A model generated the notes under the pieces. That model saw only the letters and a program-made list of their open reading frames with translations, had not been told where the DNA came from and did no database searches. Both the position numbers and the translations under genes were made by a program. Shown here in pieces: positions 1 to 41,922 of a DNA stretch of 41,922 nucleotides. How positions within the stretch are numbered: the stretch's first letter is position 1; each line of letters begins with the position of its first letter. The stretch comes from a virus, in the IMG/VR virus record IMGVR_UViG_3300029543_000007, one strand, 5' to 3'.

Positions 1-65
1 ATCCTGTTATGGGTAAATTTGATACAAAGGCAAAGACATTTACACCGGATTCAGCAACGGAGTAA
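1..65 (+). CDS. 3' end of the major tail protein gene (partial; duplicate of 41829-41893)
   Basis: Identical to the end of ORF 41387-41893; stop TAA at 63-65. Confidence 0.85.
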   Translation, partial: PVMGKFDTKAKTFTPDSATE

Positions 66-94
66 ACGAAAGCGAAGTTTGAAATTGGAATTAA
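1..94. repeat. Terminal direct repeat; nt 1-94 are identical to nt 41829-41922, so the contig closes on itself (circular or terminally redundant assembly)
   Basis: Both ends read ATCCTGTTATGGGTAAATTTGATAC...GAAATTGGAATTAA. Confidence 0.97.
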
Positions 95-106
95 GGAGTA
101 AGATAT

Positions 107-457
107 ATGTTTATTTGGAATGGAAAGAAGCTCGCATTTAATTTCCTGGATGCGGACATGATGAAAAAATTTAGTGATGCAGGAAAGGAAATGTGGAAGA
201 AACTTGGTGAGTACGAGGAGAAGAATGCAGAAGATGGAAAAATCAAGGCAGAGGGCGTGGCGTATGAGTCAGAAATCATAAGTGAGTTTTTTGACGAGGT
301 ATTTGGAAATGGCACCGCTGATGAAATCTTTACATCAAAACATGATCTGACAGAAAGAACGAAAGCAATTAAGAAGCTTTATTCTATCAGAGATTCACAG
401 TTAGCTGGTCATACAAAGAGAGTCAACGATCTGCACAAGATGATTGGAGCTGAATGA
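107..457 (+). CDS. Tail assembly chaperone candidate (gpG position)
   Basis: 116-aa acidic ORF between the major tail protein and the tape measure; ATGA overlap with the next ORF. Confidence 0.5.
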   Translation: MFIWNGKKLAFNFLDADMMKKFSDAGKEMWKKLGEYEEKNAEDGKIKAEGVAYESEIISEFFDEVFGNGTADEIFTSKHDLTERTKAIKKLYSIRDSQLAGHTKRVNDLHKMIGAE

Positions 458-1104
458 TCAGAAGAGAACTCCCGGTGTCAGTAGATATCGGGAGTAAAAC
501 ATATAAGATTGATGCTGATTTCAGAACAATTATGAATGTGGAAGAGATTATCTTTGGAAAAGAAGTTACAGATGATCAAAAGAAGTTTGCAGAAGAAATG
601 ATGAAAGAAATCGATATTGAAGAAAAAGATGCGATTCAAAATGCAAAATATTATGATACACTAAAACTCTTTTATAGAGATAATGTTCCGGATGATCTGG
701 AAGAAGCTATGGAAAAAATGCTGTGGTTTTATTCCTGTGGTAAGGAAGATAAACAATCAAAAACAAAAACAAAGAAAAAAGTGATCAGCTTTGAACATGA
801 TTTTGATTATATCAATGCAGGGTTTATGCAGGATTATAAGATAGATCTGTTTGAGGTTGATTTTTTGCATTGGTGGAAGTTTATGTCATTGTTTAGTGCA
901 TTGCATGATGATTGTAAGATTTGTGAGATTATAGGATATCGAAGTGCAGAATTAAAGAATTTTGATAAAGAGCAAAGAAAAAGGATAAGGGAGATGCAAA
1001 AGATCTATGCACTTCCGGATGAGATAAGCAAAGAAGAAAAGAAGAGACAGGATGAGATAACGCAGATACTGCTAAATGGCGGTGATCTGTCAGGAATATT
1101 GTGA
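454..1104 (+). CDS. Tail assembly protein, Gp15-like (gpT position)
   Basis: 216-aa ORF directly upstream of the tape measure; the call rests on synteny only. Confidence 0.45.
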   Translation: MIRRELPVSVDIGSKTYKIDADFRTIMNVEEIIFGKEVTDDQKKFAEEMMKEIDIEEKDAIQNAKYYDTLKLFYRDNVPDDLEEAMEKMLWFYSCGKEDKQSKTKTKKKVISFEHDFDYINAGFMQDYKIDLFEVDFLHWWKFMSLFSALHDDCKICEIIGYRSAELKNFDKEQRKRIREMQKIYALPDEISKEEKKRQDEITQILLNGGDLSGIL

Positions 1105-1215
1105 TAAGAGAAGCGAACAGGCGAGAGCTTGGATCTGCAGGTTGAGCACCCAGGACGTCAAATAGCTTAGAAACTTTAGATTTTTAGGTATATAGGTATT
1201 TGACGAGGTGAAGAC

Positions 1216-4200
1216 ATGGCAGATGGTACAGTTACAATAGAAACCAAACTGGATAATTCTGGTGCAGAAAAAGGATTAAACGATCTTAAGAAAGAAGTTG
1301 AGTCTTCTTCTAAGAGTACAGCACAGGAGATAGATAAAGCTTCTGATCAGGCGCAAAAGAGTGTAGAAGAAGTTGCTAAGTCAGCAGAGAAAACTGGAAA
1401 GCAAGTAGAAAAAAGTGCAAAAGATTCAGCATCGAAAGCAGGACAGGCAGCCAAACAAGGAGCTGATTCAGCAGCAAAAGGAACAGAATCCGCATCTACG
1501 AAGATGCAGCAGTCTCATAAAAAGGTAAAGGATACTGCAAAAGAAAGTGCAGATGGCGCAAAAAAGTCTTGGGAAGAATCTAATCAAAGTACAGTAGCAA
1601 GTACAGAGAGCGCAACATCAAAGATGGCCGGGCTGATGAAAAAATCTGCAGCAGTAATTGGAGTTGCATCTGTTGCGGCCGCAAAAAAGACGATCGATGT
1701 AGGTAAGTCCTTTGAAGCAGGAATGAGTGAGGTCCAGGCAATCTCCGGAGCATCTGGAAAAGACCTGGAAAAGCTATCTGCAAAAGCAAAGCAGATGGGA
1801 GCTACAACAAAGTTTTCTGCTACAGAATCTGCCACAGCACTTAAATACATGGCTATGGCCGGATGGAAAACAAACCAGATGGTTTCTGGATTGTCTGGTG
1901 TTATGAATTTAGCTGCAGCTTCCGGAGAAGACCTTGGAACAGTATCCGACATTGTAACAGATTCAATGACCGCTTTGGGATTGAAAGCAAAGGATTCTGG
2001 ACATTTTGCAGACGTACTAGCGAAAGCATCGAGTAGTTCTAACACCAATGTTGCAATGATGGGAGAAACCTTTAAGTATGTTGCACCATTGGCCGGATCC
2101 ATGAAATATAGTATCGAAGATACAGCTACAGCAATTGGACTGATGGCGAATGCCGGAATCAAAGGAAGCCAAGCAGGTACATCTCTGAGATCTATCATTA
2201 CGCGACTTGTCAAACCTCCGAAAGATGCAGCTACAGCATTAAATGCGCTTGGTATCAGTACAACAAAAGCTGATGGATCAATGAAGCCACTTCGTGAAAC
2301 GATGGCAGAATTGAGAGAAAAATTTTCTGGATTAACAGAAAGCCAGAAAGCTTCTTATGCTTCAAGCATCGCAGGACAGGAAGCGATGTCAGGTCTGTTG
2401 GCAATCGTTAATGCATCTGATTCTGATTTCAACAAATTACAAAAGGCGATTGATAATTCTTCTGGCGCAGCAAAGAAACAGGCCGATGTTATGAACAACA
2501 ATCTGCAAGGAGCATTGTACGACCTCGGATCAGTAGCAGAGTCTGTTGGAATCGGCATTTATGAAGATATCAAAACGCCGCTAACAAAGGCTGTCGGTGT
2601 TGGAACAGCACAGTTAAGGATTTTATCTAACAAATTGAAAAAAGGTGGAATAAAAGAGATTGTTCCGAAGGAAGCGATAAATACTGTTGAAAATCTTGGA
2701 AAAGTGGCTATGGTAGCCGGCAAAGGTGGAGTAAAAGTATTGGCCGTTTCTACAAAACTGCTTGGGGACAACATGGGCGCAGTTATTCCGCTTGCGACAT
2801 CATTCATGGGGGCCTGGGCCGGAGTTAAAGTTTTCAACACTGCATCTAAAGGAGTTACAGCATTAACTACAGCTTTTAGTGCCTTAAAAACAATGGAGCA
2901 GGCAAATGCAATCACCTTAGTGGCACAACAGGGTGGTTTGACTGCACTGCAGACAGTCGTTGGAATCTTTACAGGTAAGATTTCTCTTGCAACAGCAGCA
3001 ACAGGAACTTTTAATGCGGCGTGTACAGCACTTGGCGGTCCAGTAGGTTTAGGAGTTGTTGCAGTAGGTGCTTTAGTAGCAGGAGTCGCAGCATACACAC
3101 TGACACAGAAAAAAGCAGTTACAGAAGCAGATCGATACTATTCTTCTTGCACAAAACTGAAAAAGAAACAAGAAGAGATGGCGGCATCGATCAAGAGCTT
3201 ACATAAAGAAAATCAGAAAAATGTAGATTCTACACGTGCAAATGGTGTTCAGGCAGATCAGCTGTATCAGAGATTAACAAAACTGATGAATGTTGAGCAT
3301 AAGAGCGCTGGGACAAAAGCACAGATTGTCAGTGTAGTTAAACAATTAAATGAATTATTACCAGGGCTGAATCTTGAGTATGACAAAGAAGCAGATAAAC
3401 TGAATAAGTCTACTTCTGCGATCAAGAAAAACATCGCAGCATTGAAAGAACAGGCAATGGCCAAGGCTTACCAGAAAGGGATGGAAAGTGCAGCATCCAA
3501 AGTAGCCAAAGCTGACATTGAAAATGAAAATGCCATTAAGAAAAAAACAGAAGCAACAAACAAATATAATGCCGCTGTTGAAAAAATGAATCAGGTTACT
3601 GCAAAGGTAAACCAAGGAAAGATAACAACAAGCAGTGATGAGTATAAGAAAGCTTCTAATGATCTGACAAAATACTATGATGCAATGATGACAGCCAATA
3701 AGGCTGTTGAGCAGAGCGGTAAAAACTTAAATGCAGCACAAAAAGAACTGACCGCATACACAGATAAATATACGGCTCAGACAAATTATACAGAGTATCT
3801 AAAATCATTGGATGATCTGGCCAAACAGGCAAAGATTAAAGCGAGCGATATTCCAAAATCTGTTGGAGAGGGAATCAAACAGGGTGTTTATGCAAATCCA
3901 ACTTCCGGAAATGAATTAAAGAGCTTGATCAAATTAGATGATCTGGTTAATTCCGATCAGTTGGCCAAGATGCAGGAACAGGGAATGAAAATTCCACAGT
4001 ATCTGTCAAAAGGAATTTCTGATGGATCCATATCATTTAAGAGTGCTGCAAAACAGATGCAGAATGCGATCAATTGGACTGATCTGATTCAAAAAGCAAA
4101 GGATGCAGGTGTTAAAGTTCCTGATAGTGTAGCACAGGGAATTAGTTCTGGACAATATGCGGTTCCTACGTCTGTGCAGGCAGTAAAAAATCTTGTCACG

Positions 4201-6654
4201 TTCGAAGATCTGAAAGCTAAGGCACAGCAAGGTGGTATACAGGTACCGGACTATTTAGCAAATGCAATCACATCTGGTAGTGGAAAGCCAAGGGAAGCAG
4301 CAGCCGCATTGAGTCGTATGATTTCTTTCCAGGAAGCAATAACAAAAGCAGGAATTGATGGGTCTAAGATTCCAACAGAACTTGCAATGAAAGTTGCACA
4401 AGGAAAGACGCCAGTTCAAGATGCAATCAAAGAACTAACAAAGATAGACTTATCCGGAGATCAGAATGCATTTGGTCTTACAAAAGCTATTGATAGTACA
4501 GCGCAAAAGACAAAAAGCCAGGCAACAAAGATAAAAAATAGTTTAAAAATCGGCAAGGTAGATAATTCAGCTGCAGCAAGCTCGTTTGATGCTATTGCAA
4601 CCAAAACAGGAAAAGCAGCTACTACAGTTAAGAAAAATAGCACAGCAATCAAAAAAGCAAGTAAGATTACTGCTACGAATAATTCAAGTGCCGGAGTTCA
4701 ATCGTTTAATAGTTATTTATCTTCTTTTTCAAAAGGATCTGGTAAAGCAAAATCAGCTGCAGATAAAATAAGCAAAACAACCGCAACAGGGCTTGCTTCC
4801 GGTTCAGGAAAAGCAAAAACAGCCGGCGGAAAGATGACATCGGAATTTTCCAAAGGGATTACATCAAAATCTGGAACATCAAAATCTGCAGGTTCAAAAG
4901 TATCTAAAGCAGGTTCTTCCGGAGCAAGTGCACAGAAATCGTCTTTTGTATCTGTTGGTGGTAATTTATCTCTTGGATTAGCATCTGGTATCAGATCAAA
5001 CTCTGGTGCTGTATCATCAGCCGCAAGAGAAGCAGTAAGAGCAGCAGTTGCAGCCGCAAAAGCAGAAGGTAAGATTCATTCACCATCCCGTGTCATGGAA
5101 AGTGACGTAGGAAAATGGATGCCGTTAGGAATGGCAGCAGGTATCAGAAAGTATACGAAGGATGTGGAAGATGCTTCTGGAGAGATGGCTAACGCATCGG
5201 TAGAAGCTACAGCAACAGCCTTAGGAATCCATTCTCCATCTCGTGTATATGAAGATGCGATCGGTAAGAATATTCCAAAAGGTGTAGCAAAGGGTGTCAG
5301 AGAAGGACAGACAGAACTCAATGCAGAAATGAATCTAGCTGTAAATGAAGCGTTATCTGCAGCTAAGAGTGCATCGAAAAAAGGAAATTATTCCGACATC
5401 GGAAACAACCTTGTGTCTGGTATATCCGAAGCACTCAACACGGCCAAGTCAAGATCATCAGAAACTGTACAAGAAATCATTGATCAGCAGACAAGTAAAG
5501 TTTCTTCGAAGCACGATACAGCAGAGAAAAATTTTCAAGATAAGATCAGTAAGACAAAAAATAAAAAGAAAAAAGCAAAATTAAAAAAACAGCTGAAAAA
5601 GTTAAAGAAGCAGAATGCTGCAGAAGAAAAGCAATTAAAAATTGCGGGAGAAAAAACGGCAGCGGCATACAATGATGCATTTGAGAAAGAAGCTGATCGA
5701 TTAAATAAGATTGCACAGGAAAAACTACAGGAACTGTCAGATGAATACCAGGAAGCGTATAACAACATCAAGAGTAAGATGGACAGTTTAACTGATAAAC
5801 AGCAATCTTGGGGAAATATCTATAACCTTGATCAGAATATCATGGATATTGAAAAGTATCAGAAGAACTTGAAGTTGCTAGAAAACAAGATTCCTGAGTC
5901 TATGATGGAAAAGATTCTCGGAATGGATATTGATGCAGGAAATGCTTATATGGCATGGTTTCAGCATATGTCAGAAGCTGAACAGCAGGCTTATATTAAT
6001 AAGTGGAATCAGCAACAGAGCATGTCAAAAACATTTTCTGAAAACTTCTTTGGAGATGATCTTGCAAAACTTCAAGCAAATTATGAATCTGAAATGAAAA
6101 CAGTCACAGATGATCTGCAGAAAGAGATGAAACAGGCAGGAGTTAATATCGCCAAAGGGTTAACTGCAGGTATGGAAAGCGAAACCAGAAACCTCAGCAA
6201 ATCCATGAAGAAAATCTGCCAGAATATTATTAAGACGGCCAAAAAGACACTTAAGATTCATTCCCCGTCTCGAGAATTTACAGAGATTGGTTCCTATGAT
6301 ATTCAGGGAGCGATCAAAGGGCATGAAAAAGAAGCTCCAAATCTGTATAAACAAATGGGAACGATTTCTCAGAACATGGCACAGAAATTTGCAAAAGCGA
6401 AGTTGAACGTTCAAGATATTCAGTCAAGGATGCAGGATGCGATCAATCTGCAGATGCAGACGATCACAACAAGAATGCAGCCAGTTATGCAAACAGATTC
6501 AGCTAATGGATCAGAATCAGTAGTCTATACTGGACCAGAACGAATTGAGGTGCCTGTGATTGTAGATGGTCGAGAGATTACAAGAGTAATCGCTCCTTAC
6601 ATGGACACAGAATTAAGTACAAGAGCAACACGAAAATCAAGAGGAGGTGTATAG
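1216..6654 (+). CDS. Tail tape measure protein (TP901-family core)
   Basis: 1812 aa. A/K/S-rich coiled regions. Core motif TKFSATESATALKYMAMAGW, hydrophobic G/A-rich segments, and three IHSPSR motifs. Confidence 0.93.
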   Translation: MADGTVTIETKLDNSGAEKGLNDLKKEVESSSKSTAQEIDKASDQAQKSVEEVAKSAEKTGKQVEKSAKDSASKAGQAAKQGADSAAKGTESASTKMQQSHKKVKDTAKESADGAKKSWEESNQSTVASTESATSKMAGLMKKSAAVIGVASVAAAKKTIDVGKSFEAGMSEVQAISGASGKDLEKLSAKAKQMGATTKFSATESATALKYMAMAGWKTNQMVSGLSGVMNLAAASGEDLGTVSDIVTDSMTALGLKAKDSGHFADVLAKASSSSNTNVAMMGETFKYVAPLAGSMKYSIEDTATAIGLMANAGIKGSQAGTSLRSIITRLVKPPKDAATALNALGISTTKADGSMKPLRETMAELREKFSGLTESQKASYASSIAGQEAMSGLLAIVNASDSDFNKLQKAIDNSSGAAKKQADVMNNNLQGALYDLGSVAESVGIGIYEDIKTPLTKAVGVGTAQLRILSNKLKKGGIKEIVPKEAINTVENLGKVAMVAGKGGVKVLAVSTKLLGDNMGAVIPLATSFMGAWAGVKVFNTASKGVTALTTAFSALKTMEQANAITLVAQQGGLTALQTVVGIFTGKISLATAATGTFNAACTALGGPVGLGVVAVGALVAGVAAYTLTQKKAVTEADRYYSSCTKLKKKQEEMAASIKSLHKENQKNVDSTRANGVQADQLYQRLTKLMNVEHKSAGTKAQIVSVVKQLNELLPGLNLEYDKEADKLNKSTSAIKKNIAALKEQAMAKAYQKGMESAASKVAKADIENENAIKKKTEATNKYNAAVEKMNQVTAKVNQGKITTSSDEYKKASNDLTKYYDAMMTANKAVEQSGKNLNAAQKELTAYTDKYTAQTNYTEYLKSLDDLAKQAKIKASDIPKSVGEGIKQGVYANPTSGNELKSLIKLDDLVNSDQLAKMQEQGMKIPQYLSKGISDGSISFKSAAKQMQNAINWTDLIQKAKDAGVKVPDSVAQGISSGQYAVPTSVQAVKNLVTFEDLKAKAQQGGIQVPDYLANAITSGSGKPREAAAALSRMISFQEAITKAGIDGSKIPTELAMKVAQGKTPVQDAIKELTKIDLSGDQNAFGLTKAIDSTAQKTKSQATKIKNSLKIGKVDNSAAASSFDAIATKTGKAATTVKKNSTAIKKASKITATNNSSAGVQSFNSYLSSFSKGSGKAKSAADKISKTTATGLASGSGKAKTAGGKMTSEFSKGITSKSGTSKSAGSKVSKAGSSGASAQKSSFVSVGGNLSLGLASGIRSNSGAVSSAAREAVRAAVAAAKAEGKIHSPSRVMESDVGKWMPLGMAAGIRKYTKDVEDASGEMANASVEATATALGIHSPSRVYEDAIGKNIPKGVAKGVREGQTELNAEMNLAVNEALSAAKSASKKGNYSDIGNNLVSGISEALNTAKSRSSETVQEIIDQQTSKVSSKHDTAEKNFQDKISKTKNKKKKAKLKKQLKKLKKQNAAEEKQLKIAGEKTAAAYNDAFEKEADRLNKIAQEKLQELSDEYQEAYNNIKSKMDSLTDKQQSWGNIYNLDQNIMDIEKYQKNLKLLENKIPESMMEKILGMDIDAGNAYMAWFQHMSEAEQQAYINKWNQQQSMSKTFSENFFGDDLAKLQANYESEMKTVTDDLQKEMKQAGVNIAKGLTAGMESETRNLSKSMKKICQNIIKTAKKTLKIHSPSREFTEIGSYDIQGAIKGHEKEAPNLYKQMGTISQNMAQKFAKAKLNVQDIQSRMQDAINLQMQTITTRMQPVMQTDSANGSESVVYTGPERIEVPVIVDGREITRVIAPYMDTELSTRATRKSRGGV

Positions 6655-6655
6655 T

Positions 6656-7366
6656 ATGCCAGGAACATTAGGAGTCACGATCGGAGAAAAACATACCTTA
6701 AAGGATTGGAATCTTGGATGGACTGCGATCACTCTTGGTTTTCCGGAACCAAAAACATATGAACTGGATATTCAAGGAGCAGATGGGACACTGGATATCA
6801 CTGAAGCGGTTACTGGCGGAGATGTGAAGTACAAGAATCGTAGTCTTTCCTTAGAATTTGAAACTCCGGACGAAGACTTTTTTGAATGGGGATCTATTGT
6901 ATCGGACATTGCAAATTACCTGGTTGGTAAGAAAATGAAGATCATACTCGATACTGATCCATCTTTTTATTACATTGGCCGACTTACGATTGATGTCGAA
7001 AAGACAGATCGTATAAATGGAAAGCTTGTAATGTCCGGAGAAGTTGATCCATATAAGTATGAAGTTGCTTCGTCTCTGGAAGATTGGTTATGGGATGATT
7101 TTAATTTTGAAACTGATATTATCCGTGAATATGGAGGCATCAAAGTTTCTGGAAAATACGAGCTAAATATTTATGGAAGAAGAAAGAGAGTGATCCCTGT
7201 GATCGAATGTGATACACCGATGCAGGTTACATATAACGGGGCCACTTATGATCTTCCAAAGGGCAAAAGTAAAGTGTTCGATATCTGGTTATCAGAAGGG
7301 GATAACCTTTTAACGTTTACAGGAAATGGGACAGTTTCTGTCGATTATCGAGGAGGTAGTTTATAA
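6656..7366 (+). CDS. Distal tail protein (Dit)
   Basis: First gene after the tape measure, about 236 aa. AGGAGG lies 8 nt before ATG 6656; the track start 6647 is GTG. Confidence 0.7.
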   Translation: MPGTLGVTIGEKHTLKDWNLGWTAITLGFPEPKTYELDIQGADGTLDITEAVTGGDVKYKNRSLSLEFETPDEDFFEWGSIVSDIANYLVGKKMKIILDTDPSFYYIGRLTIDVEKTDRINGKLVMSGEVDPYKYEVASSLEDWLWDDFNFETDIIREYGGIKVSGKYELNIYGRRKRVIPVIECDTPMQVTYNGATYDLPKGKSKVFDIWLSEGDNLLTFTGNGTVSVDYRGGSL

Positions 7367-8584
7367 ATGTACAAGATACTATGTGATGGGAAAACACTGC
7401 ATAATGTCCGCGATCCGGATTATCAGGTATTAACTCCTAAGATATCATTGGAATTAAATAAAACGGGAAATCTTGATTTTGGGATGATGCAAACACATCC
7501 GCATGTGAATGATATCAATAAATTAAAATCTCAAATCAATGTTTATGAAGATGATGAGCTGTTATTTTCCGGAAGAAGTTTAACGGATGAAAAAGATTTT
7601 CAAAACACAGGGCAGATTTCATGTGAAGGGGAGCTTGCTTTTTTGTTAGATTCAGTACAACGTGCGCATGATTATGGTACTGAAACAACAGAAATAGGTC
7701 AGGCAGATACGAATATTGAAATATTCAAGAGATTGATTGAAGAACATAACGCGCAGGTAGAAGAAGCAAAACGTTTTACAATTGGAGTAATCGATATAGA
7801 TAGCGTAACCATTACAAAATTGTCTACGAACTATGAAAAGACATGGGATTTTCTTGGTTCTAATTTTTTAGGTAAATACGACGGCTATCTTCGAGTAAGG
7901 CATGAAAACGGAATCAGATATCTTGACTACGTAAAGCGATATGGGAAAGTAAGTAATCAAGTGATCCGTTTTGGAGAGAATCTGCTTGATTTAAAGAAGT
8001 ATTCGAAGGCAGAAGATATTAAAACAGCAATCATCCCGCTGGGAGCAGTTGTTGATAATAAAAATGTCGATATTAAAGCGGCAAATGGTCATAACGGAAC
8101 GGATTATGTATATAGCCAGGATGCCGTAGATCTATATGGATGGATCTATGATAAGGTTGATTTTCCGGAAATTTCTGATCCAGACACGCTGCTAGCTGAA
8201 TCAAAGAAATATTTGCAAAAATGTATTAACCTTGCAATTACGATTGAGTTGACAGCAGTAGATCTGCATATGGTAGATATTGATATTAATTCGATCAGGC
8301 TGGGTGATCTGGTTCCTTGCGTATCAACGCAGCATGGAATTATGAGTACGTTTGGAAATCCAGACACTTATTATCTTGTAAGTAAATATGAATTGGATTT
8401 AGAGAACCCAGCAAACAATAAGATTACACTAGGAAGAACAATCAGTACATTGACAGACAAACAAGTGCAATCGTCACAAAATCTAGAAACAAAAATAAAC
8501 GAAGTCCGTACAGAAATGTACAACATATCAGGGAACAACATGGAACCTATCACAAATGAAACACTAGAAGGATTATTAAATTAA
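7367..8584 (+). CDS. Tail-associated protein Tal (prophage tail endopeptidase family)
   Basis: 405 aa; second gene after the tape measure; its start abuts the Dit stop. Confidence 0.62.
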   Translation: MYKILCDGKTLHNVRDPDYQVLTPKISLELNKTGNLDFGMMQTHPHVNDINKLKSQINVYEDDELLFSGRSLTDEKDFQNTGQISCEGELAFLLDSVQRAHDYGTETTEIGQADTNIEIFKRLIEEHNAQVEEAKRFTIGVIDIDSVTITKLSTNYEKTWDFLGSNFLGKYDGYLRVRHENGIRYLDYVKRYGKVSNQVIRFGENLLDLKKYSKAEDIKTAIIPLGAVVDNKNVDIKAANGHNGTDYVYSQDAVDLYGWIYDKVDFPEISDPDTLLAESKKYLQKCINLAITIELTAVDLHMVDIDINSIRLGDLVPCVSTQHGIMSTFGNPDTYYLVSKYELDLENPANNKITLGRTISTLTDKQVQSSQNLETKINEVRTEMYNISGNNMEPITNETLEGLLN

Positions 8585-8597
8585 AACAGGAGGGAAA

Positions 8598-9230
8598 ATG
8601 GCAGATAAAAATTATCTTGATTCTGATGGGGTCTTATATCTCTGGCAGAAGATTAAAGCAAAGATTACAGATGCGATAAAAAACAAAGTTGATAAAGTAG
8701 ATGGTAAGGGGCTGTCTACGAATGACTATACAACAGCAGAAAAAACAAAGCTCGCAGGGATCGTGGATGGTGCAAATAAATATGTCCATCCTACATCTTC
8801 TGGTAACAAGCATATTCCAAGTGGTGGAAGTTCTGGACAGATTCTAAGATGGGGAGCAGATGGTACAGCTGTTTGGGGCTCTGATAATAATACAACTTAT
8901 GCAGATGCAACACAATCTGCGCATGGACTTATGAGCACGACAGATAAAAAGAAACTAGATGCATATCCGGCGTATTCGTCTATCCAGAGTACATATGCTA
9001 CAAAATCAGAAATCACAAATATGTACAAGTATTGTGGTTCTGTCGCATCTACAGACAAATTGCCGACAACAGGACAACGTGTTGGCGATGTTTATAACAT
9101 CGAAACTGCTAGTACATACGGCGGTGCTGGTATGAATGTAGCATGGAATGGCAGTGCATGGGATCCATTAGGCGAAATTTTTAGTATATCAACGATCACA
9201 AATACCTGGATGGATACAAATCTTACATAA
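8598..9230 (+). CDS. Tail fibre-like protein
   Basis: Motifs GKGLSTNDYTTAEKTKLAGI and HGLMSTTDKKKLD, typical of Gram-positive phage fibre proteins; good RBS. Confidence 0.6.
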   Translation: MADKNYLDSDGVLYLWQKIKAKITDAIKNKVDKVDGKGLSTNDYTTAEKTKLAGIVDGANKYVHPTSSGNKHIPSGGSSGQILRWGADGTAVWGSDNNTTYADATQSAHGLMSTTDKKKLDAYPAYSSIQSTYATKSEITNMYKYCGSVASTDKLPTTGQRVGDVYNIETASTYGGAGMNVAWNGSAWDPLGEIFSISTITNTWMDTNLT

Positions 9231-9245
9231 AGGCAGGTGCTTGAT

Positions 9246-9476
9246 ATGGCAAATTTTTTGGACGAAACCGGTGTGTTAAAGCTCTGGAACAAAATAAAAT
9301 CTTATGCAGCGAAGCAGACAGATATGAATAAAGCAATCGTAAATATATCTGCTAGTGGTACAACATTAACTGTCACAAAAGCAGATGGAACAACAAAATA
9401 TGTAACAGCGGAGCTTGTAAAAGGGCAGATGATTTATTGCTGCAGTAACAGCGAAGATCAGATTTATTGCTGTTAA
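9246..9476 (+). CDS. Short fibre-like paralogue (N-terminus resembles that of 8598-9230)
   Basis: MANFLDETGVLKLWNKIK compared with MADKNYLDSDGVLYLWQKIK; the C-terminus carries a duplicated IYCC. Confidence 0.4.
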   Translation: MANFLDETGVLKLWNKIKSYAAKQTDMNKAIVNISASGTTLTVTKADGTTKYVTAELVKGQMIYCCSNSEDQIYCC

Positions 9477-9492
9477 ATGAAAGGAGATAAAA

Positions 9493-9897
9493 ATGGCATA
9501 CACAAAGAAAACATGGGTAAAAGGAAGCACACCGCTTAGTGCGGAAAATTTTAATCATATGGAGCAAGGGATTGCTGATGCGCACAGCTCAATTGCGCAG
9601 CTAAATTCTGAAAGAGCATTTTTATCAAAAGTATTTTCTGGAACAAGCAACAAAATGATTTACTGGCAAAGATGTCAGTCTGAAATTGCAAAAGCATTAG
9701 GCATGCAAATATCAGACATAAATAACGAAAAGTTATATATAGCAGCTTGCAACGGTGATTGGAATGCGTATCAAGGTCTGGTAACAGGTGCTGCTTTACA
9801 ATGGGATAATACAAATTTAAATATAAACATAGGATTATCCAGTGATACAAACGGTGTTGTTAGGATTAATTTTATGATTTATCGTAAATTAAATTAA
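9493..9897 (+). CDS. Tail fibre / receptor-binding protein: constant N-terminus (aa 1-40) fused to the currently expressed cassette A
   Basis: RBS GGAGA. N-terminus KKTWVKGSTPLSAENFNHMEQGI is a common fibre N-terminal motif. Recombination core at codons 36-39 (QLNS). Confidence 0.78.
   Translation: MAYTKKTWVKGSTPLSAENFNHMEQGIADAHSSIAQLNSERAFLSKVFSGTSNKMIYWQRCQSEIAKALGMQISDINNEKLYIAACNGDWNAYQGLVTGAALQWDNTNLNINIGLSSDTNGVVRINFMIYRKLN
9598..9611 (+). repeat. Recombination core S1, CAGCTAAATTCTGA, inside the expressed fibre gene
   Basis: Exact 14-mer, one of four copies; encodes Q36-L-N-S39. Confidence 0.85.
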
Positions 9898-10232
9898 TCT
9901 ATATCATATACTATGGAGGTATATACACATGTTGAGTACACTGTAGGAAAATATATTGTTATATCACCATTTGTGTCAATTTTAACAGCACCAATATTAT
10001 TAAAATTAACATCATCATCGGTATAGCAAGCCGATCCGCATTTTATTTTAGGTCTAAAACCTTCTGGAACAAAAAAACAAGTTGTAATCCCAACACTAGG
10101 AGAATTGCAATGGAAATATCCATTTATATATACTTTTCCATTATGTTTATAACTGTTTCCGGTGAATGCATATTTTGAATCTATGCTAGTAATTGTAAAT
10201 TCTATTCTGTTATTTAAGTCAGAATTTAGCTG
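9894..10232 (-). other. Silent fibre C-terminal cassette B (112 codons, no start codon or RBS of its own)
   Basis: The minus-strand frame reads QLNSDLNNRIEFTITS...IVYDID* starting at core S2. Its stop overlaps the cassette A stop (TTAA). Confidence 0.8.
10219..10232 (-). repeat. Recombination core S2 (reverse complement of S1)
   Basis: TCAGAATTTAGCTG on the + strand. Shares 16 nt (CGCAGCTAAATTCTGA) with S1. Confidence 0.85.
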
Positions 10233-10302
10233 CGGAAGTCTACGAATCCTCCGCAGCGGAAAAGAGTATAATGCACACATAACACACAAAGGAGAAAGTA
10301 TT

Positions 10303-11298
10303 ATGCGTGACAGAATTATAAGTAACGTGCTAATCAAAATGGGCAATAGAATCAAGAAAAAAGAGCTAGATTATCTTGAAAATGTGTTGGTAGAAGAGTT
10401 CCGAGATGTACAGATTAAGAAAGAATCGACGGAATTGACGGAATACAATGACAGTTTAAGGAAGCTAAAAGATACGTTCCTTGCAACGCTGATTGTAGAA
10501 AATAAATCCAACAGAACGATTGAACAGTATAATTTACATCTAACACAGTTTGTAGATTATTTCACTGCCAAAGAAGCAAAAGACATAGATGCAACCGATA
10601 TTAGGGGATTTCTATATGCGTATAAGCAAAGCAGAGGCATATCGAATTTATCATTAAACAATAAGCGATCAGCAATATCCTCGTTTTTTAGTTGGCTGGC
10701 TGATGAGGAGTACATTGACAAAGATCCAACTCGAAAAATTAAGAAAATCAAAGTAACAAAGAAAAAGAAGAAGGCGTTTACAGCTGATGAAATGGAACGT
10801 ATGCGTATAGCATGTACGGATATTCGTGATCGGGCGTTGATAGAGATGTTAGCATCCACAGGTTGTCGTGTCTCAGAATTAAGCAGTATAAAGCTAAACG
10901 ATATAGATTTTATTCGAAAGAAAGTGCGGATCATTGGTAAAGGAGATAAAGAGCGAACAGTGTTTATATCAGATCAGGCAATGATTTATCTGAATAGATA
11001 TTTAGAAATCAGAAAAGATAATAACATTTCACTTTTTGTTTCTAAGAGGCATCCATATGATCAGTTAAGAAAAGACGGAATCGAGCGAATTGTAAGAGAT
11101 TTAGGAAGATCATGTAATGTATATGCACATCCGCATAAATTCCGACGGACGTTATGTACGCAATTGATTAAGCGAGGCATGCCGCTTCAGGATGTTGCGA
11201 TCTTGTTAGGTCATGCAGACATTAATATGACTGCCGGTACATACTATGATGCTTCGGACGATATGATTGAATATGAATATATTCGTTATGCAGCTTAA
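10303..11298 (+). CDS. XerC/D-type tyrosine recombinase (putative shufflon invertase)
   Basis: 331 aa. Catalytic pattern: STGCRVSEL (R), GKGDKER (K), HPHKFRRT (HxxR), LLGHADINMT (H), GTYY (Y). RBS AAAGGAGA before ATG 10303. Confidence 0.88.
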   Translation: MRDRIISNVLIKMGNRIKKKELDYLENVLVEEFRDVQIKKESTELTEYNDSLRKLKDTFLATLIVENKSNRTIEQYNLHLTQFVDYFTAKEAKDIDATDIRGFLYAYKQSRGISNLSLNNKRSAISSFFSWLADEEYIDKDPTRKIKKIKVTKKKKKAFTADEMERMRIACTDIRDRALIEMLASTGCRVSELSSIKLNDIDFIRKKVRIIGKGDKERTVFISDQAMIYLNRYLEIRKDNNISLFVSKRHPYDQLRKDGIERIVRDLGRSCNVYAHPHKFRRTLCTQLIKRGMPLQDVAILLGHADINMTAGTYYDASDDMIEYEYIRYAA

Positions 11299-11438
11299 AG
11301 AATAATAACAAATCTAATATATAAACTATTAAATCTGCTTAAAAGGGAAGGAGATTTTATTTTTATGCGAAAAAATATTATAAAAAACAGATCGCCATGC
11401 TAAACAGCTATGGTAACAATAAATAGAACTCAACAACA

Positions 11439-11452
11439 CAGCTAAATTCTGA
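11439..11452 (+). repeat. Recombination core S3
   Basis: Exact CAGCTAAATTCTGA. Shares 18 nt (AACACAGCTAAATTCTGA) with S4. Confidence 0.85.
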
Positions 11453-11792
11453 AATAAAAAATAAAGTTTATATGCAACCGGCATGGTTATTGACTTGCGA
11501 AAAATTTGAAGGCGGATACTTTAAAATTAATAATGTTGTTTTTTTAAATATTCGCCTAAAAACTTCTGCTACAAATAATAATTGGAGCGGTTCTGGGACA
11601 TGGAAACAAATTTTTAAAAACTTACCTAAACCTTTAATTGAAATTCCTTTACAATGCTACTGTGAGACATATTCTGACAAATATACTCCATGTTATATTA
11701 GCACAGATGGAAATGCATACGTTATGGGTGCAAATCAAATCGAACCAGGGACAATTTATTTATTTCAGGCCGTATATTTATCTAATGAATAA
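11439..11792 (+). other. Silent fibre C-terminal cassette C (117 codons)
   Basis: The frame from S3 reads QLNSEIKNKVYMQPAWLL...AVYLSNE*. There is no RBS before the internal ATG at 11472. Confidence 0.75.
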
Positions 11793-11831
11793 TTTATAAA
11801 TCTTATCTTGTAATTATTCCAAATTGTATAC

Positions 11832-12164
11832 TTAGCTAAAATTTACAAACGATGAAGGAACGGTTATATTGGCAACTACAACGCCATTTTCCATACTGTC
11901 ACTACTTCTGATTGTTAATGTTGTATTTCTCACTCTTATATCTCCAGTGATTCCAACGGGAGCCCAATTAGGGTTCAAAATTACGCATGGTGCAAATACT
12001 TCATTTACAAAGTTTACACCGTCCGGAAGTTGATACACATTATCATAGCCACCACCGGTTACGCTTATAGAGAAATACGCAATCACGATTGCTATGTCTT
12101 TGTTTTTGTATACATATAAATTATCGCTTTCTCGTTTTATAAATGTGGAATCAGAATTTAGCTG
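11832..12164 (-). other. Silent fibre C-terminal cassette D (110 codons)
   Basis: The minus-strand frame from S4 reads QLNSDSTFIKRESDNLYVYK...SSFVNFS*. Confidence 0.78.
12151..12164 (-). repeat. Recombination core S4 (reverse complement)
   Basis: TCAGAATTTAGCTG on the + strand. Confidence 0.85.
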
Positions 12165-12192
12165 TGTTACTGCTTGCGGAAAGGAAAAAAAT

Positions 12193-12468
12193 ATGGTTGA
12201 TATGACACAAATCTTAAATGATATCTTAAAAGCAATCTTCGGAAAAGATGTGCGGCAAGCCATCCATGATGGAATTAAAAGATCAAATGATATCGCAGAT
12301 GATTGCGATACAAGACAGACAAGCTTAGAAAGACAGTATGATGAGTTATTAAAAAATTTTAGTTCTTCATCTCCGTCCGCAGCCGAAGTTGTAGATGCGA
12401 GAACAGGACTTGATGGTACAATCTATGAAACATTAAAGAAACGTCTTGATGATCCTAGATGTTCATAA
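12193..12468 (+). CDS. Hypothetical tail-module protein (91 aa)
   Basis: RBS GGAAAGGAAAAA before ATG 12193. ILNDILKAIFGKDVRQAIHDGI and AEVVDARTG motifs resemble fibre or appendage N-termini. Confidence 0.5.
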   Translation: MVDMTQILNDILKAIFGKDVRQAIHDGIKRSNDIADDCDTRQTSLERQYDELLKNFSSSSPSAAEVVDARTGLDGTIYETLKKRLDDPRCS

Positions 12469-12505
12469 GGTGAAGCAAAATGAAAAATTTTATAAAAATA
12501 CGAGC

Positions 12506-12530
12506 AAGACCCTAAGAGGTCTTATTTTTA
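12506..12530 (+). terminator. Rho-independent terminator at the end of the tail operon
   Basis: AAGACC-ctaaga-GGTCTT followed by ATTTTTA. Confidence 0.6.
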
Positions 12531-12571
12531 TGTAACAATTTAATGCAGCAATGATATTAGAAAGGAAGAAT

Positions 12572-12886
12572 ATGGCAGATGACGAATACATAAGTAGAAA
12601 TGAACATAATGCATTTGCGAGTGATGTTGATCATGAGCAAACCCGACAAAACAAAAGAATTGAAGCGTTAGAAGTGACAATAAGACAGATCAATGACCTT
12701 ACATTGTCCGTTCAAAAGCTCGCTATCAACATGGAACATATGCTTGTTAATCAGACGGAGCAGAGCAAACGGCTTGAAGAGTTGGAAAACAGAGACGGAG
12801 AAAAATGGAGAAGCATTTCTGTGTATGTCCTAACTGCAGTTGTCGGGGCAGTAATCGGATTCGTACTCAAACAAGCTGGACTATAA
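12572..12886 (+). CDS. xhlA: XhlA-like lysis-associated membrane protein
   Basis: Coiled-coil N-terminus plus a single C-terminal TM (ISVYVLTAVVGAVIGFVL); sits directly before the holin; RBS GAAAGGAAG. Confidence 0.6.
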   Translation: MADDEYISRNEHNAFASDVDHEQTRQNKRIEALEVTIRQINDLTLSVQKLAINMEHMLVNQTEQSKRLEELENRDGEKWRSISVYVLTAVVGAVIGFVLKQAGL

Positions 12887-12900
12887 GAAGGAGAGATAAG

Positions 12901-13407
12901 ATGAAAGAATTATTTGAACAGAATAAAGTGTTATTCTTGGCAGTGATCGCAGCGTTGATCATTGTCTTTTTAGTTAAGAAGTTAATCAACTATATCACAA
13001 GAAAAGGGCTTGAAGGAATCAGGCTGGATGTTTACAAGCTGTTTGTAGAAGCAGAGAAAACCTTCCGTGCATCCAAGCAAGGACAGCAGAAATTTGATTA
13101 TGTAATACATATGGCCAGAGGACTTTTGCCCAAACCTATTCAATTATTTGTAAGCGAGAGCATGTTAAAAGAGATCGTTCAGTTATGGTTTGACGGTGTC
13201 AAAGACCTTTTGGATGACGGTAAATTAAATAATTCAGAAGATGTTGAGGAAGTCAGTAGAGAAGATAAGATCAATCATACGACAGAGTTAGATGACGGAA
13301 CATGGACAAATTACGCAGAGACTCCGTTACATGAAACTGACTTAGAAGATCCAGAGGAACAGGAACAGACAGAAGATAATCAGGCAGCAGCAGAACAGGA
13401 GGTGTAG
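12901..13407 (+). CDS. Holin (LL-H-type, single N-terminal TM)
   Basis: N-terminal TM VLFLAVIAALIIVFLV, acidic tail, RBS AAGGAGAG, immediately upstream of the endolysin. Confidence 0.6.
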   Translation: MKELFEQNKVLFLAVIAALIIVFLVKKLINYITRKGLEGIRLDVYKLFVEAEKTFRASKQGQQKFDYVIHMARGLLPKPIQLFVSESMLKEIVQLWFDGVKDLLDDGKLNNSEDVEEVSREDKINHTTELDDGTWTNYAETPLHETDLEDPEEQEQTEDNQAAAEQEV

Positions 13408-13411
13408 ACAT

Positions 13412-14206
13412 ATGAGAATCGCATTGACCGTAGGACACAGTTTACTTAAAAATGGATCATATACATCAGCAAGTGGAGAAGATTGCGGTGGAGTAAACGA
13501 GTATAAGTACAATAAAAAGCTGATGAAAAAGGTAAAAGAATATCTGGAGAGTGACGGACACAGTGTTGATCTGTATATCTGCCCAGAGAAGGTATTTACC
13601 GCTGCGTCACAGGAAAAATCATGGAAACTGACACGTTTAAATGCAAAGAATTATGATCTCGTCGTAGAAGGTCATTTGAATTGCTACAATGGAAAGGCTC
13701 ATGGAACAGAGGTACTTTATGTGTCTGATGGCGGTAAGAAATACGCAAAGAGAGTACAGAAGAAACTCGTATCCGCTGGATTAACTGATCGTGATGTTCA
13801 GAAGAGAACGAACCTGTATATGCTGAATGCCACAAAGGCAACAACAATCATGACAGAGAGTTTTTTCTGTGATTCTAAGTCCGATTATAAAATCGGTAAG
13901 TACGTAAATAAGATCGCTAAGTTGATCGCAGAGGGAATCTGCAATAAAAAGCTGGGAACAGCTACCAAGGCTAAGGAAGCTGTAAAAACAGCCGTGAAGA
14001 AAGTTACCAAAACAACTGTGTATGCTAAGGTTGTCACAAAATCCGATCCACTTATGATCAGAAACAGTGCTAACAGATCATCTAAGATCATTGGTAAGAT
14101 TCCGAAAGGATCAAAAGCAGAAGTAATTAAAAAAGGCAGCACGTGGACGAAAGTTAAGTACAAGAGTGTAATAGGGTATTCCGCTACAAGATACCTTAAA
14201 TTTTAA
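13412..14206 (+). CDS. Endolysin: N-acetylmuramoyl-L-alanine amidase (Amidase_3-like) with a C-terminal SH3-like wall-binding domain
   Basis: MRIALTVGHS... / EGHLN / ESFFCDS motifs. C-terminus GSKAEVIKKGSTWTKVKYKSVIGYSATRYL. Confidence 0.8.
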   Translation: MRIALTVGHSLLKNGSYTSASGEDCGGVNEYKYNKKLMKKVKEYLESDGHSVDLYICPEKVFTAASQEKSWKLTRLNAKNYDLVVEGHLNCYNGKAHGTEVLYVSDGGKKYAKRVQKKLVSAGLTDRDVQKRTNLYMLNATKATTIMTESFFCDSKSDYKIGKYVNKIAKLIAEGICNKKLGTATKAKEAVKTAVKKVTKTTVYAKVVTKSDPLMIRNSANRSSKIIGKIPKGSKAEVIKKGSTWTKVKYKSVIGYSATRYLKF

Positions 14207-14211
14207 ATCGA

Positions 14212-14241
14212 ACCAGGGGAGAAATCCTCTGGTCTTTTTTT
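14212..14241 (+). terminator. Rho-independent terminator after the lysis cassette
   Basis: ACCAGGGGA-gaaa-TCCTCTGGT followed by CTTTTTTTA. Confidence 0.75.
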
Positions 14242-14342
14242 ATTGCAAAAATAAACCAAAAAAGTTTAAAGAAACATTTGACAATAAGCCAAAAAAAAGT
14301 TTATTGTAAAGACAGTAAAAATCTAAAAAATATAGAATTATT

Positions 14343-14533
14343 CTGTTACTAATTTGTTACTAAATACAGTGATTTAGAGATAGTTTACATATATTAAAAC
14401 ATTCAACAAACCGCTTAAATGTGATGTTTTTGATATTTATTATTTATTTAAATTTATACGATCATATTTTTGTAACATGAGAGAATGTCCATTTTAAGCC
14501 ATTCTCTCATTTATTTGTTACTAATCTGTTACT
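14343..14533. repeat. attP candidate: TGTTACTAAT(T/C)TGTTACT direct repeats plus an 11-bp inverted repeat
   Basis: Copies at 14344-14361 and 14516-14533, with an inverted TGTAACA at 14471-14477. IR ATGAGAGAATG/CATTCTCTCAT at 14477-14487 and 14500-14510. Confidence 0.5.
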
Positions 14534-14550
14534 TGTTGAATATAAAATTA

Positions 14551-15576
14551 TTATTTCAACAAAAGAATTGTCTCTCTTAATTGTTTTACTGTTTTATGAT
14601 TATAAACTCTGTTTCCGATATCTTTAGATTTATGCCCCATCAGCATATCAATGCATTTTCTATTGCCGCCTGCATTATCCAAAAATGTTTCAAAAGTATG
14701 CCTTGCCTCATGAGGCGTTTTCTTTCTCTTTGTTATATAGGCAATAACAACCTTCCACTCTTCATAAAAATCCCATTTTTTAAACTTGGAACCTTCATCA
14801 TTTTCTAAAAAATATTCATTACTTTTCTCTAACCGTTTTTTTACAAACGGCATGATACGAGGATGAATTGGAACAATTCTGTTTTTTCCAGAATCAGATT
14901 TACTTCCACCTTTAAAGTATCGTTCTTCTAGGTTTACTTGATCACATGTCATATCTAATAATTCCATTAATCGGAATCCTGTATAAATATAGATTAAAAC
15001 AATATCAACATTTTTTTGATCAGATATTTTCCATAGAGCTTCAACTTCTTTTTCGGTAAATGGTGCGCGTTTTGACTCTTCCTGCTTGGCACTTACAGAT
15101 GTTAATTGTGAATACATTTTATCTATGATATCTAATTCAAACGCGAAACTGTCTAAATGTCCCCATAGAACTTTGATATGAGCTTGCGTGGCATAACTGC
15201 GTCCACAGTTATCTATAGTTTCTTGCATTTGATAAGCTTTTATTTGTCTGTATTTCATTCCGTAGAGTTTTTGACAATGTTTATAAGCTGATTTGAGTGA
15301 GCTTAAACGAGAGGTTCCAAGTTTGGGACCTTTTATTTCAAGCCATCTCGTATATAAATCTGCAAGCGTCACTCGGTTACGATCAATGTTCCACGGATTG
15401 TCGTTGTACTTGGCCAAAATGATGTTTGCTTCTTCACGAGTAGCAGCATAGTCCACTGGGACCTGCCTTCCGTGTCCATCTTCATCATATGTAGTAACTT
15501 TGATCACATAAGGGCGTGAACGATTACCTTTTAATTTTGTCACACTGCCGTAGCCGTTTGGGTTTCTTCTTGCCAT
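14551..15576 (-). CDS. int: Tyrosine integrase (AP2-like N-terminal DNA-binding domain)
   Basis: 341 aa. Catalytic pattern: TGFRLMEL (R), PHEARHT (HxxR), LMGHKS (H), RVYNH (Y). Adjacent to a non-coding AT-rich region. Confidence 0.9.
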   Translation of the reverse strand: MARRNPNGYGSVTKLKGNRSRPYVIKVTTYDEDGHGRQVPVDYAATREEANIILAKYNDNPWNIDRNRVTLADLYTRWLEIKGPKLGTSRLSSLKSAYKHCQKLYGMKYRQIKAYQMQETIDNCGRSYATQAHIKVLWGHLDSFAFELDIIDKMYSQLTSVSAKQEESKRAPFTEKEVEALWKISDQKNVDIVLIYIYTGFRLMELLDMTCDQVNLEERYFKGGSKSDSGKNRIVPIHPRIMPFVKKRLEKSNEYFLENDEGSKFKKWDFYEEWKVVIAYITKRKKTPHEARHTFETFLDNAGGNRKCIDMLMGHKSKDIGNRVYNHKTVKQLRETILLLK

Positions 15577-15595
15577 ATATCATCATTCCTTTCCT

Positions 15596-15623
15596 AAAAA
15601 AAGGGTACAAAAAATACACCCTT
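15596..15623 (-). terminator. Weak minus-strand hairpin plus T-run immediately upstream of int
   Basis: The minus strand reads AAGGGT-11 nt-ACCCTT then TTTTT. Confidence 0.35.
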
Positions 15624-15629
15624 ATCAAA

Positions 15630-15658
15630 TTGTAATTTTGTAGGATGTATGATATAAT
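15630..15658 (+). promoter_or_regulatory. Sigma-70-type promoter, TTGTAA-17-TGaTATAAT
   Basis: -35 at 15630-15635; extended -10 at 15650-15658. Confidence 0.5.
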
Positions 15659-15664
15659 TCTGGT

Positions 15665-15747
15665 GTCGAGTCAGAAGCATATCACACACCACGTTGTTGA
15701 TAGGTTTCTTAAAGCCGTCTGGTTGTCAGCCAGGCGGTTTTTATTTT
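15665..15747 (+). ncRNA. Candidate small RNA (about 83 nt, no ORF)
   Basis: Bounded by the promoter above and a strong terminator (GCCGTCTGG-ttgtcag-CCAGGCGG(T) then TTTTATTTT, 15714-15747). Confidence 0.4.
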
Positions 15748-15777
15748 GACCATTTTGGCGAAGTCACCGAAATGGTG

Positions 15778-15806
15778 TTGAAAAAACTAAAAATCTTAAT
15801 TATAAT
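15778..15806 (+). promoter_or_regulatory. Near-consensus promoter, TTGAAA-17-TATAAT
   Basis: -35 at 15778-15783, 17-nt spacer, -10 at 15801-15806. Confidence 0.6.
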
Positions 15807-15812
15807 GTAGCT

Positions 15813-15912
15813 GGTAATAAGTCGGCACGATGGAGCAAACCCATCCGATCCGGCGAATGCTTAACGAAAAATGGTCGTTCTACACTTACCAGGGGCAGGA
15901 CGGCTATTTTTT
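15813..15912 (+). ncRNA. Candidate antisense antitoxin RNA, convergent with the small toxin ORF
   Basis: Runs from the promoter above to a G-U-containing hairpin (15874-15881 / 15897-15904) plus T6. Its 3' end overlaps the toxin stop codon. Confidence 0.38.
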
Positions 15913-15987
15913 ATGTGTATAGTTCAGAATGGCAATAATTAATAGTGCAACATTTATGGTGATCATAAATTCCTCATATGTACTCAT
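15904..15987 (-). CDS. 27-aa hydrophobic peptide, type I toxin candidate (holin-like toxin type): MSTYEEFMITINVALLIIAILNYTHKK
   Basis: Translated by hand. RBS AAAGGAGG 6 nt upstream. One TM and a KK tail. Below the ORF-track size cutoff. Confidence 0.55.
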   Translation of the reverse strand: MSTYEEFMITINVALLIIAILNYTHKK

Positions 15988-16058
15988 AAGGGCCTCCTTT
16001 CCGCAATGCTCGGAGCGGTGTTGGAGACTTGCCGCCTGACGACTTCATGGGTAAGTAT

Positions 16059-16087
16059 ATTATATTTTTAAAGTTCGATTGTTGCGA
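16059..16087 (-). promoter_or_regulatory. Possible promoter for the toxin mRNA (TCGCAA-17-TATAAT)
   Basis: Consensus -10 but a weak -35. Confidence 0.3.
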
Positions 16088-16120
16088 TGTCGGGATTTTG
16101 AAGAATTAATATAATATAAT

Positions 16121-17032
16121 TTATTTTAAACCGTATTGAGCCTTTCCGATAACTTTTCCATCTTGGAAAGTTATATTTGCATTTGCACCGACAGATCCAT
16201 TTCCTTTCCAAGAATATATCTCAGTTAATTCTCGGCCTATATATGAAGAAACTTCAAGCTCTCCAGGACCACCGATTAAAAACTTAACTTGGCTATACGT
16301 CATATTATAAGTAATTCTGTTATATTCAGCTCTTGTGATGGTTTTTTCTTTTCCTTTAGGACCAAACCAATGTGCATATAATGTATGTTTTTTTAAATTT
16401 TTAATTAAAGTATTTCTGGTTATTTTTTTTCCACCGGATTTTTTGGTATACCAACCTTTGAATTTATAATTTTTTCGCTTCGGGGTAGGAAGGGTTCCGT
16501 ATTTATTACCTGCCTGGACTGATTTGACTTTTTTTGAAACTTTTCCTTTATTTGCATTGAATGATATTTTATATTTAGGACCAATTACATTAATTGTCTT
16601 ATTAATTGTTCCGATTTCATATCCGGTTTCTTCCCAAGAATTATCGATGTATGTATATACATAAAAGTAACTTTTTAATATATATTTTCCTGGATTTTTA
16701 ATTTTTAAAGTCCTAGAAGTAGTTTTGGTATAATTTCCGTTTGTTTCATCAATAAAGTATGTATCAACCAAATTCTTGTCAGAAACTGAATTAATATATA
16801 AATCATATGCTCCTGGAATTATTTTTGTTTCACCCTGTATTCCACCAGTAGAACTTAGCCTATCACCTATAAACAATATGTTGATTTTTTGATTTGGCTT
16901 TACAGATTGAGGCAAAATTACCTGACAGTTAGAAAAACTAGCTGTTGGAGAATCAGCAAAAACAAGAGTTACAGAAGTCAAGCTTAACAAAATACATGTA
17001 ATAATAATGATTTTTGCCTTTTTCATATACAT
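16121..17032 (-). CDS. Secreted protein with a Listeria-Bacteroides-type repeat and a C-terminal DUF3862/BLIP-like domain (lysogen-expressed moron)
   Basis: Signal peptide MKKAKIIIITCILLSLTSVTLVFA. FNANKGKV...YKFKGWYTKKSGGKKI...LYAHW repeat. Last gene of the repressor operon. Confidence 0.6.
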   Translation of the reverse strand: MYMKKAKIIIITCILLSLTSVTLVFADSPTASFSNCQVILPQSVKPNQKINILFIGDRLSSTGGIQGETKIIPGAYDLYINSVSDKNLVDTYFIDETNGNYTKTTSRTLKIKNPGKYILKSYFYVYTYIDNSWEETGYEIGTINKTINVIGPKYKISFNANKGKVSKKVKSVQAGNKYGTLPTPKRKNYKFKGWYTKKSGGKKITRNTLIKNLKKHTLYAHWFGPKGKEKTITRAEYNRITYNMTYSQVKFLIGGPGELEVSSYIGRELTEIYSWKGNGSVGANANITFQDGKVIGKAQYGLK

Positions 17033-17041
17033 ATTTCCTCC

Positions 17042-17464
17042 TTATTTTAATCTTAATTTAATTAACTCCTCATTATATCCAAGTGCACGTGCAATTTGAT
17101 CTGTAGTAAATTCTTGAAATTCAAGAAAAACTTCATCGTCAATTAGAAGCTCAGTTGCAAACTTATCTGCTTCGATTTCCATTTTACTTACCAGAAGTCC
17201 AGTTCGTTTCCTTAAAAATGGAGTATTAGCATCAGGATGCATAATCGCATGCCCTAACTCATGTGCACATGTAAATAGTTGATCGTGATCAGAAAGATCA
17301 TGATTTATATGTATTTGCTTCATACGAAGCTGTTTATTGTAGTATCCACTAATGGATCCCAATGGTTCAAATATAACCTTTATCCCTAAATACTTAGCAA
17401 TATCAAAAGGATCATTCGTACCATATTTTTTCTTTAATGTGTTTGTTTTTTTACGAATATCCAA
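17042..17464 (-). CDS. immA: ImmA/IrrE-family zinc metalloprotease (anti-repressor protease)
   Basis: HELGHAIMH motif; 140 aa; directly downstream of the XRE repressor. Confidence 0.85.
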   Translation of the reverse strand: MDIRKKTNTLKKKYGTNDPFDIAKYLGIKVIFEPLGSISGYYNKQLRMKQIHINHDLSDHDQLFTCAHELGHAIMHPDANTPFLRKRTGLLVSKMEIEADKFATELLIDDEVFLEFQEFTTDQIARALGYNEELIKLRLK

Positions 17465-17476
17465 TGAATCACTCCT

Positions 17477-17917
17477 TTATTTTCTGTATTTCTTTGGTGT
17501 GAACTTTTGCTTAGCATTTATTTTTGCAATGGTTATACTATTCTGGAGACTAGCTTTTAATAATTCTCTTGTTTCATCATCTAAAGGTTCTCCAGAGAAC
17601 ATCAGTCCATCTTGATCGGATTCTAACTGATCAAGGGTTTGTTCTAATCGTTTTGCGATATCTTTTTCATCTTTCTTAGTTAGCTCAATGGCTTGATCGG
17701 ATTTTTCTTCTATTAAATCAGATTTTCCAATTCCAAAATAATCAGCGAGAGCTTGTACGCTTCCCATTCTAGGAATGGATTGTCCCGTACACCAAGTATT
17801 AAATGTTTGTGGAATAACTCCAATAGCTTTAGCCACCTCTTTTTGGCTTTTTCCTGATTTCTCTAAATAGAAAGATAGATTTTTAGAGAATATTTTCTTT
17901 TGCTTTTCATCTGACAT
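17477..17917 (-). CDS. XRE-family HTH repressor (CI/ImmR-like)
   Basis: N-terminal HTH: KSQKEVAKAIGVIPQTFNTWCTG. Divergent from the cro-like gene. Confidence 0.85.
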   Translation of the reverse strand: MSDEKQKKIFSKNLSFYLEKSGKSQKEVAKAIGVIPQTFNTWCTGQSIPRMGSVQALADYFGIGKSDLIEEKSDQAIELTKKDEKDIAKRLEQTLDQLESDQDGLMFSGEPLDDETRELLKASLQNSITIAKINAKQKFTPKKYRK

Positions 17918-17942
17918 TAAATCACCTCACTTCGTTATTAAT

Positions 17943-17971
17943 ATAGTACAATAAAAATTGATTTTTTGCAA
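17943..17971 (-). promoter_or_regulatory. Repressor-operon promoter, TTGCAA-17-TACTAT
   Basis: Read on the minus strand; lies between the AAATTGATTTT direct repeats at 17955-17965 and 17987-17997. Confidence 0.5.
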
Positions 17972-18001
17972 CTAAAAGTCAAAAATAAATTGATTTTGGT
18001 A

Positions 18002-18030
18002 TTGACATCCATTTAAAATGGATTTATAAT
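18002..18030 (+). promoter_or_regulatory. Early rightward promoter, TTGACA-17-TATAAT, with a palindromic operator in the spacer
   Basis: Perfect consensus hexamers; the spacer contains TCCATTTAAAATGGA (18008-18022). Confidence 0.75.
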
Positions 18031-18062
18031 GAATACAGAAATTAAAGAAAGGCGGTGATGAC

Positions 18063-18296
18063 GTGACAAAGATGAGCGAAGGTAAAGCAGTACCATTTCA
18101 AATTTCTTTAGCTTCAGCACGAGTTAATGCAGAAATGACGCAAGAAGAGGTCGCAAAACATATGCATGTTGGAAAACAGACTATCGTTAGCTGGGAAAAA
18201 GGGACTTCTGAACCGAAAATGTCGCAAGGAAGAGAACTTAGTAAATTATATGGTATTCCAATTGACTATATTTTTTTACCTAAGAAATCCAATTAA
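18063..18296 (+). CDS. Cro-like XRE HTH protein
   Basis: MTQEEVAKHMHVGKQTIVSWEKG; GTG start 7 nt after GGCGG. Confidence 0.75.
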   Translation: MTKMSEGKAVPFQISLASARVNAEMTQEEVAKHMHVGKQTIVSWEKGTSEPKMSQGRELSKLYGIPIDYIFLPKKSN

Positions 18297-18302
18297 AATG
18301 GA
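18288..18302. promoter_or_regulatory. Second copy of the operator-like palindrome, TCCAATTAAAATGGA
   Basis: 14 of 15 positions match 18008-18022; overlaps the cro-like stop codon. Confidence 0.45.
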
Positions 18303-18320
18303 TTACTAAATAACTAGGAG

Positions 18321-18629
18321 GTGAGAAAGACGAAAGTATTGAAAGATATACAGCCCGATGAAAAATTAGCAGAGGAAATCCAAAGTAATCTAGATGATCA
18401 GTTAAAAGAAAAACAGCTAGAAGAATCAGAAGAGTTAAAAACTATTCTGCATGGAGTAACAGGTAAAGAAATGAGATGGGCGATCTATTCTGCGATTTCT
18501 AAGCAAAAAGAAAAACAGCGTTGCCAGGAACAAAAAATATCATCCCTGCAAATAGCTGTTATATTGCAGGGAATAGCTGTAATTATTTTAGGCATTGGTG
18601 GAATCATTTTAAAAAAATATCTACCATGA
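18321..18629 (+). CDS. Hypothetical protein with a C-terminal TM
   Basis: GTG start after AGGAGG; C-terminus LQIAVILQGIAVIILGIGGIIL. Confidence 0.5.
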   Translation: MRKTKVLKDIQPDEKLAEEIQSNLDDQLKEKQLEESEELKTILHGVTGKEMRWAIYSAISKQKEKQRCQEQKISSLQIAVILQGIAVIILGIGGIILKKYLP

Positions 18630-19011
18630 CAGAGGCTGTTGCAACAATCAAAGAAAGAATAGAAATAGTTTTAGAGAGTTTTGAATCCGCCTCTGCAGAT
18701 AATGCATTTTGTTTGGCGGTCTCTGCAATAGATGTAATGGCATCTATTTGCTGTTGATATTTTGCTTCTCGTTCCTTTTCTATTTTTCGTTGAAGCTCAA
18801 ATTCAGCCAAATGAGCGCGGCCTAATTCAGTGATAGAAACTTCATCAGATTCGTTTATGGATACGAGATTTGCATTTAAAAACATTTCTACATATCCATC
18901 AATAGACGGAAAATCGAAAAAGAAATCACCAGGATTTTGCCCAGGACATTCTAATATTGCCGTTAGAATTTCATATTGATATTCGGTAAGTTTAAATAAC
19001 AAATTTTCCAT
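18604..19011 (-). CDS. Hypothetical counter-oriented protein (wHTH-like N-terminus, coiled coil, C-terminal TM)
   Basis: RBS AGAGAGGAG; own promoter at 19062-19090. Confidence 0.6.
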   Translation of the reverse strand: MENLLFKLTEYQYEILTAILECPGQNPGDFFFDFPSIDGYVEMFLNANLVSINESDEVSITELGRAHLAEFELQRKIEKEREAKYQQQIDAITSIAETAKQNALSAEADSKLSKTISILSLIVATASVMVDIFLK

Positions 19012-19061
19012 TAAGAATACTCCTCTCTTAAGACTCGGACATGGCAGTGTCCTGTGAATTA

Positions 19062-19090
19062 AGTATAGGAGATATATAAAAGAAAGACAA
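19062..19090 (-). promoter_or_regulatory. Promoter TTGTCT-17-TATACT for 18604-19011
   Basis: Read on the minus strand with exact 17-nt spacing. Confidence 0.5.
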
Positions 19091-19101
19091 CAGAATAATA
19101 G

Positions 19102-19205
19102 CAGATGGCTTAATTCCCTGCCCGATGCACAGAATCCTGAAATCCTCCCTAAATTGGTTAATTAAAAATAGCACTCAATCGTCGGGCAGGGAATTAAGCC
19201 ATCTG
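19102..19205. repeat. Perfect 24-bp inverted repeat with a 56-nt spacer
   Basis: CAGATGGCTTAATTCCCTGCCCGA (19102-19125) and its exact reverse complement (19182-19205). Confidence 0.95.
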
Positions 19206-19216
19206 AAGAAAGGTAG

Positions 19217-19612
19217 GTGATGAAAGTGTTCAAGGACAGGCTTAAAAAAGTAATGGTAGATCAAAATATCAACCAAGTAGAGTTGTCCAGGATCTGCGGT
19301 GTGAGTAGGTCAACCGTTAGCAAATGGATGTCTGGAGATTCAGAACCGACAAAAGCAAGAAGAAATGAGATTGCAGAAGCATTTGATCTTCCAGAGAATT
19401 ACTTTGAAGAGATAGTAATTCCTAAAAAGAGAATAGAGACATTAACCCCGAAAGAAGTTGCGTATTTGATGGGAATGGGTGTTTCAACAATCGAAAAAGG
19501 ACTGATTCAAGGAACTTTTCCATGGGGATATGCAATCCGGACAAGTGAAAATACGCATAGATATTTCATAAATGCAAAAAAGTTTTTTGTGACTGAAATG
19601 ATAAGCGTATGA
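19217..19612 (+). CDS. Two-HTH DNA-binding protein (XRE-like N-terminus, excisionase/MerR-like C-terminal HTH)
   Basis: NQVELSRICGVSRSTVSKWMSG and LTPKEVAYLMGMGVSTIEKG. Confidence 0.6.
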   Translation: MMKVFKDRLKKVMVDQNINQVELSRICGVSRSTVSKWMSGDSEPTKARRNEIAEAFDLPENYFEEIVIPKKRIETLTPKEVAYLMGMGVSTIEKGLIQGTFPWGYAIRTSENTHRYFINAKKFFVTEMISV

Positions 19613-19627
19613 GAAAGGAGTATAAAG

Positions 19628-19762
19628 ATGCACACAGAAACAAAAGCCATGATTTGCACGGCAGCAGTGCTGATCGCAATGGGAATCTTTAAAGAATTAG
19701 CTGCAGTGTGTCTGATCACAGCGATGATCTACGAGGAAGGAGTGAAAAGGTTTGATAAATGA
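19628..19762 (+). CDS. 44-aa small membrane protein (not in the ORF track)
   Basis: RBS AAAGGAG; MHTETKAMICTAAVLIAMGIFKELAAVCLITAMIYEEGVKRFDK. Confidence 0.4.
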   Translation: MHTETKAMICTAAVLIAMGIFKELAAVCLITAMIYEEGVKRFDK

Positions 19763-20309
19763 GAAAGAAATTCTGAAAGAGCTTGATGAACGAATCAATA
19801 TTCAGAACAGAAACATCGAAAGAGTTATTCAGGTATCAAATAATCAAGCAGAACTTGTTTTACTTGAAAGAGAGATCGCAACATATCAGAGCGTAAAGAA
19901 GTTGATAAAAGAAAAAAGTGCCCACGGAGCGGCAACTCCAATGAGCACATTGCTAAACAAACAAGAACAGTATAACACAGATCAAGAAAAAATAGAACCA
20001 ATAAAACTTGCACAAGAGATTTTTGCGTTATGTATGAAAATCCAAGAAGGAGAAGATGGGAAAGTAGAACATAGAAAGAAAGGCAGATGTTTAGGACCTA
20101 CAGTATTTGTTGATTTTTATGGACATGTTGCACAGTTAGATGTTGAGATTTCCCCAGATGGATGGTCAGAAGAAGAGGGCAGAAAAGAGAAATTCAGTTT
20201 TTATTTAGGAGACTATTGGGGTCATCAGCAAAAAGAACGAGCAATCAAGTGCAAAGAGAGATTGATCGAACTATTAGAAGAAAGAAGAGGAAGTGGCAAT
20301 GAAGAATGA
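19752..20309 (+). CDS. Hypothetical protein
   Basis: 185-aa ORF; TTG start after GGAGTG. Confidence 0.5.
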   Translation: MINEKEILKELDERINIQNRNIERVIQVSNNQAELVLLEREIATYQSVKKLIKEKSAHGAATPMSTLLNKQEQYNTDQEKIEPIKLAQEIFALCMKIQEGEDGKVEHRKKGRCLGPTVFVDFYGHVAQLDVEISPDGWSEEEGRKEKFSFYLGDYWGHQQKERAIKCKERLIELLEERRGSGNEE

Positions 20310-20416
20310 AACAAGGCGGAAAGTAAGAGAAAAAAATTCTCGAAAGTTGTTTATTAAGAGAGTTAGGTCTTGTAGACACAGCAGCAGACAAAATAGAAGA
20401 AGTTGTTGATATCATT

Positions 20417-20617
20417 TTGTTTGAAATCGGCGGTTGTGTAAATCCGGTTCCTGCGGCTGCAAATGACATTACCGTTGCTGTTCTTAAATTTATTGCAGAA
20501 ACTCTGGAAAAGGATTTGGATGACGGTCAAAAGACTAATGTTCAAATGATTCAAGCGGCTTTAAAAGTAAAATATGGATTATCAAAAGTGGTAACAACTA
20601 AAGAAGGAGATAAATAA
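20417..20617 (+). CDS. Hypothetical protein (start uncertain)
   Basis: Frame is open from 20327; only a TTG start is available and there is no clear RBS. Confidence 0.3.
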   Translation: MFEIGGCVNPVPAAANDITVAVLKFIAETLEKDLDDGQKTNVQMIQAALKVKYGLSKVVTTKEGDK

Positions 20618-20618
20618 A

Positions 20619-21110
20619 ATGGCGACATTATATGAACTGACAGCAGAATACAAAGAACTGCTTGATATGGCAGAAGAACAGAATCTGACGCAGGCAGATA
20701 TCAAAGACACTTTGGAAGGAATGGACTATGAATTTGAAGACAAGGCAGATGGGTATGCAAAAGTTCTTCGTTCCCTGGATGGTAAAGAAGCATTGATCGA
20801 TAGTGAAATTAAACGTTTGACTGACATGAAAAGAGTTGTGGTAAACAACAAGAAAACAATTAAGCAGAATCTTGAAAATGCAATGATTGAAACTGGCAAG
20901 ACAAAATTCAAGACGGCATTATTCAGCTTTGGAATCCAAAAAAATCCACCAAATGTAAGGATCAAAGATGAATCACTGGTACCAGAAGAATACCGAGTTA
21001 AACAACCAGGCAAGATTGACAGAAAAGGATTAATCAAAGCACTTAAAGAAGGAGCAATGTTTACTGAAAACATTGAATTAGTTCAGACCAAAAGTCTAAG
21101 GATCAGATAG
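20619..21110 (+). CDS. Siphovirus Gp157-family protein
   Basis: MATLYELTAEYKELLDMAEE N-terminus and position upstream of the SSAP. Confidence 0.65.
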   Translation: MATLYELTAEYKELLDMAEEQNLTQADIKDTLEGMDYEFEDKADGYAKVLRSLDGKEALIDSEIKRLTDMKRVVVNNKKTIKQNLENAMIETGKTKFKTALFSFGIQKNPPNVRIKDESLVPEEYRVKQPGKIDRKGLIKALKEGAMFTENIELVQTKSLRIR

Positions 21111-21119
21111 GAGAAACAC

Positions 21120-21653
21120 ATGAAATTCAGAGATCTAAACGAAGATGAAATTGAATGCAGAGTTGCAACAGTTAACGAAAATGGATGTTCTTTGTTGCTT
21201 TATAAGGATGCAAGATGTGATATGAACATTCTGGATGAAACACTGGGAGTCACAGGATGGAGAAGATCTCATGAAGTGATCGGTGGAAATCTTTTTTGCA
21301 CGGTTGAGGTCTATGATGATCAGAAAAAAGAATGGATATACAAACAAGATGTAGGCATTGAATCATATACAGCAAAAGAAAAAGGACAGGCATCGGACAG
21401 CTTCAAGAGAGCATGCTTTAATTTAGGAATTGGCAGAGAATTATACACTGCACCAGATATATGGATTCCGGCTAAGCATGTAAATCTCAAAGAAGGAAGG
21501 AATGGAAAACTGACTACATATGATGGATTTTATGTAGAACAGGTCATCATAGAGAAGAAAAAAATTGTTGCATTATCAATCAAGAATAAAACAACAAAGA
21601 AAAGAGTATTTCTTTATGATACAAGACCGCCAAAGGAAGAAGAGACTAAGTAA
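21120..21653 (+). CDS. Rad52/Sak-type single-strand annealing protein
   Basis: GQASDSFKRACFNLGIGRELY signature. Confidence 0.7.
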   Translation: MKFRDLNEDEIECRVATVNENGCSLLLYKDARCDMNILDETLGVTGWRRSHEVIGGNLFCTVEVYDDQKKEWIYKQDVGIESYTAKEKGQASDSFKRACFNLGIGRELYTAPDIWIPAKHVNLKEGRNGKLTTYDGFYVEQVIIEKKKIVALSIKNKTTKKRVFLYDTRPPKEEETK

Positions 21654-22357
21654 TGCATGAACTTGCAAAGATAACAGGAATCAGATCAGATATCGAAGGA
21701 ACAGAGATGAAAGTCTTTGTTCCAGAGAAAAATCTGTTTAATACGATTCTGGATAAGCGAATCCGTGATGTGGAGCTTCGGCTAGATGATGGCAGAACAA
21801 TAACCAACGCACAGAGAAAAAAGGCATACGCAACGATCAGAGACATTGCAGACTATACCGGTTATCTTCCAGAGCAGATGAAAGAGATTATGAAGTATGA
21901 ATATATCATACGGACAGGAAATGATTATTTCTCTTTAGGAACATGCACAGTAGATACAGCACGTGAGTTTATCTCAATGCTGTTGGAGTTCTGCTTGGAA
22001 CAGGGAATCCCATTGTCAGATTTAGCAATCAATAGAACGGATGATATTGGAAGATATCTGTATTATTGCATCAAGAATCGTGTATGTGCGATCTGTGGTC
22101 GCAAAGGTGAAATACATCACGTTGACAAGATCGGCATGGGGAATGATCGCAGGAGTATAGATGACAGCGAGTACAGAAAGATATGTCTATGCAGAACGCA
22201 TCATACAGAAGATCATACGATCGGAGAGAAAGCTTTCCAGGAAAAGTACAAGGTTTATGGAATCATAGTAAAGGAGCAGGAGAATGGCTTGGAAGAATTA
22301 CAACAGACCCAACAAGTACAACAATCACAAAACGATAGTGGATGGGATCAAGTTTGA
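21653..22357 (+). CDS. Putative HNHc-type nuclease
   Basis: CAICGRKGEIHHVDKIG...CLCRTHHTEDH. Confidence 0.6.
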   Translation: MHELAKITGIRSDIEGTEMKVFVPEKNLFNTILDKRIRDVELRLDDGRTITNAQRKKAYATIRDIADYTGYLPEQMKEIMKYEYIIRTGNDYFSLGTCTVDTAREFISMLLEFCLEQGIPLSDLAINRTDDIGRYLYYCIKNRVCAICGRKGEIHHVDKIGMGNDRRSIDDSEYRKICLCRTHHTEDHTIGEKAFQEKYKVYGIIVKEQENGLEELQQTQQVQQSQNDSGWDQV

Positions 22358-22646
22358 CAGCATCAGAGAAGCAGAAAGATATCAGGAATTAAAGCTGTTA
22401 GAAACAGCAGGAGAGATCTCACATCTGGAATTACAGCCGATCGTGGTCCTTCAGGATAAATTTATTTATCAAGGTAGGATGTTCAGAGCGATCACATACA
22501 GAGCAGACTTTGCTTGCTTTGATCGCACAGTAAACAGGGGTGTGATTGAAGACGTGAAGGGCATGGAGACAGATGTTTTTAAGATCAAGAAGAAGATGTT
22601 TCTGAAGAAATATGGAGATCTGTACGATTTACGAATAACGAGGTGA
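22284..22646 (+). CDS. DUF1064-family protein
   Basis: KYNNHKTIVDGIKFDSIREAERYQELKLLETAGEISHLELQP; overlaps the previous ORF by 74 nt. Confidence 0.65.
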   Translation: MAWKNYNRPNKYNNHKTIVDGIKFDSIREAERYQELKLLETAGEISHLELQPIVVLQDKFIYQGRMFRAITYRADFACFDRTVNRGVIEDVKGMETDVFKIKKKMFLKKYGDLYDLRITR

Positions 22647-22650
22647 TCAC

Positions 22651-23388
22651 ATGAAGCAAAAGAGCAGCTTCCTGATCTACCATGAATATCGGGAACCGTT
22701 AAAATTACTGACAGATGAGCAGAGAGGTCAGTTATTGATGGCACTGATTGATTACTCTGAATCAGGAGTTGTTCCAGAACTTGATGGAATATCCATGATG
22801 GCATTTTCATTTATACAAAGCCAGATGGATCGCGATTCAAAGAAGTATGAAAATCGATGCAGTTCTAATCGGGAAAATGGGAAAAAGGGCGGAAGACCTA
22901 AAAAGGAAAATGACTCAGAAGAAAACCCAAAAAACCCAATGGGTTTTGAAGAAACCGAAAAAAAAACTAAAAACCAAAAAAAGCCGATAAAGATAAAGAA
23001 TAAAGATAAAGAGAAAGATATAAATAAAAATACTATGTGCAAATCTGAAGCAGATGCACTGTTTGAGAGAGTTTGGAAATTATACCCTCAGAAACGTGGG
23101 AAGGGGAAAGTCTCAGATGCCAATAAGAGGCGTTTACTTGATATCGGATTCGACGAATTAAGTCGTGCCATTGACCGATACAAGGCGGACTTGGCGTTAG
23201 ATGACTGGAGAAAACCCCAAAATGGCAGCACGTTTTTTAACTCTGGATACATAGATTACCTGGATTCCAATTACGAAAGACCTGAAAGAATACAGAACGA
23301 AAAAGCTCCGGGAAAATTGGAATGTCAAAGGGATTATGATTTTGATTCTTTGGAGCAGCAGCTGTTTGAGAAGCAGTTTGGAGGATAG
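22651..23388 (+). CDS. Replisome-organiser / replication-initiation-like protein
   Basis: N-terminus LTDEQRGQLLMALIDY, a K-rich linker, and C-terminus ADALFERVWKLYPQKRGKG; a position-based call. Confidence 0.45.
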   Translation: MKQKSSFLIYHEYREPLKLLTDEQRGQLLMALIDYSESGVVPELDGISMMAFSFIQSQMDRDSKKYENRCSSNRENGKKGGRPKKENDSEENPKNPMGFEETEKKTKNQKKPIKIKNKDKEKDINKNTMCKSEADALFERVWKLYPQKRGKGKVSDANKRRLLDIGFDELSRAIDRYKADLALDDWRKPQNGSTFFNSGYIDYLDSNYERPERIQNEKAPGKLECQRDYDFDSLEQQLFEKQFGG

Positions 23389-23393
23389 ACGAG

Positions 23394-23714
23394 ATGGAGC
23401 AGATGAATTTCTTCGGATGTGAAACCACACTCCGGAGCAGAGTAATAACAAAGCAGACTCAAAGAGAAAGCCACGAGAAGGTGGATAAGCAGGTAATCCG
23501 TAACAATATCCTGAATGAATTATCTTACGGAAATATGACTGCAAGAGAGATCGCTGTGGTAATGCACAGGCACGGACTGGTGACAGAACCAACACGGCAG
23601 CAGGTACAGCCAAGGTTAACAGAGCTGACTCAGGAAGGACTTGTTGAAGTGATCGGCAAGCGATATGACAGCCGGACAGATCGGCATGTGGCACTGTATC
23701 ACAAAGTTGAGTAA
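23394..23714 (+). CDS. Winged-helix DNA-binding protein
   Basis: MTAREIAVVMHRHGL...VQPRLTELTQEGLVEVIG. Confidence 0.5.
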   Translation: MEQMNFFGCETTLRSRVITKQTQRESHEKVDKQVIRNNILNELSYGNMTAREIAVVMHRHGLVTEPTRQQVQPRLTELTQEGLVEVIGKRYDSRTDRHVALYHKVE

Positions 23715-23725
23715 GTAAATAAAGG

Positions 23726-23876
23726 CATCCGGTTGATCTCTGTCCGTAGTAACCAACAACCCAAGATTGTTGTTAAAAGTCGTAGTAATAGTCGTGGTAG
23801 TTGTGGGTTTCGGGATGATCTTAAGCGACAGGACGTAAAAAGATGATCACATATGCGGACAGAGATCAGCCGGATG
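23726..23876. repeat. 21-bp inverted repeat (20/21) enclosing 109 nt
   Basis: CATCCGGTTGATCTCTGTCCG (23726-23746) and CGGACAGAGATCAGCCGGATG (23856-23876). Confidence 0.9.
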
Positions 23877-23971
23877 GACTGAATTATATACCACAGCAAC
23901 TATTAACCGCATAAGAAACAGCCAGTATAAGCCATGAGCCTGCTGCCTAAGGCAGTGGGCAGAAAGGAGAA

Positions 23972-24193
23972 TTGATGGCAGATTACAGCAAAGGATTTAA
24001 AAGACGTGTTGTGACACTGTGGATCAAGTATAACATGTCATCAAATGAGATCAGTAGATCATCCGGCATCGATCATAAGACACTGATGAAGTGGTATAAG
24101 CGTTTCTACCCTGAGATAACAGGGGGGGGCAAACGAGACAAAGTGCAAGGATTTAAGATGGCACTATATAGGCAATTGTGCCGGATACCATAA
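23972..24193 (+). CDS. Small HTH protein (IS3 OrfA / terS-like HTH) containing a G8 tract
   Basis: SKGFKRRVVTLWIKYNMSSNEISRSSGIDHKTLMKWYKRF; G8 tract at 24122-24129. Confidence 0.55.
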   Translation: MMADYSKGFKRRVVTLWIKYNMSSNEISRSSGIDHKTLMKWYKRFYPEITGGGKRDKVQGFKMALYRQLCRIP

Positions 24194-24207
24194 GTAAAGG
24201 AGTACGA

Positions 24208-24447
24208 TCAGACAGTTTGGTTCTTTACCTGAGGGATTCTTCAAGTAACTATTAACAAAGCAATCAATACCAAACATATTTTTTCAGGTTCTTTTAAATG
24301 TAATTTCTCAAATATTAGATTTAGTTTTTTACAATTTTCCAAATCAAAAAACGAAGAATCACAAGACTTTATAAGATCGGGCAAAAGATAACAGATCAGC
24401 GATCAGAGATAAAGGCGTTGTATCAGGTAAAGAACCAAGCTGTCTGA
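24208..24447. repeat. 25-bp inverted repeat (24/25) enclosing a 190-bp AT-rich segment
   Basis: TCAGACAGTTTGGTTCTTTACCTGA (24208-24232) and TCAGGTAAAGAACCAAGCTGTCTGA (24423-24447). Confidence 0.9.
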
Positions 24448-24456
24448 GAAAACGAT

Positions 24457-24705
24457 ATGAGATATAAAGAAAATTTCAAGAAAGGAATGGTCCGGCTGAT
24501 CATCTCAACAGGGATAAGCTACAAGAAGCTGTCAGAGCTGACAACGATCAGCCAGCCAACGTTGAAAAAATGGGATGATGAATACCGGCAGGAGTGCCTG
24601 GATGAGAAGAAGAGAGAAACCGAGAGACTAAAGAAGCAGGAAGAAGAGAACATGAGATGTACGGCGTGGCACCAGTATGGATCCGGTGCAGGTCGGTTTG
24701 AGTAG
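24457..24705 (+). CDS. Small HTH protein, paralogue of 23972-24193
   Basis: ENFKKGMVRLIISTGISYKKLSELTTISQPTLKKWDDEY follows the same pattern. Confidence 0.55.
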   Translation: MRYKENFKKGMVRLIISTGISYKKLSELTTISQPTLKKWDDEYRQECLDEKKRETERLKKQEEENMRCTAWHQYGSGAGRFE

Positions 24706-24717
24706 AAGGAGATAAAA

Positions 24718-25080
24718 ATGACAGAGCAAAAAGAACAAGAGATCGTAGATAGAGTTGAAAAGAGAGTTTTAGAAAAACTCGAAAAGAGTGTATGTAAAGA
24801 AGATACACAGAAAGTATTACAAGAACCAAGAAATAAATGGTTTAAAGATGCAAATGGATCCGGAACAGATTCGTTAATGGCAAATGCATTGGGAAATTCG
24901 TTCGTAGCATGGAGTGCATGGGAGCAGATTCGGCGATTAACATGTGTTGCTTGCGGAAAGAAATATGTAAGGCAGCTTACAGAAGATGATCATGCAGAAG
25001 AGGTGTGTGAGGAGATTTGCCAGACAATTTATGATATTGCAATGATGAGAAAGAAGGATGGTCAAAATGGGGAAGCTTGA
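24718..25080 (+). CDS. Hypothetical protein
   Basis: 120-aa ORF with RBS AAGGAGA. Confidence 0.55.
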   Translation: MTEQKEQEIVDRVEKRVLEKLEKSVCKEDTQKVLQEPRNKWFKDANGSGTDSLMANALGNSFVAWSAWEQIRRLTCVACGKKYVRQLTEDDHAEEVCEEICQTIYDIAMMRKKDGQNGEA

Positions 25081-25600
25081 TAAAGAACAAGAAGCCAGAA
25101 TGGCAGGAATGAGATATGCCTTGGGTATCGCAAAGGAAAAAGGTGTTGATGGATTGCAAAAAGAATTGCAGATGCGTGGAGCACTGGGAATTGGCTTATT
25201 GATCGATAATGACAAATTAAAAAGGGCATACGAGATTTTAGCAGAGACTATATATCAGAATACCATGACAGTTGTACTTGCAACATTAGCACATGATACA
25301 GGTTTCGGAGAAAAAAGATTGCGAAGATTCAAAGAAGCGTATGACAAAAACACCTTATGGAATTTTGAATTAGATGGTTATGCAGAACACTATGTGACAT
25401 ATGTGGATATGGCTATGGAGTTGAAAACAAAATACAACATTGACATGAATGTAGAAATGCTTGCATCGAATCAAGATATTACTTTTGATAAAGATCGTAG
25501 AGTATTGCCGAATGTGATCAGGTTATTGGAACATGAAGATCAGCACGAAGCAGCAGATGTATTAAGAGAACATTTACATGAGGCGGTGGCAGTATGGTAA
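25058..25600 (+). CDS. Hypothetical protein (start may be ATG 25067)
   Basis: 180-aa ORF. Confidence 0.55.
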   Translation: MVKMGKLDKEQEARMAGMRYALGIAKEKGVDGLQKELQMRGALGIGLLIDNDKLKRAYEILAETIYQNTMTVVLATLAHDTGFGEKRLRRFKEAYDKNTLWNFELDGYAEHYVTYVDMAMELKTKYNIDMNVEMLASNQDITFDKDRRVLPNVIRLLEHEDQHEAADVLREHLHEAVAVW

Positions 25601-25752
25601 ACAAGAAAGAATTTAAAGGCTACATCTGTGAGATTGCAGGCAAGCCAATTAAGGATATGAAGTTATGTCCAGACAAGCAGCAGAAGCTAAGGGTTCGTAT
25701 CAAGTGTGATAAAGGGTGTGTCTGGTGTGAGAAGGAGAAAAGTCATGAGTGA
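25594..25752 (+). CDS. 52-aa five-cysteine small protein (not in the ORF track)
   Basis: MVNKKEFKGYICEIAG...KCDKGCVWCEKEKSHE. Its start overlaps the upstream stop and its stop overlaps the downstream start. Confidence 0.45.
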   Translation: MVNKKEFKGYICEIAGKPIKDMKLCPDKQQKLRVRIKCDKGCVWCEKEKSHE

Positions 25753-26830
25753 CGACTGGAAAGAGCAAAAGAAAAGACAAAAAGCTATCTTCACAGCGCA
25801 ACAGAATCTGCCCTATGAGGTAAAAGTCAAAAGGGCAGAGTTAAGAGCAAGAGAGTTTATACAAGAACTTGATCGCAGAGGAATGAATGCACATGTAAGT
25901 GTAGGTGGTTTGGACAGTATCGTGCTTTTGGCGTTTTTGAGAAGCAGAGGAATCGATGTACCTGCAGTGTCAGTATCATCTCTGGAAGATAAAAGCATTA
26001 TCAAAGTACATAAGCAGCTTGGAGTGATTTCGCTTCGACCAGGAAAACCAAAGACAGAAATCTTACAAGAGTTTGGTTTTCTGGTGATCAGCAAGAAGAT
26101 TGCAGGACGAATTGACACGTTACAGAATCCAACAGATCGTAATAAGACAGTCAGACATGCGATCATAACTGGAGAATGTGGAGCACAAGGACATTTTGCA
26201 AAGAACAGCCGAATGAAACTGCCAAGGAAATGGCTGCAGTTGTTCGCAGGATACGAAAACGAGAATGAGGGTGTGAATTATCAGATTGCACCATTCAAGG
26301 TAAGTAATAAGTGCTGCCTATACATGAAAGAAAAACCATGTGAGGTTTATGCAAAAGAAAACAATAGTGCACCATTCTTGGGACTTATGGCAAGTGAAGG
26401 TGGACAGAGAGAAGAAGCATTAGTAGAGCATGGATGTAATTACTTTGGGAAATCTGTAATCCGATCAGCACCATTTGCACCATTTTTACGACAGGACCTG
26501 TTACAGCTTGCATTAGATCTTGATGTGCCAGTGCCAGAAATCTATGGAGAAATCGCAAGGAAAGCAGATGGAACGCTGTATACGACAAAAGCACAAAGAA
26601 CAGGATGCTCGATGTGTGGATTCGGAGTGCATCTCGAGAAAAGACCACATCGATTTGATATGTTGAGAGATCGTAATGAAAAAGAATGGGAGTTCTGGAT
26701 GTATCGATGTTGTGTAGATCCAGAAACAGGAGAAAGATTCGGATGGGGACGTGTCTTAGATTACATCGGAGTGAGATGGGAAGATGAGTGGGAACCAGAG
26801 CCGGAGCAGTTGGAATTTCATTTTTGTTAA
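25745..26830 (+). CDS. PAPS-reductase-family (PP-loop ATPase) protein
   Basis: PP-loop-like HVSVGGLDS and C-terminal CSMCGFG. RBS GAAGGAGAAA before ATG 25745. Confidence 0.65.
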   Translation: MSDDWKEQKKRQKAIFTAQQNLPYEVKVKRAELRAREFIQELDRRGMNAHVSVGGLDSIVLLAFLRSRGIDVPAVSVSSLEDKSIIKVHKQLGVISLRPGKPKTEILQEFGFLVISKKIAGRIDTLQNPTDRNKTVRHAIITGECGAQGHFAKNSRMKLPRKWLQLFAGYENENEGVNYQIAPFKVSNKCCLYMKEKPCEVYAKENNSAPFLGLMASEGGQREEALVEHGCNYFGKSVIRSAPFAPFLRQDLLQLALDLDVPVPEIYGEIARKADGTLYTTKAQRTGCSMCGFGVHLEKRPHRFDMLRDRNEKEWEFWMYRCCVDPETGERFGWGRVLDYIGVRWEDEWEPEPEQLEFHFC

Positions 26831-26917
26831 AGAAAGTTAAGGAAGTGGAGAAAATGGGAATTAAAAATCTAACAGAAGCAGAAGAAAAAGAGTTTTACAG
26901 ATTGGTTGAGAAGATGA

Positions 26918-27349
26918 ATGGAAAAGAAACAGGATGTAAAGGCAAAGAAACCAGAGTATTGGGATACGGTTTATTACATTGATTATATTGGAAGAATCAG
27001 AAAAAGGACATGGATTAACGATGAATACGCTCTTGATATGTGGGAATTAGGAAACATCTTTTTCACAAAAAAAGAAGCGGAATTTGCAAGAGAGAAAAGA
27101 AAAGTAGAAGTTGAACTTGAACGGTATGCAAAGGAACACAATGGCCCAATACTCGAAGATAATTATTGTATTTTGTATGATGAAGACAATGTAGAACTTG
27201 ATTATGATGTATGGACTGGTGGCAAAGCACAGGGAACAGTCGTTTTCACATCAAAACAACTTGTATTTGATGCAATCGAAGCAATAGGAAAAGACAGAAT
27301 CTTGAAATATTTGTTCGATGTAGATTGCGAGGAGGAAACAAATGATTAA
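26918..27349 (+). CDS. Hypothetical protein
   Basis: 143-aa ORF. Confidence 0.5.
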   Translation: MEKKQDVKAKKPEYWDTVYYIDYIGRIRKRTWINDEYALDMWELGNIFFTKKEAEFAREKRKVEVELERYAKEHNGPILEDNYCILYDEDNVELDYDVWTGGKAQGTVVFTSKQLVFDAIEAIGKDRILKYLFDVDCEEETND

Positions 27350-27596
27350 CAGTAATATCTTAAAGACCTGGAACGAAGAAAGAATTAAATATCAGATACG
27401 ATATGCAAAAAGTTGTGCTGAATATCACAAAGACCCTGAGAATTTAGACAACAAAGGACATATGCATGAACAGAGTTGGGTGTTGATTAATGTTTTTGGG
27501 CTATCAGCAAAACAAGTCGAAGAAGTAGAACGAGAGGATGGTTTTACAACAGAGGATATCCTTAGCCCTGAATTTGAAAGGTGGTGTCGCTTATGA
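27342..27596 (+). CDS. Hypothetical protein
   Basis: 84-aa ORF overlapping both neighbours. Confidence 0.5.
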   Translation: MINSNILKTWNEERIKYQIRYAKSCAEYHKDPENLDNKGHMHEQSWVLINVFGLSAKQVEEVEREDGFTTEDILSPEFERWCRL

Positions 27597-27970
27597 ATTT
27601 AGAAGAAGCTACTAAATATATGAAAAGTAAGGTGAAAGAGAAATATAAGGACGGCATGGCTCAATTAGCGGTTCTGCACGACGAAGAAGCTAATGATTTT
27701 TTCAAAGAAGCGGAAAACTATAAACGGCTTGAAATCTGGCTGGAAGAACTGAAAGAGCTAAGAGAATATAAGAGAAAGATGAAAACACAGTATCTTGATG
27801 ATATTGAGAATCCGTTGGAACCAATTAAGCTAAGTAGTGCGTTAGAATCAGAGATATTTAAGTATGAGTATAGGGCAGAACATGATCCGCAAAAGATTAG
27901 TCCTTTAGATTATACAATCATATATGCATTAAAACATTGTTTGGAAGAACAACTGAAAGAGGTGGAATAA
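27593..27970 (+). CDS. Hypothetical protein
   Basis: ATGA overlap with the upstream stop; RBS GAAAGGTGG. Confidence 0.5.
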   Translation: MNLEEATKYMKSKVKEKYKDGMAQLAVLHDEEANDFFKEAENYKRLEIWLEELKELREYKRKMKTQYLDDIENPLEPIKLSSALESEIFKYEYRAEHDPQKISPLDYTIIYALKHCLEEQLKEVE

Positions 27971-28122
27971 TGGATAAAGTGGTGCAAATAATAGAGTTGA
28001 TAGTAATGATTATGTGTTATGGAATGTATTTTTATAACGATATAAAAAAAGATCATTATAACGCTATTAAATTTTTGGTGCTTGGAGCGATTATGCAAAA
28101 TTTAACATTACATTTGAAATAG
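27970..28122 (+). CDS. 50-aa membrane protein
   Basis: TAATG overlap; two hydrophobic segments. Confidence 0.4.
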   Translation: MDKVVQIIELIVMIMCYGMYFYNDIKKDHYNAIKFLVLGAIMQNLTLHLK

Positions 28123-28137
28123 AGGGGTGTTAAGAAT

Positions 28138-28236
28138 ATGATCATTGGATTTTTAAGCGGATTATTTATCGGAGCAGTTGCAGGAGTGGCAGTGATGTCA
28201 CTCTGTGCTGCAGCGAAAGAGAGGGATGAGTTATGA
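28138..28236 (+). CDS. 32-aa single-TM protein (DUF3789-like; not in the ORF track)
   Basis: MIIGFLSGLFIGAVAGVAVMSLCAAAKERDEL; RBS GAGGGG; ATGA overlap with the next gene. Confidence 0.45.
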   Translation: MIIGFLSGLFIGAVAGVAVMSLCAAAKERDEL

Positions 28237-28427
28237 CAATAACAGAGAATCTTACGGGTGTCGTGAAAGAGGATCATGAGAGAGTGAAGACAGTAACGGA
28301 CATCTTGGAAGAAGTAAAGCAGGAGATGTGTGATGATTATTGCAAGTATCCAACTATTGTAAATGATAGAGAAGATTTATTTGCAGATAACAGTCCATGT
28401 ACGAAATGCCCGTTAACTAAATTATAA
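28233..28427 (+). CDS. Small Cys-rich protein
   Basis: CDDYC...CTKCP. Confidence 0.5.
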   Translation: MTITENLTGVVKEDHERVKTVTDILEEVKQEMCDDYCKYPTIVNDREDLFADNSPCTKCPLTKL

Positions 28428-28442
28428 GGAGTTGATACATAA

Positions 28443-28661
28443 ATGGCATATAGAGATTGTCCGTGCCTAAATTGTAAAGATAGATCACACGGATCAAAGA
28501 GAGTTGCTTGTCAGACAGGATGTGAGAAGTATCTTTCTTGGAAGGCAAAGGAACAGGAATTAAGAAGAAGAGAGAAAGAATCACGGCCTTATTACTCAAA
28601 TGCAAGAAAAGCGATCATAAGAAACCGCCAGATGAAAAGAAAGAGCGGTAGGCAGATATGA
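28443..28661 (+). CDS. Small Cys-rich basic protein
   Basis: CPCLNC...CQTGC followed by an R/K-rich tail. Confidence 0.5.
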   Translation: MAYRDCPCLNCKDRSHGSKRVACQTGCEKYLSWKAKEQELRRREKESRPYYSNARKAIIRNRQMKRKSGRQI

Positions 28662-29212
28662 TTGATCCATGCAAAGCCTGTGCAGAGATAATCTGCATGG
28701 GCATTTGTGCCGATCGGGTACTATACAAACAAGAGTACCAGGAGATGACAGACCGGATAAGGCAGCAGATAATTAATCGTAACAGGAGGCAAGACATGGA
28801 TAAGAAAAAACTAAGACAGTATCGATCTCTGAAGAGGGAGCAGAAGATGCTGGAAGACAAAATGGAGAAACTGAATGAAAGAGCAGAGAGGATTCCGACG
28901 GTTGCTGGAACAGTAAAAGGATCCATGAACACGTTTCCCTATATCGAAACGCACATGAGAGTTGTGATGTCAGAGCCGAAACAAACAGATGTGATCTATC
29001 GGCAGATGATGATCAACGGAAAGAGACAGGAACAGGTGGATGAACTTCTGACAGAGATTGAAGAGTTTATCAGTTTGATTCCTGATAGCAATGCAAGACA
29101 GATCTTTGAACTCATTTATCTAAATGGTAAGACACAACAGGAAGTTGGAGAACAATTGGGGTATACAAAAGGTAGAATTTCTCAAATAGTTAGTGAAAAT
29201 CTAAAAGATTAA
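28658..29212 (+). CDS. Late transcriptional activator (RinA/ArpU/sigma-70 region-4-like)
   Basis: C-terminal HTH: KTQQEVGEQLGYTKGRISQIVSE. Last regulator before the packaging module. Confidence 0.55.
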   Translation: MIDPCKACAEIICMGICADRVLYKQEYQEMTDRIRQQIINRNRRQDMDKKKLRQYRSLKREQKMLEDKMEKLNERAERIPTVAGTVKGSMNTFPYIETHMRVVMSEPKQTDVIYRQMMINGKRQEQVDELLTEIEEFISLIPDSNARQIFELIYLNGKTQQEVGEQLGYTKGRISQIVSENLKD

Positions 29213-29299
29213 ACAAATTAAACAAAAAAGTGTGTTATAGTTATACTTGAGGAAATTGGATAGAATCCTTTTTACTCGCCCCGTATAATTTTTTTTGAG

Positions 29300-29326
29300 C
29301 ATCGCAGAAATGCGGTGTTCTTTTTG
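29300..29326 (+). terminator. Rho-independent terminator
   Basis: CATCGCA-gaaa-TGCGGTG followed by TTCTTTTTG. Confidence 0.55.
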
Positions 29327-29336
29327 TGTATTTTTA

Positions 29337-29365
29337 TTGAATATCTTGTAAAATGTGCATATAAT
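29337..29365 (+). promoter_or_regulatory. Near-consensus promoter, TTGAAT-17-TATAAT
   Basis: -35 at 29337-29342; -10 at 29360-29365. Confidence 0.65.
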
Positions 29366-29369
29366 AAAA

Positions 29370-29387
29370 ACAGAACATATGTTCTGT
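29370..29387. promoter_or_regulatory. LexA-type (Cheo/DinR) box: perfect 18-bp palindrome ACAGAACATATGTTCTGT
   Basis: Contains GAAC-N4-GTTC; starts 5 nt after the -10 hexamer. Confidence 0.55.
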
Positions 29388-29488
29388 ACCACGGCGCGTT
29401 TAATTTTTTTTATCGAATTATGTAGTATAAGATGCTAAATAGTGCTAAAATGTAAAAAAAATGATGATTGCACGGGGGACTATGATTT

Positions 29489-30373
29489 ATGAAAAGGACT
29501 TTATACTATTATTATTTATCGGGCGAAAAGAAACCAGCTAAAAAATATAAAATGCCAGAAAATTTAAAGAATGATATTAAGGATTCGGCAGAGTTGATAT
29601 TAGAAAAACCTAAAAATGATAGGAAGAAGGATGTAAAATCAAAAAAGAAGATAATATATTTGGCAGATATAAAAAATTTGGAGGATGAAAATACCATAAT
29701 ATTAGAGTTTATTTCTGCAAAATATGCACGAATTAGAACGGTTATTGATACAAATACTTTAAAAGAACAAGAATTAAAGAAAAAAGGAAGAGATGATGGA
29801 GATGAAGAGAGCGTATCAATTGGTATTAAATTTTTAGAAAATAACGAAGCGATATGTGTGTACGAATACAATAGGGATGCAGCAGGGTTTCAGCTACTTA
29901 TTCAGTATTTGCAAGAAGAGATTCTTAAAATACATAAGGATAAGAATGACGGTATTGGATATAAATTAAAAACGGAACAAAAAGTTTCTAAAGATTTCTT
30001 GGCAGCATTAAAAAAGACAGAAAAAATTACAGCTGTAAAAATAACTGTTGACAGCGAAGATGCCACAGCATCAGAAATAAAAGAAATTTCTGGAAGATCA
30101 GACTTATCCGAAGATGTGGAGATTATTTACAAGCCTTCTGGTAAAAATATTTTAACAAATACTGTAAAGAAGTTTTTTGAAATTTATAACGATTCACAAA
30201 GAAAGATTAAAAAAGTATATGTGGAATCTAAGGGCGAAAATGGGAATCCGCTTCATTTTGACACGGAGGAAATGAGAGAAAAAGAAATATTGGATGTTGA
30301 AGAAACTTATTCTGGAGAGGTTGATAAGGGAGACTTATATGATCAGATGATAAGGTGTCTATCAAATTTTTAG
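29489..30373 (+). CDS. Uncharacterised 294-aa soluble protein (moron gene 1)
   Basis: AT-rich ORF, K/E-rich, no recognisable motif. Confidence 0.7.
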   Translation: MKRTLYYYYLSGEKKPAKKYKMPENLKNDIKDSAELILEKPKNDRKKDVKSKKKIIYLADIKNLEDENTIILEFISAKYARIRTVIDTNTLKEQELKKKGRDDGDEESVSIGIKFLENNEAICVYEYNRDAAGFQLLIQYLQEEILKIHKDKNDGIGYKLKTEQKVSKDFLAALKKTEKITAVKITVDSEDATASEIKEISGRSDLSEDVEIIYKPSGKNILTNTVKKFFEIYNDSQRKIKKVYVESKGENGNPLHFDTEEMREKEILDVEETYSGEVDKGDLYDQMIRCLSNF

Positions 30374-30383
30374 GAGTGATAAT

Positions 30384-30941
30384 ATGGGTGATAACAAGCG
30401 AAAGAATATGAGTGAAATATTTGACCCAATAAAAGATTTTTTTACAATTAGAAAAGCAAAGGAAAAGCTTTTATTTTATGTAGTTCCAGTATTGTTGGGG
30501 ATGCTATCAATGGTCTTGTTTATATTTATTCACGGCAATGATGCTTTTAATTTAAAAAGCTTTACAAATGAGTTTGTTGATCAATTAATTACTATGTTGA
30601 CATTATTCGTAAGCTTTACGATGGCCTATTTGTCAATAATAGTTTCAAGCTGTAGCAAAAATATTGATAATCTTAAGTCTACTAAATCAGAAAAATATTA
30701 TCTTAAAAGGAAAAAGGATTGTACGTTATATCAAGTACTGGTATCCGAAATAACATATAATTTGTTGATTGAGATATTATTCTTATTAGTCACAATAGTA
30801 GAGAAATTTATACTTTGTGTATCAAATCCTATAGCGTGTAAAATAATGTTATCTGTTGATATTACACTTTTTGTACATGTGCTATTCATAATGATGATTA
30901 TTGTGAAAGATATTTATTTTTCATTTTGGAAATCAGAATAA
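30384..30941 (+). CDS. Uncharacterised 185-aa membrane protein with four predicted TM segments (moron gene 2)
   Basis: Hydrophobic segments at about aa 29-49, 68-88, 116-139 and 150-175. Confidence 0.7.
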   Translation: MGDNKRKNMSEIFDPIKDFFTIRKAKEKLLFYVVPVLLGMLSMVLFIFIHGNDAFNLKSFTNEFVDQLITMLTLFVSFTMAYLSIIVSSCSKNIDNLKSTKSEKYYLKRKKDCTLYQVLVSEITYNLLIEILFLLVTIVEKFILCVSNPIACKIMLSVDITLFVHVLFIMMIIVKDIYFSFWKSE

Positions 30942-30957
30942 TAAATGTATAATCAGA

Positions 30958-30989
30958 ACTCGGGTGATCTTCGGACCCCGAGTCTTTTT
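30958..30989 (+). terminator. Rho-independent terminator closing the moron
   Basis: ACTCGGG-12 nt-CCCGAGT followed by CTTTTTA. Confidence 0.7.
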
Positions 30990-31018
30990 ATGTCTAAATT
31001 TAGAAAGGATGGTAACGA

Positions 31019-31468
31019 ATGAAACAGTACATTGGAACAAAAATCGTTAAAGCAGAACCGATGACAAGAGGTGATTATAACAATTATCGAGGATGGCAGA
31101 TTCCTGCAGATGAAGATCCGACGGATGAAGGATACTTGATGGAATATGAGAATGGACATGAGCAGTGGTTGCCAAAAGAAATGTTCGAAGCTGATTATAT
31201 CGAATATGACAAAAACAAATTACCGGCAACAGCTGTTGGCATGATAAGTACAGATTATAAAGAACGTTTCAAGGCAGAATATGCTCAGTTAGTAATTCGT
31301 TATGAAGGATTAAAGGGAATGCTTAAAAAGTGGGATGATGGAACACTTGAGTTTGAACCAACTTGCCCACGTAGCATTTACAACATGCAGATCAAAGCAA
31401 TGTCTGAGTATATTGCAGTGCTTGAAGCAAGGGCAGCAATTGAAAATGTAGATTTGATGTCTGAGTAA
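31019..31468 (+). CDS. Conserved phage hypothetical protein
   Basis: N-terminus MKQYIGTKIVKAEPMT...DEGYLMEYENGHEQWLPKEMFE is a pattern recurring in phage proteins. Confidence 0.55.
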   Translation: MKQYIGTKIVKAEPMTRGDYNNYRGWQIPADEDPTDEGYLMEYENGHEQWLPKEMFEADYIEYDKNKLPATAVGMISTDYKERFKAEYAQLVIRYEGLKGMLKKWDDGTLEFEPTCPRSIYNMQIKAMSEYIAVLEARAAIENVDLMSE

Positions 31469-31481
31469 AAGGAGAAGCAAA

Positions 31482-31772
31482 ATGATTATTACAGGAATGG
31501 ATCACTTCCAGAGTGTTTGCAAAAGAAAAATGGTTGATTGGTATAACAAGAGCGATAACCCATACAAAGGACTTAACGACGTTCAACCGGTTGATCTGAG
31601 TAATGTATTTGTTGTATGGAGCTGCAAGACCTTGCAAAATTACAAATGCCTGGTATCTACTACAGTAAGTGGGGACGGTATCTATGCAGAATACACGTAC
31701 AACGGAGACAAACAGGAACTATATGAGGACGTGTATAAGAAGCTGACAAATACATGTCACACAGAAGAATAA
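31482..31772 (+). CDS. Conserved phage hypothetical protein (DUF6275-like)
   Basis: VVWSCKTLQNYKCLVST...YAEYTYNGDKQELYEDVYKK. Confidence 0.5.
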   Translation: MIITGMDHFQSVCKRKMVDWYNKSDNPYKGLNDVQPVDLSNVFVVWSCKTLQNYKCLVSTTVSGDGIYAEYTYNGDKQELYEDVYKKLTNTCHTEE

Positions 31773-31794
31773 AAGCCGGAGCAATCCGGCATAA

Positions 31795-31868
31795 GGACCT
31801 CTAGCTCAGCAGGTCAGAGCAGTCGGCTCATAACCGATCGGTCCAGGGTTCGAGTCCCCGGAGGTCCA
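31795..31868 (+). tRNA. tRNA with anticodon CAT (elongator Met or lysidine-modified Ile2 type)
   Basis: Folded by hand. Acceptor GGACCTC/GAGGTCC, D arm GCTC/GAGC, anticodon arm GTCGG-CTCATAA-CCGAT, T loop TTCGAGT. One A-C mismatch in the T stem; no encoded CCA. Confidence 0.8.
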
Positions 31869-31898
31869 TTTAAGAAATAAGAAAGAAGGTGGTAATGT

Positions 31899-32777
31899 TT
31901 GAATGAAGAAAAAAACTACATATTGGCAGAATCCGATTACGTGGCCGGAATGAAGTATAAAGACATTGCTGCCAAGTATGGAGTCTCGATAAATACTGTG
32001 AAATCGTGGAAGAAACGATACGCATGGTCGAGGAACAAAAAGACAGGATGCATCCAAAAGGGGTGCACACAAAATAAAAAGGGTGCACACAAAAAAGAAG
32101 CCGTTGCAGAGGATGTAAGTCAAGTTGTAATTAACGATGAACTTACCGATCAGCAGCAGCTTTTTTGTTTGTATCAATCTAGGATGTTTAATTATACGAA
32201 AGCATACATGAAAGCTTATCCAGGATGTACTTATGCATCTGCTGCCGTATTAGGAAGCAGGCTTATGAAGAATCCAGTGATCAGAAAAGAGATTGAACAG
32301 CTAAAGCAGAATCATATGAACAGGGAACTGCTAAAACAGGAAGATATCTTTCAAAAGTACATGGATATTGCGTTTGCAGATGTGACAGATTATGTATCGT
32401 TTGGGCGAGAAAATATTCAAGTCATGGGCGCTTTTGGTCCAGTAATGGTAGAAAACAAAGAAACTGGAGAGAAGGAAGTTCTCGAAAAAGAAGTCAATAC
32501 TGTGAAATTCAAACAATCTGAAGATGTTGATGGAACGCTGATCACGGAAGTGAAGCAAGGAAAAGACGGAGCGAGCATTAAGCTGGTTGATAAGATGAAA
32601 GCTTTGCAATGGCTTGCAGACCATATGGATATTGCTACAGCTGAACAGAAAGCTAAGATCGAACAGATTAGAGCTAAGACAGCGATCATGTCCGGAACAT
32701 CCGAAGAAGAGACAGAAGACGATGGATTCATCGAAGCCTTAAAAGGTGAGGTGGCAGATGTATGGGAAGAAGAATAA
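31899..32777 (+). CDS. terS: Terminase small subunit
   Basis: HTH MKYKDIAAKYGVSINTVKSWKKRYAW plus a Terminase_2-like LTDQQQLFCLYQ...; TTG start after GAAGGTGG. Confidence 0.8.
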   Translation: MNEEKNYILAESDYVAGMKYKDIAAKYGVSINTVKSWKKRYAWSRNKKTGCIQKGCTQNKKGAHKKEAVAEDVSQVVINDELTDQQQLFCLYQSRMFNYTKAYMKAYPGCTYASAAVLGSRLMKNPVIRKEIEQLKQNHMNRELLKQEDIFQKYMDIAFADVTDYVSFGRENIQVMGAFGPVMVENKETGEKEVLEKEVNTVKFKQSEDVDGTLITEVKQGKDGASIKLVDKMKALQWLADHMDIATAEQKAKIEQIRAKTAIMSGTSEEETEDDGFIEALKGEVADVWEEE

Positions 32778-34027
32778 AGAAAGCTGTCTTTAAGTTTCGG
32801 CCGTTCTCTAAGAAGCAGAAAAAGATACTTACCTGGTGGCTACCAAATTCGCCAGTGCATGATCAAGATGGAATCATAGCAGATGGAGCAATCCGATCGG
32901 GAAAAACTATTTCTATGTGCTTATCTTTTGCAATGTGGGCAATGGAAACCTTCAACGGACAGAACTTTGGTATGTGTGGGAAAACGATCGGTTCTTTCCG
33001 GAGAAACGTACTCTTTTGGTTAAAGCTTATGCTTAAGAGTCGAGGGTATCACGTTGAAGATCATAGAGCTGATAACTTAGTTGTTATCCGGAGAGGTGGC
33101 AAAGAAAATTATTTTTACATCTTTGGCGGTAAGGATGAGCGATCCCAGGATTTGATACAGGGTATCACACTTGCAGGAGTCTTTTTTGATGAAGTTGCAT
33201 TGATGCCTGAATCTTTTGTTAATCAGGCAACAGGACGTTGTTCTGTTGATGGATCAAAATATTGGTTCAACTGTAACCCAGATGGGCCGTATCACTGGTT
33301 TAAAACTAACTGGATTGATCGTGCAGATGAAAAGAAACTTGTCTATCTACACTTTACGATGGACGACAATTTAAGCTTATCTGAGCGAATTAAAGCACGA
33401 TATCGAGCAATGTATACCGGAGTGTTTTATAAGCGTTATATCTTAGGTCTGTGGGCCGTAGCTGAGGGAATTATTTACGACATGTTTAATATAGAAAAGC
33501 ATGTCACATCAGAAAAGCAGTCAACAACCGGCAGTAAATACGTCAGTGTCGATTATGGTACACAGAATGCGACAGTATATCTTTTATGGGAGAAGAACCA
33601 GAAAGGTCAGTGTGTTGCTACGAAAGAATATTACTATTCTGGCCGAGATGAGACTACGCAGAAGACAGATGGAGAATATGCGGATGACATGGAAGAGTTC
33701 CTGAAAGGAATCAATGTTGAATCAATCATTGTCGATCCGGCAGCCGCATCCTTTATCGCAGAACTTAAGAAACGAGGATTTAAGGTTAAGAAAGCAAAGA
33801 ATGATGTACTTGATGGTATTCGATTTGTCGGAAATCTGTTAAATCTAAGTGTATTACAGTTCTCTGAATGTTGTAAAGAAACAATCAAAGAGTTCGGTTC
33901 TTATATCTGGGATGACAAGGCATTGGAACGTGGAGAAGATAAACCAGTGAAGCAGCATGATCATTGTATGGATGCAGTGAGATATTTTGCTTACACGATC
34001 GTAAGACGTGAACGAAAATGGAGTTGA
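32762..34027 (+). CDS. terL: Terminase large subunit (PBSX-type)
   Basis: Walker A GAIRSGKT, Walker B VFFDEV, C-terminal nuclease HDHCMDAVRY. Confidence 0.9.
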   Translation: MGRRIKKAVFKFRPFSKKQKKILTWWLPNSPVHDQDGIIADGAIRSGKTISMCLSFAMWAMETFNGQNFGMCGKTIGSFRRNVLFWLKLMLKSRGYHVEDHRADNLVVIRRGGKENYFYIFGGKDERSQDLIQGITLAGVFFDEVALMPESFVNQATGRCSVDGSKYWFNCNPDGPYHWFKTNWIDRADEKKLVYLHFTMDDNLSLSERIKARYRAMYTGVFYKRYILGLWAVAEGIIYDMFNIEKHVTSEKQSTTGSKYVSVDYGTQNATVYLLWEKNQKGQCVATKEYYYSGRDETTQKTDGEYADDMEEFLKGINVESIIVDPAAASFIAELKKRGFKVKKAKNDVLDGIRFVGNLLNLSVLQFSECCKETIKEFGSYIWDDKALERGEDKPVKQHDHCMDAVRYFAYTIVRRERKWS

Positions 34028-34031
34028 TTAA

Positions 34032-35423
34032 ATGATAAAAGAAATTATTGAGCGAATAAGGCAGGTGATAAGAAAAATGCTTGGAAAAGAAAATATCAGG
34101 GATGCGATCGGAGTTGATGTTGCCGTATCGGATAAGATGGCAAGAGAAATTGATCTCTGGTCGAAGATGTATAAAAATCAACCGCCTTGGAAAAGAAAAG
34201 AGCTGAAGCTTTGTGGGTTACCTGCAGCTATTGCTGGAGAATTTGCAAGGCTTGTTACACTGGAATTAAAAACAGAGATTACAGGGAATAAGTTTCTCAA
34301 TGATGAATACCAAACTGTGACTGATAACATACGAACGTATGCGGAATATGCCTGTGCAAAAGGTGGACTTGCAATGAAACCTTATGTATCTGATGGGCAT
34401 ATAGAAGTTGACATGGTTCAAGCTGATCACTTTTTCCCAACAAAATTTAATTCCAGAGGGGAAGTTATCGCAGCGGTCTTTATGGAAACTGTAACGATCG
34501 GGAAACAGGTATATACAAGATTGGAATACCATCAGCATGATGAGAACACTACATATCACATTATGAATAAGGCTTTTGTAAGACAGGATCTTGATAATGT
34601 TGAGGTATTGGGAAAAGAAGTACCGCTTAGTGCTGTACCAGAGTGGGCAAATCTGGAAGAAGCTGTCACGATCTTAAACGTGAAAAAGCCGTTATTCGCA
34701 TACTTCAAGATACCAAATGCAAATAATGTCGATGATTCATCTCCGTTGGGAGTATCTGTGTATTCCAGAGCAATCGATGATATCAAAGAAGCTGATTATC
34801 AATGGACGAGAATCTTATGGGAATATGAGGGATCTGAACTGGCAATCGATGCAGACATTGGGCTATTTAAACGTAAAGAAAACGGAGAATTTGATCTTCC
34901 AAAAGGAAAAGAAAGACTCTTTCGGATGATGGACTTTGACGAAGATCACGACCAGTATAAAGTGTTTGCACCGCCAATCCGTGACGAAAGTCTTATCAAT
35001 GGATTCAATACAATTCTTCGCAGGATTGAGTTTAACGTAGGTCTCGCCTATGGAACATTAAGTGATCCAAACACAGTCGATAAGACTGCAGAAGAAATTA
35101 AGGCAAGTAAACAGCGATCATACAGCACTGTATCTGATATTCAGAAAGCTCTGCAAAAAGCATTAGAGCAGTTAGTTTATGCAATGGATGTGATCGCACA
35201 ACTTGCCAATCTGAATGGCGGAAAGAAATACGAGATTAGTTTTGATTGGGATGACTCCATTGTGATAGACAAAGAACAGGAACTGCAGAGTATGCAGCAG
35301 GATGCAACAGCAGGACTGATCCGGAAAGAAATATACATTGCGGCAAAGTATGGAGTATCTGAAGAAGAGGCGTTGAAAATGATGCCGGCACAGGATGATC
35401 GCTTCAATATCCAGGAAGAGTAG
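34032..35423 (+). CDS. Portal protein (SPP1 gp6-like)
   Basis: 463 aa, directly after terL. Confidence 0.85.
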   Translation: MIKEIIERIRQVIRKMLGKENIRDAIGVDVAVSDKMAREIDLWSKMYKNQPPWKRKELKLCGLPAAIAGEFARLVTLELKTEITGNKFLNDEYQTVTDNIRTYAEYACAKGGLAMKPYVSDGHIEVDMVQADHFFPTKFNSRGEVIAAVFMETVTIGKQVYTRLEYHQHDENTTYHIMNKAFVRQDLDNVEVLGKEVPLSAVPEWANLEEAVTILNVKKPLFAYFKIPNANNVDDSSPLGVSVYSRAIDDIKEADYQWTRILWEYEGSELAIDADIGLFKRKENGEFDLPKGKERLFRMMDFDEDHDQYKVFAPPIRDESLINGFNTILRRIEFNVGLAYGTLSDPNTVDKTAEEIKASKQRSYSTVSDIQKALQKALEQLVYAMDVIAQLANLNGGKKYEISFDWDDSIVIDKEQELQSMQQDATAGLIRKEIYIAAKYGVSEEEALKMMPAQDDRFNIQEE

Positions 35424-35433
35424 GTGATCATAG

Positions 35434-37197
35434 ATGCTTGATCCGAAGTATTTGGAACGCTTCTCTGATCAGTTACTTGGCATTATTGACACTCTGACAA
35501 TAGCGATCATATCTGATATGGCAAAAAGAATCGTAAAGATGGGAAATGTATCAGAGTCAACAAAACATCAGGCTGAAGTTTTACAGAATGCAGGTCTTGT
35601 TTATAAAGATACGATCAAGCGAGTAAGTCAGGTATCTGGATATCAAAAGCATGAAGTTCAGAGAATGTATGAAGAAGCAGGTGTTAGGAATTTAAAGAAT
35701 GAGGCTGTATATTACAAACAGGCAGGCAAAGAAGATATTAAGTTAAATCAGTCCAATGGAATGCAGAGAATCTTGCAAGCAAATATCAGAAAAACATGCC
35801 AGGAACTTGATAATCTCACGATGACAACCGCAGTAAGATCACAGTCAGCTTACATACAAGCTTGTAATAGAGCACAGATGAAAGTTAGTTCTGGAGCATT
35901 CAGTTATGACAAAGCGATTGCGGATGCAATCAAAGAGGCAGCAGTGCAAGGAACAGAAGTTTTATATCCATCACAGCATATTGATAAATTAGATGTCGCA
36001 GTACGAAGAGCAGTGCTTACAGGGGTCAATCAGACGGCAGCAGAAATTAATTTGCAATACGCAGCAGATCAAGACTGTGATTATGTTGAAACAACTGCAC
36101 ATGAAGGAGCAAGACCAGAACATGCCGTATGGCAAGGGAAGGTCTTTTGTTTATCTGGGACTGATCCGAAGTATGAAAACTTCTATGAAGCGACAGGATA
36201 TGGAACAGGGCCAGGTTTATGTGGTTGGAATTGCCGACATAACTTTCATGCGTGTTTTCCTGGAATATCAACACCATCTTATACACAAGAGATGTTGGAT
36301 GATTATTCTGCAAAGAATGTAGAATACAACGGAAAGCAATTTACTGAATATGAAGCAAGTCAAATGCAGAGAGGGCATGAACGACAGATCAGAGAGACAA
36401 AGAGAAAACTTGCTGGATATAATTCAGCGATCAATGAAGCGAAAGATGATACCTTAAAAAATACTTTACAGAATCGGTTTAATGAAGAATCTGTGAGATT
36501 AAAGAAACAGGAAGCAGCATTAAAAGCTTTCTGCAAAGAAACAGGAAGGCGATATGAGTCTGCCAGAGCTCAGATCCATGCGGTGAAGAACAAAGCAGGA
36601 GATATCGTTGGATTCAATCGGAGCGTTGCACAGAAGGCTGTATGGCAAGATCGAAAGAATACCTTTAAGAATCAAATGTCTAAACAGTTAGAGAAACTGA
36701 CGAACGAAGAAAAGAAAGCGATCTGGCGATATACTGGTAATGCAGCAAACCGAGTGAACAGTGCAATATATTCTGGAAAACAGCAAAGAATTGATCAGGA
36801 AAAAGGATTTATGGACCTGTTGGATTCTGCATTAAGTAAAGGTACTGTAGAACACAAAATGGTAGTTCATCGTGATACGATTCCAGAATATTTAAATGCA
36901 TTTCCAAAAGGTTTTCAATATTCCGAAGAGGATATAAAAAGAATGAATGGAATGACCTTAACGAATAAAGGTTATACATCTACATCTTTTCATGACATAA
37001 TGTATCAGGGTAGAAATGTTCATCTTGAAATTGAGATCCCTAAAGGGTATAAAGGCTGTTTATATATAAAAGATGTCGCAACTGAAAAATACAAAAATCA
37101 AGAAGAAGTGTTGTTTAAACGAGGCTTTCAGTATAAAATAAAAAGTGTAAATAAAGAAAAGGACAGATACTATATCAAAGCGGAGGCTGTTTTATGA
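35434..37197 (+). CDS. MuF/SPP1 gp7-family head morphogenesis protein fused to a C-terminal ADP-ribosyltransferase toxin domain
   Basis: MuF core HEGARPEHAVWQGKVF and GWNCRHNF. ART R-S-E triad candidates VVHRD, GYTSTSF and NQEEVLF (QxE). Confidence 0.8.
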   Translation: MLDPKYLERFSDQLLGIIDTLTIAIISDMAKRIVKMGNVSESTKHQAEVLQNAGLVYKDTIKRVSQVSGYQKHEVQRMYEEAGVRNLKNEAVYYKQAGKEDIKLNQSNGMQRILQANIRKTCQELDNLTMTTAVRSQSAYIQACNRAQMKVSSGAFSYDKAIADAIKEAAVQGTEVLYPSQHIDKLDVAVRRAVLTGVNQTAAEINLQYAADQDCDYVETTAHEGARPEHAVWQGKVFCLSGTDPKYENFYEATGYGTGPGLCGWNCRHNFHACFPGISTPSYTQEMLDDYSAKNVEYNGKQFTEYEASQMQRGHERQIRETKRKLAGYNSAINEAKDDTLKNTLQNRFNEESVRLKKQEAALKAFCKETGRRYESARAQIHAVKNKAGDIVGFNRSVAQKAVWQDRKNTFKNQMSKQLEKLTNEEKKAIWRYTGNAANRVNSAIYSGKQQRIDQEKGFMDLLDSALSKGTVEHKMVVHRDTIPEYLNAFPKGFQYSEEDIKRMNGMTLTNKGYTSTSFHDIMYQGRNVHLEIEIPKGYKGCLYIKDVATEKYKNQEEVLFKRGFQYKIKSVNKEKDRYYIKAEAVL

Positions 37198-37499
37198 GTG
37201 GAATAGGATATTATTATGATGAAAATGGTGTGAAACAAGAAATAGAAATAGGTCCGAGTTTTGATGACTTTCCTGGAATGGCAAAAGTGACAAGTCCTAT
37301 ACCAATATGCCATGCATGCAGAAAAGCAGATTTTGATGAAAAAGGTTATGAAACTTTATGCAAAGTATACGGGAAGATACCAAACAAACACTTAAAGGCC
37401 AAAGATTATAACTGCCCATATTTTGATAACGAAAACAATGGATGGTATCAGTTGATAAAAGATAAAGTAGAAAAAGCGAAAGGTGAGAACAATGGATAA
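37194..37499 (+). CDS. Cys-rich 101-aa protein (possible immunity partner of the ART domain)
   Basis: ATGA overlap with the toxin gene; CHAC...C...C pattern. Confidence 0.5.
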   Translation: MSGIGYYYDENGVKQEIEIGPSFDDFPGMAKVTSPIPICHACRKADFDEKGYETLCKVYGKIPNKHLKAKDYNCPYFDNENNGWYQLIKDKVEKAKGENNG

Positions 37500-37812
37500 C
37501 TTTAAAGCTGTATATAAAATCTTATCAGCATTGGAAAAAGCAATGGATTATCCAGAATTTGATATCAACGATGTTGGGCCGGAAGCCTTAGGGGTTTCCA
37601 AAGAACGCTGGGCACGATATATAGAGATGATGGTTGATGTCGGATATATCAAGGGTGTAAGTATGAAACGTGATATCACAGGAGCAACAAGGATCAATGC
37701 AAGTGATGTTAGAATTACATTAAAAGGTCTTGAGTATTTACAGGAAAATTCAATGATGAAAAAAGTATATAATGCCGTGAAAGGAATCAAGGATATAACG
37801 CCAGGTCTATAA
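37492..37812 (+). CDS. YjcQ-family winged-helix protein
   Basis: MDNFKAVYKILSALEKAMD...YIEMMVDVGYIKGV. Confidence 0.6.
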   Translation: MDNFKAVYKILSALEKAMDYPEFDINDVGPEALGVSKERWARYIEMMVDVGYIKGVSMKRDITGATRINASDVRITLKGLEYLQENSMMKKVYNAVKGIKDITPGL

Positions 37813-37817
37813 ATATG

Positions 37818-37848
37818 TACCATCTGATCAATATCAGGTGGTATTTTT
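37818..37848 (+). terminator. Rho-independent terminator
   Basis: TACCATCTGAT-caat-ATCAGGTGGTA followed by TTTTT. Confidence 0.7.
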
Positions 37849-38080
37849 ATACGAAATTTTAAGAAAGGAGCAGTGCAGCATGAAGTCAACAGAATAGAAA
37901 GGACGGTGATCCAAATATCTCCCGGCAGCAGGGTTAAGCTGCAGAAGACACGCAGAGAGATCTGGGTGTTATTTTTATGCAAAGAAACAACATTGGTCAG
38001 CTGATCAGACCTTAAACAGTCGGTTCGTGGCGGTCGGTTACACGCCTAAAACAACCTAATACGAAAGGAGAACGAGCAAC

Positions 38081-38677
38081 ATGAAAACAGATTTTTTAAA
38101 AGGTTTAAATCTTTCCCAGGAAGTGATCGATAAGATCATGGCTGAAAACGGAAAAGATATCGCTGCAGAACAGAAAAAAGCAGAGAAAATCACTCAGGAG
38201 CGAGACAGTTATAAGCTAAAAGCAGAAAGTCTTGAAACTCAGGTAAACGATGCAAATGCAGAGATTCAGAAGTTTAAAGACATGGACATTGACGGCATCA
38301 AGCAGGCGGCAGATGATTGGAAAACAAAAGCTGAGAAAGCAAAGAGTGATGCAGATGCACAGATCTCAGAAATGAAATTTGATTATGCATTAACTGCAGC
38401 ATTGACAGGAGCGAAAGCTAGAAACAGCAAAGCGGTCAAAGCGTTACTTGATATGGATGGACTGAAACTAAACGATGGAAAAATTATCGGTTTAGACGAA
38501 CAGCTGTCACAGATCAAGGAAGAAAACGGCTTTTTGTTCGAAAGTGATGAACCTGCACCAACGATCGTTAAAGGAACAAATGGTGGTTCTGGCGGTATTG
38601 GTGGAAAGAAACCAAGTGAAATGACATATTCGGAACTCTGTGACTATATGGAACAGAATCCCGGAGCAGAGATTTAA
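38081..38677 (+). CDS. Scaffolding protein (GP20-like)
   Basis: Coiled-coil, acidic, 198 aa, directly before the capsid gene. Confidence 0.75.
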   Translation: MKTDFLKGLNLSQEVIDKIMAENGKDIAAEQKKAEKITQERDSYKLKAESLETQVNDANAEIQKFKDMDIDGIKQAADDWKTKAEKAKSDADAQISEMKFDYALTAALTGAKARNSKAVKALLDMDGLKLNDGKIIGLDEQLSQIKEENGFLFESDEPAPTIVKGTNGGSGGIGGKKPSEMTYSELCDYMEQNPGAEI

Positions 38678-38692
38678 ATAAAGGAGTAAAAA

Positions 38693-39820
38693 ATGGCAGG
38701 AGAAAAATTTGATTCTAAATCATTCAATCCTCAGGCATTCGGTGCCTACACAGAGAGGATTCCAAATTTAAAAAAGAACGAGCTGATCAAGTCCAGAGCC
38801 TTAAAAGGTAATCAGGATATTAAAAATACGTTCAGTTCTCAGACAGGAACATCATATGCAACTTTACCAATGCATGGTTTAATTGGTGGAACTGCACAGA
38901 ATTATGATGGCGAGACCGATCTTACATCGGACAGCACAGATACATTCGAAAGAGGTGTTGTTGTAGTTGGACGTATGAAAGGATGGACAGAACGAGACTT
39001 TTCCGAAGACATTACAGGCGGTGTAAGCTTTATGGATAATGTTGCAGCACAGGTGAATGACTATAAAGCCGATCTTGACCAGTTGACCATTGTGAAAGAA
39101 CTGGAAGGTATCTTTGCAATGACAGGAAAAGAAAACAAGACTTTCGTGGATAATCATACTTCTGATATTACAGAAGTTACTGCAACAGATAAGGATGGGA
39201 ATGTTAAAAATGTTGTACAGGCAGATACTTTAAATACAGCTTTACAGAGAGCATCAGGGGATAATAAATCCAAATTCACAATTGCGATCATGCACAGTGC
39301 AGTTGCAACAAATCTTGAAAATTTGAAGCTGTTAAAATATATGACTCAGACTGATTCAAATGGTATTGAACGACAGTTAACACTTGCAACATGGAATGGC
39401 CGTTTAGTTCTGATCGATGACTCTATGCCAACGGAAGAAGTTGCTGCAGTAGAAGAAAGCGGAACAAAAGGAGAGTCTGGTTATGTTGCGGCACAGGAAG
39501 CTTATACGAAATATACAACCTTCGCATTAGGAGATGGAGCATTTGATTACGAAGACATTGGTGCAAAAGTCCCATATGAAATGTATCGTAATCCAATGAA
39601 AAATGGTGGGGAGGATACATTGTTTATGAGACAGAGAAAAGTATTTGCCCCATATGGAATTTCTTATACAAAGAAAAAACAGGCTACAAATTCGCCAACA
39701 GACGCAGAACTTGCAGATGGATCTAACTGGGAACTTGTCAACAACGGAAAAACTGGTCAAGATAAGAAAGTAATCGATCATAAAGCAATTCCAATTGCAA
39801 GAATCATTTCCAGAGGGTAG
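38693..39820 (+). CDS. Major capsid protein
   Basis: 375 aa, follows the scaffold gene, strong RBS AAAGGAG. Confidence 0.82.
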   Translation: MAGEKFDSKSFNPQAFGAYTERIPNLKKNELIKSRALKGNQDIKNTFSSQTGTSYATLPMHGLIGGTAQNYDGETDLTSDSTDTFERGVVVVGRMKGWTERDFSEDITGGVSFMDNVAAQVNDYKADLDQLTIVKELEGIFAMTGKENKTFVDNHTSDITEVTATDKDGNVKNVVQADTLNTALQRASGDNKSKFTIAIMHSAVATNLENLKLLKYMTQTDSNGIERQLTLATWNGRLVLIDDSMPTEEVAAVEESGTKGESGYVAAQEAYTKYTTFALGDGAFDYEDIGAKVPYEMYRNPMKNGGEDTLFMRQRKVFAPYGISYTKKKQATNSPTDAELADGSNWELVNNGKTGQDKKVIDHKAIPIARIISRG

Positions 39821-39833
39821 GCGGTGATCCGGT

Positions 39834-40241
39834 ATGGTGGAATATGCAGACAGGGATTTTTATAAAAATACATTTCATGGCGAGATCATACCGGAGAAAG
39901 CTTTCCCTAGTATGGTCTTAAAGGCGAGTATCTTTGTGAAGTTTCTTACATTTTCCAGAGTCGATGATATGACAGAAATTCCAGAAGAAGTAAGCTTGGC
40001 CACATGTGCAGTGGCAGATGTAATGTATCAGGATAGAATGAGAAAAGATGATGCAGGAAGGGAGATCGCAAGTGAGAACAACGATGGATACAGTGTAAGT
40101 TTTGTGACGAGTCAGAGCAAAACAACAGGAACAGTAGAGCATCGTTGTAAGAAAGCGGCGTATCCTTATCTTGCACATACAGGACTCTTGTACAGGGGGT
40201 GCGGGCCATATGATGACAAATGCAGACCTCACGATCTATAA
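39834..40241 (+). CDS. Head-tail connector (gp6-like)
   Basis: Position and size. Confidence 0.55.
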   Translation: MVEYADRDFYKNTFHGEIIPEKAFPSMVLKASIFVKFLTFSRVDDMTEIPEEVSLATCAVADVMYQDRMRKDDAGREIASENNDGYSVSFVTSQSKTTGTVEHRCKKAAYPYLAHTGLLYRGCGPYDDKCRPHDL

Positions 40242-40620
40242 CAAGCGTGGTGTAAATAAAAAGACAGCACGGACTGTTTACTTAAAGACTCATATCAGAG
40301 GTGTTAGTTTCTACACAAAACAGGTAACAAACGTATCTGATCAGGGCCTTAAATCTGCTGATCTGTATCAGATTCGCATCCCATTATCAGCCGATACACA
40401 AGGAAAGCAATATATCGATGCAGACAAGTATCGGGAATTATCTGCAGAAGAAGCAGAAAAGTATTGGACAATCAACAACGGGGATCTGTTTGGAAAAGGA
40501 TTGTTAGATGATTTTGAGAAAGAATCAGAATTTTTAAAACAGCAGTACACAGGAAAGATATTGTCTTTTTCTGATAACCGAAGAGGAAACTTGCAGCATT
40601 GGAAGATCGGAGGTGCTTAA
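40210..40620 (+). CDS. Head-tail joining / minor capsid family protein
   Basis: ATG 40210 after AGGGGG; overlaps the previous gene. Confidence 0.5.
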   Translation: MMTNADLTIYNKRGVNKKTARTVYLKTHIRGVSFYTKQVTNVSDQGLKSADLYQIRIPLSADTQGKQYIDADKYRELSAEEAEKYWTINNGDLFGKGLLDDFEKESEFLKQQYTGKILSFSDNRRGNLQHWKIGGA

Positions 40621-40621
40621 G

Positions 40622-40951
40622 ATGGCAACTAGAGTGAAGATAGAACTTTCACCAAGTCAGATTTTGGTCACACGAGGATTACGGACGAATGGACCAGCAC
40701 AAAGATTCTTTACAGGAGAACTACGAAGGAAGATGGATCCTTATGTTCCGTTTTTAAATGGTCCATTAAAAAACACAGCAATCGAGAATGAAGATTCTGT
40801 TCAGTACATAACACCTTATGCTCAAAGGCAGTATCACGAAAATAAAGGAAAAGGATTGCGTGGAAAAGAATGGGATAAGCGGTGTTGGGCAGATAACGGA
40901 GATCAGATCGTTCAGTCTGTTGCAGATTATGTAGGAGGAAAAGCCGAATGA
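40622..40951 (+). CDS. Head-tail joining / minor capsid family protein
   Basis: GGAGG lies 8 nt before ATG 40622. Confidence 0.5.
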   Translation: MATRVKIELSPSQILVTRGLRTNGPAQRFFTGELRRKMDPYVPFLNGPLKNTAIENEDSVQYITPYAQRQYHENKGKGLRGKEWDKRCWADNGDQIVQSVADYVGGKAE

Positions 40952-41385
40952 GTGTGATCGCAAGTGTAAGAGCCTTTATTCAGGATTATCCAGGACTATC
41001 AACATTTGATGATCTAGTTGGAGTTGAACATCTTCCAGAGGATACGAAAAGCTATGCGGTCGAGGCATCTGTTACATCCCAACCGATTAAAAAAAGATAT
41101 ATCAACGGCGATACAGAACGTTGTTTTAATTTTGTTCTGGCAAGCCGTGAATACTTCGGTGCAGATGTGGCAGAAAATATTGACATAGCGGAGTTTTATG
41201 AAGAATTTTCAGATTGGTTAGAACGATGCACGATCAATCAAGAACTTCCGGAAATGGATAAAGGAAAAAGAGCAATTAAAATACAGGCACTGACAAATGG
41301 TTATGTGTATAACGCAGATGCAACAAAAGCACAGTACCAGATTCAGTGCCAATTAATTTATTATCAAAAATTAGGAGGAATATAA
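40948..41385 (+). CDS. Tail terminator / minor capsid family protein
   Basis: ATGA overlap; last gene before the major tail protein. Confidence 0.5.
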   Translation: MSVIASVRAFIQDYPGLSTFDDLVGVEHLPEDTKSYAVEASVTSQPIKKRYINGDTERCFNFVLASREYFGADVAENIDIAEFYEEFSDWLERCTINQELPEMDKGKRAIKIQALTNGYVYNADATKAQYQIQCQLIYYQKLGGI

Positions 41386-41386
41386 C

Positions 41387-41893
41387 ATGTCAGAAACAGC
41401 AAGTAAGACAGTAAAACAGCGTTACCAGGAAGCCTCTTACTTAAAAGTAGGAGAAAACTTCGAACTTATGGGAACAGGTTTTACAGAATTAAATGAAGAT
41501 CCAGGAGCACAGACAACAAGTAAAAAATATATCAATGATAAATCATCCACATCAAGCATTACAAGTTATGAAGGTGAGCACGGATTTACAGCCGATCAGA
41601 TTCCAAGTGAAAAGGTCATTAAAGATCTGGTCAGTATTGGTAAAGAGAGAAAAACAGGAGCAGATGCAGAACGTGAATTTGTTCGCGTTGATCTGGATGA
41701 AAAAGCAGATGGAGATACAACTGGAACAGTATTCAAAGCACGTATGTTTACTGTAGCTGCTGAAATTTCAAGTTTCTCTGATAATGACGGAGAATTACAG
41801 GTTGAGGGAACACTTCACGACAAAGGAGATCCTGTTATGGGTAAATTTGATACAAAGGCAAAGACATTTACACCGGATTCAGCAACGGAGTAA
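41387..41893 (+). CDS. Major tail protein
   Basis: 168 aa, RBS AGGAGGAA, lies upstream of the chaperone and tape-measure genes once the circle is closed. Confidence 0.75.
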   Translation: MSETASKTVKQRYQEASYLKVGENFELMGTGFTELNEDPGAQTTSKKYINDKSSTSSITSYEGEHGFTADQIPSEKVIKDLVSIGKERKTGADAEREFVRVDLDEKADGDTTGTVFKARMFTVAAEISSFSDNDGELQVEGTLHDKGDPVMGKFDTKAKTFTPDSATE

Positions 41894-41922
41894 ACGAAAG
41901 CGAAGTTTGAAATTGGAATTAA

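Follow-up and report, generated by a model that had tools for sequence, protein, structure and literature searches.

The question raised by this locus is what a compact, AT-rich pair of genes is doing between the late regulator and the packaging genes of a temperate Anaerostipes hadrus siphophage, a gut prophage represented here by a stretch of 41,922 nt (hereafter the window). The answer developed below, which we consider probable rather than firm, is that the cassette constitutes a RexAB-type two-gene abortive-infection or phage-exclusion module placed under SOS control. Gene A (29489-30373, + strand) encodes a soluble protein of 294 aa and gene B (30384-30941, + strand) a four-TM inner-membrane protein of 185 aa; the two open reading frames are separated by 10 nt and each is preceded by its own Shine-Dalgarno sequence (GGGGGA at 29474-29479 for A, AGGAG directly 5' of 30384 for B). 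The upstream neighbour (28658-29212) carries a sigma-70 region 4 domain, and terS (31899-32777) and terL (32762-34027) lie downstream, in agreement with the first-pass annotation, which had described two tightly spaced genes between a late activator and the packaging genes. An Rfam scan detected no RNA families within the cassette.

The unit is transcriptionally insulated on both sides. An intrinsic terminator on the + strand at 29297..29326, formed by a hairpin (29297-29320; 10-bp stem with 5 GC pairs) and a T-run, folds with a dG of -15.2 kcal/mol (z -4.78; equally stable shuffles 0/200); it ends the transcription unit of the sigma-r4 late regulator, thereby insulating the 5' side of the cassette. 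A second intrinsic terminator (30958..30989, + strand), with a GC-rich stem at approximately 30959-30983 followed by TCTTTTTAT, closes the cassette, its folding being weaker than that of the upstream one (dG -13.6 kcal/mol, z -1.76). Base composition also sets the unit apart, with a GC content of 0.290 vs 0.375 for the whole window, which makes it the lowest-GC 1.65-kb stretch in the window (rank 0.4%), and a GC3 of 0.25-0.26 vs 0.33-0.44 in the adjoining genes. Flanking terminators and an AT-richness visible by eye had both been proposed beforehand, and these calculations bear them out.

The cassette is, as had been supposed, self-contained and horizontally exchanged accessory cargo, and it sits in a genome hotspot. 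In close relatives where the two flanking genes are retained, the A-B pair occupies only 4 of 39 loci; the remaining flank-matched loci present an empty slot or other cargo, namely a DUF6731+TM pair, a TIR_2 protein, or a YfbU protein, and the cassette is therefore accessory. Conservation of the pair as core genes in all relatives, the pattern that the first-pass annotation had named as counting against its reading, was accordingly not seen. Mosaic prophages whose head modules differ share the identical cassette, and the identical protein A was found on 554 contigs and in 896 blocks of the assembly index, Mb-scale contigs included (2.3 Mb and up to 3.17 Mb). The two genes co-occur strictly: in all relatives examined whose contigs extend far enough the A-B arrangement is conserved, a partner of 173-190 aa homologous to B following each A homologue examined, and the partnership is kept down to approximately 20% identity in phages and chromosomes alike. 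Chromosomal copies adjoin type III R-M genes (N6_N4_Mtase + ResIII).

Neither of the window's proteins yielded anything meaningful in direct HMM scans of Pfam, NCBIfam, and PADLOC, RexA and RexB included. Protein A gave no match at E <= 1 to PF15969 or to the PADLOC RexA HMM, and thus falls outside the RexA family as strictly delimited by these models; at the same threshold, neither A nor B matched the PDC-M53 and DUF6731 models, and a HMMER profile search of A returned nothing from the PDB sequences, RexA included. The earlier impression that the proteins bear no recognisable motif is consequently right for simple HMM scans, but structure and profile-profile comparison do identify A. Its AF2 model (pLDDT 78.6, pTM 0.73), compared with the PDB by Foldseek, gave lambda RexA as the top and only significant match (8twq_A, E 3.4e-7, probability 1.00), the RexA crystal structure 8TWQ being alone at E <= 1e-3. 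The Foldseek TM-score between A and 8TWQ is low (0.31, rmsd 19 A), which a hinge joining the two domains could explain. HHalign comparison of a 115-member A-family profile with a RexA profile (PF15969-type) yielded 94.8% and E 5.1e-8 over 266 co-linear columns, near full-length. This result required the deep 115-sequence alignment, since a shallow 10-sequence A profile matched RexA weakly; a genome scan with the shallow alignment returned 2 loci.

Further matches are scattered across the wider A family. Among its 115 mostly distant members, 26 match the PADLOC model PDLC04696 of PDC-M53A (best E 5.6e-13) and others match four more PDC-M53A models, while weak matches to RexA are given by five members in PADLOC (best 9.3e-7) and by three in Pfam, where RexA is nonetheless the most-matched family. 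Any member taken together, 24 PADLOC families are matched, without any Kiwa model. The window's A also matches phrog_4672, a PHROGs family of unknown function, at 2e-14. PDC-M53 is a PADLOC phage defence candidate, one of 145 predicted by their embedding in defence systems (bioRxiv 10.1101/2024.01.29.577857); a literature search found no papers on PDC-M53 or DUF6731, and no published phenotype for PDC-M53. The DUF6731 protein that replaces A in the slot can be aligned with the A family over its full length (HHalign, E 1e-4), and the RexA, DUF6731, and PDC-M53A-like families, which are annotated apart, form what sequence comparison predicts to be one RexA-like superfamily of 388 cluster representatives.

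Judged by its modelled structure and family profile, A is remotely homologous to phage lambda RexA; it has a predicted RexA/RdgC fold and, by analogy, is likely a DNA-binding dimer with a predicted role as sensor or activator. RdgC, a known structural relative of RexA (PMC11077077), was among the viral structural matches of the A model, and in several phage types the cassette stands directly 5' of terS and terL. Both observations would suit an ordinary function in phage DNA metabolism or morphogenesis, with A as an RdgC-like recombination modulator and B as a membrane anchor, located ahead of the packaging genes. We hold such a function to be very improbable, given that RexA outranks RdgC for A, with RdgC chains absent from the best 50 PDB Foldseek matches, that the unit has its own promoter, terminators, and aberrant GC, and that the pair is missing from most sister phages with identical flanks, yet occurs in non-phage chromosomal loci.

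The membrane partner was characterised in the same manner. Hydropathy and the AF2 model of B (pLDDT 82.6; helices 25-48, 57-88, 115-144, and 149-182) support the four TM helices initially called, and a positive-inside charge distribution supports an N-in/C-in topology, with a conserved, K/R-rich central cytoplasmic loop (residues 89-116) and polar residues conserved inside the helices (Q67, E122, E130, and H165). B matches phrog_4613, likewise a PHROGs family of unknown function, at 5e-15. Homology to RexB was considered and rejected: none of 28 B-family members matched Pfam RexB (PF15968), HHalign of B against RexB, alone or as a 4-sequence profile and in local and global mode, remained non-significant (2.4-5.4% probability), and an apparent Glu/His correspondence in TM3 and TM4 was discarded, being lost in the global alignment. 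B therefore shows no detectable homology to the lambda-type RexB. No PADLOC model was matched by any B-family member, a HMMER profile search of B in PDB sequences found nothing, and a Foldseek comparison of the B model with BFVD yielded nothing significant, the best match being encoded, as partner, by the uncultured virus that also supplies A's best match. In position, size class, and topology B nevertheless resembles RexB, and it is a predicted RexB-like membrane effector.

The resemblance to lambda lies in the architecture of the pair. Both lambda RexA/RexB and A/B are prophage-borne two-gene operons in which a soluble protein of approximately 280-295 aa comes first and a small four-TM protein directly after, and RexB and B both cross the membrane four times in an N-in/C-in topology, with a basic cytoplasmic loop in the centre. 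They differ in the size of the membrane protein (185 aa for B vs 144 aa for lambda RexB, with no detectable homology), in the host, which for A/B is a Gram-positive anaerobe, unlike lambda's, and in genomic setting. Lambda rex is found downstream of cI in the immunity region and is served by PRM/PLIT, whereas A/B has its own LexA-box promoter and lies between the late regulator and terS, approximately 11.5 kb from the phage's ImmR/ImmA-type repressor and ImmA genes (17042-17917, minus strand; HTH_3 + Peptidase_M78). Located at 29.3-31.0 kb with its own promoter and terminators, the cassette is neither part of the immunity region nor co-transcribed with a CI-type repressor. In the broad sense of the term, in which a protein related to lambda RexA by remote homology or by structure is followed directly in its operon by a small four-TM protein, it is a RexAB-type variant, distant from lambda's system.

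Comparable pairs have been described elsewhere. RexABpp of the P. putida prophage P1 (PP_5643/PP_5644) is a validated defence system in which RexBpp damages the membrane on activation (PMC12894663); gp30/gp31 of mycobacteriophage Sbash are a validated Rex-type defence system as well (PMC6426596), and related Rex-like pairs occur in actinophages (PMC6426596, PMC11077077). By their descriptions, RexABpp and Sbash gp30/31, like A/B, combine a soluble protein of remote RexA similarity, seen by HHpred or in structure, with a four-TM partner devoid of RexB sequence similarity; RexABpp, the Sbash pair, and the actinophage pairs belong to other phyla than A/B and lie within the immunity region or close to it. 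LexA or SOS control of these rex operons finds no mention in the consulted sections of the three publications (PMC12894663, PMC6426596, PMC11077077).

The first-pass annotation had instead likened the pair to Kiwa KwaA/KwaB, with which it has composition alone in common, a four-TM protein and a soluble protein of approximately 300 aa. That analogy is abandoned: searches of PADLOC and Pfam gave nothing for KwaA, KwaB, or DUF4868, the Kiwa order of KwaA (4-TM) followed by KwaB (DUF4868) is the opposite of that seen here, and gene order and the RexA-like fold of A lead to lambda RexA/RexB. CBASS-like and Pycsar-like readings were rejected as well, having no PADLOC match and facing the same fold. 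The more general expectation of a membrane-effector defence module fared better than the family named for it, and a role in defence or abortive infection is the best-supported reading for the cassette because of the RexA homology of A, the PDC-M53A and RexA matches of its family, the type III R-M genes next to chromosomal copies, and the TIR protein found in the slot.

The control region connects the cassette to the host. A distal promoter, P1 (29337..29365, + strand), consists of TTGAAT, a 17-nt spacer, and TATAAT, matching the consensus at 10/12 positions. Sites of this quality number 14 in the AT-rich region against 14.2 expected, so that P1 taken by itself does not exceed chance; the near-consensus promoter reported initially is credible solely because an equivalent sigma-A-type promoter occurs at the matching relative position in relatives whose flanks are otherwise unalignable. 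A tentative proximal promoter, P2, may be read from the letters at 29443..29451 (+ strand), where an extended -10-like TGcTAAAAT stands approximately 40 nt 5' of the start codon; in the majority of relatives a TGnTATAAT-type element is more clearly seen, 25-50 nt 5' of the RBS.

Immediately after P1, the operator palindrome noted in the first-pass annotation proved to be a perfect 18-bp palindrome (29370..29387, unstranded; ACAGAACATATGTTCTGT), its identity as a LexA box having gone unrecognised there. It encloses a Gram-positive LexA (Cheo/DinR) box, AGAACATATGTTCT, at 29372-29385, which abuts the -10 element and covers approximately +1 to +13 of P1. The LexA operator of Bacillus and Clostridium is GAAC-N4-GTTC/T (PMC4234289), and GAAC-N4-GTTC occurs a single time across the 41.9-kb window, within this palindrome. 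A terminator-like site called on the minus strand (29387-29370) was rejected, being simply the same palindrome. Of approximately 10 diverged promoter lineages, 6 retain the box on the promoter, against a background rate of 0.0027 per 150 nt (binomial p = 7e-14), and in these six lineages identity in the box region is 0.62-0.94 vs 0.2-0.4, the random level, in the flanks. In sister phages, the DUF6731 protein and a 183-aa TM protein stand in the A/B slot behind the same LexA-box promoter. With a Gram-positive-type operator positioned on the promoter and conserved among orthologous promoters, the cassette can be assigned to the predicted host LexA (SOS) regulon: the box would serve as an SOS operator bound by LexA, and the cassette is apparently switched on via this DNA-damage repressor of the host.

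Such control also invites a toxin interpretation. SOS-induced small membrane toxins exist, and B, small, multi-TM, and endowed with conserved in-helix polar residues, could be a LexA-controlled membrane toxin or injection blocker with A as its regulator or antitoxin. The predicted SOS-controlled, insulated, and AT-rich unit would then not sense infection, and would act as a toxin-type module in addiction, stress lysis, or superinfection exclusion. This we regard as improbable: the predicted RexA/RdgC fold of A is not a known antitoxin fold, the VapB match in NCBIfam is at chance level (E 0.26), B and a 300-aa protein co-evolve 1:1, as befits a sensor and its effector, and the validated relatives work as Abi systems (PMC12894663, PMC6426596).

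One objection to phage exclusion is that SOS-repressed expression is unusual for a system that protects the lysogen, and it could instead point to a role in the phage's own induction. The cassette would then mainly serve the switch from lysogeny to lytic growth, with phage exclusion secondary or absent: upon LexA cleavage after DNA damage, the RexA-like A would attach, as lambda RexA does, to DNA or to the immunity repressor and so make the commitment to lytic growth more stable, and B would modulate the effect. The LexA box on P1, conserved across lineages, agrees with this, so peak expression is predicted at induction, as does the published finding that lambda RexA binds CI and aids the lytic transition, RexB modulating its effect (bioRxiv 10.1101/2021.04.19.439022). 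Moreover, the phage encodes an ImmR/ImmA-type pair rather than a self-cleaving S24 repressor, which makes an additional SOS input conceivable. Against this role, the cassette is missing altogether from the majority of close relatives that share the phage's regulatory and packaging genes, and induction therefore cannot depend on it; the homologous pairs found next to R-M genes, outside prophages, carry no LexA box; and a TIR protein among the slot alternatives fits defence cargo. On balance we think a primary role in induction unlikely.

Under the preferred reading, that of a RexAB-type exclusion module, A would be a cytoplasmic protein with a two-domain RexA/RdgC fold, probably a DNA-binding dimer that senses infection by a foreign phage, as its likeness to lambda RexA, to RexApp of P. 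putida, and to the actinophage homologues would suggest; the cue may be, for instance, a phage protein or an intermediate of replication or recombination. Once activated, A would cause B to permeabilise or depolarise the membrane, probably by way of the conserved, positively charged central cytoplasmic loop of B, and the infected cell would stop growing, aborting the infection. Expression would be driven by the strong sigma-A-type promoter P1, whose start site lies under the host LexA operator, which predicts low expression in undamaged lysogens and de-repression upon SOS induction, while the weaker P2 may supply basal expression.

A broader proposal, advanced tentatively and with more doubt than conviction, concerns the Rex-type modules of Lachnospiraceae phages as a group: these may form a swappable, SOS-wired allelic series of damage- or induction-gated devices. 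The A/B and DUF6731+TM families both appear to be SOS-wired, and would therefore not be constitutive lysogen guards. One possibility is that such gated modules are armed only once DNA damage by an incoming phage, or prophage induction, cleaves LexA; another possibility is that they enforce lytic commitment, as proposed for lambda RexA.

No phage-exclusion system has been known for longer than RexAB, of which, to our knowledge, few relatives have yet been validated, all of them from Proteobacteria and Actinobacteria. With the A/B locus, the Rex-type family now reaches Firmicutes that abound in the human gut, and the fact that current defence-finder HMMs miss the cassette entirely reveals a blind spot in the annotation of gut-phage defence. 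The conserved LexA operator offers a concrete regulatory hypothesis that could explain when Rex-like systems are deployed. If true, SOS-gated Rex modules would represent the first direct link between LexA and a Rex-type system, and would provide a handle on what Rex proteins sense and why prophages keep them.

The two open reading frames of the cassette, gene A (29489-30373, 294 aa) and gene B (30384-30941, 185 aa), have exactly the coordinates assigned to them in the first-pass annotation; each has a Shine-Dalgarno sequence, and B begins 10 nt after A on the same (+) strand. The insulation described there was likewise recovered, with a strong terminator before the cassette (29297-29320, dG -15.2, z -4.8) and a hairpin with a T-run after it (~30959-30989), and the AT-richness noticed by eye proved pronounced: GC content is 0.29 against 0.375 for the window, no 1.65-kb stretch of which is lower, and GC3 is 0.25-0.26 versus 0.33-0.44 in neighbouring genes. 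The near-consensus promoter proposed there (hereafter P1, TTGAAT-17-TATAAT, 29337-29365) is unremarkable when taken alone, with 14 sites against 14.2 expected in AT-rich DNA, but its hexamers are credible because they are conserved in relatives. Most loci also carry a proximal extended -10-like element, whose counterpart in the window (29443-29451) is tentative.

Simple HMM scans matched neither protein in Pfam, NCBIfam or PADLOC, and PHROGs placed A in phrog_4672 and B in phrog_4613, both labelled as of unknown function. The structural searches proposed in the first-pass annotation were more informative for A, whose AlphaFold2 model, predicted from an alignment of 10 sequences (pLDDT 78.6, pTM 0.73), retrieved lambda RexA (8twq_A) as the top PDB match and the sole one at E <= 1e-3 (E 3.4e-7, probability 1.00). 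The global TM-score, computed over the whole chain, is low (0.31), which is expected when two domains are connected by a hinge; crystallised RexA is described as closed, and AlphaFold and RdgC-based models as open (PMC11077077). In BFVD, the best matches were uncharacterised phage proteins followed by RdgC, described in the same source as a known structural relative of RexA (PMC11077077). An exhaustive profile search defined an A family of 388 cluster representatives (E <= 1e-3), almost all of 285-320 aa. HHalign comparison of a 115-sequence alignment of this family with a 24-sequence alignment of genuine PF15969 RexA proteins gave 94.8% probability (E 5.1e-8) over 266 co-linear columns (family 12-312, RexA 2-274), while the shallow 10-sequence A profile, or a single RexA sequence, yielded a weak signal in unchanged register. 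In scans of single members, RexA was matched more often than any other Pfam family, yet by just 3 of the 115, with DUF6731 second; in PADLOC, PDC-M53A was matched by 26/115 (best 5.6e-13), four further PDC-M53A models by additional members, and RexA by 5/115 (9.3e-7). Profile comparison, modelled structure and per-member scans together indicate that A is a remote member of the RexA-like superfamily, lying outside Pfam PF15969, from which it is excluded by that family's own criteria.

The AlphaFold2 model of B (pLDDT 82.6) comprises four long hydrophobic helices (residues 25-48, 57-88, 115-144 and 149-182), two short amphipathic helices at the N-terminus and a beta-hairpin within the central loop. 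Since 7 K/R residues lie in the N-terminus and 8 in the central loop (89-116), against 1 and 0 in the remaining two loops, the topology is N-in/C-in, as in RexB and in gp31 of mycobacteriophage Sbash. Conserved polar residues lie within the helices (Q67, S77, E122, E130, H165). None of 28 B-family members matched PF15968 (RexB), and HHalign of B against RexB gave 2.4-5.4% probability, so that sequence homology is not demonstrable; B had no match in PADLOC or PDB, and none of significance in BFVD. HHpred is likewise reported to find no homologue of the validated RexBpp of P. putida (PMC12894663).

The two genes behave as a unit. Every A homologue on a long enough contig is followed, a few bases downstream, by a TM protein of 173-190 aa, in Anaerostipes phage AC844P1, Hungatella-type prophages, HK97-type phages, IMG/VR contigs, two genomes and very distant members (20-28% identity), and the partners of distant A homologues still align with B over its full length. 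In a 174-aa database protein (P0066), the last 85-90 residues of an A homologue run in frame into a B homologue from residue ~62; a deletion derivative is more probable here than a natural fusion, and the join confirms that the A and B genes are adjacent in that lineage.

The phage whose genome makes up the window is a temperate siphophage of the Anaerostipes hadrus type. Protein A shares 100% identity with an NCBI 'hypothetical protein [Anaerostipes hadrus]' recorded on 554 contigs, of which the longest is 3.17 Mb, and is also present in integrated prophages (contigs of up to 2.3 Mb). Gene order runs from tail through endolysin (Amidase_3 + SH3, 13412-14206), integrase (14551-15576), immunity, replication, late regulator and terminase to head. 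Compared with an integrated prophage this order is circularly permuted, which is what an assembled phage genome should show; a near-identical IMG/VR contig, IMGVR_UViG_3300045988_102871, measures 42,259 bp. Placement of the cassette between late activator and packaging genes was confirmed, with a sigma-70 region 4 domain gene (28658-29212) upstream and, downstream in order, a PF21825 gene, a DUF6275 gene, tRNA-Met (anticodon CAT, 31795-31868, +; ARAGORN, Rfam 62 bits), terS and terL. The sigma-like regulator spans 184 aa as the longest ORF, relatives' gene callers use an internal Met (138 aa), and in many relatives the first 44 codons alone are conserved, the remainder being replaced; from these sequence features, the N-terminal ~45 codons may form a small gene of their own, or the regulator may have a modular build.

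Relatives were fetched through both flanking genes and kept if both were present, giving 39 loci, some of them one contig twice, in most of which the sigma-like gene is 86-96% and the PF21825 gene 93-100% identical. The A/B pair, occupying only 4 of the 39, is not core, and neither protein belongs to a structural or lysis family, which bears out the earlier reading of an accessory cassette rather than a morphogenesis gene. The slot is empty in most loci, with gaps of 217 nt, or of 626-630 nt in loci whose sigma-like gene has a different C-terminal part. In close relatives it holds other cargo: a 259-aa TIR_2-domain protein (L198:4123-4902), a YfbU-domain protein (L048:4120-4653) or a 143-aa protein carrying a TM segment at its N-terminus (L133:980-1411). 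Loci L053, L055, L131 and L132 carry in the same slot a DUF6731 protein (303 aa, E 7e-57) with a 183-aa multi-TM protein (e.g. L053:5706-7181). This DUF6731 protein aligns with the A family over its full length (HHalign E 1e-4), and the pair shares the cassette's promoter with an identical GAACATATGTTC box, being in effect an allelic Rex-like cassette; DUF6731, for which a literature search found no paper, thus appears to be a further branch of the RexA-like superfamily. The identical A/B cassette was also found in mosaic prophages whose head modules are unrelated, one having an SPP1-type and one a Mu-type portal.

Outside phages, distant A/B pairs in bacterial chromosomes adjoin N6_N4 methyltransferase and ResIII helicase genes, i.e. 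type III R-M, and PDC-M53 is among 145 defence candidates that the PADLOC authors derived from genes lying within BREX, DISARM and type I R-M systems (bioRxiv 10.1101/2024.01.29.577857). It is rather unlikely that the cassette serves the prophage's own shift into lytic growth (after Thomason et al.), and a function in DNA metabolism is very improbable; variable presence and non-phage, R-M-linked homologues weigh most strongly against both. The gene directly after the cassette (31019-31468, +) carries a PF21825 domain (residues 79-140, E 3.2e-19) behind an additional N-terminal region of ~78 aa; other work has shown this 'Sequestin' family to sponge 3'cADPR, the Thoeris signal (bioRxiv 10.1101/2025.07.12.664507), so that predicted defence adjoins predicted anti-defence. 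In mosaic relatives L204 and L205, a Tad2-like (PF11195) gene replaces it.

The operator palindrome noted there, ACAGAACATATGTTCTGT (29370-29387), contains a LexA box: its AGAACATATGTTCT conforms to GAAC-N4-GTTC/T, the operator of LexA in Bacillus and Clostridium (PMC4234289). It is the single such site in the window and spans ~+1 to +13 of P1. The box lies either directly 3' of the -10 element (window, AC844P1, Hungatella-type) or within the 17-nt spacer of a near-consensus promoter, as in L020 (TTGACA-TAAGAACAAATGTTCTA-TATAAT), L007, L015, L016, L018 and L025; the box region is 0.62-0.94 identical among relatives, against a random level of 0.2-0.4 in the flanks. Its presence in six of about ten independent promoter types far exceeds chance (binomial p ~7e-14): the 1.81 Mb of phage DNA fetched contains 32 boxes, a background of 0.0027 per 150 nt. 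The box accompanies Rex-like cassettes, both A/B and DUF6731+TM. The empty slot lacks it, as do the TIR and YfbU cargo, chromosomal R-M-linked copies and the region upstream of the 143-aa TM protein. The window's immunity region (16121-17917, -) is of ImmR/ImmA type, and the box is therefore no copy of the phage's own operators; the region encodes an HTH_3 repressor (17477-17917), a Peptidase_M78 metalloprotease (17042-17464) and, beside the integrase, a 303-aa protein (16121-17032) that contains a Listeria-Bacteroides repeat domain and may be a surface protein for lysogenic conversion.

By analogy with lambda Rex, Sbash gp30/gp31 and RexABpp, on which the mechanism is modelled, the cassette is likely, though far from certain, to be a RexAB-type sensor-effector Abi module whose expression LexA would gate. 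A, as a dimer, would detect a cue of infection and switch on B, and B would in turn compromise the membrane. A LexA-controlled membrane toxin or superinfection-exclusion device carries a small probability.

This kind of system is already known, a wider family of Rex-like pairs was anticipated in an earlier report (PMC6426596), and a distant A-family branch is already listed among the PADLOC candidates. What is new is a clade from Firmicutes gut phages undetected by current HMMs, the joining of RexA, DUF6731 and PDC-M53A-like proteins as one superfamily, a cargo hotspot between late regulator and terminase beside predicted anti-defence genes, and a conserved, predicted SOS operator.
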